A DNA stretch of 64,000 bases, from assembly GCF_013122565.1 (NCBI RefSeq), contig NZ_CP053258.1. One strand, given 5' to 3'. The DNA is from Escherichia coli (GTDB lineage: Bacteria > Pseudomonadota > Gammaproteobacteria > Enterobacterales > Enterobacteriaceae). Under the pieces are notes generated by a model, which saw nothing but the letters and a program-made list of their open reading frames with translations, was not told where the DNA came from and searched no databases. Shown piece by piece: positions 1-64,000 of the stretch; positions within the stretch are counted from its first letter, which is position 1, and every line of letters starts with the position of its first letter. The translations under genes and the position numbers were made by a program.

Positions 1-630
<630 letters not shown>

Positions 631-672
631 TTATAGCACAGTCGTGGTGACTTGACCATCGTGCGCGTAGTG

Positions 673-1974
673 TCAGGCAGAGGTAAATTGCGGGATGTTA
701 TGCCATAACGGCCAGCTAAACGAGAAGCGGGCACCACCCAGTTCGCTGGTGTCACAATTAACCGTACCGCCCATTGCCAGTGCTATAGAGTGGACAATTG
801 CCAGCCCCAGCCCGCAGCCGCCGGTTGAGCGATCCCGGCTGGGATCGAGGCGAACAAAAGGTTCAAAGATATGTTCGCGGTTTTCTGGGGCAATCCCTGG
901 GCCATCATCCTCAACAATTAATGTCGCTCTATTCCCCGACAGTAGCAGGCTGGTTTCAACCGTTGAATGGCAGTACCGCAGGGCGTTATTGAGCAAATTA
1001 TCCAGCACGCGCTCCATTAAGCGCATATCCAACGCCGCATAATGGCCTTGCACGAGCGTTTTTATCCGTACCGTTTTATCGGGCGTTACTGCCTGAATAT
1101 CTGCTAGATGCGTTGACAGCCACAACGGCAGGTCTGGTTCGCTAAGATGAAGCTCGTTTTGTGGGCGATCGAGTCGGGCATAAGTCAGCAGCTCTTCAAT
1201 TAAAGCTTCAAGTTGACTGATATCACGATTCAACGCCTGGGATTCGGCGGCGCTCAGGTTATCGCTCATCTCCAGTCGATAACGCAGGCGCACTAACGGT
1301 GTTCGCAGTTCGTGAGCGATACCGTCAATAAGCTGTTTTTTGCTGGCAATTAAGGCGTTGATATTGTCCGCCATCTGGTTAAATGCGACGCCAAGTCGTT
1401 CAAAGCTCGAACCCTCATCAAAGTGGATACGTTCATTGAGATGCCCATCGCCAAATCGTTGCGCCGCTGCTTCCAGTTTTAACATATCCTGCCAGTGCGG
1501 ACGCATCCAGATAAACACCGGAAAGGCGAGGGAAATAGCAATAAAAGCGATCAGGGCGATATCCAGCAATCGCATCTGATGGAGATAATAAAGATAAGGA
1601 ACAGGACCAACTGCCAGCACGTAGTGGCTGCGCGGGATACGCTGCAAAAACGTGTACTGATCGTCCAGGGCGACAATTTCGCCGCCACGCAGTCGGTGCA
1701 TGGAAATATCATCAAGATGGTATTTACTCAGTGGCTCGACACGCAGATCGAAAGAGAGATTTAAATCCATCTCTTTCAGAGTCTTACCCCAGTCGTGTGG
1801 GGGGATCTCACGCAATTCGCTGCGCATCAGATACAGCGAACTGTTCATCAAATCATCCAGCGACTGTTTGCCCGCGCGTTCGGCGGTAAATTTGTACACC
1901 AGCCCAACCAGCAGAGACATCACAAGGAAGCAGACAAACAATAACAGGTAAAACTGGATAAACAGTTTTTTCAT
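673..1974 (-). CDS. rstB: Sensor histidine kinase RstB
   Basis: 433 aa ORF with two N-terminal TM segments, HAMP, H-box (HELRTPL) and HATPase motifs; adjacent to rstA. Confidence 0.9.
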   Translation of the reverse strand: MKKLFIQFYLLLFVCFLVMSLLVGLVYKFTAERAGKQSLDDLMNSSLYLMRSELREIPPHDWGKTLKEMDLNLSFDLRVEPLSKYHLDDISMHRLRGGEIVALDDQYTFLQRIPRSHYVLAVGPVPYLYYLHQMRLLDIALIAFIAISLAFPVFIWMRPHWQDMLKLEAAAQRFGDGHLNERIHFDEGSSFERLGVAFNQMADNINALIASKKQLIDGIAHELRTPLVRLRYRLEMSDNLSAAESQALNRDISQLEALIEELLTYARLDRPQNELHLSEPDLPLWLSTHLADIQAVTPDKTVRIKTLVQGHYAALDMRLMERVLDNLLNNALRYCHSTVETSLLLSGNRATLIVEDDGPGIAPENREHIFEPFVRLDPSRDRSTGGCGLGLAIVHSIALAMGGTVNCDTSELGGARFSFSWPLWHNIPQFTSA

Positions 1975-1977
1975 CGC

Positions 1978-2697
1978 TTATTCCCATGCATGGGGCGCAA
2001 AAAGATAGCCTTTGTTACGCACAGTTTTAATGCGATAAGGTTCTGCGGCGTTATCGAGCAGTTTTTTTCTTAACCGCGAAATAGCCACGTCCACGCTACG
2101 ATCCAGTCCGTCATAACTGACGCCGCGTAAATTTTTCAGCAATGCATCGCGGTCCATGATTTGCCCAGCATGGGTAGCTAATTCCCACAATAATTCGAAA
2201 TCAGCTGTCGAGAGCGAGATTTCAGTGTTAGCCAGGGTGACTACGCGGTTGATGGGATCGATGGTCAACGTGCCGAAATGCAGGGCTTTGTAGGGAGTCA
2301 GAGACGTTTCCTGAAGACCTTTGGTCAGTGTGGCTTGCTCATTCTGACGCAAATGCAAACGTAAACGCGCTAGCAAAACAGCAGGGGGCGTCGTTTTGAG
2401 AATATAGTCGCAGGCACCCATTTCCAGTGCCAGGATGTGGTTCATATCGCTATCGAGAGAGGTTAGAAGAACAATCGGTCCAGACCACTTTGCGCGTAAA
2501 TCACGACAAATGGTCATGCCGTCCTTGCCTGGTAGCATGATGTCGAGTAACACCAAATCCGGATTTTCTCGCAAAATGGTTTCTTCGGCCTGGTCGCCGC
2601 GCGGCTCTACGGTAACCTGCATATCATGTTTTGCCAGGTACGCGGCAATCAGTGAACCGACTTCCGCATCATCTTCCACAAATACGATAGTGTTCAT
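1978..2697 (-). CDS. rstA: OmpR-family response regulator RstA
   Basis: ORF track 1978..2757; likely true start MNTIVFVEDD (ATG at 2695-2697) giving 239 aa; receiver domain plus winged-helix domain. Confidence 0.9.
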   Translation of the reverse strand: MNTIVFVEDDAEVGSLIAAYLAKHDMQVTVEPRGDQAEETILRENPDLVLLDIMLPGKDGMTICRDLRAKWSGPIVLLTSLDSDMNHILALEMGACDYILKTTPPAVLLARLRLHLRQNEQATLTKGLQETSLTPYKALHFGTLTIDPINRVVTLANTEISLSTADFELLWELATHAGQIMDRDALLKNLRGVSYDGLDRSVDVAISRLRKKLLDNAAEPYRIKTVRNKGYLFAPHAWE

Positions 2698-2825
2698 AAC
2701 ATTCACGGTAGATATAAAAACGTCACAATACACCGCGCTGTTTTTACTTACTATCAATCGTTTCTAAACAAGTTTTCATCAGGTATTCTACTGATGACTT
2801 GTTATGGAAGTGTTAAGGTAAAAAG

Positions 2826-3161
2826 ATGGGGCTGGTAATCAAAGCCGCGCTCGGTGCGCTGGTAGTGCTGTTGATTGGTGTTTTAGCAAAAACGAAAAAT
2901 TATTATATCGCCGGGCTGATTCCACTTTTCCCGACCTTTGCGCTTATCGCGCATTATATTGTTGCCAGCGAACGCGGCATTGAAGCCTTACGCGCAACCA
3001 TCATTTTTAGTATGTGGTCGATTATTCCCTATTTTGTTTACCTGGTGTCGCTGTGGTATTTCACCGGAATGATGCGCTTGCCCGCCGCTTTTGTTGGTTC
3101 TGTTGCGTGTTGGGGGATAAGCGCATGGGTGTTGATTATATGCTGGATAAAGCTGCATTAA
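2826..3161 (+). CDS. ydgC: GlpM-family small inner membrane protein
   Basis: 111 aa hydrophobic ORF; position between rstA and folM as in K-12. Confidence 0.8.
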   Translation: MGLVIKAALGALVVLLIGVLAKTKNYYIAGLIPLFPTFALIAHYIVASERGIEALRATIIFSMWSIIPYFVYLVSLWYFTGMMRLPAAFVGSVACWGISAWVLIICWIKLH

Positions 3162-3880
3162 CGCAGATGACGACCGCCATCAAGTGGGAAACTGCGTCCG
3201 GTGACAAAGCAACTGGTAAGTAAGTAATCGACCAGGTCGATCACTTCTTTCTCGCCAGGCGCGGTTTTCATCAGTGATTTATTCAGCGCCTGTTGTCGAT
3301 ATTCGGCATCATCATGTTCATTAAACAGGATCAGCGATGGCGCAATAGAATTCACTTTCACTTCCGGTGCCAGCTTGCGGGCAAACGAGCGGGTCATATT
3401 ATCCAGTGCCGCTTTGCTTGCAGCATACGCAATATGTTTGTCGCTACCGCGCTCCACCACATAATCGGTAAAGTGAATGATATCGCTGGCGGCGTGTCCG
3501 TGCCCACGCAGTAATCTTTCCAGCGCATGGTTGAGCAGGTATGGGGTATTAACGTGGATCTGCATCATGCAAGCCAGTACGTCGGCCAGTGGCGCACCCG
3601 GTTTTTCCGCCATCCACGCACTGGCGTTATGCAAAATAGCACGCAGACCATGGGTGCTTTTTAGTACTTCGTCGGCAAACGCCATCACACCGTCGTTGGT
3701 CGAAAAATCAGCCTGAATACACTGCGCACCTGCATTAATCAGTCCATCAATGGCTGGATAGTGCGTCCGATAGCTGACAATCACCGGTTGCTTTTGATTA
3801 ATGAAATGCCATGCGAGGGCGAGGCCGATGCGACGACCACCGCCAGTAATTAATATTGGCAAGGGCTGGGCTTTACCCAT
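3158..3880 (-). CDS. folM: Dihydromonapterin/dihydrofolate reductase FolM (SDR family)
   Basis: 240 aa ORF with N-terminal ITGGGRRIG Rossmann motif and YAASKAAL SDR active site. Confidence 0.85.
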   Translation of the reverse strand: MGKAQPLPILITGGGRRIGLALAWHFINQKQPVIVSYRTHYPAIDGLINAGAQCIQADFSTNDGVMAFADEVLKSTHGLRAILHNASAWMAEKPGAPLADVLACMMQIHVNTPYLLNHALERLLRGHGHAASDIIHFTDYVVERGSDKHIAYAASKAALDNMTRSFARKLAPEVKVNSIAPSLILFNEHDDAEYRQQALNKSLMKTAPGEKEVIDLVDYLLTSCFVTGRSFPLDGGRHLR

Positions 3881-3916
3881 CGTTATCTCCTTTGCTATCC
3901 AACGATGGGATGAACG

Positions 3917-5299
3917 TTATCCCACCAGCATCCAGGTCGCCGGAACTGAGGCAATTAACAGCATGCCAATCAGCACCATTTCCTGACGGTTCAGTACATT
4001 ATCATGGGTATGCGTTTTACGCGCGTACAGGAAAACCAGCAGCCCCGGTGCATACAGAACAACGGATAACAGCAAGTGCATTGGACCAGAGGCGTACAAT
4101 AACCATAAGCCATAAATGCAGGCACCGACACCTACCGCTTTATGCAGTGGACGGGTTGCGATTTTCAGCAAGAACGCGCCGACCAGGAAATAGGGCACCA
4201 GAATCATTTCTGAGGCGATGGTCAGCAACGTGTTGTAATCGGAACCGGTCAGCCAGATGAGTACCAGACAAATTTGCACGCAGATGTTAGTCAACCACAG
4301 TGAGGCGGATGGCGCAGCTTGTGCGTTCTGGCGCGCAAAAATGCGCGGGAATGCTTTATGAGTGGCGGCCAGGAACGGAACTTCTGCCGCCATGATGGTC
4401 CAGCTTAAGTACGCGCCGCAAACGGAAACGATCAAACCGGCAGCGATGATGATTTCGCCCCACGGTCCCATCATTTCCACCATCAGACCGGCCATTGACG
4501 GGTTACGAATTTCAGCCAGTTCAGGACGTGCCACCACACCCAGCGAAAGCAGCGTTACCAGCAAGTAAACGCCCAGAGCGGAGAGAACCGCCAGCAGTGT
4601 CGCTTTGCCAACATCACGTTTATTACGCGCACGCGCAGAAACAACCACGGCACCTTCCACACCAATGAAAACCCACAGGGTGATCAGCATGGTGTTTTTC
4701 ACCTGTTCCCACACGGGGACGCCAAGTGCAAGTCCGGTGAAGTCGAGCTTGAAGGTATCCAGTTTGAACATCATCATAGCCAGCACAACAAACAGACCCA
4801 GCGGCAACAATTTTGCCAGTGTCGCCACCAGGTTAATGCTGGCAGCGGTTTGCACCCCGCGCAGGATCAAAAAGTGAACAATCCACAATAAAGCCGATGC
4901 ACCGACGATCGATTGCCAGGTATTACCATCGCCAAACAGGCGCAATTCCGGCGTGTCCGTAAAAAAGCTTAACGCGGAAAAAACGATTACCAGATAGGAG
5001 ACGTTGGCGATGACTGCGCACAGCCAGTATCCCCATGCGGAACAAAAGCCGATTAGCTCGCCAAACCCTTCGCGGGCATAGGTAAAGATACCGCCGTCAA
5101 GTTCGGGACGAATGCGCGTGAGGATCAGCATGGCAAAGGCCAGTAATAAAATACCAGCGCCAGTGATACCCCAGCCGATGAGCAGTGCTGCCGGGCTGGC
5201 AACTGCCGCCATATTTTGCGGCAGACTGAAAACACCCGCGCCCAGCATTGAGCTTAATACCAGCGCGGTGAGTGCGCTCAGTCCCAGTTTCTTTTCCAT
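3917..5299 (-). CDS. ydgI: Putative arginine/ornithine antiporter (ArcD-like, APC family)
   Basis: 460 aa polytopic membrane ORF; recalled match to E. coli YdgI. Confidence 0.85.
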   Translation of the reverse strand: MEKKLGLSALTALVLSSMLGAGVFSLPQNMAAVASPAALLIGWGITGAGILLLAFAMLILTRIRPELDGGIFTYAREGFGELIGFCSAWGYWLCAVIANVSYLVIVFSALSFFTDTPELRLFGDGNTWQSIVGASALLWIVHFLILRGVQTAASINLVATLAKLLPLGLFVVLAMMMFKLDTFKLDFTGLALGVPVWEQVKNTMLITLWVFIGVEGAVVVSARARNKRDVGKATLLAVLSALGVYLLVTLLSLGVVARPELAEIRNPSMAGLMVEMMGPWGEIIIAAGLIVSVCGAYLSWTIMAAEVPFLAATHKAFPRIFARQNAQAAPSASLWLTNICVQICLVLIWLTGSDYNTLLTIASEMILVPYFLVGAFLLKIATRPLHKAVGVGACIYGLWLLYASGPMHLLLSVVLYAPGLLVFLYARKTHTHDNVLNRQEMVLIGMLLIASVPATWMLVG

Positions 5300-5484
5300 C
5301 GATATCCAGTGATTAAAACGTGATAAGAAGAATAAATATTAGGGCAAAACGCATAAAAATGGAGTTTGCCACTGAAGCGCGGGATTTTACGAAGAGATGT
5401 GTCTGCATGCAATGGTTGCGGGGAAATTTGTGACTAAAAATACGAAAGGCGGCATCAAGCCGCCTTATAGGAGTAACTGAATAG

Positions 5485-6429
5485 TTATTTATACAGATCT
5501 GCGCTGACGGTCAGGTTATTACCACGTTCCTGCCACTGGCGGGTGATGTGGTAATACTTAGCACCTTTCTTCGCGGCACGTTTCGCAACCTGATAGGAGA
5601 CTTCGGTCATGTTGCCGTAGTTGCCAGAGAATTTGATGCTGTCGAACGGGACCATCATCGCTGCGGTCGCTTTGTTCAGTTCTTCGACTTTAGTGCCATC
5701 CGGGAGCGTGACAGTGTAACGCCCGCCTTTTGATGACTGGGTTTCAAAGAAGCGACCAACTTCAGAACTTGGTGAAGCGGTAGTCGCAACACCCGGGATC
5801 TCAACTTTCTTCGCGGCTTCGCCACCGGCAGCCAGAGCTGCACGTCCTGCTTCGGAATCTGCCGGGATCACATCCGGGCTCTGGACGATACGTTTCTTAG
5901 CATCTTTTTTATAGATGAATGCAGTAATACGCTGGTTGCCGCCCTGGTTGGCATCGATTTGACGAACGATGTAGAAAGAGTAGGCACCTTTCGCTTTTGC
6001 CGCTTTGGTGATGGCATCATTGACTTCTGGCTGGCTACGATAGAAGCCCTGGACGGTGACCGTGTCAAACGGTTCAATCAGAACAGCCTGATCTTTCGGC
6101 AGTTCGACAACACCGTTAATTACGCGATTACTTGTTTCTTCTGCTTTTTCAGCATCGGCTTTATAGAGGTCAGCGACCACACGCCAGTTACCGCTGTTAC
6201 CAAAATCAGAAGTGTCGACAACATAAAAAGAGGCGGCACCTTCTTTATCTGCGCGACGAGAAACGGCTTTCACCGCTTCGCCAATAGCATTAAAACGACC
6301 GGTAACCACTACACGGTCAAAAGGTTTAACCGCTGCCGCTTGCTCCGGTGTCAGTTCTGTTGCTGCGTTAACGGAGAATGCCGTAGCAGAAAGCAGTGCC
6401 GACGCCAGGAGGGTGTTCTTAAGCTTCAT
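5485..6429 (-). CDS. ydgH: Periplasmic protein with repeated DUF1471 (YdgH/BhsA-type) domains
   Basis: 314 aa ORF with signal peptide (MKLKNTLLASALLSATAFSVNA) and three internal repeats. Confidence 0.8.
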   Translation of the reverse strand: MKLKNTLLASALLSATAFSVNAATELTPEQAAAVKPFDRVVVTGRFNAIGEAVKAVSRRADKEGAASFYVVDTSDFGNSGNWRVVADLYKADAEKAEETSNRVINGVVELPKDQAVLIEPFDTVTVQGFYRSQPEVNDAITKAAKAKGAYSFYIVRQIDANQGGNQRITAFIYKKDAKKRIVQSPDVIPADSEAGRAALAAGGEAAKKVEIPGVATTASPSSEVGRFFETQSSKGGRYTVTLPDGTKVEELNKATAAMMVPFDSIKFSGNYGNMTEVSYQVAKRAAKKGAKYYHITRQWQERGNNLTVSADLYK

Positions 6430-6889
6430 AAAAATAATCCTTCGCCTTGCGCAAACCAGGTACTGGTATTGTTATTAACGAGAAACGTGGCTGATTATTG
6501 CATTTAAACGGTGTAACTGTCTGCGTCATTTTTCATATCACATTCCTTAAGCCAATTTTAATCCTGCTCAAATGACCGTCTATGCTTAAAAAACAGCCGC
6601 ATCAGCATCAATACTACTGAAGCAACTGAATTGTATAAGTTAATTTAATGTTAAGTAGTGATTCGTGCCGGGGCGATGTCTCGTTTTACCTGACCGTCGA
6701 AGACAATTATCAGTCTTTATCCGGCGTTCTAAGGTATTTATCCCACTATCACGGCTGAATCGTTAATATTTTGCGAGTTCACGCCGAAATACTGATTTTT
6801 GGCGCTAGATCACAGGCATAATTTTCAGTACGTTATAGGGCGTTTGTTACTAATTTATTTTAACGGAGTAACATTTAGCTCGTACATGA

Positions 6890-8485
<1,596 letters not shown>

Positions 8486-8492
8486 GGGGTAA

Positions 8493-9884
<1,392 letters not shown>

Positions 9885-9888
9885 CCCT

Positions 9889-9920
9889 GACGGCCTCTGC
9901 GGAGGCCGTCACTCTTTATT
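9889..9920. terminator. Stem-loop between convergent pntB and tqsA (possible bidirectional terminator)
   Basis: GACGGCCTC-TGCG-GAGGCCGTC perfect 9 bp stem followed by T-rich tract. Confidence 0.5.
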
Positions 9921-10857
9921 GAGATCGCTTAACAGAACGGCGATGCTTTGACCTCCCGCTGTTTGTTCAAGCGCAATTTTGACAATAATTGTTAACGGCA
10001 CGGAAAGCAGCATACCCACCGGTCCTAACAACCATCCCCAAAAAATCAACGACAAAAATACCACCAATGTGGAAAGTCCCAGCCCACGCCCCATGATGCG
10101 TGGCTCCAGAATATTGCCGAAGACCAGATTAATCAGCAGATATCCCGCCAGCACCAACAACGCTTCGTAGAAGCCATTAAACACCAGTACCTGAGCGATA
10201 ATCGAGGGCGGCGAGCATCGCCCATGCGACCAGGCCGGTGATGATGCTGATGGCTGTTTTCAGCACCAGATAATGAGACACACTGTCAATCGCACGCTGA
10301 ATCGCCGCCATCCCTTCAACCGGACGCGCCATCATTTGCTGAAATTTTCCGGGCAATTGTGGCACTTCGAGCAGCATAAACAGCACCGTCAGCAGCAATA
10401 AAAATATTGATGACATGGCATTAGATAACTGCGTCAATAAGTTGGTGAGCAACGTCATCGCCGCGTTCGGATCAATGTAATGCGCCAGTTGGTCAACTGA
10501 GACGTCAATCCCTACGCGTTGCAACAACGGCTCAAGAGCTTGCAGCGGCGTCATAATAGAGTTGCGATATTGCGGTAACGTCCGCGTCAACTCGTTGAGC
10601 GCGGAACCCAGATAAGCTAACAGCAACACCATAGCCATCACGATGATGGTCATCAAAATCGACACCGCCAGTACACGCGGCACTCGCCAGCGGACCATGT
10701 GTTGCACCAGCGGGTTAAGAATAACAGCAATAAATAATGCGAGAATAAACGGCACGATGATCTCGGCGGCAAAACGGATACCGCAGAGAATAATGACCAG
10801 CATTCCCAACATAATGACGATTTTTAGGCCATTGAGCGTGATGATCGGCTTTGCCAT
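9909..10857 (-). pseudogene. tqsA: AI-2 exporter TqsA (AI-2E/PerM family) interrupted by frameshift or internal deletion
   Basis: Two collinear same-strand ORFs (10177..10857, 226 aa, and 9909..10184, 91 aa) correspond to N- and C-terminal parts of one transporter; frames switch near 10180-10215. Confidence 0.7.
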
Positions 10858-11268
10858 GCTTGTCCCCGTTTTTTCTTCCTTGGCTAATAATAATGTCTTT
10901 TTCGCTCCGTCATCATAACGAAAATCAAACCGCTCAGGTAAAGAAGTGAAAATATTTTGAGTTAATTCTTAAGCTATGATACAAATCAGGCGTGTTCAAC
11001 TACCGAGGACAATTATCATCCGCGATGACGAGAAGCAACACTGCGGATAATTGTAATATTATGGACAATTTGTTCAGGACGTTATTTTCTACATTTACCC
11101 ATCTTCGTACCTCATCCACTATCTTGCTCGTAGGTGAGCAGCACTGGCGCAACGCGCTTTAGTCCTTTCTTCTGCCAAAGCTTGCGCTAAGCGCGGGGCT
11201 TGACCACTTTACTTTGGTTTCGCTGAATTAAGCGAAAATTAAAATAATTCTCTTGCAGGAGAAGGACA

Positions 11269-11634
11269 ATGTATATTTATTGGATTTTATTAGGTCTGGC
11301 TATTGCTACAGAAATTACCGGTACGCTGTCCATGAAATGGGCGAGCGTCAGTGAGGGAAATGGCGGCTTTATTTTAATGCTGGTGATGATTTCTCTGTCG
11401 TATATATTTCTCTCTTTCGCCGTTAAAAAAATCGCCTTAGGCGTAGCTTATGCGCTGTGGGAAGGTATCGGTATTTTATTTATTACCTTGTTTAGCGTTT
11501 TGTTATTCGACGAAAGTTTATCGCTGATGAAAATTGCCGGGTTAACCACCCTGGTCGCCGGGATTGTGTTGATAAAATCAGGTACCCGTAAAGCGCGTAA
11601 ACCTGAACTGGAGGTGAACCATGGCGCAGTTTGA
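11269..11634 (+). CDS. mdtJ: Spermidine export protein MdtJ (SMR family)
   Basis: 121 aa four-TM ORF; overlaps mdtI start. Confidence 0.9.
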
Positions 11635-11950
11635 ATGGGTTCACGCCGCCTGGCTGGCATTGGCAATCGTGCTGGAAATCGTTGCTAACGTCTTTTTGAA
11701 ATTTTCTGACGGCTTTCGTCGCAAAATATTTGGCTTGCTCTCCCTGGCGGCGGTGCTGGCTGCCTTTAGTGCGCTTTCTCAGGCCGTTAAAGGGATCGAC
11801 TTGTCTGTCGCTTATGCATTGTGGGGCGGGTTTGGTATTGCCGCCACGTTAGCCGCAGGTTGGATCTTGTTTGGTCAACGGTTAAATCGTAAAGGCTGGA
11901 TTGGCCTGATCTTGCTGTTGGCTGGAATGATCATGGTGAAACTTGCCTGA
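11621..11950 (+). CDS. mdtI: Spermidine export protein MdtI (SMR family)
   Basis: 109 aa ORF overlapping mdtJ 3' end, consistent with translational coupling. Confidence 0.9.
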
Positions 11951-11988
11951 TGAACACGCTGCCCGCGCTGTCGGGCAGCGTTTGAACA

Positions 11989-12810
11989 TTATTTTTGCGA
12001 CAGTTGATCCAGCCTGTCGCGAAAACCGGTAACAGAAATGGCCCGGTTATCGGCGCGCCAGCGATCTTTCGCGGCAGGAGCCGAACTTTGCACCCCAATT
12101 AATTGCCAGCCGTCATCGGTATGCAACATCAGAGGCGAACCGCTGTCACCCGGCAAGGTATCGCACTGATGTGACATCACCGACGTTTGCGCCCAGCCAG
12201 TCACTTCACAGTTTTGATGACTGTACAACGTATCGAGATGATCTTCAGGGTATCCCGCCTGAGTTACTTTACGGCCAGCCGATTTTAATGCGGCGGTAAG
12301 CGCGGCTTTATCTCCCTCAAATAACGGCAACGGTGTAATGCCAGAAGGGGGATTACGTAGCACAATCAATCCGAAGTCCCACGGTGCAGCTGCGGGAGGT
12401 ACAATCCAACCATCCCCATCTGCTTTTAACCGCTTTCCCAGTGTCGGATCAACGCGGCCTTCTATGTCGTGGATCTCATAGCGCCAAAGACCTTTATTTG
12501 ACACAAAACGCAGCGCTACCGCCTTATCCGCTTTACCCTTTGGAGGTGTCAATAAACAGTGTCCTGCCGTTAATGCCAGATTGGGTGCAATCAGCGTCGC
12601 CGTACATAAATTGCCGCTGGCCGTTTCCAGTTGCCCAACCGCATCCCACGGTGATTGGGTCGTGTCATTCACTGGCACACGATCATCATGACCAAAAAAC
12701 AGGGTGCTGATCTCATCGTTTGCCGATTTGGCAACGTCTGGTTTATCTGCAAACACAAAAGCAGACGTCAAACTAATTGCACCCAACACTACAGCAATGG
12801 TTGTACGCAT
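11989..12810 (-). CDS. ydgD: Secreted trypsin-like serine peptidase (S1 family)
   Basis: 273 aa ORF with signal peptide, TAGHC histidine motif and GDSGSP serine motif. Confidence 0.8.
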
Positions 12811-12909
12811 ATCACACTCTGGTGGGTAATTATGATTATTAAAAGCAAACCCTCATAAATACTATAGACGGGACGGGATGAAAGTGGGAGTAAAATCAGA
12901 TAACTACGA

Positions 12910-12993
12910 TCAGGAAAGATAAAAACGGGCGGCAATCAGTGCGCATAAAATAAGGATGATAAGAATGAACTCAAAGCGATAACGGCCCACCAT
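12910..12993 (-). CDS. ydgU: Small hydrophobic protein YdgU (27 aa)
   Basis: Manual translation MVGRYRFEFILIILILCALIAARFYLS; too short for ORF track. Confidence 0.6.
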   Translation of the reverse strand: MVGRYRFEFILIILILCALIAARFYLS

Positions 12994-13085
12994 ACTACCC
13001 TCCGCTAAAGGCGGTGCTAAACGTTACCCGCTTAGCACCGTAATTTTCAGGCGCGAGGGGGCGCGCCAGCATTACTGTTGAAAAC

Positions 13086-13394
13086 TTACGCTGCGGGTTG
13101 TGCAGCAGGTTTTGCCGGTTGCTGATGGCTGTGTTTCCCGGCGTGTTTCTTCGCTGCCTGCGCTTTTTGTTCAGGGGCTTTCTGTTCAGCTTTCGTATTT
13201 TTATGATGCTTTTTAGCCGCCTGCGCTTTCTGGGCAGGTGCTGCTTTATGCTGTTTTTTATGATGTGTAGTTTTCGCCGGCGCTGCTTTGGTGGTCGTCG
13301 CAGTCGGAGCAGGTGTGGTCGCAGTCTCTGCAGCAAAGGCGGCAGAAGACAGACCCATAGCAGCGGCAACAACCAGAGCTAATACTTTTTTCAT
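13086..13394 (-). CDS. asr: Acid shock protein Asr
   Basis: ORF track 13086..13421; canonical start [14 protein letters not shown] (signal peptide); lysine/alanine/histidine-rich repetitive periplasmic protein. Confidence 0.85.
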
Positions 13395-13817
13395 TGTCAT
13401 ACCCTCAATTTGTTTTTTCATTTAACCCCACTGCGGGGCCGTTGAAATAACTATATCCCTGGGAATGGTAGACTTCCGTGAGTGGTTGGTTTCAGCGTGT
13501 AACGATATGTACAAACGCTGAATAAATTACAGCATTGATAATAACGTATTGTGACTTAAGGAAAATTTAGCTACCAATAATAGTAGTCTTGATCGGGTTA
13601 ACTATTTTACTACTTACAAAGCGGTAGAATAACTGCGCATCAGTAATAAATGACACACAGCAAAATGAATCCGTTTATTTGGGTACTTATAATCTTGATG
13701 ACGCTAGATGCGCTGCGGGAATTGGCTGGCGCTTCGTCTATTTTAGGATGGCTATTAACGTTGGTTTGAGCAGGCAATAAGTCCGGATGGGTATTTACCG
13801 CAGTCCGGACTTATTTT

Positions 13818-15071
13818 TCAGGCGTGCAGACGACGATGCAAACGCGTCCCGACCAGCAGAGCAATGACCAGCATCAGAGCAATAAATGCGCCGACGCCGT
13901 TCCAGCCATAGTTATGCCAGAAAACACCCCCCAGCGTCCCGGCAATACTCGACCCCAGATAGTAACTGAACAGATACAGCGAGGAGGCCTGGCCTTTAGC
14001 GCGTTTTGCGCGGGGGCCGATCCAGCTGCTGGCAACGGAGTGGGCTGCGAAGAATCCGGCTGAGAAGAGTAACATTCCGGCAAAGATCAGCCACAGCGAG
14101 CTAAATAAGGTCATCAGTAAACCAAACAGCATAACTCCCGTCGAAAACAACATCACCGGACCGCGCCCATAGCGGGTGGTCATGGTTCCGGCTTTGGGTG
14201 AGCTCCATGTACCGGTCAAATAAGCCAGCGATAATAAGCCAACCACGGCCTGACTGACATGCCAGGGGGAAAGCATCAACCGATAGCCGATGTAATTAAA
14301 CAGCGTGACGAACGACCCCATCAGCAAAAAGCCTTCTGCGAACAATAACGGTAATCCCCGGTCACGCCAGTGCAGACGAAAGTTGATAAATAACGTCTTA
14401 GGGCGCAGCGAAGTCGGGCGAAAATGGCGTGATTCAGGGAGGATTTTCCAGAACATCAACGCCGAGGCCAGCGCGAAACAACCGATTGCCGCCAGAGCAA
14501 TTCGCCAGTTGAAAAAGTCCGTGAAGACACCGCTAATTAAGCGTCCGCTCATACCGCCAATTGAGTTGCCGCTGATATACAACCCCATTGAAAAGGCCAC
14601 GAAACTGGGATGGATTTCCTCGCTAAGATAAGTCATGCCAACAGCTGCCACGCCACTTAACGAAAGCCCAATCAAGGCGCGCATAATCAAAATGCCGTGC
14701 CAGCTGGTCATCATTGTCGAAAGTAACGTACAAATGGAGGCCAACAGTAGCGCCGTGACCATCACTGGTTTGCGACCAATGGCATCGGATAGGGGGCCAG
14801 TAAACAGCAAACCAATAGCCAACATCGCCGTGGAAATGGACAGTGAAATACTACTGTTCGCGGGCGTTAAGCCAAACTCCTGCGAAAGCACCGGAAGGAT
14901 AGGCTGCACACAATAGAGAAGTGCAAATGTTGCCAGTCCGGCAGAGAACAGCGCCAGGGTGACGCGCATAAATTGCGGCGTACCGCGTTTAATAAATTGA
15001 TTTGGCAGAGAAATGCTTTGCTTGTCAGTGTCGCTTGCCGGAGCGCCATCAACAGTTGTAGTACGGCTCAC
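13818..15071 (-). CDS. ynfM: MFS transporter YnfM
   Basis: 417 aa 12-TM ORF. Confidence 0.85.
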   Translation of the reverse strand: MSRTTTVDGAPASDTDKQSISLPNQFIKRGTPQFMRVTLALFSAGLATFALLYCVQPILPVLSQEFGLTPANSSISLSISTAMLAIGLLFTGPLSDAIGRKPVMVTALLLASICTLLSTMMTSWHGILIMRALIGLSLSGVAAVGMTYLSEEIHPSFVAFSMGLYISGNSIGGMSGRLISGVFTDFFNWRIALAAIGCFALASALMFWKILPESRHFRPTSLRPKTLFINFRLHWRDRGLPLLFAEGFLLMGSFVTLFNYIGYRLMLSPWHVSQAVVGLLSLAYLTGTWSSPKAGTMTTRYGRGPVMLFSTGVMLFGLLMTLFSSLWLIFAGMLLFSAGFFAAHSVASSWIGPRAKRAKGQASSLYLFSYYLGSSIAGTLGGVFWHNYGWNGVGAFIALMLVIALLVGTRLHRRLHA

Positions 15072-15177
15072 TTGAAATCCTTGCTAAATATGCCTGTGGA
15101 TCAGGCTTATACATAGGGTAGGAAAATCGAATTGTTCTGTCTAATATATTAATAATCTCAAATAAGATGTTTTAAAT

Positions 15178-16071
15178 ATGAATATTGAACTTCGTCATCT
15201 GCGTTACTTTGTTGCTGTTGCGGAAGAGCTGCATTTCGGGCGCGCCGCTGCCCGCCTGAATATTTCGCAACCGCCGCTAAGTCAGCAGATTCAGGCGCTG
15301 GAGCAACAAATTGGTGCCCGACTGCTGGCACGAACCAATCGCAGTGTATTGCTGACCGCAGCAGGAAAACAGTTTCTTGCAGATAGTCGGCAAATCCTGT
15401 CTATGGTGGATGACGCTGCCGCTCGCGCTGAAAGACTGCATCAGGGTGAAGCGGGGGAGTTGCGCATTGGTTTTACTTCGTCGGCTCCTTTTATTCGGGC
15501 GGTGTCCGATACGTTATCGCTGTTTCGCCGAGATTATCCCGATGTCCATTTACAAACCCGCGAAATGAACACTCGCGAGCAAATCGCTCCGCTCATTGAA
15601 GGAACGCTGGATATGGGATTGCTGCGTAACACAGCGTTACCGGAGACGCTTGAACACGCAGTCATCGTCCATGAACCGCTTATGGCGATGATCCCGCACG
15701 ATCATCCCCTGGCGAATAATCCGAGTGTAACACTGGCTGAACTGGCGAAAGAACCCTTTGTCTTTTTTGATCCGCACGTCGGGACAGGGCTGTATGACGA
15801 TATTCTCGGACTGATGCGACGTTACCATTTGACGCCCGTCATCACTCAGGAGGTGGGCGAGGCGATGACCATCATCGGTCTGGTTTCCGCCGGTCTGGGT
15901 GTTTCAATTTTGCCTGCGTCATTTAAACGTGTTCAGCTCAACGAAATGCGCTGGGTGCCGATTGCTGAAGAGGATGCGGTTTCTGAAATGTGGTTGGTCT
16001 GGCCGAAACATCATGAACAAAGTCCGGCTGCGCGTAACTTTCGTATTCATCTGCTGAATGCTCTCAGGTGA
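15178..16071 (+). CDS. ynfL: LysR-family transcriptional regulator
   Basis: 297 aa; N-terminal HTH (LRYFVAVAEELHFGRAA); divergent from ynfM. Confidence 0.85.
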   Translation: MNIELRHLRYFVAVAEELHFGRAAARLNISQPPLSQQIQALEQQIGARLLARTNRSVLLTAAGKQFLADSRQILSMVDDAAARAERLHQGEAGELRIGFTSSAPFIRAVSDTLSLFRRDYPDVHLQTREMNTREQIAPLIEGTLDMGLLRNTALPETLEHAVIVHEPLMAMIPHDHPLANNPSVTLAELAKEPFVFFDPHVGTGLYDDILGLMRRYHLTPVITQEVGEAMTIIGLVSAGLGVSILPASFKRVQLNEMRWVPIAEEDAVSEMWLVWPKHHEQSPAARNFRIHLLNALR

Positions 16072-16205
16072 GGGAAATTTCAGCGAAAAAGCCCGAAAAA
16101 TGTGCTGTTAATCACATGCCTAAGTAAAAATTTGACGACACGTATTGAAGTGCTTCACCATAGCCTACAGATTATTTCGGAGCGCGAAAATATAGGGAGT
16201 ATGCG

Positions 16206-17426
16206 GTGGTTGCTGAAAACCAGCCTGGGCACATTGATCAAATAAAGCAGACCAACGCGGGCGCGGTTTATCGCCTGATTGATCAGCTTGGTCCAGTCTC
16301 GCGTATCGATCTTTCCCGTCTGGCGCAGCTGGCTCCTGCCAGTATCACTAAAATTGTCCGTGAGATGCTCGAAGCACACCTGGTGCAAGAGCTGGAAATC
16401 AAAGAAGCGGGGAACCGTGGCCGTCCGGCGGTGGGGCTGGTGGTTGAAACTGAAGCCTGGCACTATCTTTCTCTGCGCATTAGTCGCGGGGAGATTTTCC
16501 TTGCTCTGCGCGATCTGAGCAGCAAACTGGTGGTGGAAGAGTCGCAGGAACTGGCGTTAAAAGATGACTCGCCATTGCTGGATCGTATCATTTCCCATAT
16601 CGATCAGTTTTTTATCCGCCACCAGAAAAAACTTGAGCGTCTAACTTCGATTGCCATAACCCTGCCGGGAATTATTGATACGGAAAATGGCATTGTACAT
16701 CGCATGCCGTTCTACGAGGATGTAAAAGAGATGCCGCTCGGCGAGGCTCTGGAGCAGCATACCGGCGTTCCGGTTTATATTCAGCATGATATCAGCGCAT
16801 GGACGATGGCAGAGGCCTTGTTTGGTGCCTCACGCGGGGCGCGCGATGTGATTCAGGTGGTTATCGATCACAACGTGGGGGCGGGCGTCATTACCGATGG
16901 TCATCTGCTACACGCAGGCAGCAGTAGTCTCGTGGAAATAGGCCACACACAGGTCGACCCGTATGGGAAACGTTGTTATTGCGGGAATCACGGCTGCCTC
17001 GAAACCATCGCCAGTGTGGACAGTATTCTTGAGCTGGCACAGCTGCGTCTCAATCAATCCATGAGCTCGATGTTGCATGGACAACCGTTAACCGTGGACT
17101 CATTGTGTCAGGCGGCATTGCGCGGCGATCTACTGGCAAAAGACATCATTACCGGGGTGGGCGCGCATGTGGGGCGCATTCTTGCCATCATGGTGAATTT
17201 ATTTAACCCACAAAAAATACTGATTGGCTCACCGTTAAGTAAAGCGGCAGATATCCTCTTCCCGGTCATCTCAGACAGCATCCGTCAGCAGGCCCTTCCT
17301 GCGTATAGTCAGCACATTAGCGTTGAGAGTACTCAGTTTTCTAACCAGGGCACGATGGCAGGGGCTGCGCTGGTAAAAGACGCGATGTATAACGGTTCTT
17401 TGTTGATTCGTCTGTTGCAGGGTTAA
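16206..17426 (+). CDS. mlc: ROK-family global regulator Mlc (DgsA)
   Basis: 406 aa ORF with GTG start; translation MVAENQPGHIDQIKQTNAGAVYRLI matches Mlc. Confidence 0.92.
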   Translation: MVAENQPGHIDQIKQTNAGAVYRLIDQLGPVSRIDLSRLAQLAPASITKIVREMLEAHLVQELEIKEAGNRGRPAVGLVVETEAWHYLSLRISRGEIFLALRDLSSKLVVEESQELALKDDSPLLDRIISHIDQFFIRHQKKLERLTSIAITLPGIIDTENGIVHRMPFYEDVKEMPLGEALEQHTGVPVYIQHDISAWTMAEALFGASRGARDVIQVVIDHNVGAGVITDGHLLHAGSSSLVEIGHTQVDPYGKRCYCGNHGCLETIASVDSILELAQLRLNQSMSSMLHGQPLTVDSLCQAALRGDLLAKDIITGVGAHVGRILAIMVNLFNPQKILIGSPLSKAADILFPVISDSIRQQALPAYSQHISVESTQFSNQGTMAGAALVKDAMYNGSLLIRLLQG

Positions 17427-17550
17427 CATTTTTTAACTGTTCTACCAAAATTTGCGCTATCTCAATTTGGGCCAGGAAAGCATAACTTAGACTTTCAAGG
17501 TTAATTATTTTCCTGGTTTATATTTGTGAAGCATAACGGTGGAGTTAGTG

Positions 17551-18246
17551 ATGCTGAAGCGTTTCTTTATTACCGGTACAGACACTTCTGTAGGGAAAAC
17601 GGTGGTTTCCCGCGCATTGCTACAAGCGTTAGCCTCCCAGGGAAAAACGGTTGCGGGATATAAACCCGTAGCGAAGGGGAGCAAAGAGACACCCGAAGGG
17701 CTGCGTAATAAAGATGCCCTGGTGTTGCAGAGTGTTTCAACCATCGAACTGCCTTATGAAGCAGTTAATCCTATCGCGTTAAGCGAAGAAGAAAGTAGCG
17801 TGGCGCACAGTTGCCCAATCAATTACACCCTCATTTCAAACGGCCTGGCAAACCTGACCGAAAAAGTCGATCATGTCGTGGTAGAAGGGACTGGCGGCTG
17901 GCGCAGTCTGATGAATGATTTGCGTCCACTCTCTGAATGGGTGGTGCAGGAACAACTGCCGGTGTTGATGGTTGTCGGTATTCAGGAAGGTTGCATTAAC
18001 CATGCACTGCTAACAGCTCAGGCGATTGCCAACGACGGGCTGCCGCTCATTGGCTGGGTGGCTAACCGAATCAACCCAGGACTGGCGCATTATGCGGAAA
18101 TCATTGATGTGCTCGGTAAAAAACTTCCGGCACCGCTCATTGGTGAACTGCCTTATCTGCCGCGCGCCGAACAGCGTGAACTGGGGCAATACATCCGCTT
18201 AGCTATGCTGCGCAGTGTGCTGGCGGTAGATAGAGTCACGGTGTAA
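17551..18246 (+). CDS. ynfK: Dethiobiotin synthetase paralog (BioD-like)
   Basis: ORF track 17539..18246; start [17 protein letters not shown] (P-loop); 231 aa. Confidence 0.85.
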
Positions 18247-19455
18247 CGTCCGCGAGATTACCGACGCAATTACGCAGGCAATCAATAAACCGGGGAGTAG
18301 CTGATACTCCCCGGTCATTTCACATATCATCAACGTCGACATAATCGGCGCGTGCGTGGTTGCCGCCAACAGTGTCGCCATCCCGGTCAATCCGAGTAAA
18401 AGCGTAATTTCTTCGCCATCAGGGAACCATAATCCCAGGCTACGACCATACAACATGCCAATGGCAAGACCGATAAATAGCGTCGGTGTAAAGACACCAC
18501 CGGGTGCGCCGGAACCGCTACTCGCCAGCACGGCACACAGTTTACAAAGGAAGATCCCGGCAATGATCATTAACAGTGGCGGGGCGGTTAAAAAGGATTG
18601 TACGGTGCTATAGCCGTTGCCCCACACTGCAGGTGTGAACAGGGAAAGCAGACCCACGATCAACCCGCCTAGTGCCAGTTGCCAGGGCGGCGCAAGTTTG
18701 AGACTCACAAATCCACGATGACAGGCGTTCATTAACGTTAACAACAGTGGTCCGCACAGACCTGCCAGCACACCTGTACTGATAATCAGCGCATAGTCAC
18801 GAGCCTGAACCGTCACTGAGAGTTGTACGCTGTAGAGTAACGCGTCGCTATGATTAATCAGATTGCTAACCAGCAATGCCACGACAGCGGAAATAATCAC
18901 CGGGCCGAGAGAGGCCAACATCATAGTGCCAAACAGCACTTCGGCTATAAATAAACTGCCAGCAAGCGGGGCGCGATAGGCCGCAGCCATTCCCGCCGCA
19001 GCTCCACAGGCGATCCATAATTTCCACTCCTGGCGTGGCGTAAAACGTTGGGTAAAACAGGAGGCGGCAAGGGCAGCTAAAAGAATCATCGCACCTTCGC
19101 GACCAATTGCACTGCCGCTGGTTACTACCAGCAGAGAGGCAAGCGATTTAACCAGGCTTGCTGCGTAATCAAACTGCCCATCGGTTTGCAACGCTTCCAT
19201 ATAATCGGTCGGCGCATGAGGGCGTTGCTGGGTAAATTTCTGCCAGCCCATCAGCAACAAACCCGCCGCCAGTCCGCCGAGCGCCGGAGTTAGCAGCCGT
19301 CGCCACGGGGAAAGATTTGTCGCTGCATTGACCAGACTGCCGGAGTCATTATTGAGGAACAACCACTCCAGTAGCAGCATCGCATGACGAAACCCGGCAA
19401 CGGCAAAGGCCGCGAGAATACCGACGGCTGTTGCGATAAGCAGACGGCGGAACAT
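18199..19455 (-). CDS. clcB: ClC-family voltage-gated chloride channel ClcB
   Basis: ORF track 18199..19515; likely start [12 protein letters not shown]; 418 aa; GSGIP-type selectivity motifs. Confidence 0.85.
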
Positions 19456-19648
19456 AGTGCGCAGATCCGGATAGATGTGTAGATGATGCATGAGCAGAAA
19501 TGGGCAATGAAACACGGGCGACTATTTTGCGGCAAAAGAGGCCAGCTGCAAAAGCAGTGCGTGCTTTAAGAGACAAAAAACGTGACACTGTAACGTATTG
19601 TTGCCGAATCGCGCGTAATCGTCACCATCCGGCAATATTACGGTGATC

Positions 19649-20263
19649 CTATCGAAACAGCGGTTTAACCGCGACAGGAATTAACAGTTGTGATTGCCAT
19701 TGCGCCAGCGTTAAGCGAGCCAGTTCACCCAGTGCACGGTAGAAAGGGTGTTCTGCTTTTTCGATAAAAACATCAAGAAAACGTGTTGACCACGGAAAAA
19801 GGTGCCATGCCAGCAATTCTTCGCATTCTGTCTGGCGACCATTCTCCGCCAACCACGCAGCCATCAACAGCAGCGAACCAAAATGATCTTCCGGTTCATT
19901 TTGCTTCATTTCAAACTGAATGCCTTTCTCGCGCATCCACTGACGAAGTGCCAATGTTGAATCGCCAAACAGCACAGATTCGCGATCCAGCCAGACCGAC
20001 CCCCACGGCGGAGACGGCAGTGCCCACGGGCCGACAAACAAACGCTGCCAGGCCTGGGCGTGAGTCTCTTCACACTGTGCCTGAAAAGCCGTCACCAGCG
20101 GCGCTAATGACGCTTCTGGTAGAGGCCACTGAGTTTCCCAGCCGTCACGGGTGAGTACCGCAACCAGAGGTGCGGCTTCCGCACTCTCTGGAGCGTAATA
20201 AAACAGCGCGCCCAACACGCGCGCCACGACAGAAAAATTATCTTGCTGTGAAAAATGGGTCAT
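19649..20263 (-). CDS. dmsD: Tat proofreading chaperone DmsD
   Basis: ORF track 19649..20272; start MTHFSQQDNFSV; 204 aa. Confidence 0.9.
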   Translation of the reverse strand: MTHFSQQDNFSVVARVLGALFYYAPESAEAAPLVAVLTRDGWETQWPLPEASLAPLVTAFQAQCEETHAQAWQRLFVGPWALPSPPWGSVWLDRESVLFGDSTLALRQWMREKGIQFEMKQNEPEDHFGSLLLMAAWLAENGRQTECEELLAWHLFPWSTRFLDVFIEKAEHPFYRALGELARLTLAQWQSQLLIPVAVKPLFR

Positions 20264-20305
20264 TCCTAACATCCTGAAATGTGCGGGTTGCCCCGCACCA
20301 ATTTG

Positions 20306-21160
20306 TTAACCTGCAATAGCCATTCCTACCGTCATGTGCAGGCCATAAAAGAGCACACGCCCGATCATCTCACCGCCAAGAATGAGGATTAACCCCAGAA
20401 TAAGTCCGGCAACGTGTGGTTCACGGCGACGTATGAGCGGACAAAGCCAGCATCCTAGACCTGCGCATAACAATACCACACGCCAGACCTGTAAGGAGGC
20501 GTAATCTGGTACCAGTGCGCTGGCTTGTTGTACGGATGAGTAAATAGACGACAGAGACAAACCTTGCAGCACAATCACCCCGGCACAAGCGATCAGCGCC
20601 AGAACGCTAATGATGGCAAATGGTGTGGTATTAAATGTAACGCGGGCTGCCCGCAGAATTGCGGCAGCAAGTATTGGACCACTCAACAATACCGTCAGGA
20701 AGAAAGCCAGCGTAGTGTAACCGTTATGCCAGGTTGGCACAGTGTCGATTTGATACACGCAGGTCATCATCCAGACGAAAATGACGCCGAGCGCCATGCT
20801 GACAAGTAACCAGAGTTTCCCCAACGCTTGCGGCATTTTACCGATGACCGCCACCAGCCACCATAGTCCGCCAACGGCAAAAAATATGGAACCGGCAGCA
20901 ATCTCGTTACTCAGACCAGAAGCTCCGATTCGATTCAGTGAGTTAAACGCCCGCAGTGGCGATCCCAGGTGCATGACAGAGGCAATAAACCCGATGCCCA
21001 TCAACAGCCAGAGGAAAAACATGCCACGAACAATGTGCTGACGGTCTGTGTCATTTTTGGCGGCGAACCAGCCAATTCCGCTAACAATCAGCGCGCCTAC
21101 TACGCATTGACCCAATACGGTAAAGATAACCAGTGGCCATTCATGCCATCCATTTCCCAT
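20306..21160 (-). CDS. ynfH: DMSO reductase-family membrane anchor subunit (DmsC-like)
   Basis: ORF track extends to 21400 but likely start is MGNGWHEWPLVIF at 21160, 2 bp after ynfG stop; 284 aa polytopic protein. Confidence 0.85.
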   Translation of the reverse strand: MGNGWHEWPLVIFTVLGQCVVGALIVSGIGWFAAKNDTDRQHIVRGMFFLWLLMGIGFIASVMHLGSPLRAFNSLNRIGASGLSNEIAAGSIFFAVGGLWWLVAVIGKMPQALGKLWLLVSMALGVIFVWMMTCVYQIDTVPTWHNGYTTLAFFLTVLLSGPILAAAILRAARVTFNTTPFAIISVLALIACAGVIVLQGLSLSSIYSSVQQASALVPDYASLQVWRVVLLCAGLGCWLCPLIRRREPHVAGLILGLILILGGEMIGRVLFYGLHMTVGMAIAG

Positions 21161-21161
21161 T

Positions 21162-21779
21162 TTACACTTCCTCCGGATTAGCCAGATAACCAGTGGTATC
21201 GCCGGTCGGGCGGCTGTTGGCGTTAGGTTTGATAACGATATTGGGTTTTGTGAAATGCGCGCGCGGCAGTGGCGCGACGGCAGCAAGAGTGCCGTGCTTC
21301 TGGCGCAGCTCTTCAATTGGACCGAACTCAAGTGCACGCAGCGGGCAGGATTCGACACATATGGGTTGTTTCCCCTCGGCGACGCGCGAATAACAACCAT
21401 CGCACTTCGTCATGTGCCCTTTTTCAGCATTGTACTGTGGCGCGCCGTACGGACAAGCCATGTGGCAGTAGCGGCAACCGATACAAACATCTTCATCAAC
21501 CACCACAAAGCCATCTTCACGCTTATGCATTGCGCCGCTGGGGCAGACTTTTGTACATGCGGGGTCATCGCAATGGTTACAGGAGATGGAGAGATAATAA
21601 GCGAACACGTTCTGGCGCCAGACGTCATTATCTTCCTGCCAGTCGCCGCCAGCATATTCATAAATACGGCGGAAACTGACTTCCGGGCCAAGATCTTTAA
21701 AATCTTTGCACGCCAGTTCGCAGGTTTTACAGCCAGTACAGCGGCTGGAATCGATAAAAAATCCATATTGTGTGGTCAT
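21162..21779 (-). CDS. ynfG: DMSO reductase-family 4Fe-4S ferredoxin subunit (DmsB-like)
   Basis: 205 aa with four CxxCxxCxxxCP clusters. Confidence 0.9.
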   Translation of the reverse strand: MTTQYGFFIDSSRCTGCKTCELACKDFKDLGPEVSFRRIYEYAGGDWQEDNDVWRQNVFAYYLSISCNHCDDPACTKVCPSGAMHKREDGFVVVDEDVCIGCRYCHMACPYGAPQYNAEKGHMTKCDGCYSRVAEGKQPICVESCPLRALEFGPIEELRQKHGTLAAVAPLPRAHFTKPNIVIKPNANSRPTGDTTGYLANPEEV

Positions 21780-21789
21780 GGGCTACTCC

Positions 21790-24216
21790 TTAAACCTTTT
21801 CGATCTGAACAAGATTGCTGTGCGACGGGTTTCCCTTTGCCAGCGGTGAAGGGCGGTGAGAGGTCAGAATATTGATACTGCCGCCGTGATCGACCCGGTC
21901 ACCAAACATATCCGCTTTAAGCCACGCACCTTGCCCGATGGCGGTAACGCCAGGCAGAATACGCGGAGTCACTTTTGCGGCAATCAGCATTTCTCCATTA
22001 TTGTTAAATACCCGCACGGTATCGCCATGACGGATACCGCGTTCCTGAGCATCAATGGGGTTGATCCACACCTCTTGTGGGCAGGCCTGCTGTAACACAT
22101 CAATATTGCCGTAGCTGGAGTGGGTACGTGCTTTGTAGTGGAAGCCCGTTAGCTGCAGTGGATAGGTTTTCCGCAGGGGATCGTCCCAGCCATCAAAACC
22201 TGGGGTATACGCAGGAAGGGGATGAATAATTTCATCTTTTTTCAATTCCCAGGTATCTGCAATCTTCGCCAGTCGTTCAGAATAAATTTCGATTTTCCCC
22301 GAAGGTGTTTTCAACGGGTTTGCCTGTGGATCTTCACGGAATGCGCGGAAAGCGACGTAGTGTTCTTCCGGGCATTTTTTCTTAAAGATCCCGGTCGTTT
22401 TCATCTCCTCGTAGTCGGGCATCTCAGGGTTACGTTCCTTCGTTTTCGCATGGAGATATTTGATCCATTCATGCTGACTGCGACCTTCAGTAAAGGTTTG
22501 ATAAACGTCCGGTCCTAAGCGTTTGGCGACTTCACTCAGCATCCAGTAGATGGGTTTGCGTTCAAATTTTGCTGAGGTTGCGGGTTGGGCGAGGATCACA
22601 TAGCCCATATTCCCTGCAGATTCATGAGAGATAAGGTCTTCTTGCTCTGTTGGCATCAGGTCGGGCAACAGGATATCGCAATACTTAGCCGAGGCCGTCA
22701 TGAAGTGGTCAATGCCGACAATCATCTCGCACTTGCTGTCATCCTGAAGCACCTCATGGGTGTGATTGATGTCGCCATGTTGATTGATCAATGTGTTACT
22801 GGCGTAGCACCATAAAAACTTGATGGGGACATCCAGTTTTTCTTTTCCACGAACACCATCACGGGTCGCGGTCATTTCCGTACCATGGTCGATGGCATCT
22901 GTCCATGTAAAGACGGAAATCTGCGTTTTAACAGGATTGGCTAGCATCGGGAACCATTCTACCCCCAGATCCCAGCTACCTTCGCGTACACCTGAGTTGC
23001 CGCCGTTTATGCCGACGTTACCGGTGAGAACGGAAAGCATGGCAATAGCGCGGGACGTTTGTTCGCCGTTGGAATGTCGTTGTGGCCCCCAACCCTGACA
23101 AATATAAGCAGGTTTTGCTGAACCGATCTCTCGTGCCAACTGGATAATTTTTTCTGCCGGGATGCTGGTGATTTTTGCTGCCCATTCCGGCGTTTTAGCT
23201 ATGCCGTCAGGCCCTTCGCCCAGAATATAGGCTTTATAATGCGCGTTACGTGGTGCGTTGGCGGGCAGCGTTTTTTCATCGTAACCAACACAATATTTGT
23301 CGAGAAATGGCTGATCGACCATGTTTTCAGTAATCAGTACCCAGGCAATCGCACAGGCCAGTGCGCCATCGGTGCCAGGGCGAATGGGCAGCCATTCATC
23401 TTCACGCCCGGCAGCTGTGTCGTTATAACGTGGATCGATGACGATCATGCGTGCGTTTGAACGTTCGCGGGCTTGCTCGACGTAGTAAGTGACACCACCA
23501 CCGCTCATCCGCGTTTCTGCCGGGTTATTTCCGAACATAACGACCAGTTTCGTATTGGCGATATCATCCGGGCTGTTGCCATCATTGGCACCGAACATAT
23601 AACTCATTGCGGCACTGATCTGTGCGGTACTGTAGCTGCCATAGCGACTGAGAAAACCACCGCAAGAGTTCATCAGACGGTACGGGACGTTTGAGTTGGT
23701 GATGTTTCCGCCATCTACACCTGTTCCGTACAGGACATGTACAGCCTCATTGCCGTAATCTTTTAGGATCCGCCGAAGATTATCACTGATGGTATCCAGG
23801 GCTTCGTCCCAACTTATCCGTTCAAATTTACCTTCACCGCGCTTGCCGACGCGCTTCATGGGATATTTCAACCTATCAGGATGATTCATCCGTCGGCGGA
23901 TAGAGCGCCCGCGTAAACACGCACGAACCTGATGATTACCGTAGACGTCGTCACCTGTCGTATCAGACTCCACCCAGTACACGGTGTCATCTTTCACATG
24001 CAAACGTAACAGACAGCGGCTCCCGCAGTTAACGGTACAGGAACTCCAGACCGCTTTCTCTTCTACCGGGGCCTCTGCCGCCCGGACCATTTGGGAAAAT
24101 GGCAGAGTGAAAGCACTGCTTGCCAGCGCAAGACTGCCAAGTGCGGAGGTTTTCATCAGACTTCTACGGCTGATTTCAGCCTTCATGAGCGCCTCTGTGG
24201 TATGGATTTTCATCAT
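21790..24216 (-). CDS. ynfF: Molybdopterin oxidoreductase catalytic subunit (DmsA paralog, putative selenate reductase)
   Basis: 808 aa; Tat signal SRRSLMKTSALGSLALA; molybdopterin-binding domains. Confidence 0.9.
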   Translation of the reverse strand: MMKIHTTEALMKAEISRRSLMKTSALGSLALASSAFTLPFSQMVRAAEAPVEEKAVWSSCTVNCGSRCLLRLHVKDDTVYWVESDTTGDDVYGNHQVRACLRGRSIRRRMNHPDRLKYPMKRVGKRGEGKFERISWDEALDTISDNLRRILKDYGNEAVHVLYGTGVDGGNITNSNVPYRLMNSCGGFLSRYGSYSTAQISAAMSYMFGANDGNSPDDIANTKLVVMFGNNPAETRMSGGGVTYYVEQARERSNARMIVIDPRYNDTAAGREDEWLPIRPGTDGALACAIAWVLITENMVDQPFLDKYCVGYDEKTLPANAPRNAHYKAYILGEGPDGIAKTPEWAAKITSIPAEKIIQLAREIGSAKPAYICQGWGPQRHSNGEQTSRAIAMLSVLTGNVGINGGNSGVREGSWDLGVEWFPMLANPVKTQISVFTWTDAIDHGTEMTATRDGVRGKEKLDVPIKFLWCYASNTLINQHGDINHTHEVLQDDSKCEMIVGIDHFMTASAKYCDILLPDLMPTEQEDLISHESAGNMGYVILAQPATSAKFERKPIYWMLSEVAKRLGPDVYQTFTEGRSQHEWIKYLHAKTKERNPEMPDYEEMKTTGIFKKKCPEEHYVAFRAFREDPQANPLKTPSGKIEIYSERLAKIADTWELKKDEIIHPLPAYTPGFDGWDDPLRKTYPLQLTGFHYKARTHSSYGNIDVLQQACPQEVWINPIDAQERGIRHGDTVRVFNNNGEMLIAAKVTPRILPGVTAIGQGAWLKADMFGDRVDHGGSINILTSHRPSPLAKGNPSHSNLVQIEKV

Positions 24217-24273
24217 TACTCACTTATTGCTTTTCAAACAAAATGTCATGCCAGAATTTATGGTTGTAGTGGG

Positions 24274-26700
24274 TTATATTTTTTCGATCTCGACCAGATT
24301 CGTGTGCTGCGGGTTTCCCTTCGCCAGTGGTGAAGGGCGCAGAGTGGTTAGCGTATTCACACAGCCTCCATGGTCGATTTTATCGCCAGACATATTGGCC
24401 TCATGCCAGGCTCCCTGGCCCATAGCGCTAACCCCAGGGAGAATGCGTGGTGTCACTTTGGCTGGTAGCCGAACTTCGCCACGATGGTTAAACACCCGCA
24501 CCATATCGCCGTTGGCAATCCCACGTTTCTGTGCATCTATAGGGTTGATCCACACCTCCTGACGGCAGGCAGCCTTCAGGACATCAATGTTGCCGTAGGT
24601 CGAGTGAGTACGGGATTTGTAATGGAAACCAAACAGTTGCAGTGGGAAGGTACTACGTTCAGGGGAGTCCCAGCCTTCAAAGGTTGAGGCATAAACCGGC
24701 AGTGGGCTTATCACTTCATCTTTTTCCAGTTCCCAGGTACGGGCAATTTCCGCCAGCTTGCTGGAATAAATTTCAATCTTACCGGAAGGCGTTTTAAGTG
24801 GATTTGCCTCGGGGTCGTCACGAAATGCTTTGTAGGCGACAAAATGACCATTGGGATCTTTACGCTTATAGATACCCATTTTTTTCAGTTCGTCGTAAGA
24901 CGGTAACGCCGGATCTTTGGCAAGCATTTTGGCGTACAGATGTTGTAACCATTGTTCCTGCGTGCGACCTTCTGTGAACTTTTGATAGACGTCAGGTCCA
25001 AGACGTTTCGCGACTTCACTCAGGATCCAGTAAATCGGTTTACGTTCGAATTTTTCGCTGGTGACTGGCTGGAGGAAAATGAGATATCCCATGTTACCGG
25101 CGTAGTCGTTAGGAATAATATCTTCCTGCTCAACGGTCATCAGGTCTGGCAGCAGAATGTCGGCATATTTTGCCGATGAGGTCATAAAGTTTTCGATGAC
25201 CACAATCATTTCGCATTTCGATTCGTCTTGCAGAATTTCATGCGTTTTGTTGATGTCAGAATGCTGATTAACGAGGGTATTTCCCGCGTAGTTCCAGATA
25301 AACTTAATGGGCACATCCAGTTTATCTTTGCCCCGGACACCGTCGCGGAGTGCCGTCATTTGCGGGCCATGATCGATAGCATCCGTCCAGCTGAAGCAGG
25401 AGATTGACGTTTTGACCGGATTATCCAGCACCGGTAGGCGTTCTATCGTAATGGTATAGGTCGATTCACGCGCGCCACTATTTCCGCCGCTGATGCCGAC
25501 ATTGCCCGTCAAAATAGGCAACATAGCAATAGCGCGTGCGGTCAGCTCACCGTTTGCCTGGCGTTGCGGCCCCCAGCCCTGGCAGATATAAGCGGGTTTT
25601 GCTGTGCCAATTTCACGAGCCAGCTTGATGATACGGTCCACCGGGATACCGGTAATTTGCGAAGCCCACTGCGGCGTTTTCGCTGTTTTATCATCACCTT
25701 CACCAAGAATATAGGCTTTATAGTGACCATTTTTTGGTGCATCTGCGGGTAAGGTTTTTTCGTCATAACCGATGCAGTATTTATCGAGAAAAGGTTGATT
25801 AACGAGATTTTCGTTAATCAATACCCAGGCAATACCCGCCACCAGCGCGGCATCGGTGCCCGGGCGAATAGGGAGCCATTCGTCTTCACGACCGGCAGCC
25901 GTATCGGTATATCGCGGATCGATAACAATCATTTTTGCGTTCGATTTTTCGCGCGCTTTTTCAAGAAGATAAGTGATGCCACCGCCGCTCATACGTGTTT
26001 CTGCCGGGTTGTTACCAAACATCACGACCAGCTTGCTGTTTTCGATATCCGTGGTGCTGTTGCCATCATTACTGCCGTAGGTGTAGGGCATGGCACAGGA
26101 AATTTGCGCAGTGCTGTAGGAGCCATACTGGTTGAGTGAACCGCCGTAGCAGTTCATCAGACGTTTGACCGCCGAGGCGGATGGCGATGAGCGGGTCATA
26201 TTGCCGCCAACGATCCCCGAAGAGTACTGAATATATACAGCCTCATTGCCATATTGTTCGACGGTTTTTTTCAGGCTACTGGCGATAGTATCCAGGGCTT
26301 CACCCCAGCTAATCCGTTCGAATTTGCCTTCGCCGCGTTTGCCCACGCGTTTCATTGGATAATTCAAGCGATCGGGATGATTAATACGCCGACGGATGGA
26401 GCGACCGCGCAAACAGGCGCGTACTTGATGATTGCCATACTCATCGCTGCCGGTGTTGTCAGTTTCCACCCAGGTCACTTCATTATCTTTAACATGTAGA
26501 CGAAGTGCACAGCGGCTACCACAGTTGACGGAACAGGCACCCCAGACCACTTTTTCGCTGGCCTGTTGTACCGCTGCCGCTGCACTGCGCAGGGTGAACG
26601 GTAAAGAAAAACCGCCTGCAGCCAGCGCCAGAGAACCTATCGCGGTAGATTTAACGAGTGTTCTGCGGCTGATGCCCACCATTTGTTCATTTTTGGACAT
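24274..26700 (-). CDS. ynfE: Molybdopterin oxidoreductase catalytic subunit (DmsA paralog, putative selenate reductase)
   Basis: 808 aa; Tat signal SRRTLVKSTAIGSLALAA; highly similar to ynfF (tandem paralogs). Confidence 0.9.
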   Translation of the reverse strand: MSKNEQMVGISRRTLVKSTAIGSLALAAGGFSLPFTLRSAAAAVQQASEKVVWGACSVNCGSRCALRLHVKDNEVTWVETDNTGSDEYGNHQVRACLRGRSIRRRINHPDRLNYPMKRVGKRGEGKFERISWGEALDTIASSLKKTVEQYGNEAVYIQYSSGIVGGNMTRSSPSASAVKRLMNCYGGSLNQYGSYSTAQISCAMPYTYGSNDGNSTTDIENSKLVVMFGNNPAETRMSGGGITYLLEKAREKSNAKMIVIDPRYTDTAAGREDEWLPIRPGTDAALVAGIAWVLINENLVNQPFLDKYCIGYDEKTLPADAPKNGHYKAYILGEGDDKTAKTPQWASQITGIPVDRIIKLAREIGTAKPAYICQGWGPQRQANGELTARAIAMLPILTGNVGISGGNSGARESTYTITIERLPVLDNPVKTSISCFSWTDAIDHGPQMTALRDGVRGKDKLDVPIKFIWNYAGNTLVNQHSDINKTHEILQDESKCEMIVVIENFMTSSAKYADILLPDLMTVEQEDIIPNDYAGNMGYLIFLQPVTSEKFERKPIYWILSEVAKRLGPDVYQKFTEGRTQEQWLQHLYAKMLAKDPALPSYDELKKMGIYKRKDPNGHFVAYKAFRDDPEANPLKTPSGKIEIYSSKLAEIARTWELEKDEVISPLPVYASTFEGWDSPERSTFPLQLFGFHYKSRTHSTYGNIDVLKAACRQEVWINPIDAQKRGIANGDMVRVFNHRGEVRLPAKVTPRILPGVSAMGQGAWHEANMSGDKIDHGGCVNTLTTLRPSPLAKGNPQHTNLVEIEKI

Positions 26701-26799
26701 AACTCACTCCCTGTTCTTTATCGTTATATAAAAGTTTATATATTGAATATTTAGCGCGCTAATAATAGAGGGAGTCTACCCATTTTGGGTTAAGAGTTA

Positions 26800-26813
26800 T
26801 TAATCCATATCAA
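26800..26813. promoter_or_regulatory. Candidate FNR box upstream of ynfE
   Basis: TTAAT-CCAT-ATCAA resembles FNR consensus TTGAT-N4-ATCAA; about 100 bp upstream of ynfE start. Confidence 0.4.
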
Positions 26814-26898
26814 TAGAAGGGTATGAGTAATAAGGTGGGATTATGTTGTATGTTCAAATCGCCGGATGTGTCGTATCCGGCGTTCAGTCGATAATGTA

Positions 26899-27204
26899 TT
26901 ACTGTGGTTCGGCAGGCGCGCCATCCTGGGTAGACTGCGCGGGAGCAGAGACGTTACCGCTGGTGGTGCGGGTGTAGAGAATTTTATGCGTATCATTAGC
27001 GCAATGCCCGACGACCTGGGAATCAGGCTGATCAACCTGGTCATTGGGTACAATACTTAACGTGAAGCTGCTTTCGGGTACGCCATTATTGATAATGCGC
27101 TGTGATATATCGCTCTGTATGCGCTCACAGGATCCCGGCGCGGCGAGTACCGCGGGTGAGGCGAGGGCGAGCAGAAGCGTGGCACAGCAGGTTGAGAGTT
27201 TCAT
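26899..27204 (-). CDS. ynfD: Small periplasmic protein YnfD (DUF1161)
   Basis: ORF track 26899..27246; likely start MKLSTCCATLLLALASPAVLA (signal peptide); about 101 aa. Confidence 0.75.
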   Translation of the reverse strand: MKLSTCCATLLLALASPAVLAAPGSCERIQSDISQRIINNGVPESSFTLSIVPNDQVDQPDSQVVGHCANDTHKILYTRTTSGNVSAPAQSTQDGAPAEPQ

Positions 27205-27311
27205 CATAAGCTCCTTACGCGAAGATAACTTCTTTAAGCATAGCATTTAACGTGTAAAGTACTGTATTTGCTACTATGATTGAGAATCATCTCTACTCTC
27301 TGGTGACTGAT

Positions 27312-28022
27312 GTGAAATACAAATTACTGCCATGCTTACTCGCGATATTCCTCACAGGATGTGACCGCACAGAGGTAACACTTTCATTTACCCCTGAGAT
27401 GGCCAGTTTCTCTAATGAATTCGATTTTGATCCGCTGCGTGGTCCGGTAAAAGATTTCACTCAGACATTAATGGATGAGCAAGGTGAAGTGACGAAACGT
27501 GTTTCTGGGACTTTGTCGGAAGAAGGCTGTTTTGATTCACTCGAATTACTGGATCTGGAAAATAATACCGTGGTCGCTCTGGTACTGGACGCCAATTATT
27601 ACCGTGATGCCGAGACGCTGGAGAAGAGAGTACGTTTACAGGGAAAATGCCAGCTAGCAGAATTACCTTCTGCCGGGGTGAGTTGGGAAACCGATGATAA
27701 TGGCTTCGTGATTAAAGCCAGCAGCAAACAGATGCAGATGGAATATCGCTATGATGATCAGGGGTATCCGCTGGGTAAAACCACGAAAAGTAACGACAAA
27801 ACATTATCTGTCAGCGCCACGCCATCAACGGACCCGATCAAAAAATTAGATTATACAGCGGTTACTTTACTGAATAATCAACGGGTTGGTAATGTAAAAC
27901 AGAGCTGTGAATATGACAGTCACGCCAATCCGGTGGACTGTCAGCTAATCATTGTTGATGAAGGAGTAAAACCCGCCGTCGAACGGGTTTACACCATCAA
28001 AAATACTATCGATTATTATTAA
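27312..28022 (+). CDS. ynfC: UPF0257-family lipoprotein
   Basis: ORF track 27276..28022; likely GTG start at 27312 giving VKYKLLPCLLAIFLTGC lipobox; about 236 aa. Confidence 0.75.
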   Translation: MKYKLLPCLLAIFLTGCDRTEVTLSFTPEMASFSNEFDFDPLRGPVKDFTQTLMDEQGEVTKRVSGTLSEEGCFDSLELLDLENNTVVALVLDANYYRDAETLEKRVRLQGKCQLAELPSAGVSWETDDNGFVIKASSKQMQMEYRYDDQGYPLGKTTKSNDKTLSVSATPSTDPIKKLDYTAVTLLNNQRVGNVKQSCEYDSHANPVDCQLIIVDEGVKPAVERVYTIKNTIDYY

Positions 28023-28024
28023 TA

Positions 28025-28585
28025 CTATTGTGCGGTCGGCTTCAGGAGAGTCTGACCCGGTGTTTTGTGCTCTGCCAGATACTGATGCTGGAATATACAC
28101 ATGCGAATGGCATTACGATATTGACCATTAATAAAGAACTCGTGCATCAATTCACCTTCAACCGTAAAGCCAAGCTTGCGGTAAATGTGAATCGCTTTTT
28201 CATTCTCTTTATCGACGATCAGATACAGCTTATAGAGATTGAGAACGGTGAAGCCATAGTCCATTGCTAATTTGGCGGCACGGGTTGCCAGACCTTTCCC
28301 CTGATACTCCGGGGAGATAATTATCTGAAATTCTGCCCGGCGATGAACATGGTTAATTTCCACCAGCTCCACCAGACCGGCTTTTTCGCCGTCACATTCC
28401 ACCACAAAGCGCCGTTCGCTCTGATCGTGAATATGCTTATCATACAGATCAGAGAGTTCAACAAAGGCTTCGTAGGGTTCCTCAAACCAGTAACGCATCA
28501 CACTGGCGTTATTGTCGAGTTGATGTACATAGCGTAAATCTTCACGCTCCAGCGGGCGTAGCTTAACACTGTGGGCGCTTGGCAT
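28025..28585 (-). CDS. speG: Spermidine N1-acetyltransferase SpeG
   Basis: 186 aa GNAT-fold ORF; translation [23 protein letters not shown] matches SpeG. Confidence 0.92.
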
Positions 28586-28619
28586 AACGTGTCCTTACAT
28601 TCCTTAAATCAATAACAGG

Positions 28620-28961
28620 TTAGGGGGTAATAACGCGGCCAGTTCGACGGTCCAGGCAGCGCAAAGTATTTGGCTCCCAGTAGGCATTGATGTTGGCGCT
28701 TTGCTCGCATTTATCGCGGTTATCAAAAGCGGCGTCGGCTTTATCCCACTCTTTTTCAGTGCGTTTATTCACTTTCTGGCGCAGATTGCGCGTGTCATTC
28801 CATTGCTCTTTTTCCATAGCGGCGTGCTGGCGGCTTTGTGCACTGTCGCCAGACTCAATCACCAGTTTGTTAGTTTCGGCATGAACAGTTGTGCTCAATG
28901 CCAGTGCGCAAGGCAGCAGAAAAGCGAGCAGGCCGATTCGTTTGCTGAGAGTGATTTTCAT
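28620..28961 (-). CDS. ynfB: UPF0482-family secreted protein
   Basis: 113 aa with signal peptide. Confidence 0.75.
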
Positions 28962-29095
28962 AATTCATTCCCTGTATGAATGATTAAAGGTGATTCTACA
29001 CCATCCACTGCGAACGCAAAACGTACCAGGAGGGTGTTTATATTGATGATATTATGTCGCCCTATAACTATACATGATGTCAATAAGTGACAAAG

Positions 29096-29422
29096 ATGAT
29101 TAAAACAACGTTATTATTTTTTGCTACTGCGCTGTGTGAAATTATTGGATGCTTTCTGCCCTGGTTGTGGTTAAAACGAAACGCCAGTATCTGGCTGTTG
29201 CTTCCGGCGGGGATTTCACTGGCGCTGTTTGTCTGGTTGTTAACGTTGCATCCTGCGGCGAGTGGGCGTGTTTACGCGGCTTATGGTGGCGTTTATGTCT
29301 GCACGGCGTTGATGTGGCTGCGCGTTGTGGATGGCGTGAAACTAAGTCTTTATGACTGGACGGGGGCGTTGATTGCGCTTTGCGGCATGTTGATTATTGT
29401 TGCGGGCTGGGGGCGCACGTAA
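29096..29422 (+). CDS. ynfA: UPF0060-family small membrane protein
   Basis: ORF track 29087..29422; start [13 protein letters not shown]; 108 aa, four TM. Confidence 0.8.
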
Positions 29423-29627
29423 GGACATAAATCCATTTTATCAATAAGATACGAGGATGTGTCAGCTGACAAAAGGTATTCTATTTCATCTTTTGTCAAC
29501 CATTCACGGCGCAAATATACGCCTTTTTTTGTGATCACTCCGGCTTTTTTCGATCTTCATACTTGTATGGTAGTAGCTCAGTTGCGTAGATTTCATGCAT
29601 CACGACAAGCGATGCAAGGAATCGAAC

Positions 29628-30842
29628 ATGAAGATCGTAAAGGCTGAAGTTTTTGTTACCTGTCCGGGGCGTAATTTCGTCACATTAAAAATCACCACTG
29701 AGGACGGTATTACGGGCCTTGGGGATGCCACCCTCAATGGACGTGAGCTTTCCGTGGCCTCTTATTTGCAGGATCACCTTTGTCCGCAGCTTATTGGTCG
29801 CGATGCGCACCGTATCGAAGATATCTGGCAGTTTTTCTATAAAGGTGCTTACTGGCGTCGCGGTCCGGTTACGATGTCGGCCATTTCAGCGGTTGATATG
29901 GCGCTGTGGGATATTAAAGCCAAAGCTGCCAACATGCCGCTTTACCAGTTACTCGGCGGCGCGTCTCGTGAAGGGGTGATGGTTTATTGCCATACCACCG
30001 GTCACAGTATTGATGAAGCTCTGGATGATTATGCCCGTCATCAGGAGCTGGGATTCAAAGCCATCCGCGTGCAGTGCGGAATCCCTGGTATGAAAACCAC
30101 CTACGGCATGTCGAAAGGTAAAGGTCTGGCTTATGAACCCGCAACCAAAGGACAGTGGCCGGAAGAGCAGCTGTGGTCGACGGAGAAATACCTCGATTTC
30201 ATGCCGAAATTGTTTGACGCGGTACGTAACAAGTTTGGTTTTAATGAACATTTGCTGCATGACATGCACCATCGCTTAACGCCTATTGAAGCGGCGCGCT
30301 TTGGTAAAAGCATTGAAGATTATCGCATGTTCTGGATGGAAGACCCGACGCCTGCGGAAAACCAGGAATGCTTCCGTCTCATTCGCCAACATACCGTCAC
30401 ACCCATCGCAGTGGGTGAAGTCTTCAACAGCATCTGGGACTGCAAACAACTGATTGAAGAGCAACTCATCGATTATATCCGCACCACGCTGACCCATGCA
30501 GGCGGAATTACCGGTATGCGCCGGATTGCCGATTTTGCTTCGTTGTATCAGGTACGTACTGGCTCACACGGTCCTTCCGATTTGTCACCAGTCTGCATGG
30601 CTGCGGCGTTGCACTTTGATCTGTGGGTCCCCAATTTCGGTGTCCAGGAATACATGGGTTATTCCGAACAAATGCTCGAAGTCTTCCCGCACAACTGGAC
30701 TTTCGATAACGGCTATATGCATCCGGGAGACAAACCGGGTCTTGGTATCGAATTCGATGAAAAGCTGGCGGCGAAATATCCCTATGAACCTGCTTATCTA
30801 CCAGTCGCACGTCTGGAAGATGGCACGCTGTGGAACTGGTAA
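29628..30842 (+). CDS. rspA: Starvation-sensing protein RspA (enolase superfamily, mannonate dehydratase-like)
   Basis: ORF track 29595..30842; canonical start [22 protein letters not shown] (ATG 29628); 404 aa. Confidence 0.9.
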
Positions 30843-30853
30843 GGAGTAAGATT

Positions 30854-31873
30854 ATGAAAAGCATATTAATTGAAAAACCGAATCAACTGGCGATTGTCGA
30901 ACGTGAAATACCCACCCCGTCAGCGGGTGAAGTACGAGTAAAAGTGAAACTTGCCGGAATTTGTGGTTCAGATAGCCATATTTACCGTGGGCATAATCCT
31001 TTTGCGAAATATCCGCGCGTCATTGGTCATGAATTCTTTGGCGTCATTGATGCGGTGGGTGAAGGTGTGGAAAGCGCCAGAGTCGGTGAACGTGTTGCTG
31101 TCGATCCGGTGGTCAGCTGTGGTCATTGCTATCCGTGCTCTATAGGTAAACCGAACGTTTGTACGACACTGGCTGTATTAGGTGTGCACGCTGACGGTGG
31201 TTTCAGTGAATATGCCGTGGTTCCGGCAAAAAATGCGTGGAAAATTCCTGAAGCAGTGGCCGATCAATATGCGGTAATGATCGAACCTTTTACCATTGCG
31301 GCTAACGTAACCGGACATGGTCAACCGACTGAAAATGATACCGTTCTGGTTTATGGTGCCGGTCCAATCGGCCTGACGATCGTTCAGGTATTAAAAGGCG
31401 TCTATAACGTTAAAAATGTGATTGTTGCCGATCGCATTGATGAACGACTGGAAAAAGCGAAAGAGAGCGGGGCAGACTGGGCGATTAATAACAGCCAGAC
31501 ACCGCTTGGCGAGATTTTCGCTGCAAAAGGCATCAAGCCGACATTAATTATCGATGCGGCTTGTCATCCTTCTATCCTGAAAGAGGCCGTAACGCTGGCT
31601 TCTCCAGCGGCACGTATTGTATTGATGGGCTTCTCCAGTGAACCGTCTGAAGTGATTCAGCAAGGAATTACCGGAAAAGAACTCTCTATTTTTTCTTCAC
31701 GCTTAAATGCAAATAAATTCCCGGTCGTTATCGACTGGTTAAGTAAAGGGTTAATTAAACCAGAAAAATTAATTACCCATACGTTTGATTTCCAGCATGT
31801 TGCTGATGCCATTAGTTTATTTGAACAGGATCAAAAACATTGCTGCAAAGTCTTACTCACTTTTTCTGAATAA
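30854..31873 (+). CDS. rspB: Zn-dependent alcohol dehydrogenase-family protein RspB
   Basis: ORF track 30830..31873; start MKSILIEKPN; GICGSDSH zinc motif; 339 aa. Confidence 0.9.
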   Translation: MKSILIEKPNQLAIVEREIPTPSAGEVRVKVKLAGICGSDSHIYRGHNPFAKYPRVIGHEFFGVIDAVGEGVESARVGERVAVDPVVSCGHCYPCSIGKPNVCTTLAVLGVHADGGFSEYAVVPAKNAWKIPEAVADQYAVMIEPFTIAANVTGHGQPTENDTVLVYGAGPIGLTIVQVLKGVYNVKNVIVADRIDERLEKAKESGADWAINNSQTPLGEIFAAKGIKPTLIIDAACHPSILKEAVTLASPAARIVLMGFSSEPSEVIQQGITGKELSIFSSRLNANKFPVVIDWLSKGLIKPEKLITHTFDFQHVADAISLFEQDQKHCCKVLLTFSE

Positions 31874-31930
31874 TACCAATAACGGCGAGTAAGTAGTACG
31901 CATCTTACCTCTTTTTTAGAGATAACCATT

Positions 31931-33298
31931 ATGACAATAGAAAAACACGAAAGAAGCACTAAGGATTTGGTGAAAGCAGCAGTATCGGGATGGCTGGGCA
32001 CTGCGCTTGAATTTATGGATTTCCAGTTATATTCGCTCGGCGCAGCGTTAGTGTTTCATGAAATATTTTTTCCTGAATCATCAACGGCAATGGCGTTAAT
32101 TCTGGCAATGGGAACCTACGGTGCAGGTTATGTGGCGCGTATTGTCGGAGCATTTATTTTCGGCAAAATGGGCGACAGAATAGGGCGTAAAAAAGTGCTC
32201 TTTATTACCATCACCATGATGGGGATCTGTACCACCTTAATTGGTGTGTTACCGACCTATGCACAGATTGGTGTTTTTGCACCCATCTTGCTGGTGACGC
32301 TGCGTATTATTCAGGGGTTGGGTGCAGGTGCGGAAATTTCCGGTGCCGGTACGATGCTGGCGGAATATGCACCAAAAGGTAAGCGCGGAATTATCTCCTC
32401 ATTTGTGGCTATGGGAACTAACTGCGGAACCTTGAGCGCAACGGCAATCTGGGCCTTTATGTTCTTCATTCTCAGTAAAGAGGAACTGCTGGCGTGGGGA
32501 TGGCGTATACCGTTCCTGGCGAGTGTTGTCGTGATGGTCTTTGCTATCTGGTTGCGTATGAATCTGAAAGAAAGCCCGGTCTTTGAGAAGGTTAACGACA
32601 GCAACCAACCGACAGCAAAACCTGCACCTGCTGGTAGCATGTTCCAGAGCAAATCCTTCTGGCTGGCAACAGGGCTGCGTTTTGGTCAGGCAGGTAACTC
32701 CGGATTAATTCAGACTTTCCTTGCAGGCTATTTAGTGCAGACGTTATTGTTTAACAAAGCAATTCCAACAGATGCATTGATGATCAGTTCGATTCTCGGC
32801 TTTATGACCATTCCGTTCCTTGGTTGGTTATCCGATAAAATTGGTCGCCGGATCCCGTATATTATTATGAATACCTCCGCGATTGTGCTGGCATGGCCAA
32901 TGCTTTCTATCATCGTAGATAAAAGCTATGCCCCGAGCACCATTATGGTTGCACTGATTGTGATTCATAACTGTGCGGTGCTGGGATTATTTGCTCTGGA
33001 AAACATTACCATGGCAGAAATGTTCGGCTGTAAAAACCGCTTTACCCGGATGGCTATTTCTAAAGAAATTGGTGGTCTTATCGCTTCCGGTTTTGGTCCT
33101 ATCCTGGCGGGTATTTTCTGCACCATGACGGAATCCTGGTATCCGATCGCCATTATGATCATGGCATATTCAGTGATTGGTTTAATCTCTGCGCTGAAAA
33201 TGCCAGAAGTGAAAGACCGTGATTTAAGTGCGCTGGAAGACGCCGCGGAAGTTCAACCGCGTGTTGTAAGAGCTGCGCAACCTTCCAGAAGTCTGTAA
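31931..33298 (+). CDS. ydfJ: MFS transporter YdfJ (apparently intact)
   Basis: 455 aa 12-TM ORF beginning 57 bp after rspB stop. Confidence 0.8.
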   Translation: MTIEKHERSTKDLVKAAVSGWLGTALEFMDFQLYSLGAALVFHEIFFPESSTAMALILAMGTYGAGYVARIVGAFIFGKMGDRIGRKKVLFITITMMGICTTLIGVLPTYAQIGVFAPILLVTLRIIQGLGAGAEISGAGTMLAEYAPKGKRGIISSFVAMGTNCGTLSATAIWAFMFFILSKEELLAWGWRIPFLASVVVMVFAIWLRMNLKESPVFEKVNDSNQPTAKPAPAGSMFQSKSFWLATGLRFGQAGNSGLIQTFLAGYLVQTLLFNKAIPTDALMISSILGFMTIPFLGWLSDKIGRRIPYIIMNTSAIVLAWPMLSIIVDKSYAPSTIMVALIVIHNCAVLGLFALENITMAEMFGCKNRFTRMAISKEIGGLIASGFGPILAGIFCTMTESWYPIAIMIMAYSVIGLISALKMPEVKDRDLSALEDAAEVQPRVVRAAQPSRSL

Positions 33299-33385
33299 AT
33301 CCTCAATCCCTTCTCTTACCGGAGAGGGGATTTTTATTCATATAACAAAACATGTAGCTTGCATATTTAAATTTAAGGAATTGTT

Positions 33386-34846
33386 ATGGGAAATAATTTG
33401 TTATCAGCAAAAGCGACGCTCCCTGTTTATGATCGTAATAACCTGGCTCCAAGAATTGTTCATTTAGGCTTTGGTGCATTTCACCGTGCGCATCAGGGTG
33501 TGTATGCCGATATTCTTGCTACGGAACATTTCAGTGACTGGGGATATTATGAGGTCAACTTAATCGGCGGCGAACAGCAAATTGCCGATTTACAACAGCA
33601 AGATAATCTTTATACCGTTGCGGAAATGTCGGCCGATGCGTGGACGGCTCGCGTCGTTGGCGTCGTTAAAAAAGCCTTGCACGTACAGATAGATGGCTTA
33701 GAAACCGTGTTGGCTGCGATGTGTGAACCACAAATCGCGATTGTCTCTCTGACAATCACCGAAAAAGGGTATTTCCACTCTCCGGCGACCGGACAGTTAA
33801 TGCTCGATCACCCGATGGTCGCTGCCGACGTGCAAAATCCCCACCAGCCGAAAACAGCAACAGGGGTGATTGTTGAGGCGCTGGCTCGCCGTAAAGCGGC
33901 AGGACTTCCCGCATTTACCGTCATGTCATGTGACAACATGCCAGAAAACGGTCATGTTATGCGTGACGTTGTCACTTCCTACGCGCAAGCCGTTGATGTA
34001 AAACTGACACAATGGATCGAAGATAACGTGACTTTCCCATCAACAATGGTGGACCGTATTGTGCCCGCAGTGACAGAGGATACGCTGGCGAAAATCGAAC
34101 AGCTTACCGGTGTGCGCGATCCTGCTGGCGTTGCCTGTGAACCTTTCCGCCAGTGGGTAATCGAAGATAACTTTGTTGCCGGACGTCCGGAATGGGAAAA
34201 AGCGGGAGCAGAACTGGTTAGCGATGTACTGCCTTATGAAGAGATGAAGTTGCGCATGCTCAACGGCAGTCATTCATTCCTGGCGTATCTGGGTTATCTT
34301 GCCGGATATCAGCACATTAATGACTGTATGGAAGATGAACATTATCGTCATGCGGCGTATGCCTTGATGTTGCAGGAACAAGCGCCGACGCTGAAAGTGC
34401 AGGGCGTTGATTTGCAAGATTACGCTAACCGATTAATTGCACGCTATAGCAACCCGGCGTTACGCCATCGAACCTGGCAGATCGCGATGGATGGCAGCCA
34501 GAAATTGCCACAGCGGATGTTGGATTCTGTTCGCTGGCATCTGGCGTATGACAGCAAGTTCGATCTGCTGGCGCTGGGCGTCGCGGGTTGGATGCGTTAT
34601 GTCGGTGGTGTTGATGAACAGGGAAATCCGATAGAAATCAGTGACCCACTGTTACCTGTTATTCAGAAGGCTGTACAAAGTAGTGCCGAAGGGAAAGCGC
34701 GCGTCCAGTCATTGCTGGCGATTAAGGCAATCTTTGGTGATGATTTGCCAGACAATAGCTTGTTTACTGCAAAAGTGACGGAAGCGTACTTGTCTTTATT
34801 AGCGCATGGCGCGAAAGCGACCGTGGCGAAATATTCCGTGAAGTAA
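33386..34846 (+). CDS. ydfI: Mannitol dehydrogenase-family oxidoreductase
   Basis: 486 aa; N-terminal Rossmann region ([12 protein letters not shown]); UxuB/UxaB-like. Confidence 0.85.
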
Positions 34847-34873
34847 AAAAAGCAATGCCGCCATCGGCGGCAT
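34845..34873 (-). terminator. Rho-independent terminator downstream of ydfZ
   Basis: ATGCCGCC-ATC-GGCGGCAT hairpin followed on the minus strand by a T7 run. Confidence 0.5.
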
Positions 34874-34881
34874 TCACACGC

Positions 34882-35085
34882 TTAGTTCATGCCGAGACGA
34901 ATCAGGTCCAGTGGTGCCAGTTTCTCTTCACAACCTTCAACAACTACGGTTTTTCCGCGGCGGATTTGCTCAGCGGTCAGACCTTCAGTATCAATCGACA
35001 GGATCTTGCCAGTGTGACCGGTGCCGCTAACCATAACACGGCTGCCAGTGGTGATTGCGTTACGGTTACGATCGTAGGTCGTCAT
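34882..35085 (-). CDS. ydfZ: Small protein YdfZ (67 aa)
   Basis: 67 aa [38 protein letters not shown]. Confidence 0.8.
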
Positions 35086-35261
35086 AGGTGTTTTCTCCTT
35101 TCTGATTTACAGTCGAAGCCCACGTAACGGGCGCAATATAAATACTCCTGTCGAGTGAAATATTTTTTGTTTTTGATCAAGCTCACATCTTTTTTGATGC
35201 ATGCATGAGCCATATGACGGAGGGAAAAACTCTCACCCCGGATGGGATGAGAGGAAATGAA

Positions 35262-35948
35262 TTACTCTTCGCTAAACCAGTCGCTGTTTTCCTGGCGGAT
35301 CTGGCGCACGGATTCGCTGATTTCCTGCAAATGTTGCGTCATTGCACGTTCTACCGCATCGCCATCACGTTTTTGCAGGGCAGAGAAAATATCAAGATGC
35401 TGGCGTAACAGCATTTCTGGTGGAGAAACGTGGTCGAAACTCATATAGCGCACGCGATCAACGGTCGCTTTCAGGTTCTCAATGGTATCCCACGCCAGTT
35501 GACAGTCGGCAATCTGCGTCAGGAGTTGATGGAAGTTGTCATCAAGTTCAAAAAAATCATCCAGTTGCTTGCGCTCAATGGCAATGCGTTGCTGGTGAAG
35601 ATTTTGTTCCAGTTGATAGCACTGGCTTTCGGTAATCATGCTCGCCGCCCGACGCGCCACCGCGCACTCAATGGCCTGACGGATAAAACTGCCATTGCGC
35701 ACCTGGGACATGGAAATTTTGTTGACGTAGCTGCCACGCTGCGGACGAATTTGAATCAGGCCGTTTTCTGCCAGTTTAATAAAGGCTTCACGAACCGGCT
35801 GGCGTGACACATTGAAACGAACAGAAACTTCTTTTTCCGACAACGGTGTGCCTGGTGCAATCAGGCAATGGACAATGTCGCGACGAAGAATACGATAAAT
35901 CTGCTGATTGACAGGCTGTGTGGGATTAAGTTGCGTTTCGACGGTCAT
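35262..35948 (-). CDS. ydfH: GntR/FadR-family transcriptional regulator (RspR)
   Basis: 228 aa; N-terminal GntR HTH; located next to rspAB. Confidence 0.85.
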
Positions 35949-36036
35949 TCGTTCTTGCTTGTGAGTGAGTTAACTGCATGAGTCTACCACTTTTTTGTGA
36001 CAAGCAATAACCCGGCAGTTACGCCGGGTATAAAAA

Positions 36037-36783
36037 TTACTGACGGTGGACATTCAGTCCGGCATAGCTTTGGGTAACCGGCATCATTTCCAGGGTATTG
36101 ATATTGACGTGAGCAGGCAGCGTTGACACCCACCAGACGGCTTCGCTGACATCTTCTGGCGTCAATGCAACGGTATTTTGATAGGTTTTTTCCGCTTTAC
36201 TGTCATCGCCTTTAAAGCGGACATTGGAAAACTCGGTGCCACCTACCAGACCCGGTTCGATGTCGGTGACGCGCACCGCCGTACCATGCAGGTCCGTACG
36301 CAGATTCAGGCTAAACTGACGAACAAACGCTTTCGTCGCACCGTAAACGTTACCACCGGCATACGGCCAGCTACCTGCCGTTGAGCCAATGTTAATAATA
36401 TGACCATGATTACGTTCAACCATACCCGGTAAGACGGCGCGCGTCATATATACCAGGCCTTTGTTGTTGGTATCAATCATCGTTTCCCAGTCTTCAACGC
36501 TGGCTTTATGCGCAGGCTCCATGCCCAACGCCAGGCCGGCATTATTTACCAGGATATCAATATTGCTCCACTCGGCAGGGAGCGATGCCAACATCTCTTC
36601 AATAGCGGCGCGGTTGCGAACGTCCAGTTGGGCGATATACAGATTATCTCCCAGTTCGTCTTTTAACTCCTGCAACCGCTCCTGGCGACGGCCAGTGGCG
36701 ATAACTTTATGCCCTTGTTGAATAAAACGACGAGTAATGCATTCACCAAAACCTGCCGTTGCTCCAGTTACTAAAACGATCAT
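36037..36783 (-). CDS. ydfG: NADP-dependent 3-hydroxy acid dehydrogenase (SDR family)
   Basis: ORF track 36037..36798; start MIVLVTGATAGFG; 248 aa. Confidence 0.88.
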   Translation of the reverse strand: MIVLVTGATAGFGECITRRFIQQGHKVIATGRRQERLQELKDELGDNLYIAQLDVRNRAAIEEMLASLPAEWSNIDILVNNAGLALGMEPAHKASVEDWETMIDTNNKGLVYMTRAVLPGMVERNHGHIINIGSTAGSWPYAGGNVYGATKAFVRQFSLNLRTDLHGTAVRVTDIEPGLVGGTEFSNVRFKGDDSKAEKTYQNTVALTPEDVSEAVWWVSTLPAHVNINTLEMMPVTQSYAGLNVHRQ

Positions 36784-36919
36784 CTCACTGTTCCTCAACG
36801 CTTTTGTGTGTCAATAACATAGCACGTGATGCTTAAGAGCGGGTAATACTGGTTTGCAAGATTGCACTACGTTATCAGTAAGCCTACGCTATGGAACACC
36901 TCGCGTTCAGGAGAAGAAA

Positions 36920-38965
36920 ATGACAACAATGAATCCTTTCCTTGTGCAAAGCACACTGCCGTATCTGGCTCCCCATTTTGATCAAATTGCCAATCATCAC
37001 TATCGCCCGGCATTCGATGAGGGAATGCTGCAAAAGCGGGCAGAAATTACTGCCATCGCGCTTAACCCGCAAACGCCTGATTTCGACAATACTATTCTGG
37101 CAGTGGAACAAAGCGGAGAATTACTTACCCGCGTTACCAGCGTCTTTTTTGCGATGACTGCGGCGCATACCAATGATGAATTACAGCGTCTTGATGAACA
37201 GTTTTCCGCTGAACTGGCGGAACTGGCTAATGATATCTATCTGAACGGTGAATTATTCGCGCGGGTAGATGCTGTCTGGCAGCGCCGTGAATCTCTGGGG
37301 CTTGATAGTGAATCCATCCGCCTGGTGGAGGTGATTCATCAACGTTTTGTCCTTGCCGGAGCCAAACTTGCGCAAGCTGATAAAGCAAAATTAAAAGTAC
37401 TGAATACAGAAGCTGCGACCCTGACCAGCCAGTTTAACCAGCGGTTACTGGCAGCAAATAAATCCGGCGGTCTGGTTGTGAACGATATCGCGCAGCTGGC
37501 AGGAATGAGTGAGCAAGAGATTGCGCTGGCGGCAGAGGCGGCTCGCGAGAAAGGTCTGGATAACAAATGGCTGATTCCGCTGCTGAATACCACCCAACAA
37601 CCGGCGCTTGCCGAAATGCGCGATCGTGCGACGCGTGAAAAACTGTTTATTGCGGGCTGGACTCGAGCGGAAAAAAATGATGGCAATGATACCCGCGCTA
37701 TCATTCAACATCTGGTGGAGATCCGTGCACAACAGGCAACACTACTTGGTTTTCCTCATTATGCCGCATGGAAAATCGCCGATCAGATGGCAAAAACACC
37801 TGAAGCAGCACTCAACTTTATGCGGGAAATTGTTCCAGCGGCGCGTCAACGTGCGAGCGATGAATTAGCCTCCATACAGGCGGTTATCGATAAGCAGCAG
37901 GGCGGGTTTAGCGCGCAGCCGTGGGACTGGGCATTTTATGCCGAACAGGTCCGGCGGGAGAAATTTGATCTTGATGAGGCGCAGCTCAAGCCATATTTTG
38001 AATTAAACACGGTGTTGAATGAAGGTGTATTCTGGACCGCGAATCAGCTCTTCGGTATTAAGTTTGTCGAACGTTTTGATATTCCTGTCTACCATCCTGA
38101 CGTTCGAGTGTGGGAAATTTTTGATCATAATGGCGTGGGACTGGCGTTATTTTACGGTGATTTCTTCGCCCGTGATTCAAAAAGCGGCGGTGCATGGATG
38201 GGCAATTTTGTTGAGCAATCAACACTTAATGAAACGCGTCCGGTAATTTATAACGTCTGCAATTATCAGAAACCCGCTGCCGGTGAGCCTGCGTTGTTAC
38301 TCTGGGATGATGTCATAACCTTATTCCATGAATTTGGTCATACGCTGCACGGCCTCTTTGCCCGCCAGCGTTATGCCACGCTTTCCGGCACCAACACGCC
38401 GCGTGATTTTGTCGAATTTCCGTCGCAAATCAACGAACACTGGGCAACGCATCCGCAGGTATTCGCTCGCTACGCCCGGCATTATCAGAGCGGGGCAGCA
38501 ATGCCTGACGAACTGCAACAGAAAATGCGTAATGCCAGCCTGTTCAACAAAGGGTATGAGATGAGCGAACTGCTTAGCGCCGCACTTCTCGATATGCGCT
38601 GGCATTGCCTGGAAGAAAACGAAGCAATGCAGGATGTCGATGATTTTGAATTGCGGGCGCTGGTGGCGGAAAATATGGATCTTCCTGCTATACCGCCACG
38701 CTATCGCAGCAGTTATTTCGCCCATATTTTTGGTGGCGGATATGCCGCAGGTTATTACGCTTATCTATGGACGCAAATGTTGGCCGATGATGGTTACCAG
38801 TGGTTTGTTGAGCAGGGCGGATTAACGCGTGAAAATGGGCTGCGTTTTCGCGAGGCGATCCTTTCCAGAGGTAACAGCGAAGATCTGGAACGCCTGTATC
38901 GACAATGGCGCGGTAAGGCACCTCAGATTATGCCGATGCTGCAACATCGTGGCTTGAACATATAA
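36920..38965 (+). CDS. dcp: Dipeptidyl carboxypeptidase II (M3 metallopeptidase)
   Basis: ORF track 36854..38965; canonical start MTTMNPFLVQS; HEFGH zinc motif present; 681 aa. Confidence 0.92.
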   Translation: MTTMNPFLVQSTLPYLAPHFDQIANHHYRPAFDEGMLQKRAEITAIALNPQTPDFDNTILAVEQSGELLTRVTSVFFAMTAAHTNDELQRLDEQFSAELAELANDIYLNGELFARVDAVWQRRESLGLDSESIRLVEVIHQRFVLAGAKLAQADKAKLKVLNTEAATLTSQFNQRLLAANKSGGLVVNDIAQLAGMSEQEIALAAEAAREKGLDNKWLIPLLNTTQQPALAEMRDRATREKLFIAGWTRAEKNDGNDTRAIIQHLVEIRAQQATLLGFPHYAAWKIADQMAKTPEAALNFMREIVPAARQRASDELASIQAVIDKQQGGFSAQPWDWAFYAEQVRREKFDLDEAQLKPYFELNTVLNEGVFWTANQLFGIKFVERFDIPVYHPDVRVWEIFDHNGVGLALFYGDFFARDSKSGGAWMGNFVEQSTLNETRPVIYNVCNYQKPAAGEPALLLWDDVITLFHEFGHTLHGLFARQRYATLSGTNTPRDFVEFPSQINEHWATHPQVFARYARHYQSGAAMPDELQQKMRNASLFNKGYEMSELLSAALLDMRWHCLEENEAMQDVDDFELRALVAENMDLPAIPPRYRSSYFAHIFGGGYAAGYYAYLWTQMLADDGYQWFVEQGGLTRENGLRFREAILSRGNSEDLERLYRQWRGKAPQIMPMLQHRGLNI

Positions 38966-38976
38966 ACACCACCAAT

Positions 38977-39006
38977 GGCTGGCCTGGAGATATCGCCAGG
39001 CCAGCC
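38977..39006. terminator. Stem-loop between convergent dcp and ydeJ
   Basis: GGCTGGCCTGG-AGATATCG-CCAGGCCAGCC long perfect stem. Confidence 0.5.
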
Positions 39007-39009
39007 TGG

Positions 39010-39528
39010 TTATAGCAGTAATTGCAGCAGCTGGGCGAGGGCAAACCTCACCGCTAAAGCTAATACCGTTTCGCAGTCGCCAGCAAAATGCATAACCGCA
39101 GTGTAGGTCTGGCCTTTAATATGCCACGCGAACCAGACGGTACCCGCTGGCGTACCATCTTCACCGCCCTCCGGTCCGCCGTAGCCGGTAATGGCAATAC
39201 TGACATCAGCATCCGCACGCTCTATGGCACCGGTTGCCATTTCTGCTGCCACTTTCTCACTCACCGCAGAATATCGTTCAAGAGATTGCTGGCTTACGCT
39301 GAGGATTTTCATCTTTGCCTGATCGGTGAAAGTAACAAAGCCTGCACCGTAAAATTTGGGTGTATCTTCAGCTGCACACAGGGCGCTAGCCAACTTACCG
39401 CCGGTGCATGATTCGGCGGTAGTTAAGCGTAATTGATCCGCGATAAGTCTTTGACTCAACGCGGATGTCAGGTTTTCAATAGTGTCGGTATCTGCAAGTT
39501 GTACAATTTTATTTCTATTAATGTTCAC
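39010..39528 (-). CDS. ydeJ: CinA C-terminal domain-like protein
   Basis: 172 aa ORF. Confidence 0.8.
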   Translation of the reverse strand: MNINRNKIVQLADTDTIENLTSALSQRLIADQLRLTTAESCTGGKLASALCAAEDTPKFYGAGFVTFTDQAKMKILSVSQQSLERYSAVSEKVAAEMATGAIERADADVSIAITGYGGPEGGEDGTPAGTVWFAWHIKGQTYTAVMHFAGDCETVLALAVRFALAQLLQLLL

Positions 39529-39802
39529 TGTTTTTGTCCACGCTTTTATATGTAAAGGTGATTTGCTTTTTCTGTATGCTCGTCCACTATAATAATTTCA
39601 AACATATAAATCCGATTATTCTGAAAAATATGTTTAAGACTCTTCAATCTTCTTAACTTTAGTGAGTTAAATTCTCTGAATATCTGACAGTTAGTTGGCT
39701 GATTTTAAATGCCTTATAACAATTGGCAGTATTCTTATTTGGCAATTATAAAAATAGCAACCAGACTTAATAAGTCAAACCAAACGCAATTAAGGAGTTA
39801 GT

Positions 39803-40195
39803 ATGAAATTTCAGGCCATTGTATTAGCAAGTTTTCTTGTCATGCCTTATGCGTTGGCAGATGACCAGGGCGGTTTAAAACAGGATGCAGCGCCACCGCC
39901 GCCTCATGCAATAGAAGATGGCTATCGCGGAACCGATGATGCAAAAAAAATGACCGTTGATTTCGCAAAAACCATGCACGATGGCGCTTCGGTTTCACTA
40001 CGCGGTAATTTGATTTCTCATAAAGGAGAAGACCGTTACGTTTTTCGCGATAAGAGCGGTGAAATTAATGTTGTTATTCCTGCAGCAGTCTTTGACGGAC
40101 GAGAAGTTCAGCCGGACCAGATGATCAACATTAGCGGCAGTCTGGATAAGAAAAGCGCGCCGGCCGTCGTTCGGGTCACTCATTTGCAGAAATAA
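39803..40195 (+). CDS. ydeI: Periplasmic OB-fold stress protein (YgiW/BOF family)
   Basis: 130 aa with signal peptide. Confidence 0.8.
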
Positions 40196-40449
40196 AAATA
40201 AATTAGCCTGATGGCCTGAACTACTGGGCCATTTGGGTATGGGGTTATGCTATTTGTCATCCTTTTATTTGTGATAATGCAGTGGTAATTTACAGAATTA
40301 AACACTTTTTTATCCGCTGATTTTGTTTTAAATCACAATGTTATCTCAGAGATGAATCATAACTTCGGATTTCTATGAAAATATTGACGTAATTTTGCTT
40401 TTCTCTCGTTAGAATAGCGCGCACAAGGAACTGTGAAAAAGGAGTGGCA

Positions 40450-41340
40450 ATGATCAAGAAGACAACGGAAATTGATGCCATCTTGTTAAATCTCAATAAG
40501 GCTATCGATGCCCACTACCAGTGGCTGGTGAGTATGTTTCACAGCGTGGTCGCGAGAGATGCCAGTAAGCCAGAAATAACGGATAACCATTCTTATGAAC
40601 TGTGCCAGTTTGGTCGGTGGATTGATCATCTGGGGCCACTCGATAACGATGAATTACCTTACGTTCGGCTAATGGATTCTGCCCATCAACATATGCATAA
40701 CTGTGGTCGGGAATTAATGCTGGCTATTGTTGAAAATCACTGGCAGGACGCGCATTTCGACGCTTTTCAGGAAGGGTTACTTTCTTTTACTGCGGCATTA
40801 ACCGATTACAAAATTTATTTACTGACGATCCGTAGCAATATGGATGTTTTGACGGGATTGCCGGGGCGTCGGGTTCTTGATGAATCCTTTGATCATCAGT
40901 TACGCAACGCTGAGCCTCTGAATCTTTATTTAATGTTGTTGGATATTGACCGATTTAAATTGGTTAATGATACCTACGGGCATTTAATCGGCGATGTAGT
41001 ATTACGCACCCTGGCAACTTACTTAGCCAGTTGGACGCGTGATTACGAAACGGTTTATCGCTACGGGGGCGAAGAATTTATCATTATTGTCAAAGCGGCT
41101 AATGATGAAGAAGCATGTCGTGCAGGTGTCAGAATTTGCCAGTTAGTCGATAACCATGCCATCACACATTCTGAAGGGCATATCAACATTACCGTGACAG
41201 CAGGTGTGAGTCGCGCATTTCCTGAAGAGCCTCTGGATGTGGTCATTGGAAGAGCGGACCGGGCAATGTATGAGGGTAAGCAAACCGGAAGAAATCGCTG
41301 CATGTTTATTGACGAACAAAATGTGATTAACCGAGTTTAA
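40450..41340 (+). CDS. dgcZ: Zinc-sensing diguanylate cyclase DgcZ (CZB + GGDEF)
   Basis: ORF track 40444..41340; start MIKKTTEIDAILL; RYGGEEF motif; 296 aa. Confidence 0.9.
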   Translation: MIKKTTEIDAILLNLNKAIDAHYQWLVSMFHSVVARDASKPEITDNHSYELCQFGRWIDHLGPLDNDELPYVRLMDSAHQHMHNCGRELMLAIVENHWQDAHFDAFQEGLLSFTAALTDYKIYLLTIRSNMDVLTGLPGRRVLDESFDHQLRNAEPLNLYLMLLDIDRFKLVNDTYGHLIGDVVLRTLATYLASWTRDYETVYRYGGEEFIIIVKAANDEEACRAGVRICQLVDNHAITHSEGHINITVTAGVSRAFPEEPLDVVIGRADRAMYEGKQTGRNRCMFIDEQNVINRV

Positions 41341-41379
41341 GCTCCGTTTAACATTCATTGAGAAAACTGATGCTACTGT

Positions 41380-41485
41380 GTCAACGATCCGTTATCAGTG
41401 CAGGAAAATGCCTGTTAGCGTAAAAGCAAAACACAAATCTATCCATGCAAGCATTCACCGCCGGTTTACTGGCGGTTTTTTTTCG
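41380..41485 (+). ncRNA. mgrR: Probable MgrR sRNA
   Basis: About 100 nt between dgcZ stop and a plus-strand intrinsic terminator (CCGCCGG-TTTA-CTGGCGG followed by T8); position matches K-12 mgrR between dgcZ and mgtS. Ends approximate. Confidence 0.4.
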
Positions 41486-41490
41486 CCGTC

Positions 41491-41531
41491 ATAAAAATCA
41501 GGCCCCTTGTACACAACTGTAACAAGGGGCC
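41491..41531 (-). terminator. Rho-independent terminator downstream of mgtS
   Basis: GGCCCCTTGT-loop-ACAAGGGGCC 10 bp stem followed on the minus strand by a T-rich run. Confidence 0.45.
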
Positions 41532-41558
41532 GGTTAGGTGAGGGATTATCTCCGTTCA

Positions 41559-41654
41559 TTAGTCATCCCATTTGTGGCTGAAATACGCGGCCAGAAAACC
41601 AGAAAATAAAATTATTCCCAGTACGGCCATAAAAACATTCATATTACCCAGCAT
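41559..41654 (-). CDS. mgtS: Small membrane protein MgtS (YneM), 31 aa
   Basis: Manual translation MLGNMNVFMAVLGIILFSGFLAAYFSHKWDD with GGAGG RBS; too short for ORF track. Confidence 0.8.
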   Translation of the reverse strand: MLGNMNVFMAVLGIILFSGFLAAYFSHKWDD

Positions 41655-41780
41655 TATTTGCCTCCGTTTATGGTGTGGTGTGTTTCCTCGCTTACCTTAA
41701 TTTTCATCTCAATGAGAAAGATATTAGCAGAGGTAACCTAAACGAAGGCTGAATTAAATTTTTATTGTGTTCGACTTAAA

Positions 41781-42968
41781 TCAACAAAGCGCGGGCTGCC
41801 CCCACGGTCTTGCACGAATCCCTTTTAACATCAGCACCCACGCAGCAATAATCACCAACGCTAAGATGATAAACAGCGAGGAAGGCGGCAGGTTGGTTAG
41901 CACTAGGCCACTCACTAATGGGTTAATTGCGGCACCAAGCCAGCCTAAAGACTGGGCGGAAAAATAGCTGGCTTTCATTCCTGGCGGCGCAATATGGTCA
42001 ATCAACATATACTCGCCCGGCGCATAAATGATTTCACCGACAGTAAATACCGCAGCTGACATACCCCACAATAGCAGGCTGTTGCCGGAAAAAATAAAAC
42101 CGACCAGTCCGATGACGAAACAGAGGGTGCCTGCTGTCATCAGCGCGCGGATGTTAGCCGGGTTAAGGCGGCGGCCCACGGAATATTGCAATGTAACCAC
42201 CATGGCAGCATTCACCGGAAGAACAACCGCGACCACCTTTTCGGCAAAATCCCCATCAGCAATCACCATCACATATTGTGAAATGCATGAAGCAAATGCG
42301 CCGCTAACAAAAGAAGCCAGAAAACCAGAGCAGGTAAACCACAACAGTGCTTTATCTTGTAATAAAACTTTCGGCGACCAGACACTGCCTGTTTCCGTGG
42401 CGATGATTTTCTCGCTGCGCTTTACCCATATTTGAATGAAAAGCATGGGGAACGCGGAACAGATAGCTGCCAGCCAGAAGGGCAGATTGATGCTCTGCAT
42501 CACCAACAGCGTGCCGAGCGGCGGACCGATGGTCCAGCCAATGTTTAGCATGGTGTAGTTAATTGAGAAGATTTTCGTTTTGCTGGTGGACGAAAGATTG
42601 TCGGCAAACCAGGCTTTCAACACGGTAGCAAAAACGGAATAGGCGCAGTTAATGAGGGCAAAAAAGAGCACCACCAGCGTCACGTTATTCACTAAAGGAA
42701 TGGCAATAAAACCGCTGGCGAAGGCGGTAATTGCCAGTAACATATAGCGTTTCTTGTCGAACTTATCCGCCAGGATACCAAAACCGAGGCTAAAAACGAC
42801 GCCAATAGTGAGCGCAATTGTCATCGCATAACCGATTAGATCGACACTCAGGCTGTACTGGCGACTCAAGTAAATGGTCATAAATGGCAGCGTAGCGCCG
42901 CGTCCGATGGTTAATAACAACGACGAGGCAAGAAGGGCGCTGGTAGAGCGTCGTAGGGATAAGTTCAT
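41781..42968 (-). CDS. ydeE: MFS efflux transporter YdeE
   Basis: 395 aa 12-TM ORF. Confidence 0.85.
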   Translation of the reverse strand: MNLSLRRSTSALLASSLLLTIGRGATLPFMTIYLSRQYSLSVDLIGYAMTIALTIGVVFSLGFGILADKFDKKRYMLLAITAFASGFIAIPLVNNVTLVVLFFALINCAYSVFATVLKAWFADNLSSTSKTKIFSINYTMLNIGWTIGPPLGTLLVMQSINLPFWLAAICSAFPMLFIQIWVKRSEKIIATETGSVWSPKVLLQDKALLWFTCSGFLASFVSGAFASCISQYVMVIADGDFAEKVVAVVLPVNAAMVVTLQYSVGRRLNPANIRALMTAGTLCFVIGLVGFIFSGNSLLLWGMSAAVFTVGEIIYAPGEYMLIDHIAPPGMKASYFSAQSLGWLGAAINPLVSGLVLTNLPPSSLFIILALVIIAAWVLMLKGIRARPWGQPALC

Positions 42969-43162
42969 TTGTCTGTCCGGCAGTGCGTTTCGTTATGTTT
43001 TGTTTTAGAGATGTAAAGAAATAGCATGGCAAAAATCCGAAGTATAGCGACTTATTTGCGCATTAATGCCGTCGTAATCGGCGACTAACGAATCAACTGT
43101 TAAAGAAAAGTAAATTCAGCTAAGTTGATTGCTTACAAAAGATGAAATTCAGAGGCGGTAGA

Positions 43163-44059
43163 ATGTCGCGAAAAGATGGGGTGTTGGCGCTACTGGTAGT
43201 GGTCGTATGGGGGCTAAATTTTGTGGTCATCAAAGTGGGGCTTCATAACATGCCACCGCTGATGCTGGCCGGTTTGCGCTTTATGCTGGTCGCTTTTCCG
43301 GCCATCTTTTTTGTCGCACGACCGAAAGTACCACTGAATTTGCTGCTGGGGTATGGATTAACCATCAGCTTTGCGCAGTTTGCCTTTCTGTTCTGCGCCA
43401 TTAACTTTGGTATGCCTGCTGGACTGGCTTCGCTGGTGTTACAGGCACAGGCGTTTTTTACTATCGTGCTTGGCGCGTTTACTTTCGGTGAGCGACTGCA
43501 TGGCAAACAATTGGCGGGGATCGCCTTAGCGATTTTTGGCGTACTGGTGTTAATCGAAGATAGTCTGAACGGTCAGCATGTGGCGATGCTCGGCTTTATG
43601 TTGACCCTGGCGGCAGCATTTAGTTGGGCGTGCGGCAACATCTTCAATAAAAAGATCATGTCGCACTCAACGCGTCCGGCGGTGATGTCGCTGGTAATCT
43701 GGAGCGCATTAATCCCAATCATTCCCTTCTTTGTTGCTTCGCTGATTCTCGATGGTTCCGCAACCATGATTCACAGTCTGGTTACTATCGATATGACCAC
43801 CATCTTGTCTCTGATGTATCTGGCGTTTGTGGCGACAATTGTTGGTTATGGGATCTGGGGAACACTACTTGGACGCTATGAAACCTGGCGGGTTGCACCG
43901 TTATCGTTACTGGTGCCCGTAGTAGGACTGGCAAGTGCGGCACTATTGTTGGATGAACGCTTAACGGGTCTGCAATTTTTCGGTGCGGTGCTCATTATGA
44001 CCGGGCTGTATATCAATGTATTTGGCTTGCGGTGGCGTAAAGCGGTAAAGGTGGGTTAA
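43163..44059 (+). CDS. eamA: Cysteine/O-acetylserine exporter EamA (DMT family)
   Basis: ORF track 43142..44059; start MSRKDGVLALLVVVVWGLNF; 299 aa. Confidence 0.88.
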   Translation: MSRKDGVLALLVVVVWGLNFVVIKVGLHNMPPLMLAGLRFMLVAFPAIFFVARPKVPLNLLLGYGLTISFAQFAFLFCAINFGMPAGLASLVLQAQAFFTIVLGAFTFGERLHGKQLAGIALAIFGVLVLIEDSLNGQHVAMLGFMLTLAAAFSWACGNIFNKKIMSHSTRPAVMSLVIWSALIPIIPFFVASLILDGSATMIHSLVTIDMTTILSLMYLAFVATIVGYGIWGTLLGRYETWRVAPLSLLVPVVGLASAALLLDERLTGLQFFGAVLIMTGLYINVFGLRWRKAVKVG

Positions 44060-44089
44060 TAAGCCCCGAGATGTCGGGGCCAGAACAAA

Positions 44090-44308
44090 CTACATAGCGT
44101 GTTGATTATAATAGGGCACGCCGAGCGCATCCGACTTATCACTGCCAGTACCCATGTGATTTAAATCAAACGGTGGTTGTTCCTGCGATGGGGGAACAAC
44201 CACGACATTGGCACAGGAAGTAACAACTGGCTGCGTGGTTTGTTCCGCAACGCCCTGCGCGGAAAAGAGAATAAGCGCAGCTGCTATTGCGGATAAAAGT
44301 GGTTTCAT
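44090..44308 (-). CDS. marB: Multiple antibiotic resistance protein MarB
   Basis: 72 aa with signal peptide; downstream of marA. Confidence 0.9.
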   Translation of the reverse strand: MKPLLSAIAAALILFSAQGVAEQTTQPVVTSCANVVVVPPSQEQPPFDLNHMGTGSDKSDALGVPYYNQHAM

Positions 44309-44339
44309 GATTGCCTCAGTGACGTTGTCACGTTATCAA

Positions 44340-44729
44340 CTAGCTGTTGTAATGATTTAATGGATGTAAAAAGCGCGATTCGCCCTGCATATTGGTCATC
44401 CGGTATTTATGCGGCGGAACATCAAAGTAATTTTTGAAGGTTCGGGTCAGAGTTTGTTGCGACTCGAAGCCATATCGTTCTGCCAGATAGAGTATCGGCT
44501 CGTTACTTTCCTTCAGCTTTTGCGCGATTTCCGTCATCTTACGGCTGCGGATGTATTGGCCTAATGAATGACCGGTTTCTTTTTTAAACATCCGTTGCAG
44601 GTGCCATTTAGAGTAACCCGAACGCTCTGACACTTTCTCCAGTGACAGTGGCGATTCCAGGTTGTCCTCGATCCAGTCCAAAATGCTATGAATGGTAATA
44701 GCGTCAGTATTGCGTCTGGACATCGTCAT
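44340..44729 (-). CDS. marA: AraC/XylS-family transcriptional activator MarA
   Basis: Translation [24 protein letters not shown]; canonical protein may start at the second Met (44723). Confidence 0.92.
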
Positions 44730-44743
44730 ACCTCTTTTTTTGT

Positions 44744-45178
44744 TTACGGCAGGACTTTCTTAAGCAAATGCTCAAGTGTTGCCACTTCGTCCGCCGTCAG
44801 GTTTTTTGTTAATTCTTGGTGCAGGTCCTGGCCAACTAATTGATGGCATTGTTCACATATTGCCGCGCCGCTGGTGGTAAGTTTTACCAGTACGCCGCGC
44901 TTATCATTCGGGTTCGGCAACCTTTCCACCCAGCCTTTACAGACCAGGCGATCCAGCATACGGGTCAGTGCTCCAAGGTCGACCGACAACACTTTTTTCA
45001 GTTCAACCGGAGTAATACACGCCGCGCAGCGGATAGAGCAGAGCACCTTAAACTGTGCCGCGGTAATATCCAGCGGAGACAGATACTCGTTAAGCAGGCG
45101 ATCTTTCTTCTGATTAACCATATGGATTAAGCGACCCAATGGAATAATTTCATTGAACAGATCGCTGGTACTTTTCAC
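44744..45178 (-). CDS. marR: Repressor MarR
   Basis: 144 aa; translation [33 protein letters not shown]. Confidence 0.92.
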
Positions 45179-45179
45179 A

Positions 45180-45277
45180 TTAGTTGCCCTGGCAAGTAAT
45201 TAGTTGCAGAGGATAATATTGCCCAGGCAAGTATAAGTCAAATGAATGAATTGACCGATGCCACGTTTTGCTAAATC
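45180..45277 (-). promoter_or_regulatory. marO operator/promoter: MarR sites II and I, -35 hexamer, and marbox
   Basis: Read on the mar strand: ATTACTTGCCAGGGCAACTAA (site II, about 45180-45200), TACTTGCCTGGGCAATATTAT (site I, about 45213-45233), TTGACT -35 (45236-45241), GATTTAGCAAAACGTGGCATCGGTC marbox (about 45253-45277). Confidence 0.8.
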
Positions 45278-45389
45278 GGTTCAAGTTTTGGTCAATGCGA
45301 TGCAAGGTTAGCTAAAGAGTGACACTTTATCCTTCTTTACCCCTTATACTTTTCGCTGATAACCCAGATACACAGGATAACAACCACCA

Positions 45390-46055
45390 ATGTTAGATTT
45401 GTTTAAAGCAATTGGCCTGGGGCTGGTGGTGTTACTGCCGTTAGCTAACCCATTAACAACTGTCGCGTTATTTCTTGGCCTGGCAGGCAACATGAACAGT
45501 GCCGAACGTAATCGTCAGTCGTTGATGGCCTCGGTGTACGTCTTTGCCATCATGATGGTGGCGTATTACGCCGGGCAACTGGTGATGGATACATTTGGCA
45601 TTTCGATTCCCGGTCTGCGAATTGCAGGCGGCTTAATCGTCGCGTTTATCGGTTTTCGGATGCTTTTTCCGCAACAGAAAGCGATTGATTCACCGGAGGC
45701 GAAAAGCAAGTCGGAAGAGCTGGAAGATGAACCCAGTGCCAATATTGCCTTTGTGCCACTGGCAATGCCAAGTACCGCCGGTCCGGGAACCATAGCGATG
45801 ATTATTAGCTCTGCGTCCACAGTGCGTCAGAGTTCAACCTTCGCTGATTGGGTACTGATGGTTGCGCCGCCGCTGATCTTTTTCCTTGTGGCGGTTATTT
45901 TGTGGGGAAGTCTACGCAGCTCTGGCGCAATTATGCGGCTGGTGGGTAAGGGGGGCATTGAAGCGATCTCCCGTCTGATGGGATTTCTGCTGGTATGTAT
46001 GGGGGTGCAGTTTATTATTAACGGCATCCTGGAAATCATTAAAACGTACCACTAA
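45390..46055 (+). CDS. marC: MarC-family inner membrane protein (UPF0056)
   Basis: 221 aa; divergent from marRAB. Confidence 0.9.
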
Positions 46056-46079
46056 AAAAGGCCCGAATGGGCCTTTCAA

Positions 46080-47270
46080 CTATTGCGTCTGTTCTTCGAG
46101 TGTCACTGGCCAGCGGCGGAAAATGATGATTGACCATATTAACGCGGCAAAAGCAGGCACCGCGCCCACATAACCAATCATCGACATTGACCAGTGCAGA
46201 CTTACCTGATTACCTACCAACGCACCCGCGCCGATTCCAATATTAAATATCCCGGAGAATAGCGCCATCGCGACGTCGGTGGCATCTGGTGCCAGCGCCA
46301 GCACTTTAACCTGCATACCAAGCCCGATGATCATCATCGCGATCCCCCAGAAAATACTCAGCACCCCGAGGTGTATTTCACTGTTCGCCGCAGGTAGCAG
46401 CAGTGCCAGGCACACCAGCAACAGTGCAATCGCCGTACTCACCAACCCAGACGCATACTGATTACCCAGTTTACCGAAAATCACGCTGCCAATAATGCCC
46501 GCACCACCGAGTAATAACAGTAATGCCGTGGCAAAGTTGGCGCTGAATCCCGCAATGTTTTGCACAAAAGGCTCGATATAGCTGTATGCCGTGTAATGGG
46601 CAGTGACAACCACCACAGTTAACAAATAAATGCTCATCAATGCCGGGCGGCGGAACAATAGCGGGAGGCTTTTCAATGAACCGGAATGCTCACTGGGCAG
46701 TAAGGGAAGTAACTTAATCAGGCACAAAAGGGTAATAAGCGCCCCGATACCAATCGCGAAGAAGGTCATTCGCCAACCGAAATACTGCCCCACAATGCGC
46801 CCGAGAGGTAATCCTAATACCATTGCCAGTGCTGTACCTGTGGCAATTAAACTCAATGCCTGTGCTCGCTTCCCGGCCGGAGCCATACGGATCGCCAGGG
46901 ACGCCGTAATCGACCAGAAAATCGCATGTGCAAAAGCCACACCAATGCGACTGATCACCAGAACGGTAAAGCTCCACGATAAAAACGACAGTACGTGGCT
47001 GGCAATAAACACCACAAACAGGCAGATCAGTAATTTGCGCCGTTCAACCTGGCTGGTCATTAACATAAAAGGCAATGACATTAGCGCTACTACCCATGCG
47101 TAAATGGTCAACATGATGCCGACCTGAGCGGTTTGCATGTGAAAACTTTGCGCAATGTCAGAGAGCAGGCCAACAGGGACAAATTCGGTGGTGTTGAAGA
47201 TGAAGGCGGCGACTGCCAGCGTAACGACCCGTAGCCACGCCACTTTGCGGGAAACAGTGTTTGTTGTCAT
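46080..47270 (-). CDS. sotB: MFS sugar efflux transporter SotB (YdeA)
   Basis: 396 aa 12-TM ORF. Confidence 0.88.
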
Positions 47271-47419
47271 AACAGATTATCGGGTGAGTTGCGAAAAAGT
47301 GATGAAATGATCTTAAAGCGGTTAATGATGTGAATACAATGCATTTGTGATCTGGATCGCGTTTTCCGTTTCTCTGACGCTGATTCTGTTCCGCGTCAGA
47401 GAGTTGGTAACATCACGGT

Positions 47420-48535
47420 TTAATGACGTTCAGGGAGATCTGGCGTTTTGGAGGTTGCGGGTATAGGTGGTCTGACAGGGGAGCGAGGCCTGTTTTTCAC
47501 CAGGTCTTCGTGAGTAACTTTTGGCGGTGTTTCATTTTTTACAAACAGTTTGAGGGTCCTGCGCGCCATATGTTTGATAATTTTATCATCACTTAATGAT
47601 GCTGGCATCAACACGTCATTCAAATCACTTTCATTGGGATTCATAAATTGGTGATAGTGCAATAACATATTGGCGAAAAATAAAAACAAGTCCTGAAAAT
47701 GAGGAGGTTCTTGTTCTGCTAAAAGGGATAAAAAGCAGATGCAGACTTCGGGTAGTACATGTTTGTTAGAACCTAATGAATCCATCAGGCTTTGCAATAA
47801 ATCCTCTTTTAATTCGCTGTCCGTTATGTCGAGAATGGCGGTGATCAAGTTAGGATCTTTATTGATGAACCATCTGTGAACCTCAGAGTTATTCCATAAT
47901 CGGGGGAGTATGACAAAATTACCGCGAGAGATAAAATTCAGGACAAGCAAATCAAACTGGCGTAAGTAATCTGCAGCGGTATGGTGATCCGGAGGCAGGG
48001 GGTCAATATGTGGTGTATGCGCTCTTTTGATGGGAACGCCAGGGTTGATCATTGGAAATTGTTCAATAAAGTCATTCAGAAACAGAAAGAGCACACGCTC
48101 GACGCCGGTCTGAAATACGCGCCCCATAGTGACAGGCTTTGGGTTGGGAGCGCAAAAAATATTAATTTCTCCATCATGGCGGAAATTATCTAAATAAATA
48201 GGGCTTAAATTTATTACTACCTGAAATTCAATATTTTCTTTGTGTCTTCCATTCCTGGCGGGATAAGTGAGTTTTAACTGAACCTTTTCATTGTATAGCG
48301 TGTCGTTACCCCGAAAAGAAGTCCTCTGAATATATGATAAGTTGTCAAGGTTATTAAATATCTTTTTTGTGGCTGAGTTGATGTTTAAAGACGTGCGCCA
48401 CTCTTCATCACATATTATTGTACTAAGTGCATCAATAAAATCCTTTAAAACTTCTTTTACCTGAGGTGCAATATTACGTACGGGAAAATCTTCAGGAAGA
48501 GATATGTAATTGCTGATGCTTACTGGCGTAACCAT
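47420..48535 (-). CDS. yneK: Uncharacterized protein YneK
   Basis: 371 aa ORF; AT-rich coding sequence; proline-rich C-terminus; no recognisable domain. Confidence 0.75.
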   Translation of the reverse strand: MVTPVSISNYISLPEDFPVRNIAPQVKEVLKDFIDALSTIICDEEWRTSLNINSATKKIFNNLDNLSYIQRTSFRGNDTLYNEKVQLKLTYPARNGRHKENIEFQVVINLSPIYLDNFRHDGEINIFCAPNPKPVTMGRVFQTGVERVLFLFLNDFIEQFPMINPGVPIKRAHTPHIDPLPPDHHTAADYLRQFDLLVLNFISRGNFVILPRLWNNSEVHRWFINKDPNLITAILDITDSELKEDLLQSLMDSLGSNKHVLPEVCICFLSLLAEQEPPHFQDLFLFFANMLLHYHQFMNPNESDLNDVLMPASLSDDKIIKHMARRTLKLFVKNETPPKVTHEDLVKNRPRSPVRPPIPATSKTPDLPERH

Positions 48536-48612
48536 ATTTGCCCCATATAGTCATAAGTCATCGGAACATCACTATATAGAGCATATTAGCCGCAAGAACT
48601 ATCAAAAATAGC

Positions 48613-49494
48613 TCATTGGTAACCCTGTCTTGCCGAGTCAGGCACATCCAGCAGTTGAATAAATGCCTCTAGCGGACGCGTTTTCGCACCACGACGCCAG
48701 ACCAGCCAGGTTGTTAACCAACGCCATTGCTCAGCTAACGGCCACGCTTCAACCTGGTGATGCCCCGGCATACTTTCCAGCATAGAGCGCGGAATAAGCG
48801 CAATGCCTGCTCCTGCGACTACACAGGCCAACATTCCGTGATAAGACTCCATCTCATGGATAGTTCCCGGAGCGGCACCGTCAGCATGAAACCAGCTCTC
48901 GAAGTGGCGACGATACGAACAATTGGCGCGGAAGGCATAAATGTTACTGCCATTCACCTGACTGGCACGGGTTACTGGCGCATGTCCTTGTGGCGTGACA
49001 ATCATCAGCTCCTCGCGGTATACCGGTATCCCGTCAATGGCGGTATGGTTAATGGGCCCATCAATAAACGCCGCATTCAGTTTTCCCTCCAGCACCCCTT
49101 CCAGCATAGTGCCGGAAGGGCCGGTGGAAAGTGAAAACTGAATTTTGGGATAACGACGGTTGAATTCCGCCAGTGTGGCCGGAATGCGAACTGCTGCGGT
49201 GCTTTCCAGCGAACCTAGAGAAAATAAACCTTGCGGCTCATCGCCAGCGACAACGCTCCGCGCTTCATCCACTAACGCGAGAATTTGTTGGCTATAGCGT
49301 AAAAAGTTATGCCCGGCAGGAGAGAGACGTAAACGCTGATTCTCGCGAATAAACAGATCTACCCCCAGTTCTGTTTCCAGCTGGCGTAGACGGGTAGTGA
49401 GATTCGACGGCACGCGATGCACTATTGCTGCAGCCTGCGTAATGCTGCCAGCTTCGGCAACCGCGTTGAACATCTCCAGTTGGGTCAGATCCAT
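48613..49494 (-). CDS. yneJ: LysR-family transcriptional regulator
   Basis: 293 aa; N-terminal HTH; divergent from sad. Confidence 0.85.
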
Positions 49495-49594
49495 AATATT
49501 CTCGATTCGTGAATAAGTGGCTTAATATTATTCATTTTAAAGCAAGAGTAAATCTGCGTATCTTCATACCATGACTCATAAAGGAGATACCCCG

Positions 49595-50983
49595 ATGACC
49601 ATTACTCCGGCAACTCATGCAATTTCGATAAATCCTGCCACGGGTGAACAACTTTCTGTGTTGCCGTGGGCTGGCGCTGATGATATCGAAAACGCACTTC
49701 AGCTGGCGGCAGCAGGTTTTCGTGACTGGCACGAGACAAATATAGATTATCGTGCTGAAAAACTGCGTGATATCGGTAAGGCTCTGCGCGCCCGTAGCGA
49801 AGAAATGGCGCAAATGATCACCCGCGAAATGGGCAAACCAATCAACCAGGCGCGCGCTGAAGTGGCGAAATCGGCGAATTTGTGTGACTGGTATGCAGAA
49901 CATGGTCCGGCAATGCTGAAGGCGGAACCTACGCTGGTGGAAAATCAGCAGGCGGTTATTGAGTATCGACCGTTGGGGACGATTCTGGCGATTATGCCGT
50001 GGAATTTTCCGTTATGGCAGGTGATGCGTGGCGCTGTTCCCATCATTCTTGCAGGTAACGGCTACTTACTTAAACATGCGCCGAATGTGATGGGCTGTGC
50101 ACAGCTCATTGCCCAGGTGTTTAAAGATGCGGGAATCCCACAAGGCGTATATGGCTGGCTGAATGCCGACAATGACGGTGTCACTCAGATGATTAAAGAC
50201 TCGCGCATTGCTGCTATCACGGTGACCGGAAGTGTTCGTGCTGGAGCGGCTATTGGCGCACAGGCTGGAGCGGCACTGAAAAAATGCGTACTGGAACTGG
50301 GCGGTTCGGATCCGTTTATTGTGCTTAACGATGCCGATCTGGAACTGGCGGTGAAAGCGGCGGTAGCCGGACGTTATCAGAATACCGGGCAGGTTTGTGC
50401 AGCGGCAAAACGCTTTATTATCGAAGAGGGAATTGCTTCGGCATTTACCGAACGTTTTGTGGCAGCTGCGGCAGCCTTGAAAATGGGCGATCCCCGTGAC
50501 GAAGAGAACGCTCTCGGACCAATGGCTCGTTTCGATTTACGTGATGAGCTGCATCATCAGGTGGAGAAAACCCTGGCGCAGGGTGCGCGTTTGTTACTGG
50601 GCGGGGAAAAGATGGCTGGGGCAGGTAACTACTATCCGCCAACGGTTCTGGCGAATGTTACCCCAGAAATGACCGCGTTTCGGGAAGAAATGTTTGGCCC
50701 CGTTGCGGCAATCACCATTGCGAAAGATGCAGAACATGCACTGGAACTGGCTAATGATAGTGAGTTCGGCCTTTCAGCGACCATTTTTACCACCGACGAA
50801 ACACAGGCCAGACAGATGGCGGCACGTCTGGAATGCGGTGGGGTGTTTATCAATGGTTATTGTGCCAGCGACGCGCGAGTGGCCTTTGGTGGCGTGAAAA
50901 AGAGTGGCTTTGGTCGTGAGCTTTCCCATTTCGGCTTACACGAATTCTGTAATATCCAGACGGTGTGGAAAGACCGGATCTGA
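49595..50983 (+). CDS. sad: NAD-dependent succinate-semialdehyde dehydrogenase Sad (YneI)
   Basis: ORF track 49571..50983; start [19 protein letters not shown] (AAGGAGA RBS); 462 aa. Confidence 0.9.
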
Positions 50984-51046
50984 CGCGACATATTCAGCTC
51001 TGATATACTCGCAGGTCTTTTCAGACCTGCGGTCCAGGAGTAGAAA

Positions 51047-51973
51047 GTGGCAGTCGCCATGGATAATGCAATTTTAGAAAACATCTTGCGGCAAGTGCGG
51101 CCGCTCATTGGTCAGGGTAAAGTCGCGGATTATATTCCGGCGCTGGCTACAGTAGACGGTTCCCGATTGGGCATTGCTATCTGTACCGTTGACGGACAGC
51201 TTTTTCAGGCTGGAGACGCGCAAGAACGTTTTTCCATTCAGTCTATTTCCAAAGTGCTGAGTCTCGTTGTCGCCATGCGTCATTACTCCGAAGAGGAAAT
51301 CTGGCAACGCGTCGGCAAAGATCCGTCTGGATCACCGTTCAATTCTTTAGTGCAACTGGAAATGGAGCAGGGTATTCCGCGTAATCCGTTTATTAATGCC
51401 GGTGCGCTGGTGGTCTGCGATATGTTGCAAGGGCGATTAAGCGCACCACGGCAACGTATGCTGGAAGTCGTGCGCGGCTTAAGCGGTGTGTCTGATATTT
51501 CCTACGATACGGTGGTAGCGCGTTCCGAATTTGAACATTCCGCGCGAAATGCGGCTATCGCCTGGCTGATGAAGTCGTTTGGCAATTTCCATCATGACGT
51601 GACAACCGTTCTGCAAAACTACTTTCATTACTGCGCTCTGAAAATGAGCTGTGTAGAGCTGGCCCGGACGTTTGTCTTTCTGGCTAATCAGGGGAAAGCT
51701 ATTCATATTGATGAACCTGTGGTGACGCCAATGCAGGCACGGCAAATTAACGCGCTGATGGCGACCAGTGGTATGTACCAGAACGCGGGGGAGTTTGCCT
51801 GGCGGGTGGGACTACCGGCGAAATCTGGCGTTGGTGGCGGTATTGTGGCGATTGTTCCGCATGAAATGGCCATCGCAGTCTGGAGTCCGGAACTGGATGA
51901 TGCTGGTAACTCGCTTGCGGGCATTGCCGTCCTTGAACAATTGACGAAACAGTTAGGGCGTTCGGTTTATTAA
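51047..51973 (+). CDS. glsB: Glutaminase 2
   Basis: 308 aa serine-dependent glutaminase family. Confidence 0.9.
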
Positions 51974-52332
51974 TGCAGTCTCTCGATCCACTCTTCGCGC
52001 GTTTATCCCGTTCAAAATTTCGATCTCGTTTTCGTTTGGGCATGAAAGAGCGTCAGTATTGTCTGGATAAAGGTGCGCCAGTCATCGAACAACATGCGGC
52101 GGATTTTGTCGCTAAACGTCTTGCTCCGGCATTACCGGCTAATGACGGTAAGCAAACCCCCATGCGCGGGCATCCGGTGTTTATCGCTCAGCACGCCACT
52201 GCAACCTGTTGTCGCGGTTGTCTGGCTAAGTGGCATAACATTCCGCAGGGTGTTTCGTTAAGCGAGCAACAACAACGTTATATCGTGGCGGTAATCTATC
52301 ACTGGCTGGTTATACAGATGAATCAGCCATGA
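51973..52332 (+). CDS. yneG: DUF4186-family protein
   Basis: 119 aa; start overlaps glsB stop. Confidence 0.75.
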   Translation: MQSLDPLFARLSRSKFRSRFRLGMKERQYCLDKGAPVIEQHAADFVAKRLAPALPANDGKQTPMRGHPVFIAQHATATCCRGCLAKWHNIPQGVSLSEQQQRYIVAVIYHWLVIQMNQP

Positions 52333-52470
52333 GAATTGCGGAAAACGATAAAATAGCATTCCCAGGGTACCTTTATTTGCCGCCGCTGTCAGCGAACATG
52401 CTATCCTTTATGAGAATTTACTTATTACGTTGAGATAATTGCCACCCGCAATTGTATGGACAGATAATTA

Positions 52471-53889
52471 ATGCATGTACACCCCATTTCAACTTTCCGT
52501 TTGTTCCAGGAAGGTCATCTGCTACGTAATAGCATCGCTATTTTTGCGCTAACCACGCTGTTCTATTTTATTGGTGCAGAGTTACGGCTGGTTCACGAAC
52601 TTTCTCTTTTCTGGCCGCTGAATGGCGTAATGGCGGGGGTGTTTGCTCGCTATGTCTGGCTTAATCGACTGCATTACTATGCGATCAGTTATGTGGCGAT
52701 GCTGGTTTATGATGCCATAACCACCGAATGGGGACTGGTTTCACTGGCTATCAATTTCTCCAATATGATGTTTATTGTTACCGTCGCCTTACTGGTCGTG
52801 CGGGATAAGCGTTTGGGGAAAAATAAGTATGAGCCAGTAAGTGCCTTACGGCTATTTAATTACTGTCTGATTGCCGCATTATTATGCGCTATTGTCGGGG
52901 CGATTGGTTCGGTCAGTATTGATAGTCTGGATTTCTGGCCTTTGCTTGCGGACTGGTTCAGTGAGCAATTCTCAACGGGCGTGTTGATCGTGCCTTGTAT
53001 GCTGACGTTGGCTATTCCTGGAGTGCTGCCGCGCTTTAAAGCAGAACAGATGATGCCCGCCATCGCGCTTATTGTGTCGGTTATTGCCTCGGTAATCATT
53101 GGCGGAGCGGGGAGTCTGGCGTTCCCGCTGCCTGCATTAATCTGGTGTGCAGTGCGCTATACGCCGCAGGTAACATGTCTGTTGACCTTTGTCACCGGTG
53201 CGGTGGAAATCGTACTGGTGGCTAATTCGGTGATTGATATCTCGGTCGGTTCGCCGTTCTCCATTCCGGAAATGTTCTCCGCACGTCTCGGTATTGCCAC
53301 GATGGCGATATGCCCAATTATGGTTTCTTTTAGCGTGGCAGCGATCAATTCGCTAATGAAGCAAGTTGCGCTGCGAGCCGACTTTGATTTTCTGACTCAG
53401 GTTTACTCACGGTCCGGTCTTTATGAGGCGCTGAAAAGTCCATCGCTGAAACAGACACAACATCTGACTGTCATGCTGCTTGATATCGACTATTTCAAAA
53501 GTATTAACGATAACTATGGACATGAATGTGGCGATAAAGTGTTAAGCGTGTTTGCCCGGCATATTCAGAAGATTGTCGGTGATAAGGGGCTGGTGGCGCG
53601 CATGGGCGGCGAAGAATTTGCTGTTGCAGTGCCGTCGGTGAATCCTGTCGATGGTCTGCTAATGGCGGAAAAAATCCGTAAAGGCGTTGAACTGCAACCA
53701 TTCACCTGGCAACAAAAAACGCTTTATCTCACTGTAAGTATTGGCGTCGGTAGTGGTCGCGCATCGTACCGAACGCTGACCGATGACTTTAATAAATTGA
53801 TGGTCGAAGCCGATACCTGTCTGTATCGCTCGAAGAAAGATGGGCGCAACCGTACCAGCACTATGCGTTACGGGGAGGAAGTTGTCTGA
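52471..53889 (+). CDS. dgcF: Membrane-anchored diguanylate cyclase (GGDEF domain)
   Basis: 472 aa ORF; N-terminal multi-TM sensor region then GGDEF domain (MGGEEFA). Confidence 0.75.
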   Translation: MHVHPISTFRLFQEGHLLRNSIAIFALTTLFYFIGAELRLVHELSLFWPLNGVMAGVFARYVWLNRLHYYAISYVAMLVYDAITTEWGLVSLAINFSNMMFIVTVALLVVRDKRLGKNKYEPVSALRLFNYCLIAALLCAIVGAIGSVSIDSLDFWPLLADWFSEQFSTGVLIVPCMLTLAIPGVLPRFKAEQMMPAIALIVSVIASVIIGGAGSLAFPLPALIWCAVRYTPQVTCLLTFVTGAVEIVLVANSVIDISVGSPFSIPEMFSARLGIATMAICPIMVSFSVAAINSLMKQVALRADFDFLTQVYSRSGLYEALKSPSLKQTQHLTVMLLDIDYFKSINDNYGHECGDKVLSVFARHIQKIVGDKGLVARMGGEEFAVAVPSVNPVDGLLMAEKIRKGVELQPFTWQQKTLYLTVSIGVGSGRASYRTLTDDFNKLMVEADTCLYRSKKDGRNRTSTMRYGEEVV

Positions 53890-54115
53890 CATCTTTATTC
53901 ATTCAGAGCGTTTTAAATGCAATGTGTTCTACCACTTTATGTTCGAAGAAAAGGCGTATTTCCTCAATTAAACCATGATCCGCGCCACACTTTTCTCATA
54001 AAACTGCTCATTAATCATCAGGAGTTGATCAAAACAGGGGTTCGGCGTATTAAAGTTTGCTAACCTGTCGTACCAATTCAAACAGGTTGTATGACTAATC
54101 AGAAGGGAACCCATT

Positions 54116-55567
54116 GTGAAAACACTAAATCGTCGCGATTTTCCCGGTGCACAGTATCCAGAACGTATCATTCAGTTTGGTGAAGGTAACTTCCTGCGCG
54201 CATTTGTTGACTGGCAAATAGATCTCCTGAATGAGCACACCGATCTGAATTCTGGTGTGGTCGTTGTTCGTCCGATTGAAACTTCATTCCCGCCGTCACT
54301 GAGCACGCAGGATGGTCTGTACACCACCATTATCCGTGGCCTGAATGAGACGGGGGAAGCGGTCAGCGACGCGCGTCTGATTCGCTCTGTTAATCGTGAA
54401 ATCAGCGTCTACAGTGAATACGATGAATTCCTGAAACTGGCGCACAACCCGGAAATGCGCTTTGTTTTCTCTAACACCACCGAAGCGGGTATCAGCTACC
54501 AGGCGGGCGATAAATTCGATGACGCGCCAGCGGTAAGCTATCCCGCAAAACTGACCCGTCTGCTGTTCGAACGTTTTAGCCATTTCAACGGTGCGCTGGA
54601 TAAAGGTTGGATCATCATCCCGTGTGAGTTGATTGACTACAATGGCGACGCGTTGCGTGAACTGGTGCTGCGCTATGCGCAAGAGTGGGCACTGCCAGAA
54701 GCATTTATTCAATGGCTGGATCAGGCTAACAGCTTCTGTTCTACGCTGGTGGACCGTATCGTTACCGGTTATCCGCGTGATGAAGTGGCTAAACTGGAAG
54801 AAGAACTGGGTTATCACGATGGTTTCCTCGACACCGCTGAACACTTTTACCTGTTTGTGATTCAGGGACCGAAATCCTTAGCGACCGAGCTGCGTCTGGA
54901 CAAATATCCGCTCAACGTGCTGATTGTTGACGATATTAAACCGTATAAAGAACGCAAAGTGGCAATACTCAACGGTGCACACACCGCGTTGGTGCCGGTG
55001 GCGTTCCAGGCAGGGCTGGATACCGTAGGTGAAGCGATGAACGATGCTGAAATTTGCGCATTCGTTGAAAAAGCCATCTACGAAGAAATTATTCCGGTTC
55101 TGGATTTGCCTCGCGATGAACTGGAGTCTTTCGCCAGTGCAGTCACCGGGCGTTTCCGTAACCCGTACATCAAGCATCAGCTGCTGTCTATCGCGCTCAA
55201 CGGTATGACCAAGTTCCGCACCCGCATCCTGCCGCAGCTACTGGCAGGGCAGAAGGCAAACGGCACACTTCCGGCGCGCCTTACTTTCGCATTAGCGGCA
55301 TTGATTGCGTTCTATCGCGGTGAGCGTAACGGAGAAACATATCCGGTACAGGACGATGCACACTGGCTGGAACGTTATCAGCAACTCTGGAGCCAGCATC
55401 GTGACCGTGTTATCGGTACCCAGGAACTGGTTGCGATTGTGTTGGCAGAAAAAGACCACTGGGAGCAGGACCTGACGCAAGTGCCTGGTCTGGTCGAGCA
55501 GGTTGCTAATGACCTGGATGCGATTCTTGAAAAAGGGATGCGCGAAGCTGTACGTCCGTTGTGCTAA
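54116..55567 (+). CDS. uxaB: Altronate oxidoreductase (tagaturonate reductase)
   Basis: 483 aa; N-terminal [10 protein letters not shown] Rossmann motif. Confidence 0.9.
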
Positions 55568-55773
55568 TAACACCGTTACTTCTGAACCCGGTTTCGACCG
55601 GGTTTCTTCTTTCACCATATTAGTTACAACATCCTATGTGCCTTTATCATTAACAGGTGCCACATGCAGCGCCTGTTAATGTTGTAAGCTTATAGGTAAT
55701 TTGTAAGTAGCGTCTTGAGAATGTGATCGTAATCACGTTTAATAGGGCGACTTTTCCACGCCTGAAGATAACC

Positions 55774-56688
55774 ATGATTGTTCGTCCACAACAACACTGG
55801 CTGCGCCGTATTTTTGTCTGGCACGGCTCAGTATTATCCAAGATATCCTCGCGCTTACTACTCAATTTTCTCTTTTCTATCGCTGTTATTTTCATGCTCC
55901 CCTGGTACACGCATCTGGGCATCAAATTCACCCTCGCACCGTTCAGCATTCTCGGTGTTGCCATCGCCATTTTTCTTGGTTTTCGTAATAATGCCGGTTA
56001 CGCCCGTTACGTTGAAGCGCGAAAACTTTGGGGGCAGTTGATGATTGCCTCACGGTCGTTACTACGTGAGGTAAAAACGACATTGCCGGATTCGGCAAGT
56101 GTAAGGGAGTTTGCCAGGCTGCAAATCGCCTTCGCTCACTGTTTACGCATGACATTACGCAAACAGCCACAGGCGGAAGTGCTGGCACATTATCTCAAGA
56201 CTGAAGATCTTCAGCGTGTACTGGCTTCGAACTCTCCAGCTAACCGTATCTTGTTAATAATGGGGGAGTGGTTGGCGGTTCAGCGCCGCAATGGGCAGCT
56301 TTCAGATATCCTGTTTATTAGCCTCAACGATCGGCTTAACGATATTTCAGCGGTTCTGGCAGGCTGTGAGCGCATTGCCTACACGCCAATTCCCTTTGCC
56401 TACACCCTGATTTTGCATCGTACCGTTTATCTGTTTTGTATCATGCTGCCGTTCGCGCTAGTCGTGGACCTGCATTACATGACGCCTTTTATCTCTGTGC
56501 TGATTTCCTATACTTTTATTTCGCTGGATTGTCTGGCGGAAGAACTGGAAGATCCGTTCGGTACTGAAAACAATGATTTACCGCTGGATGCCATCTGCAA
56601 CGCTATTGAAATTGACCTGTTACAGATGAACGATGAAGCCGAAATTCCAGCAAAAATTCTTCCCGATCGTCATTACCAGCTGACGTGA
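55774..56688 (+). CDS. yneE: Bestrophin-family membrane protein
   Basis: ORF track 55723..56688; likely start MIVRPQQHWLRRIF; about 304 aa. Confidence 0.75.
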   Translation: MIVRPQQHWLRRIFVWHGSVLSKISSRLLLNFLFSIAVIFMLPWYTHLGIKFTLAPFSILGVAIAIFLGFRNNAGYARYVEARKLWGQLMIASRSLLREVKTTLPDSASVREFARLQIAFAHCLRMTLRKQPQAEVLAHYLKTEDLQRVLASNSPANRILLIMGEWLAVQRRNGQLSDILFISLNDRLNDISAVLAGCERIAYTPIPFAYTLILHRTVYLFCIMLPFALVVDLHYMTPFISVLISYTFISLDCLAEELEDPFGTENNDLPLDAICNAIEIDLLQMNDEAEIPAKILPDRHYQLT

Positions 56689-56691
56689 TAA

Positions 56692-57450
56692 TTACTCCGT
56701 ACGGCGGGCAACAATAAAAAGACGCGGAAATGCCAGCAGTATCTGTCCGTTCTCTTGCAGTGGATACTGCTCTTCCAGCATCTGATGGTAGCGCGTAAGA
56801 AAAAGCTGCTGTTCGCTCTCGGTCAGATCCTGTAACCACGGACGTAATCCAGTGGCGGTCACCCAATCGATAATCGCCTGGTGCGACGGCATCTGGTGAT
56901 AGTAGGTGGTTCGCCAGATATCGACCTCACATCCGGCTTCGCTCAAAATATCGTAGTAAGCATGAACGCCAGCCAACGGCTCACGCCCGCGATCCGGGTA
57001 GTTTTGTTCCCAGGCAACTTCGCGCATGAGCACATGGGTCGGCTCCAGCCAGTTATCTGGCATCTGTACTGCCAGCACGCCCTGCGGATTAAGTAAAGAA
57101 ACCAAGTGAGGAAACAATTCGTAGTGGTCGGGCAGCCATTGCAGTGAGGCATTAGCAAAAATCAGATCGAGTGCCTGTTCCGGTTGCCAGTTGCGGATGT
57201 CTGCTTCCACGAACTGGCAGTCTGGCAAAGCACTGCGCGCTTCAGCAATCATCGCCGGAGACGAGTCGATGCCTGTTATCCTGGCCGCAGGCCAACGTTG
57301 ATGCAGCAGGGCGGTGCTGTTACCTGGGCCACAGCCAAGATCGGCAACGTATTTGATATTCTCCAGCGGCACTCTGGCAAGCAGCTCCACCGCCGGACGC
57401 GATCGTTCAGCGGCAAAGTGCAGATATAAAGAGGGGTTCCAGTCAGACAT
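56692..57450 (-). CDS. tam: Trans-aconitate 2-methyltransferase
   Basis: 252 aa; SAM-binding [10 protein letters not shown] motif. Confidence 0.9.
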
Positions 57451-57499
57451 TTATTTACTCCCGTCAGCGCGTTACCCCAATTGTAGATAAAACTGTTGA

Positions 57500-59240
57500 C
57501 ATCCTCCACGCCCTGAATGACGAGGATCCTGCTACGTTCAGGCTGTCGCCTGAATCATTTCGGTGGGTTCCTGCTTCAACGGGCGGCCTGACTGCACCAT
57601 CCCTCCACAGGCAAGAACGGCGTACCCCGCCGCTAAAATGTTACGAGCGCCGTTTACATCGGCGTTCGCTGTATATCCACATACCTGGCATCTGAATTTA
57701 CTTTGTGACAGGCGATTTTCTTTCGTTGTATGACCACAGCACGCGCAACGCTGGCTTGTGTACGCTGGCGGAACAGCAAGCACCTGACCGCCACACCAGA
57801 GCTGCTTGTACTCAAGCTGGCGACGCATTTCATACCAGCCCTGATCCAGTATCGAACGGTTTAAACCTGATTTTGCCCGGACATTGCGCCCCGGCTGGCT
57901 GACCGTACCCGCTGCTGACTTTGACATGTTGCTGACCTTCAAATCCTCAATGACTATCATTGCGTGGTTTTTGCTGACGGTCGTTGTGACTTTGTGAAGG
58001 TAGTCCCTGCGGATATTTGCGATACGGGAATGCAGTCGCTGTATTTTGCGTTTCTGCTTCTGCCAGTTGTTGCTGAATTTGACCTTGCGGCTTAACTGTC
58101 GCTGAAGTCTCGCCAGCTTCTTCTGGTTTTTCTGAAAACTGTTTACAGGCTCAAAGACTGTGCCATCTGACAGCGTGGCGAGTTTAGCCACGCCAGCATC
58201 CAGCCCGATCATTGATGCTGAAGGGTGAACCGGAGTGGATACTTCACTTTCTGTCTGAATACTGATGTGCCACTTACCGCAGGACTGGCTGACCGTGACA
58301 TTTTTCACAACACCCGTGACCTGACGGCTATTCCGGTAGCGCATCCAGCCCAGTTTCGGCAGAAAAATACGGCTGTTTTCCTGATCGAGCTTAACGCCCT
58401 GCGGGTAGCGGAATGCATCATTCTGTCCCCGCTTTTTGAATCGGGGAAAAGCAGCCCGCTTCCGGAAGAAGTTTTTGTAAGCCCACTCAAGGTCTTTCAG
58501 TGACTGTTGCAATGGCTGTGACGGGGCATCTTTAAGCCATTGCGTTTCAGTGGCATTTTTCCACTCAACCAGCCAGGAAGCCATTTTCCCGTAAGGGATG
58601 TATTTATTACCGGCCTCATGATTCTCATTCTGACGTGCCAGAGCACGATTGAAAACGAAACGACATGCGCCTGCGAAGCGCCTCATTTCACGCTCCTGTT
58701 GACCACCGGGTCTTAACTGGAATTTAAATGCCTGTAGTCGTTTCACAGGTCAAATGATATTTTGGTCTGTGAAAAAAGAAACCGATATCCGGCGTGGAAG
58801 GCATTGTGTTTTCCTGAAGCATGTTCACATGGTCTTTGTCACCAAATACCGACGCCAGATTTTTGACCATGACGCGACAGAAAAACTACGCACTTACTTT
58901 TCAAATGTATGTGCTGATTTTGAAGCTGAACTGGTTGAAATGGATGGCGAACCAGATCACGTCCATTTGTTAATTAACTATCCTCCCAAACTGGCGATAT
59001 CCAGTCTGGTAAACAGCCTCAAAAGCGTATCGGGTAGGTTACTGCGACGAGATCGACCAGATATTGCAGCCAGGTATTACTACAAAGGCGTTTTGTGGAG
59101 TCCTGGCTATTTTGCCAGTAGCTGCGGAGGTACGCCAATATCCGTCATCCGCCAATACATTGAACAACAGCAAACACCTGGTCAGGTGGAAAACCACACC
59201 TTATATCCCCGCCCTGAAGGACGGGGTTTTACGGCGCACC
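57500..59240. mobile_element. IS200/IS605-family insertion sequence (IS609-like), about 1.7 kb, with tnpA and tnpB
   Basis: TnpB and Y1 TnpA ORFs fill the gap between tam and lsrG; similar imperfect palindromes near both ends (57506-57525 and 59207-59226). Ends approximate. Confidence 0.6.
57538..58746 (-). CDS. tnpB: TnpB (IS200/IS605 OrfB; RuvC-like RNA-guided endonuclease family)
   Basis: 402 aa, GTG start; RuvC-I GLDAG, RuvC-II IEDL, RuvC-III NADVNGA and CxxC...CxxC zinc finger present; starts [18 protein letters not shown] as recalled for E. coli InsQ. Confidence 0.9.
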
Positions 59241-59335
59241 GGATAAATTCGCCTCACGGCATCAACCCATTGAACAGACGCTTTTTACGCGGCCCGGTCA
59301 TTAAAGATTCCAGTTTCGCGACACAGGTTTTGTAG
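58754..59335 (+). CDS. tnpA: IS200-type Y1 (HuH) transposase TnpA; ORF as read extends past the expected C-terminus
   Basis: HVHLL HuH motif and conserved YY/GYF tyrosines; canonical proteins are about 150 aa, so the true end is probably near 59210-59240; the rest is read-through overlapping lsrG. Confidence 0.8.
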
Positions 59336-59544
59336 TGAGGCGTGGTTTTATGGAATGCCACTGCGTCTTCATCTTTATAGGCTTCGTAAATATAAAAGCG
59401 CGAATTCACTTCCGGGTCCTGTAAGACATCGAAGCGCAAATTGCCTTCTTCCTGTACAGAGCCCAGGTGGTTCTGGCGAAAAACTTCGATAAACTCGTCA
59501 ACCTTGTCTTCATGAACGTTAATTTCAACCAGTGTGACGTGCAT
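59254..59544 (-). CDS. lsrG: (4S)-4-hydroxy-5-phosphonooxypentane-2,3-dione isomerase LsrG
   Basis: 96 aa; translation [26 protein letters not shown]. Confidence 0.9.
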
Positions 59545-59567
59545 AATTCTTCTCCTTAAATCCGCAG

Positions 59568-60443
59568 TTACTGTTTTTCACTCAGATAGAGTTCATATGC
59601 CCGATCAGCTGTTTCGTTATGGTGAACCACCGCCTGTACGGCTTTCATCATCGCCACCGGATGGTCAGACTGGAAAATATTACGCCCCATATCCACACCA
59701 GAAGCGCCCTGATCGATAGCCTGCCAGCACATTTCCAGCGCCTCGCGCTCCGGTAATTTTTTACCGCCAGCAATAACAATGGGTACCGGACATCCGGCAA
59801 CAATCCGTTCAAAACCTTTATCGACATAATAGGTTTTGATAATTTGCGCCCCCATTTCAGCGGCGATTCGAGTCGCGAGCGAGAAATAACGCTGATCGCG
59901 CACCATATCTTTGCCCACGCCTGTCACGGCCATGGTCGGCATTCCCACTTTCATTCCGGCATCGACCAGCTGAATAATATTTTTGATCGACTGATGTTCA
60001 TATTCGCTGCCGATATAAACCTGCGCCGCCACCGCGCAACTGTTCAGGCGCACGGCGTCATCCATCGATAACGCCACGGCTTCATTACTTAATTCCGCCA
60101 GAATAGAGTTCGCACCTGACGCCCGCAGTACCACTGGCTTATTGGTCGCCGGGGGAACTACGCTGCGCAAAATACCGCGCGTACACATTAATACATCGGC
60201 ATGTTCAAACAGCGGGGCGATATTTATATCAATGCGTTCAAGTCCGGTAGTCGGCCCCTGAAAATAACCATGGTCAAAGGCCAGCATCACGGTTTTACCC
60301 GTTTTCGGATTAAATATCCGCGATAAACGTGACTGCATTCCCCAATCCAGCGCACCGCAACCTTTCAGGGTAAAAGGGATATTTTGTTGCGGTTGATCGG
60401 TACGAAAATCTTTACCATCTTTAATATCGTCTAAATCTGCCAT
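59568..60443 (-). CDS. lsrF: 3-hydroxy-5-phosphonooxypentane-2,4-dione thiolase LsrF (aldolase-like)
   Basis: 291 aa class I aldolase fold. Confidence 0.9.
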
Positions 60444-60469
60444 AACTTACTCCGGTTAAGTAATGCACA

Positions 60470-61492
60470 TCAGAAATCGTATTTGCCGATATTCTCTTTG
60501 TTGAATATCACGCGCTCCGGTAACAGTACGATGCCATTACCATCCGCTTCGTAGTCATAGCCCTGAACGCTGTTTGGCGAGACTTCCACCTGACCTACGC
60601 CCTGAATATCCAGCTTGTCGCCCGTTTTCATTGATCCTTTTTTCAATAATGCATCCGCGACATAAACTGAAATTTTGCCTTGCTGAACCACATCCCACAG
60701 GCCAAATTCTTTCACCGTGCCGCGCTCTACATACGGGCGCATCACATTTGGCGTACTGAATCCGACAATCGCTACTTTGTCATTTTTCAAGTTTTCTGCG
60801 GCTTGTGCGGCAGCGGGCAGGGCGTTGGCATCGGGGGCGATAATGGCGTCGAGATCGCTATACGCTTTTAATATTCCTTCTGCGGTTTGTAACGATTTAG
60901 TGGCATCGTTATAGCCAAACTGCGTAGTGACAATTTCCCAGCCAGGATGCTCTTTGGCGATTTTCGCTTTCGCTTCTTTCACCCACTGGTTTTGGTCCGT
61001 AACGGTGGGGCTTGAGTAGAAAAACGCGACTTTGGCTTTGTCTTTATTCACCTGACGCGCCGCCATATCCACCAACATACCTCCCAACTGGGCGGGCGTT
61101 CCCTGATTAATGTAGTAAGAGCGGCACTCCGGTTTAGTATCAGAGTCCCAGGTCAGCACTCTCACACCACGTTGCATGGCGCGTTTCAGTGCCGGACACA
61201 AGCCATCAGGCGAAACCGCAGAAACGATAATGGCGTTATAACCTTGATTGACGAAGTTATTAATCAACTGTACCTGACCAGAAACACTGGGTTCTGTCGG
61301 CCCGTCGTAGGTCACATCAACGCCCAGCTCTTTACCCGCTTGTTGTGCGCCGTTGCCACCGCTGGTAAAAAATCCCACGCCAACCAGTTTGGGAATAAAT
61401 GCAATACGCTCTGCGGCCTGCACATTCATAGAGATTGCGGCAATGCCAAGAGCGCTAAGTAAGGCGATTTTCTTAAAGCGATGAAGTGTCAT
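60470..61492 (-). CDS. lsrB: AI-2 periplasmic binding protein LsrB
   Basis: 340 aa with signal peptide. Confidence 0.9.
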
Positions 61493-61503
61493 GAAGATAT
61501 CCT

Positions 61504-62496
61504 TTATGGCAATGGGTTATTGGCCCGACGCGCCAGCCACTCTTTAATTTGCTGGCGATGCAGGCTAACGGAACGACCTACGACAACGACGATAAGTAGC
61601 GCACCGGAAAGGGCGCTGGACACCTGATTTGGCACTCCTGCCATTTGCAAACCTTGTTGCAAATATCCCACTAATAAAACCGCAATGGCGGTGCCGATAA
61701 TGGAACCGGAACCACCATAAATATTGGCCCCGCCAAGCACCACGGCGGTGATGGCGGGCATCAGAAACGACGCACCGAGATCGGAACGTGCTGAACCAAA
61801 ATACGATACCAGCAGCACAGCGGCGACCGCAGACGCCAGCCCCGTCATGGCATAGAGCGCACATAAGGTGCGGTTAACTGGAATCGCGCTATAAAGCGCC
61901 ACGCGCGGGCTTTGCCCAATCAAAAACACATTACGTCCGGCATGGGTTTTATGCAGCCAGAGCCAGAAAACGAGGAGACATATCAGGAAGATAATCAGCG
62001 GAACGGGGAGTCCCAGCACATCCAGGTTAGCGAAATCTGTAAACGCCATCGGGAATCCACCAATACCTTCGTACCCCGTCGCTCCGGCCATCCCGGAAAG
62101 CAGCAGGGCACTTCCGGCAAACAGATACAGCGTGCCAAGCGTAATCACCAGCGGGTTAACTTTGGTATAGATAATTAATCCGGCGTTGATCAGCCCGCAC
62201 AATGCGCCGAGCAGTAAGGTCAGGAGAATCGCCAGCGGCATCGGCACACCACTTTGAAACAGTACGCCCAATGCAATGGCGCAGAGGCCGATGGTCGAAC
62301 CAAACGAAATATCTATCCCGCCACTGACAATCACCATCGTCAGCGGTAGGGCGACAATGCCAATGCAGATAAAGTCACTGGTGCTGAACAGCAACATATT
62401 GAGATCTAACATCCGCGGGTTAATTGCACCAAATGCGACAATCTCAATAACGAGCAGTGCGGCAAGAGCCAGTTCCCAACCGTAGCGAATACGCAT
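61504..62496 (-). CDS. lsrD: AI-2 ABC transporter permease LsrD
   Basis: 330 aa polytopic permease. Confidence 0.9.
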
Positions 62497-63524
62497 TATG
62501 CGGCCTCCCGTTTTTTACCTGACGAAGCGGGTTTAACGGATGGCGGTGGCGTCATAAAGCGGGCATATTTTTGCCGCCGTAGATTACGTTCCAGCGCACA
62601 ACGCAGGCGTCCATCAAACACCAGCACCGCCAGCAGAACCAGACCCGCGATAAAATCATTCCACCATGCCGGAATGCGCAACAGCACCAGTACGCTATCG
62701 ATCTGCGTCAGGAACCATGCGCCGAGTACCGCACCGATGATCGCACCGGAACCGCCGAGCAAACTAATACCGCCCAGCACGCAGGCTGCAATTGCTTTCA
62801 TTTCCAGCCCGGTACCGGTCTGGTTGGGGATAAAACCAATCTGCGAAGCAAACACAATTCCCGCCAGTGCCGCCATGCAGCCGTTCAACGAAAATGCCAC
62901 AATGCGAATGGCTTCCGTACGAACGCCCAGTTGACGAGCGCCCTGTAAATTATCGCCCGTGGCATAAAAACTGCGTCCAAACGCTGTCTTCGCCAGCAGC
63001 CAGGCCATAAATGCCACCAGAATTATCGTTAACCAACCAATTGCTGAAACGCCAAGCAGCAGCGGTGCGGAGAGCTGTTTCAGTTCGGCGGGTAACCCCT
63101 CAATCCATTTACCGCCAGTCCACAGCAACATGATGCCTCTGTACAACCCTAACGTGCCAAGGGTGGCAACAATGGCAGGGATCTTTAGCCACGCGACCAG
63201 GACACCGTTGAAAAATCCCGCGAGCAAACCAAGCAGTAAAGTCGCGACACAGGCAACAGGTAGTGAATATCCTGCGTTCAGTAACATCCCCAACAGCACC
63301 GCGCACATTCCGGTAATCGAACCCACTGAAACATCAATATTGCGCGTAAGCATTACCAGCGTCGCGCCCATTGCCAGCAGGATCAGGATTTGCGCGCTGC
63401 TATAAACCATGGTCAGCGTTTGCACACTTAAATACTGGCGGTCGAGAAAACCGGGTAATACAAACAGCAGCAGCACCGCCAGCAGTGCCGTGATTTCACG
63501 GTTGTTCTGAATAAACTTCAGCAT
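62496..63524 (-). CDS. lsrC: AI-2 ABC transporter permease LsrC
   Basis: 342 aa polytopic permease; start overlaps lsrA stop. Confidence 0.9.
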
Positions 63525-64000
63525 GACGCCTCCTGACGCTGACTATCGCCGAAGGAAACGCGCATAATAGTCTCGACATTAATATCGCGCCCGGTCAGTG
63601 CAGAGTGGGTAATTTCGCCCTGATGCATCACATACACACGATCTGCCATCAGTTCGATCTCTTCCAGATCAGAGGAGATAAGCAGCACTGCCACATTCTG
63701 TGCGGCGATGCTGCGCAACAGCTGGTAGATATCATTACGGGCCGAGACATCCACGCCGCGCGTCGGCTCATCGACAATCAATGCTTGCGGTGAAGCTTCC
63801 AGGCATTTGGCAATGAGGATTTTTTGCTGGTTGCCACCGGATAATGTCCGTGCAGCTTGTTCCGGTTGGTTAAATTTAATATTCAGCGCCCGACGATAAC
63901 GTTCCAGGGTGGCATTATCTTTCGCGGTTTTCGCCCAGAATCCACGAAGGTTATGAGTAAGGGCGCAGACGTTCCAGGCCAGCGAAGCATCGAGATTCAG
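63518..64000 (-). CDS. lsrA: AI-2 ABC transporter ATP-binding protein LsrA, C-terminal part (5' end beyond window)
   Basis: Frame open to window edge; C-terminus contains ABC signature-like LISSDLEEI and Walker B region. Confidence 0.85.

Follow-up and report, generated by a model that had tools for sequence, protein, structure and literature searches.

An IS609 isoform between tam and lsrG in a rare Escherichia coli lineage, with complete ends and tnpB and a tnpA that lacks its native stop codon

The closest described relative of the element examined here is the IS609 copy of Escherichia coli K-12 (NC_000913.3, 1503161-1504908), which is 1748 bp long, sits at ydcL-ydcO and carries insQ and the pseudogene yncK/insP in divergent order. 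The mechanistic reference for the IS200/IS605 family is IS608 of Helicobacter pylori, a Y1/HUH element with subterminal imperfect hairpins, a left cleavage site outside the element and a right cleavage site at TCAA. For the second gene of such elements, comparison is made with ISDra2, in which a structured omega-RNA is encoded across the tnpB 3' end and the right end, the variable flank beyond it serves as guide, and the TAM is TTGAT. The cleavage sites of IS609 itself have been given as TTAT on the left and TCAA on the right (PMC6906374), and its TnpB was purified in one screen (PMC12781874). The K-12 copy made zero transpositions in mutation-accumulation lines (PMC5009759), the only experimental datum on mobility that was found.

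An IS609-like element was identified in a 64,000-nucleotide stretch of E. coli DNA, hereafter the window, between tam and the lsr operon. Alignment to the K-12 IS609 annotation and to empty tam-lsrG sites (L010 and K-12, the latter suggested in the earlier note) placed a complete element of 1747 bp at 57496..59242 on the minus strand, slightly wider than the 57500-59240 first proposed. From end to end, 1704 of 1746 aligned bases (~97.5%) are identical to the K-12 element annotated as IS609, and the ends coincide. Under the ISfinder rule, an isoform shares >90% nucleotide identity with a reference element along its full length; judged by its sequence, the element is an isoform of the catalogued IS609, with divergent tnpA and tnpB, and the family assignment made beforehand (IS200/IS605, IS609-like) was borne out. 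In the copies from five further E. coli loci, homology stops exactly at 57496 and 59242, and the same ends delimit it in Salmonella, Klebsiella and Xanthomonas plasmid copies. The window and K-12 copies share their divergent gene order, their ends (CCGGTGCGCC... and ...GGATGTCAA), the TTAT target and a CAG codon in place of the tnpA stop; they differ in location, and in this lineage 1 nt is missing immediately 5' of the right-end hairpin. The active "top" strand is the minus strand of the window, with the left end at high coordinates and the right end at low coordinates. When the window was searched for second copies, remnants or TAM-plus-guide targets, only the element itself matched.

The tam start (57450) and the lsrG stop (59254) are 1803 bp apart, matching the separation of about 1.8 kb read from the window at the outset; the K-12 spacer was found to be 56 bp rather than the roughly 100 bp given there. 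The nearest empty allele reads AAAACTG/ATAAATTC, where the slash marks the insertion point, and differs from the occupied allele by exactly the element, with no target duplication. As this empty allele runs ...CTG/ATAA..., the insertion is precise and lies 3' of TTAT in the lsrG-tam spacer. The target, which is also the left cleavage tetranucleotide, is TTAT at 59243..59246 (minus strand; ATAA on the plus strand) and belongs to flanking DNA outside the IS; ATAA directly follows ...CACCGG at 6/6 compared E. coli insertion sites. The element shows the insertion mode expected of an IS200/IS605 member, with a fixed tetra- or pentanucleotide directly 5' of it and no target-site duplication.

Among 5426 complete E. 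coli genomes, a contiguous empty site was present in 4210, K-12 among them, and the tam-IS junction in only 31, while IS609-like DNA was found somewhere in 5369. The earlier note had proposed a strain-specific insertion, which would have been in doubt had the same segment lain at this position in K-12 and most E. coli; the site there proved to be empty. The converse reading, of an ancestral tam-lsrG segment that K-12 and most strains have since lost by deletion, has nothing in its favour beyond presence in this window, and its probability is negligible. It is refuted by the genome counts (4210 contiguous sites against 31 occupied) and by the empty-allele comparison; moreover, the boundaries match to the base those of a multi-copy element that also occurs elsewhere in chromosomes and on plasmids, and the TTAT junction is the insertion signature of the family. 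Same-site copies are separated by 14-19 substitutions and their flanks diverge by 1.6-2.8%, indicating an old rather than a recent insertion. IS609 would have inserted as single-stranded DNA 3' of TTAT in the 56-bp spacer of one E. coli lineage, and vertical descent together with recombination would since have kept it at tam-lsrG. IS609 is a catalogued element, and about 30 complete RefSeq genomes already contain this insertion in annotated form.

Terminal inverted repeats are absent, and subterminal hairpins occur at both ends on one strand, as in other IS200/IS605 elements. At the left end, an imperfect hairpin at 59207..59226 (minus strand; CCCCGTCC-TTCA-GGGCGGGG) gave a DNA fold of -12.6 kcal/mol (z = -2.65), and its motif is unique in the window. 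Its foot lies 16 nt from the TTAT cleavage point, compared with 19 nt in IS608. The tetranucleotide AAAA at 59227-59230 (minus, i.e. top, strand), the 4 nt 5' of this hairpin foot, is presumed by analogy to be the left guide; as in IS608, where the left guide is AAAG and the target TTAC, both hairpins have a tetranucleotide on the 5' side of the foot that could serve as guide. The left-end arrangement fits the IS608 end-layout rules (PMC3201880). At the right end, a hairpin at 57505..57526 (minus strand; CCTCGTC..GGCGTGG, with one possible extra T-A pair) corresponds to helix 8 of the consensus structure described below and carries compensatory changes in Klebsiella and Xanthomonas; folded alone from the single sequence, this DNA hairpin was not significant (z = -0.15). 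The right cleavage site follows 10 nt later, the same distance 3' of the hairpin as in IS608, and its tetranucleotide TCAA (57496..57499, minus strand; TTGA on the plus strand) forms the last four bases of the element. It is invariant in 10/10 aligned relatives, and similarity ends directly after it. TnpA, where active, would bind both subterminal hairpins on the window minus strand and would cut after TTAT and after TCAA, moving the top strand by "peel and paste". Polymorphism of the site within the species is the sole, indirect evidence for such single-strand excision and integration.

The tnpA reading frame (58754..59335, plus strand) encodes 193 aa with a complete Y1 domain. Pfam Y1_Tnp (PF01797) was matched over model positions 2-121 of 121 (E = 1e-40), NCBIfam NF033573 scored 143 bits against a cut-off of 55, and the similarity extends to IS608 TnpA (2A6M/2VHG, E = 4e-18), although protein identity is low and tnpA and tnpB are co-directional in IS608 and divergent here. 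The His-hydrophobic-His motif (H69-V70-H71) and the catalytic Tyr (Y119) of a Y1 HUH transposase are present, in keeping with the HVHLL-bearing Y1/HUH TnpA described earlier, and the native stop codon is absent. The tnpA ATG at 58754 and the tnpB GTG ending at 58746 diverge with 7 bp between them, as had been estimated, and the NCBI pipeline uses the same two starts in other strains. An alternative tnpA start, GTG at 58769 (codon 6), matches the position at which the 138-aa relatives begin.

The tnpA frame contains no premature stop or frameshift, yet no stop codon closes it within the element. Codon 144 (59183-59185), the ancestral stop position, is CAG here, and translation would run on to 59335. 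The tail of 50 aa comprises 20 codons of left-end sequence and then 30 codons outside the IS, antisense to the 3' end of lsrG; these unrelated residues directly follow the C-terminal helix region that bears the catalytic Tyr. The stop at codon 144 is taken as ancestral because outgroup relatives keep it. The 143-aa WP_000604932.1 and relatives of 138-146 aa from Salmonella, Klebsiella, Proteus, Photorhabdus and Morganella, with 82-94% aa identity over the Y1 domain, all end ...QQQTP(G/S/D), the stop being kept in the Salmonella, Klebsiella and Proteus relatives, whereas the window TnpA reads 50 codons further. WP_000604932.1, a TnpA of IS609 type, is encoded at the yeaQ-DUF1869 site, mainly in large STEC-type genomes. 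TAG at codon 144 was also considered as the common E. coli state and was rejected on the counts, the CAG read-through form occurring at 6690 places in 4204 genomes and the rare TAG form at 126 places. The read-through form occupies at least six different chromosomal sites, with total predicted TnpA lengths of 160-254 aa at other loci; it is therefore likely that transposition went on once the stop had gone, that copies were mobilised in trans, or that gene conversion homogenised them. The tail may be tolerated.

In same-site copies NCBI annotates tnpA as a pseudogene; codon 1 is ATT in two of these copies, one of which also has a frameshift. In the window copy codon 1 is ATG, the catalytic residues are all present and there is no frameshift; codon 96 is Leu, where K-12 tnpA has an internal TGA. 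When tnpA was compared with K-12 or with the copy L008, 8 of 9 differences were non-synonymous, and two TnpA substitutions, L26M and G91S, fall at nearly invariant positions. The tnpA of this lineage has lost its native stop and shows relaxed constraint.

The tnpB gene (57538..58746, minus strand), a homologue of insQ, encodes a 402-aa RuvC nuclease with a zinc finger. Pfam HTH_OrfB_IS605 (PF12323), OrfB_IS605 (PF01385) and Cas12f1-like TNB (PF07282) were matched, and NCBIfam guided_TnpB (NF040570) scored 382.7 bits. A full-length alignment to ISDra2 TnpB (8BF8/8EXA/8H1J, E = 2e-57) showed that the RuvC residues D183, E267 and D363 and the zinc-finger cysteines C334/C337/C353/C356 (CxxC...CxxC) are kept, with an insertion of ~15 aa after the catalytic Glu in the window protein. 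The HTH/WED-REC, RuvC and zinc-finger parts of a TnpB nuclease are all present, which upholds the three RuvC motifs and the zinc finger reported at the start. Thirteen aa differ from K-12 InsQ; the K-12 change C336Y was considered as a zinc-ligand loss and dismissed, as ISDra2 numbering puts the ligands at C334 and C337. With 7-27 differences per comparison, dN/dS was 0.24-0.33 against five other copies, whereas the nearest same-site copy (L001), from which it has no more than 7 differences, gave 1.71. All seven analysed copies have a full-length tnpB, a frameshifted copy at the ytfB site excepted.

An omega-RNA scaffold of seven helices is predicted at 57496..57669 (minus strand), spanning the final ~130 nt of tnpB together with the right end. 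The consensus fold of a 10-sequence alignment has 54 pairs in eight helices, the first of them lying just upstream (57678-57707). In this alignment, of 10 sequences only, on which the structure itself was predicted and part of which is coding, the share of paired cells is 93% and compensatory changes occur in 16 pairs; 0/500 shuffles reached the observed values, and slid controls paired only 33-47%. The 225-nt RNA folded as a single sequence was not significant alone (z = -1.68). Within the element no Rfam family reached its gathering score, the sub-threshold matches on the right end being HgcC (23.6 vs 50 bits) and RAGATH-18 (28.1 vs 44.9 bits). As expected of a TnpB system, this putative structured RNA is followed by a flank-derived guide position.

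By analogy with the TnpB literature, the tam-proximal flank would act as guide; this putative guide is the retained tam 5' leader at 57476..57495 (minus strand; CAGUUUUAUCUACAAUUGGG). The flank at this position differs in every copy, and flanks beyond TCAA are unrelated. Judging from the insertion site, TTAT is presumed to be the TAM for this TnpB, in place of the ISDra2 motif, and the putative TAM and guide target takes the form TTAT-CAGTTTTATCTACAAT. In the nearest empty allele the guide segment lies directly 3' of TTAT; at the occupied locus TCAA precedes it, so that no TAM is found there. TnpB would be loaded with RNA drawn from the 3' end of its gene plus the right end, in which 16-20 nt of tam-proximal flank serve as guide, and once loaded would cut any empty allele of the form TTAT+CAGTTTTATCTAC..., after which recombination would restore the element.

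The reading we favour, at a probability of about 0.85, is that this is an IS609 isoform whose ends, tnpB and omega-RNA region are structurally complete, which is most likely non-autonomous or only weakly mobile, and in which tnpB and the omega-RNA are maintained. The sequence data show its identity, ends, target, site polymorphism, reading-frame state and RNA covariation, and every activity is inferred from them. The earlier note had called both genes uninterrupted and the element possibly still mobile, to be tested by alignment for inactivating substitutions. For TnpB this stood, as no disabling change was found; for TnpA it did not hold in full, given the lost stop codon, L26M, G91S and the same-site pseudogenes. 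Continued mobility is therefore doubtful on these sequences, and limited mobility is favoured because the tnpA stop is lost and constraint relaxed. A fully autonomous and currently active IS609, in which both proteins work and the element excises and jumps, would agree with the uninterrupted tnpA frame with its ATG, HUH motif and Tyr, with the two complete ends, with the polymorphism of the site within the species and with the many loci that the read-through form occupies. We nevertheless consider it unlikely in view of the 50 unrelated residues added to TnpA, the two substitutions at nearly invariant positions, the mostly non-synonymous changes in tnpA and a same-site divergence that fits an old insertion. 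The immobility of the K-12 copy in mutation-accumulation lines points the same way, but that copy has the internal TGA. That the element is instead a wholly dead relic, with TnpA and TnpB/omega-RNA both inert, is decidedly unlikely. The NCBI pseudogene label on tnpA of same-site copies would suit it, as would the promoter and terminator scan, which gave nothing usable for tnpA, tnpB or tam, with no sigma-70-like promoter on the relevant strands and a single promoter-like site, which lies within tnpB but in the wrong orientation. However, tnpB remains full length apart from the ytfB-site frameshift, its dN/dS against five copies is low, its catalytic and zinc residues are kept, and the RNA helices retain compensatory changes across genera.

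The position of the guide in the tam leader and the conservation of tnpB while tnpA decays could also suggest a domesticated, TldR-like TnpB that acts as an RNA-guided regulator of tam through its flank-derived guide. Proteins of the TldR type have lost the RuvC residues and the transposon ends, whereas here the triad is intact and both ends are present. Furthermore, the guide is whatever flanks the right end at every locus, the resident site is without a TTAT motif, and >99% of strains have tam without the element, so that such a role is very improbable.

The insertion cuts tam off from everything upstream except 45 bp; the displacement of its native upstream region, noticed at first reading, is thus confirmed. 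tam is listed within an lsrACDBFG-tam unit (PMC8085971), and here it is separated from the lsr promoter by 1.75 kb, so that tam expression in this lineage could change. There is a slight chance that, in the dominant E. coli IS609 lineage, the stop-less tnpA with its locus-dependent TnpA tails amounts to a built-in, position-dependent attenuation of transposition, that TnpB and its guide RNA, being under purifying selection, are the part really maintained, and that a tnpB/omega-RNA transcript running into the tam leader could replace the drive of the lsr operon. The practical value of the analysis lies in exact coordinates for ends, target and guide, with little significance beyond annotation. 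For annotation, IS609 tnpA serves as a warning that an uninterrupted open reading frame is not the same as an intact gene; and the stop-less transposase, with tnpA decaying while tnpB is conserved, poses a small, testable side question.

The element between lsrG (59254-59544, minus strand) and tam (56692-57450, minus strand) is IS609, already catalogued, at a site that is rare but has been sequenced and annotated before. K-12 MG1655 has, between ydcL and ydcO, a mobile element that is annotated as IS609 and contains the tnpA pseudogene yncK and the tnpB homologue insQ; the two copies align over their whole length and are identical at 1704 of 1746 positions, but the window copy occupies the lsrG-tam spacer. 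That spacer is 1803 bp in the ORF map, in agreement with the 1.8 kb that the earlier note placed between the tam start (57450) and the lsrG stop (59254), and 56 bp in K-12, shorter than the 100 bp or so given there. The closest empty allele found, from an O169:H41 strain, reads ...GTAGATAAAACTG directly joined to ATAAATTCGCC..., and the occupied allele reads ...AAAACTG, the element (TTGACATCC...GCGCACCGG), and then ATAAATTC.... From this comparison, the insertion spans exactly 57496-59242 (1747 bp), without target duplication, which gives precise ends to what had been called an IS200/IS605 (IS609-like) element between tam and the lsr operon.

The top strand of the element is the minus strand; there, TTAT precedes the element at its 5' side and the element terminates in TCAA. 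Left TTAT and right TCAA are also the IS609 cleavage sites given in a paper on P1-like plasmids (PMC6906374). At five other E. coli sites (gltX-yfeD, yedK, ytfB, yeaQ-DUF1869, and ydcL-ydcO), TTAT adjoins the same left end and the DNA past the right end is unrelated, and in Salmonella, Klebsiella, and Xanthomonas plasmid copies similarity breaks off exactly at ...GGATGTCAA. The left end, read on the minus strand, consists of TTAT, the cleavage point, CCGGTGCGCCGTAAAA, a hairpin (CCCCGTCC TTCA GGGCGGGG; 59207-59226; -12.6 kcal/mol, z = -2.65), and ATATAAGG..., with 16 nt between hairpin foot and cleavage point. The right end, on the same strand, runs ...GGAT, a hairpin (CCTCGTC A TTCA G GGCGTGG), and AGGATGTCAA up to the cleavage point, 10 nt from the hairpin foot. 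In IS608, cleavage on the left falls outside the element, at 19 nt rather than 16 nt on the 5' side of the hairpin, the right spacing is 10 nt as here, and each cleavage site is recognised by the tetranucleotide immediately 5' of the hairpin foot, AAAG pairing with TTAC (PMC3201880). The four bases 5' of the window left hairpin are AAAA, which by the same logic would, we infer, fit a TTAT target.

IS609-like DNA was present in 5369 of 5426 complete E. coli genomes, at 3 places in the median genome. With an artificial 700-bp query for the empty tam-lsrG site, the site was contiguous in 4210 genomes; a 200-bp query across the junction of tam and the right end was covered in only 31, and approximately 30 match a 10-kb query over the whole locus, element included. 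The element is thus a real, lineage-restricted insertion, much as the earlier reading of a strain-specific one had it. Nor is it recent: 14-19 substitutions separate same-site copies from that of the window, and the flanks of two occupied strains are up to ~2.8% apart. No complete E. coli genome was >98.8% identical to window 52000-62000 (10 kb), nor was the exact window TnpB sequence found in the public assembly index; among nine copies, six element substitutions (57624, 57726, 59070, 59132, 59196, and 59198) are private to the window. In the pigeon strains PT62 and LP5-1, the same-site IS609 is split by an IS3-family element, the two-piece match spanning 3064 bp. In roughly a fifth of genomes (e.g. 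ST131 O25b:H4), the match was confined to positions 1-426 of the empty-site query, that is, tam plus ~76 bp past the insertion point, with no lsrG or lsrF feature listed under the matches; contiguous lsrG-lsrF beside tam appears to be missing from these genomes.

The element encodes a 402-aa TnpB (57538-58746, minus strand) and a TnpA (start 58754, end 59335, plus strand), whose divergent start codons are 7 bp apart, as first read, and are those chosen by NCBI's pipeline in other strains. TnpB matches the Pfam models HTH_OrfB_IS605, OrfB_IS605, and the Cas12f1-like TNB domain, scores 382.7 bits against NCBIfam 'guided_TnpB' (cut-off 100), and aligns over its full length to ISDra2 TnpB (8BF8/8EXA/8H1J, E=2e-57). 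By this alignment, the RuvC residues D183, E267, and D363 and the zinc-finger cysteines C334/C337/C353/C356 are kept, bearing out the motifs reported earlier. The tnpA ORF likewise proved to be of the Y1/HUH type, spanning the Pfam Y1_Tnp model in full (E=1e-40), matching NCBIfam NF033573, and retaining the HUH histidines H69/H71 and Tyr119.

The copies differ at the end of tnpA. Codon 144 is TAG in the copy adjoining the DUF1869 gene, giving a 143-aa protein (WP_000604932.1), and CAG in the window and every other copy compared; for this reason, NCBI annotates tnpA of same-site copies as 'incomplete; missing C-terminus' (one is frameshifted too). TnpA relatives of 138, 143, or 146 aa, 79-84% identical, occur in Salmonella, Photorhabdus, Morganella, Klebsiella, Proteus, and Yersinia, and all six that were aligned (Salmonella, Photorhabdus, Morganella, Klebsiella, and Proteus among the sources) end in ...QQQTP(G/S/D), whereas the E. 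coli forms extend to 160-254 aa with unrelated tails. A stop at codon 144 is thus the ancestral state, lost in the main E. coli lineage. In the window, the frame stays open for 20 codons within the left end and another 30 antisense to lsrG. With 47-nt queries distinguishing the two states, the TAG form was found at 126 places, all 25 among the matches listed being at yeaQ-DUF1869, and the CAG form at 6690 places across 4204 genomes, yeaQ-DUF1869 of other strains among them; TAG at this locus may be retained or a reversion. The listed TAG-form genomes are mostly large (5.4-5.9 Mb) and STEC-type, their 143-aa product annotated as an intact IS609-family transposase (3560-3991 of one such locus, L008).

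The 'intact and possibly mobile' element of the earlier note is supported only in part. Residual TnpA function is favoured by several features: the window tnpA opens with ATG (ATT in three other copies, two of them at tam-lsrG), is free of frameshifts, and retains every catalytic residue; GTG at codon 6 matches the start of the 138-aa relatives. Against intactness stand the lost tnpA stop, the incomplete annotation of same-site copies, and the non-synonymous nature of 8 of 9 tnpA differences from the K-12 or 143-aa copy (small counts). For tnpB, by contrast, dN/dS is 0.24-0.33 against five copies (small counts), although 1.71 against the closest same-site copy, on 7 differences. Judged against 11 other aligned TnpAs and the IS609 copies compared for dN/dS, the window lineage also carries two substitutions, L26M and G91S, where TnpA hardly varies. 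The window tnpA is not fully intact. Because the read-through form occurs at many loci, it either was still mobile after stop loss, moved in trans, or was spread by gene conversion. In the only experimental record found, mutation-accumulation lines showed no further insertion of the single K-12 IS609 (PMC5009759). The tnpA of that copy carries an additional internal stop.

For the putative guide RNA, ten copies (E. coli chromosome; P1-like and IncY plasmids; Salmonella, Klebsiella, and Xanthomonas plasmids) were aligned over the final ~230 nt of tnpB, the right end, and a 20-nt flank. The consensus fold comprises 8 helices (54 pairs); 93% of its cells are paired, and compensatory changes occur at 16 pairs, values taken from ten sequences only, on the alignment used for prediction and in a partly coding region. 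None of 500 column shuffles matched them, and pairing fell to 33-47% when the 3' partners were shifted by 1-3 columns. Helices 2-8 form a scaffold from ~57669 down to 57496 (minus strand) that includes the right-end hairpin and a long-range helix (57636-57641 with 57499-57504, minus strand), and the flank beyond differs in each copy. The predicted scaffold and variable flank look like a TnpB omega-RNA. Rfam matches on the right end (HgcC and RAGATH-18) were both sub-threshold; that to RAGATH-18 (57568-57611, minus strand; 28.1 versus 44.9 bits) coincides with helices 5-6, which suggests a possible overlap between this motif family and the guide-RNA scaffolds of TnpB. The putative guide, CAGUUUUAUCUACAAU..., lies directly 3' of TTAT in the empty allele; at the occupied locus TCAA precedes the matching sequence, so the resident copy would be no target, and nothing else in the window matches TTAT plus guide.

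A terminator-pattern scan alone flagged a 6-bp stem at the tnpB start (CCUGUG/UACAGG, 7-nt loop; 58731-58749, minus strand) that would enclose the GTG codon, which has no obvious Shine-Dalgarno upstream; the stem may act in translational control or be due to chance. IS609 has been reported in P1-like plasmids (PMC6906374), and in one P1-like phage-plasmid (NZ_CP021537.1; L009, 2349-3557) an IS609-type tnpB and right end lie between head genes without tnpA, the DNA past the tnpB start being unrelated to tnpA. Fragments of ~100-140 nt resembling the right end and omega-RNA (77-85% identical), without annotated tnpB, occur in the E. coli IncY plasmid CP088789.1, where terminal GGAGGATGCCAA and several scaffold helices are retained, and in a Providencia stuartii plasmid (L017 and L018); such pieces are perhaps orphan right ends, perhaps miniature derivatives.

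One paper gives tam as the final gene of an lsrACDBFG-tam unit (PMC8085971). The native upstream region of tam is displaced, as noted earlier, with only 45 bp remaining. With lsrG, tnpB, the predicted RNA, and tam on one strand and the element between lsrG and tam, upstream-driven tam transcription would have to cross the element or start inside it. The Ter core ATGTTGTAACTA is matched perfectly at two places ~55 kb apart, 55621-55632 and 612-623 (both minus strand), within CATAGGATGTTGTAACTAATATGG and AATAAGTATGTTGTAACTAAAGT, which we take to be TerC and TerB, respectively. The former maps to the yneE-uxaB spacer of K-12 (position 1609164), and the distance from IS609 to TerC is thus ~1.9 kb, within the replication terminus. 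In a genome arranged like that of K-12, the element top strand would be the lagging-strand template of the clockwise fork, the orientation reportedly preferred by the IS200/IS605 family. The window has no tRNA genes, and the Hfq-binding sRNA STnc560 (41352-41565, plus strand; 281.9 bits) is its sole Rfam family above the gathering score.

Family literature suggests the following steps, for which the window provides the sequence prerequisites alone. TnpA dimers would bind both hairpins on the minus strand and cut after TTAT and after TCAA, freeing a single-stranded circle that could integrate 3' of another TTAT. TnpB with its omega-RNA would then cut the resealed donor (TTAT plus guide match), whereupon recombination with a sister copy would restore the element. 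A stop-less transposase gene next to a conserved tnpB and predicted guide RNA poses a modest side question.

Follow-up and report, generated by a model that had tools for sequence, protein, structure and literature searches.

An IS609 copy in the tam–lsrG spacer of Escherichia coli with paired subterminal palindromes and a tnpA frame that probably reads through a lost stop codon

The window, that is, the whole analysed stretch of 64,000 nucleotides of Escherichia coli DNA, contains an insertion sequence of the IS200/IS605 family between tam and lsrG. The host spacer split by it is the 56-nt tam–lsrG intergenic gap of E. coli. The features of the locus are as follows.

56692–57450, minus strand: tam (open reading frame).
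57480–57650, minus strand: probable omega/reRNA, with the scaffold at 57496–57650 (tnpB 3' end and right end of the element) and a guide of about 16 nt from the flank at 57480–57495.
57496–59242, minus strand as the inferred top (active) strand: IS609-type element, 1747 bp, complete, delimited by copy alignments and the empty site.
57496–57505, minus strand: terminal 10 nt of the right end, AGGATGTCAA, the last bases being the TCAA cleavage site; invariant in 14 of 14 copies and relatives examined.
57506–57525, minus strand: right-end subterminal imperfect palindrome IP_R, CCTCGTCATTCAGGGCGTGG on this strand; the left-hand motif of the window, a weakened allele.
57538–58746, minus strand: tnpB (insQ-like), RNA-guided endonuclease, 402 aa, intact, identified by Pfam and NCBIfam.
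58754–59182, plus strand: tnpA core, 143 codons, Y1 HUH transposase with the HVH motif and the catalytic tyrosine in RQYIEQQ.
59183–59185, plus strand: lost stop codon of tnpA, CAG here (GGT CAG) for the ancestral TAG, by T>C at 59183.
59186–59335, plus strand: read-through tail of the tnpA frame, crossing the left end (to 59242), the target and flanking DNA with the lsrG 3' end, up to a stop codon at 59333–59335.
59196–59200, minus strand: inner arm of the outer left-end stem, pairing with 59233–59237 in the alignment fold of nine elements.
59207–59226, minus strand: left-end subterminal imperfect palindrome IP_L, CCCCGTCCTTCAGGGCGGGG on this strand; the right-hand motif of the window, conserved across copies and genera.
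59227–59242, minus strand: 16-nt left-end linker CCGGTGCGCCGTAAAA, from the cleavage site to the hairpin foot, read from the sequence.
59243–59246, minus strand (read 59246 to 59243): target tetranucleotide TTAT, ATAA on the plus strand; outside the element, unduplicated, the presumed TAM of TnpB.
59254–59544, minus strand: lsrG (open reading frame), convergent to tnpA.

The extent of the element was defined by comparison with its other copies. In a megablast search of 5,426 complete E. coli genomes the central 1.75 kb is found at 97–98% identity in more than 4,300 genomes and at many different sites, and the homology to copies at other sites starts at 57494–57496 and ends at 59246–59248. The initial annotation had named such a comparison as the way to see where homology stops; it stops at 57496 and 59246. 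When both ends were aligned in seven copies, the one in the window and those at six other loci, the common sequence extended from TTGACATCC... to ...CACCGGATAA and no further. The end alignments and the empty tam–lsrG site place the element exactly between ...AAACTG and ATAAATTCG.... The empty site, ...GATAAAACTG ATAA ATTCGCCTCACGG..., is found in 4,212 genomes and contains TTAT once (L007/L008); the tam–lsrG junction with the element is present in only 31 of the 5,426 complete genomes. The joined flanks of the window are 4 nt shorter than the empty site, and the occupied site keeps TTAT once, on the left-end side, with no target duplication. Hence the boundaries at 57496 and 59242 and the absence of a duplication follow from the copy alignments and the empty-site comparison taken together. 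The E. coli copies, including those at the six other insertion sites, all have TTAT on the 5' side of their left end, as do relatives from Proteus, Photorhabdus, Morganella and a metagenome. In IS609 cleavage would be expected at TTAT and at TCAA, and by the relation described for TnpB elements (PMC8612924) TTAT would also act as the TAM.

At this locus tnpB is oriented like lsrG and tam (57451–59253), and tam now lies 45 nt downstream of the right end, so that transcription coming from the element may be needed for its expression. The tam gene is co-transcribed with the lsr operon. In another strain, E. coli PT62 (L024, 491–2333), an IS3-family element is inserted in the tnpA of an IS609 copy at the same tam–lsrG site.

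The two ends carry similar motifs. The motif at 57506–57525 is CCACGCCCTGAATGACGAGG and that at 59207–59226 is CCCCGCCCTGAAGGACGGGG; they match at 17 of 20 positions in direct orientation, exactly where the initial annotation had placed them. A search of both strands of the whole 64-kb window with up to three mismatches returned only these two sites, against an expectation of 0.00 from 100 dinucleotide-preserving shuffles. The reading of the motifs as a chance likeness, or as REP-like sequences or terminators of the host that have nothing to do with the insertion, could appeal to their small size alone; the motifs accompany the element at each insertion site and neither is present in the empty site, and the shuffles, the copy alignments and the empty site together refute this reading, whose probability we regard as negligible. 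Conservation of the motifs in other copies, on which their interpretation as IS200/IS605 ends had been made to depend, was indeed found: both are kept by E. coli copies inserted at six other sites and by the relatives from Proteus, Photorhabdus, a Klebsiella plasmid, Morganella and a metagenome.

The right-hand motif (59207–59226) folds, as had been noted, into a stem-loop followed directly by TTTT (59227–59230). Its energy is –9.5 kcal/mol as plus-strand DNA, with a bulge, and –9.6 kcal/mol as minus-strand DNA, with 8 pairs including one G·T. The suggestion that both motifs are end hairpins is supported by conservation and covariation, although the left-hand motif (57506–57525) of the window itself barely folds (–2.9 kcal/mol, z –0.5, vs –7.7 kcal/mol for the K-12 allele) because this allele has T·T and A·G mismatches. 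Pair 3/18 of the IP_R stem is A–T in K-12 and Proteus, T·G in Photorhabdus, C–G in Klebsiella and Morganella, and T·T in the window; this covariation supports the stem. The weak allele with T·T and A·G is common to the copies at the yeaQ/DUF1869 and yfeD sites. In the window one nucleotide is also missing from the run adjoining this hairpin (57506–57530; GGATCC-TGC vs GGATCCCTGC), a deletion otherwise seen only in strain Combat11I9, at the same site.

An alternative is that the right-hand hairpin with its TTTT is mainly an intrinsic terminator, serving tnpA or shielding lsrG, and that its likeness to the other motif is secondary. It is indeed a G+C-rich stem-loop followed by four T at the tnpA 3' end, and in consensus copies the left-end structure folds strongly as plus-strand RNA (–35.6 kcal/mol, z –3.4, vs –22 kcal/mol in the window copy). 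However, a terminator scan (G+C-rich stem, at least 5 T within 8 nt) made no call, as only four T follow the stem; the E. coli allele of L025 and the Klebsiella element have ATATAA instead of TTTTAC; and the same hairpin occurs at the other end without a T-run, as the transposase-binding model predicts. We therefore consider a mainly terminator function unlikely. The hairpin and TTTT are better explained as a transposase-binding palindrome and the complement of AAAA at the guide position, and a terminator role of the left-end hairpin may be an additional, secondary one.

The minus-strand order is 5'-TTAT, CCGGTGCGCCGTAAAA, CCCCGTCCTTCAGGGCGGGG ... tnpA antisense, tnpB sense ... CCTCGTCATTCAGGGCGTGG, AGGATGTCAA-3'. 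Because of the position of the target, the geometry of TCAA and the orientation of tnpB, the left end of the element is placed at the right-hand side of the window, and the minus strand is most likely the active one, on which the hairpins would be read. The hairpin changes, assessed by whether they give a G·T wobble or an A·C mismatch, are divided: about five favour the minus strand and three the plus strand. In the outer left-end stem the window has two substitutions, at 59196 and 59198, both G>A on the plus strand, which give G·T wobbles on the minus strand. Where IS608 has its guide G_L, the linker ends in AAAA, the complement of which is the TTTT of the initial annotation, and by analogy this AAAA beside the hairpin would act as the guide.

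The guide/cleavage pairing rule of IS608 (AAAA/TTAT in the manner of AAAG/TTAC) was considered and set aside, since the ATATAA allele of ATCC 8739 is still flanked by TTAT. This second left-end allele, ATATAA for TTTTAC after the hairpin, lies at about 2240–2290 of L025 (E. coli ATCC 8739), is also seen in L019/L020 and with protein P0022, and forms a nearly perfect 19-bp palindrome (GCGCCTTATATCCCCG...CGGGGATATAAGGCGC). Photorhabdus also has, about 1 kb from a complete element, a truncated piece of a left end standing on its own (TTAT CCGATGCGCCGTAAAACCCCGTCCTTCAG...; L017, about 4020–4045, reverse strand).

The tnpB product yields the Pfam domains HTH_OrfB_IS605, OrfB_IS605 and Cas12f1-like_TNB and a full-length match to the NCBIfam model guided_TnpB (2e-114). 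The stop codon of the gene is 12 nt from the right-end hairpin, so that the tnpB 3' end is at the right end. In TnpB elements the reRNA is formed from the tnpB 3' end and the right end (PMC8612924). An omega/reRNA is probable at 57480–57650, with the predicted guide CAGTTTTATCTACAAT and the predicted TAM TTAT. The hairpin over the tnpB stop codon shows compensatory changes (GC, 4; AU, 3; GU, 2), and so does the stem enclosing it (AU, 5; GC, 4); the changes in the stop-codon hairpin fit the scaffold model of the omega/reRNA (PMC8612924). The fold z-score of the candidate RNA is –3.1. No Rfam family reached its gathering score at the tnpB 3' end and right end, the weak matches being HgcC (E 0.017) and RAGATH-18 (E 0.026). 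By analogy, TnpB and the omegaRNA would play their usual role in this element.

The tnpA gene is divergent from tnpB, and their starts (tnpB GTG 58746; tnpA ATG 58754 or GTG 58769) are covered by a 14-nt inverted repeat, TTTCACAGGTCAAA / TTTGGTCTGTGAAA, at 58741–58774, 86% complementary with a 6-nt spacer. Such a repeat might serve as an operator or fold so as to occlude the start codons. TnpA matches Pfam Y1_Tnp (9e-41, residues 19–139) and NCBIfam transpos_IS200 (4e-42), H69, H71 and Y135 are invariant in the TnpA alignment, and the alignment with the IS608 and ISDra2 TnpA structures reaches residue 140–144 or so. At codon 127 (59130–59134), directly ahead of the helix with the catalytic tyrosine, the window has threonine (GGTP) in a motif that is otherwise GGAP with hardly any variation.

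The open reading frame itself is longer. It runs from 58754 to 59335 (193 aa), continuing 36 codons past the right-hand motif and overlapping the lsrG 3' end by 82 nt, in agreement with the 35–40 codons and the lsrG overlap reported initially. Homology with other copies ends 87–89 nt short of the end of the frame. TnpA relatives of about 80% identity, from Salmonella, Photorhabdus, Proteus, Klebsiella, Morganella and Yersinia, have 138, 143 or 146 aa and all end in ...QQQTP[G/S/D]; hence the expectation that TnpA normally has about 150 aa, and not about 190, was borne out. The window copy is without a TnpA of the reference length (143 aa, ...QQQTPG), having CAG at 59183–59185. TAG stands at this position in the E. 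coli copies L004, L012–L015 and L025 and in other genera: Salmonella (L009), Proteus (L016), Photorhabdus (L017/18), Klebsiella (L019/20) and Morganella (L022/23). In these TAG-bearing copies and relatives the last codon and the stop read GGT, AGT or GAT followed by TAG. The tnpA frame thus enters lsrG because T>C at 59183 removed the stop codon. In the PGAP annotation the CAG copies are pseudogenes "missing C-terminus", and the TAG copy L004 is given 143 codons. The possibility of a frameshift, with the true C-terminus in the frame that ends exactly at the element end, was rejected: none of the aligned homologues has such a C-terminus, and the relatives that keep the stop codon all end in ...TP[G/S/D].

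The residues after the lost stop are common to all CAG copies up to ...GFTAHRI, which is the translation of the left end and target; beyond this point they are specific to the insertion site. The suspicion that the extension is read-through into flanking DNA was therefore well founded, the tail varying by insertion site and its cause being the change of TAG to CAG. In Proteus and Photorhabdus the 60 nt past the stop codon, which are untranslated there, are 80–88% identical to E. coli, vs 77–78% in the coding region (ungapped comparisons). Among the CAG-bearing E. coli copies, every substitution in the extension is non-synonymous. Conservation past the stop without translation, together with these non-synonymous changes, shows a constraint on the left end at the level of DNA.

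The stop-loss form is the common allele in E. coli. An exact 61-mer across the stop codon occurs in the CAG form in 3,844 of 4,379 E. coli records containing this region and in the TAG form in 588 of 4,373, and CAG copies are seen at five or more distinct insertion sites. CAG is therefore no isolated defect: either spread of elements carrying the extended frame or conversion has brought it to many sites, and an extended TnpA may still be functional. Both this predominance and the number of sites might be taken as a sign that the extension is a genuine, selected C-terminus, made of 20 residues encoded within the element and a variable tail, and involved, for example, in regulation or binding of the ends; the CAG of L021, a second and less closely related element (77% identity), points the same way. 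Nevertheless, the protein ends at this codon in relatives from six genera, the DNA is equally conserved where it is untranslated, the changes in the extension are all non-synonymous, as described above, and the tail beyond the element is arbitrary. Moreover, in many copies tnpA has internal stops or frameshifts while tnpB is intact at 402 aa, and the K-12 copy of IS609 did not transpose in mutation-accumulation lines (PMC5009759). A selected extension is thus very unlikely. As a separate observation, the related element in L021 (a JGI metagenome contig, 739–2429) has a tnpB shortened to 230 aa, adjoined by fragments of a group II intron reverse transcriptase/maturase (RVT_1, GIIM).

The explanation that we strongly favour is that the two motifs are the subterminal imperfect palindromes of IS609 and that the tnpA extension is a stop-loss read-through, not a real C-terminal domain. 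IS609, with tnpA and tnpB divergent as in IS605, was inserted in the tam–lsrG spacer 3' of TTAT, without duplication. A dimer of the Y1 HUH transposase would recognise both motifs as hairpins on one strand, here the minus strand. A single T>C at 59183 changed the ancestral TAG, following ...QQQTPG, to CAG, so that translation, if any, would continue through the left-end DNA, the target and the outside DNA to a chance stop. The making or activity of an extended TnpA is hypothetical, and the left-end stretch is conserved for its function as DNA. The overlap of the tnpA frame with lsrG is a read-through artefact with no evident meaning.

We also considered that the stop-loss is tolerated or even favoured, the TnpA C-terminus being set by the left end and host DNA and the transposase being attenuated by way of non-stop mRNA and tmRNA. 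If transcripts ended at the left-end hairpin, they would be non-stop mRNAs yielding tmRNA-tagged, degraded products, and TnpB with the omegaRNA would keep the element in place. This is speculation, and we rate it as quite improbable.

The stop-loss read-through accounts for the "transposases" that gene callers assign to IS609: close E. coli homologues of TnpA in the database have 141–254 aa, as expected if the stop is lost and the frame runs into host DNA. The combination of stop-loss and intact tnpB in most E. coli copies fits the picture of the family, in which tnpA decays and tnpB is retained. The exact boundaries and target of one IS609 copy are of little importance beyond annotation. In the literature on IS609 or InsQ/TnpB we found no description of tnpA read-through, only surveys and the report on the lack of transposition in K-12; the element is already known, and the dominance of the stop-loss in E. 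coli is the sole mildly new point.

The following traits of the IS200/IS605 family are present: a Y1 TnpA, subterminal palindromes in the same orientation in place of terminal inverted repeats, a target without duplication, and the tnpB 3' end at the right end. RefSeq annotates the copies as InsQ/TnpB plus tnpA, and one of them as "IS200/IS605-like element IS609 family transposase" (PGAP). On the evidence of this PGAP name and of near-identity to E. coli copies, including those of K-12 derivatives, the element is IS609. The stop-loss is a defect at the level of the allele, common to most E. coli copies, and is no ground for exclusion from IS609. The K-12 IS609 (ydcO–ydcL, insQ/tnpB) is 97–98% identical over 1.75 kb and has the same ends, TTAT target and CAG stop-loss. 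It differs in its insertion site and in an internal stop of tnpA, absent from the window tnpA; the window in turn differs from K-12 in the weaker right-end hairpin allele, the adjacent 1-nt deletion and the two left-end substitutions.

In IS605 of Helicobacter pylori tnpA and tnpB are divergently transcribed, with the tnpA 3' end toward the left end, and the window pair is arranged likewise; IS605 is a different element in a different host, and the likeness is by organisation alone. In IS608, also from H. pylori, the two genes are co-directional, unlike the divergent pair of the window. IS608 (TnpA structures 2a6m and 2vjv) nevertheless resembles the window element in its Y1 HUH TnpA (E 4e-18), the same-orientation palindromes, the TCAA end 10 nt from the hairpin, and the unduplicated tetranucleotide target outside the 5' end. 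By this geometry, movement of the element would be of the strand-specific, single-strand "peel and paste" kind. TTAC serves IS608 as both target and left cleavage site and is external to the element, preceding the left hairpin by 19 nt; TCAA, cleaved on the right, is internal and follows the right hairpin at 10 nt; and the guide tetranucleotide AAAG adjoins the left hairpin at its 5' foot, G_L being AAAA(G) (PMC3201880). In the window the target is TTAT instead of TTAC, the left distance 16 instead of 19 nt, and the guide AAAA instead of AAAG.

ISDra2 of Deinococcus radiodurans is similar to the window element in TnpA (E 2e-16 to structure 2xm3) and in having TnpB. The ISDra2 reRNA is made from the tnpB 3' end and the right end and has a guide derived from the flank, and the sequence targeted by TnpA is also the TAM (PMC8612924); this target is the pentanucleotide TTGAT, as opposed to TTAT in the window, and the omegaRNA of IS609 is putative. 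Outside E. coli, IS609-like elements are seen in Proteus, Photorhabdus, Klebsiella plasmids, Morganella and Salmonella; their TnpA is about 80% identical, and they share the hairpins and AGGATGTCAA. With the exception of Klebsiella they also share the TTAT target, whereas the TAG stop lost in the window is kept in these relatives, giving a TnpA of 138–146 aa.
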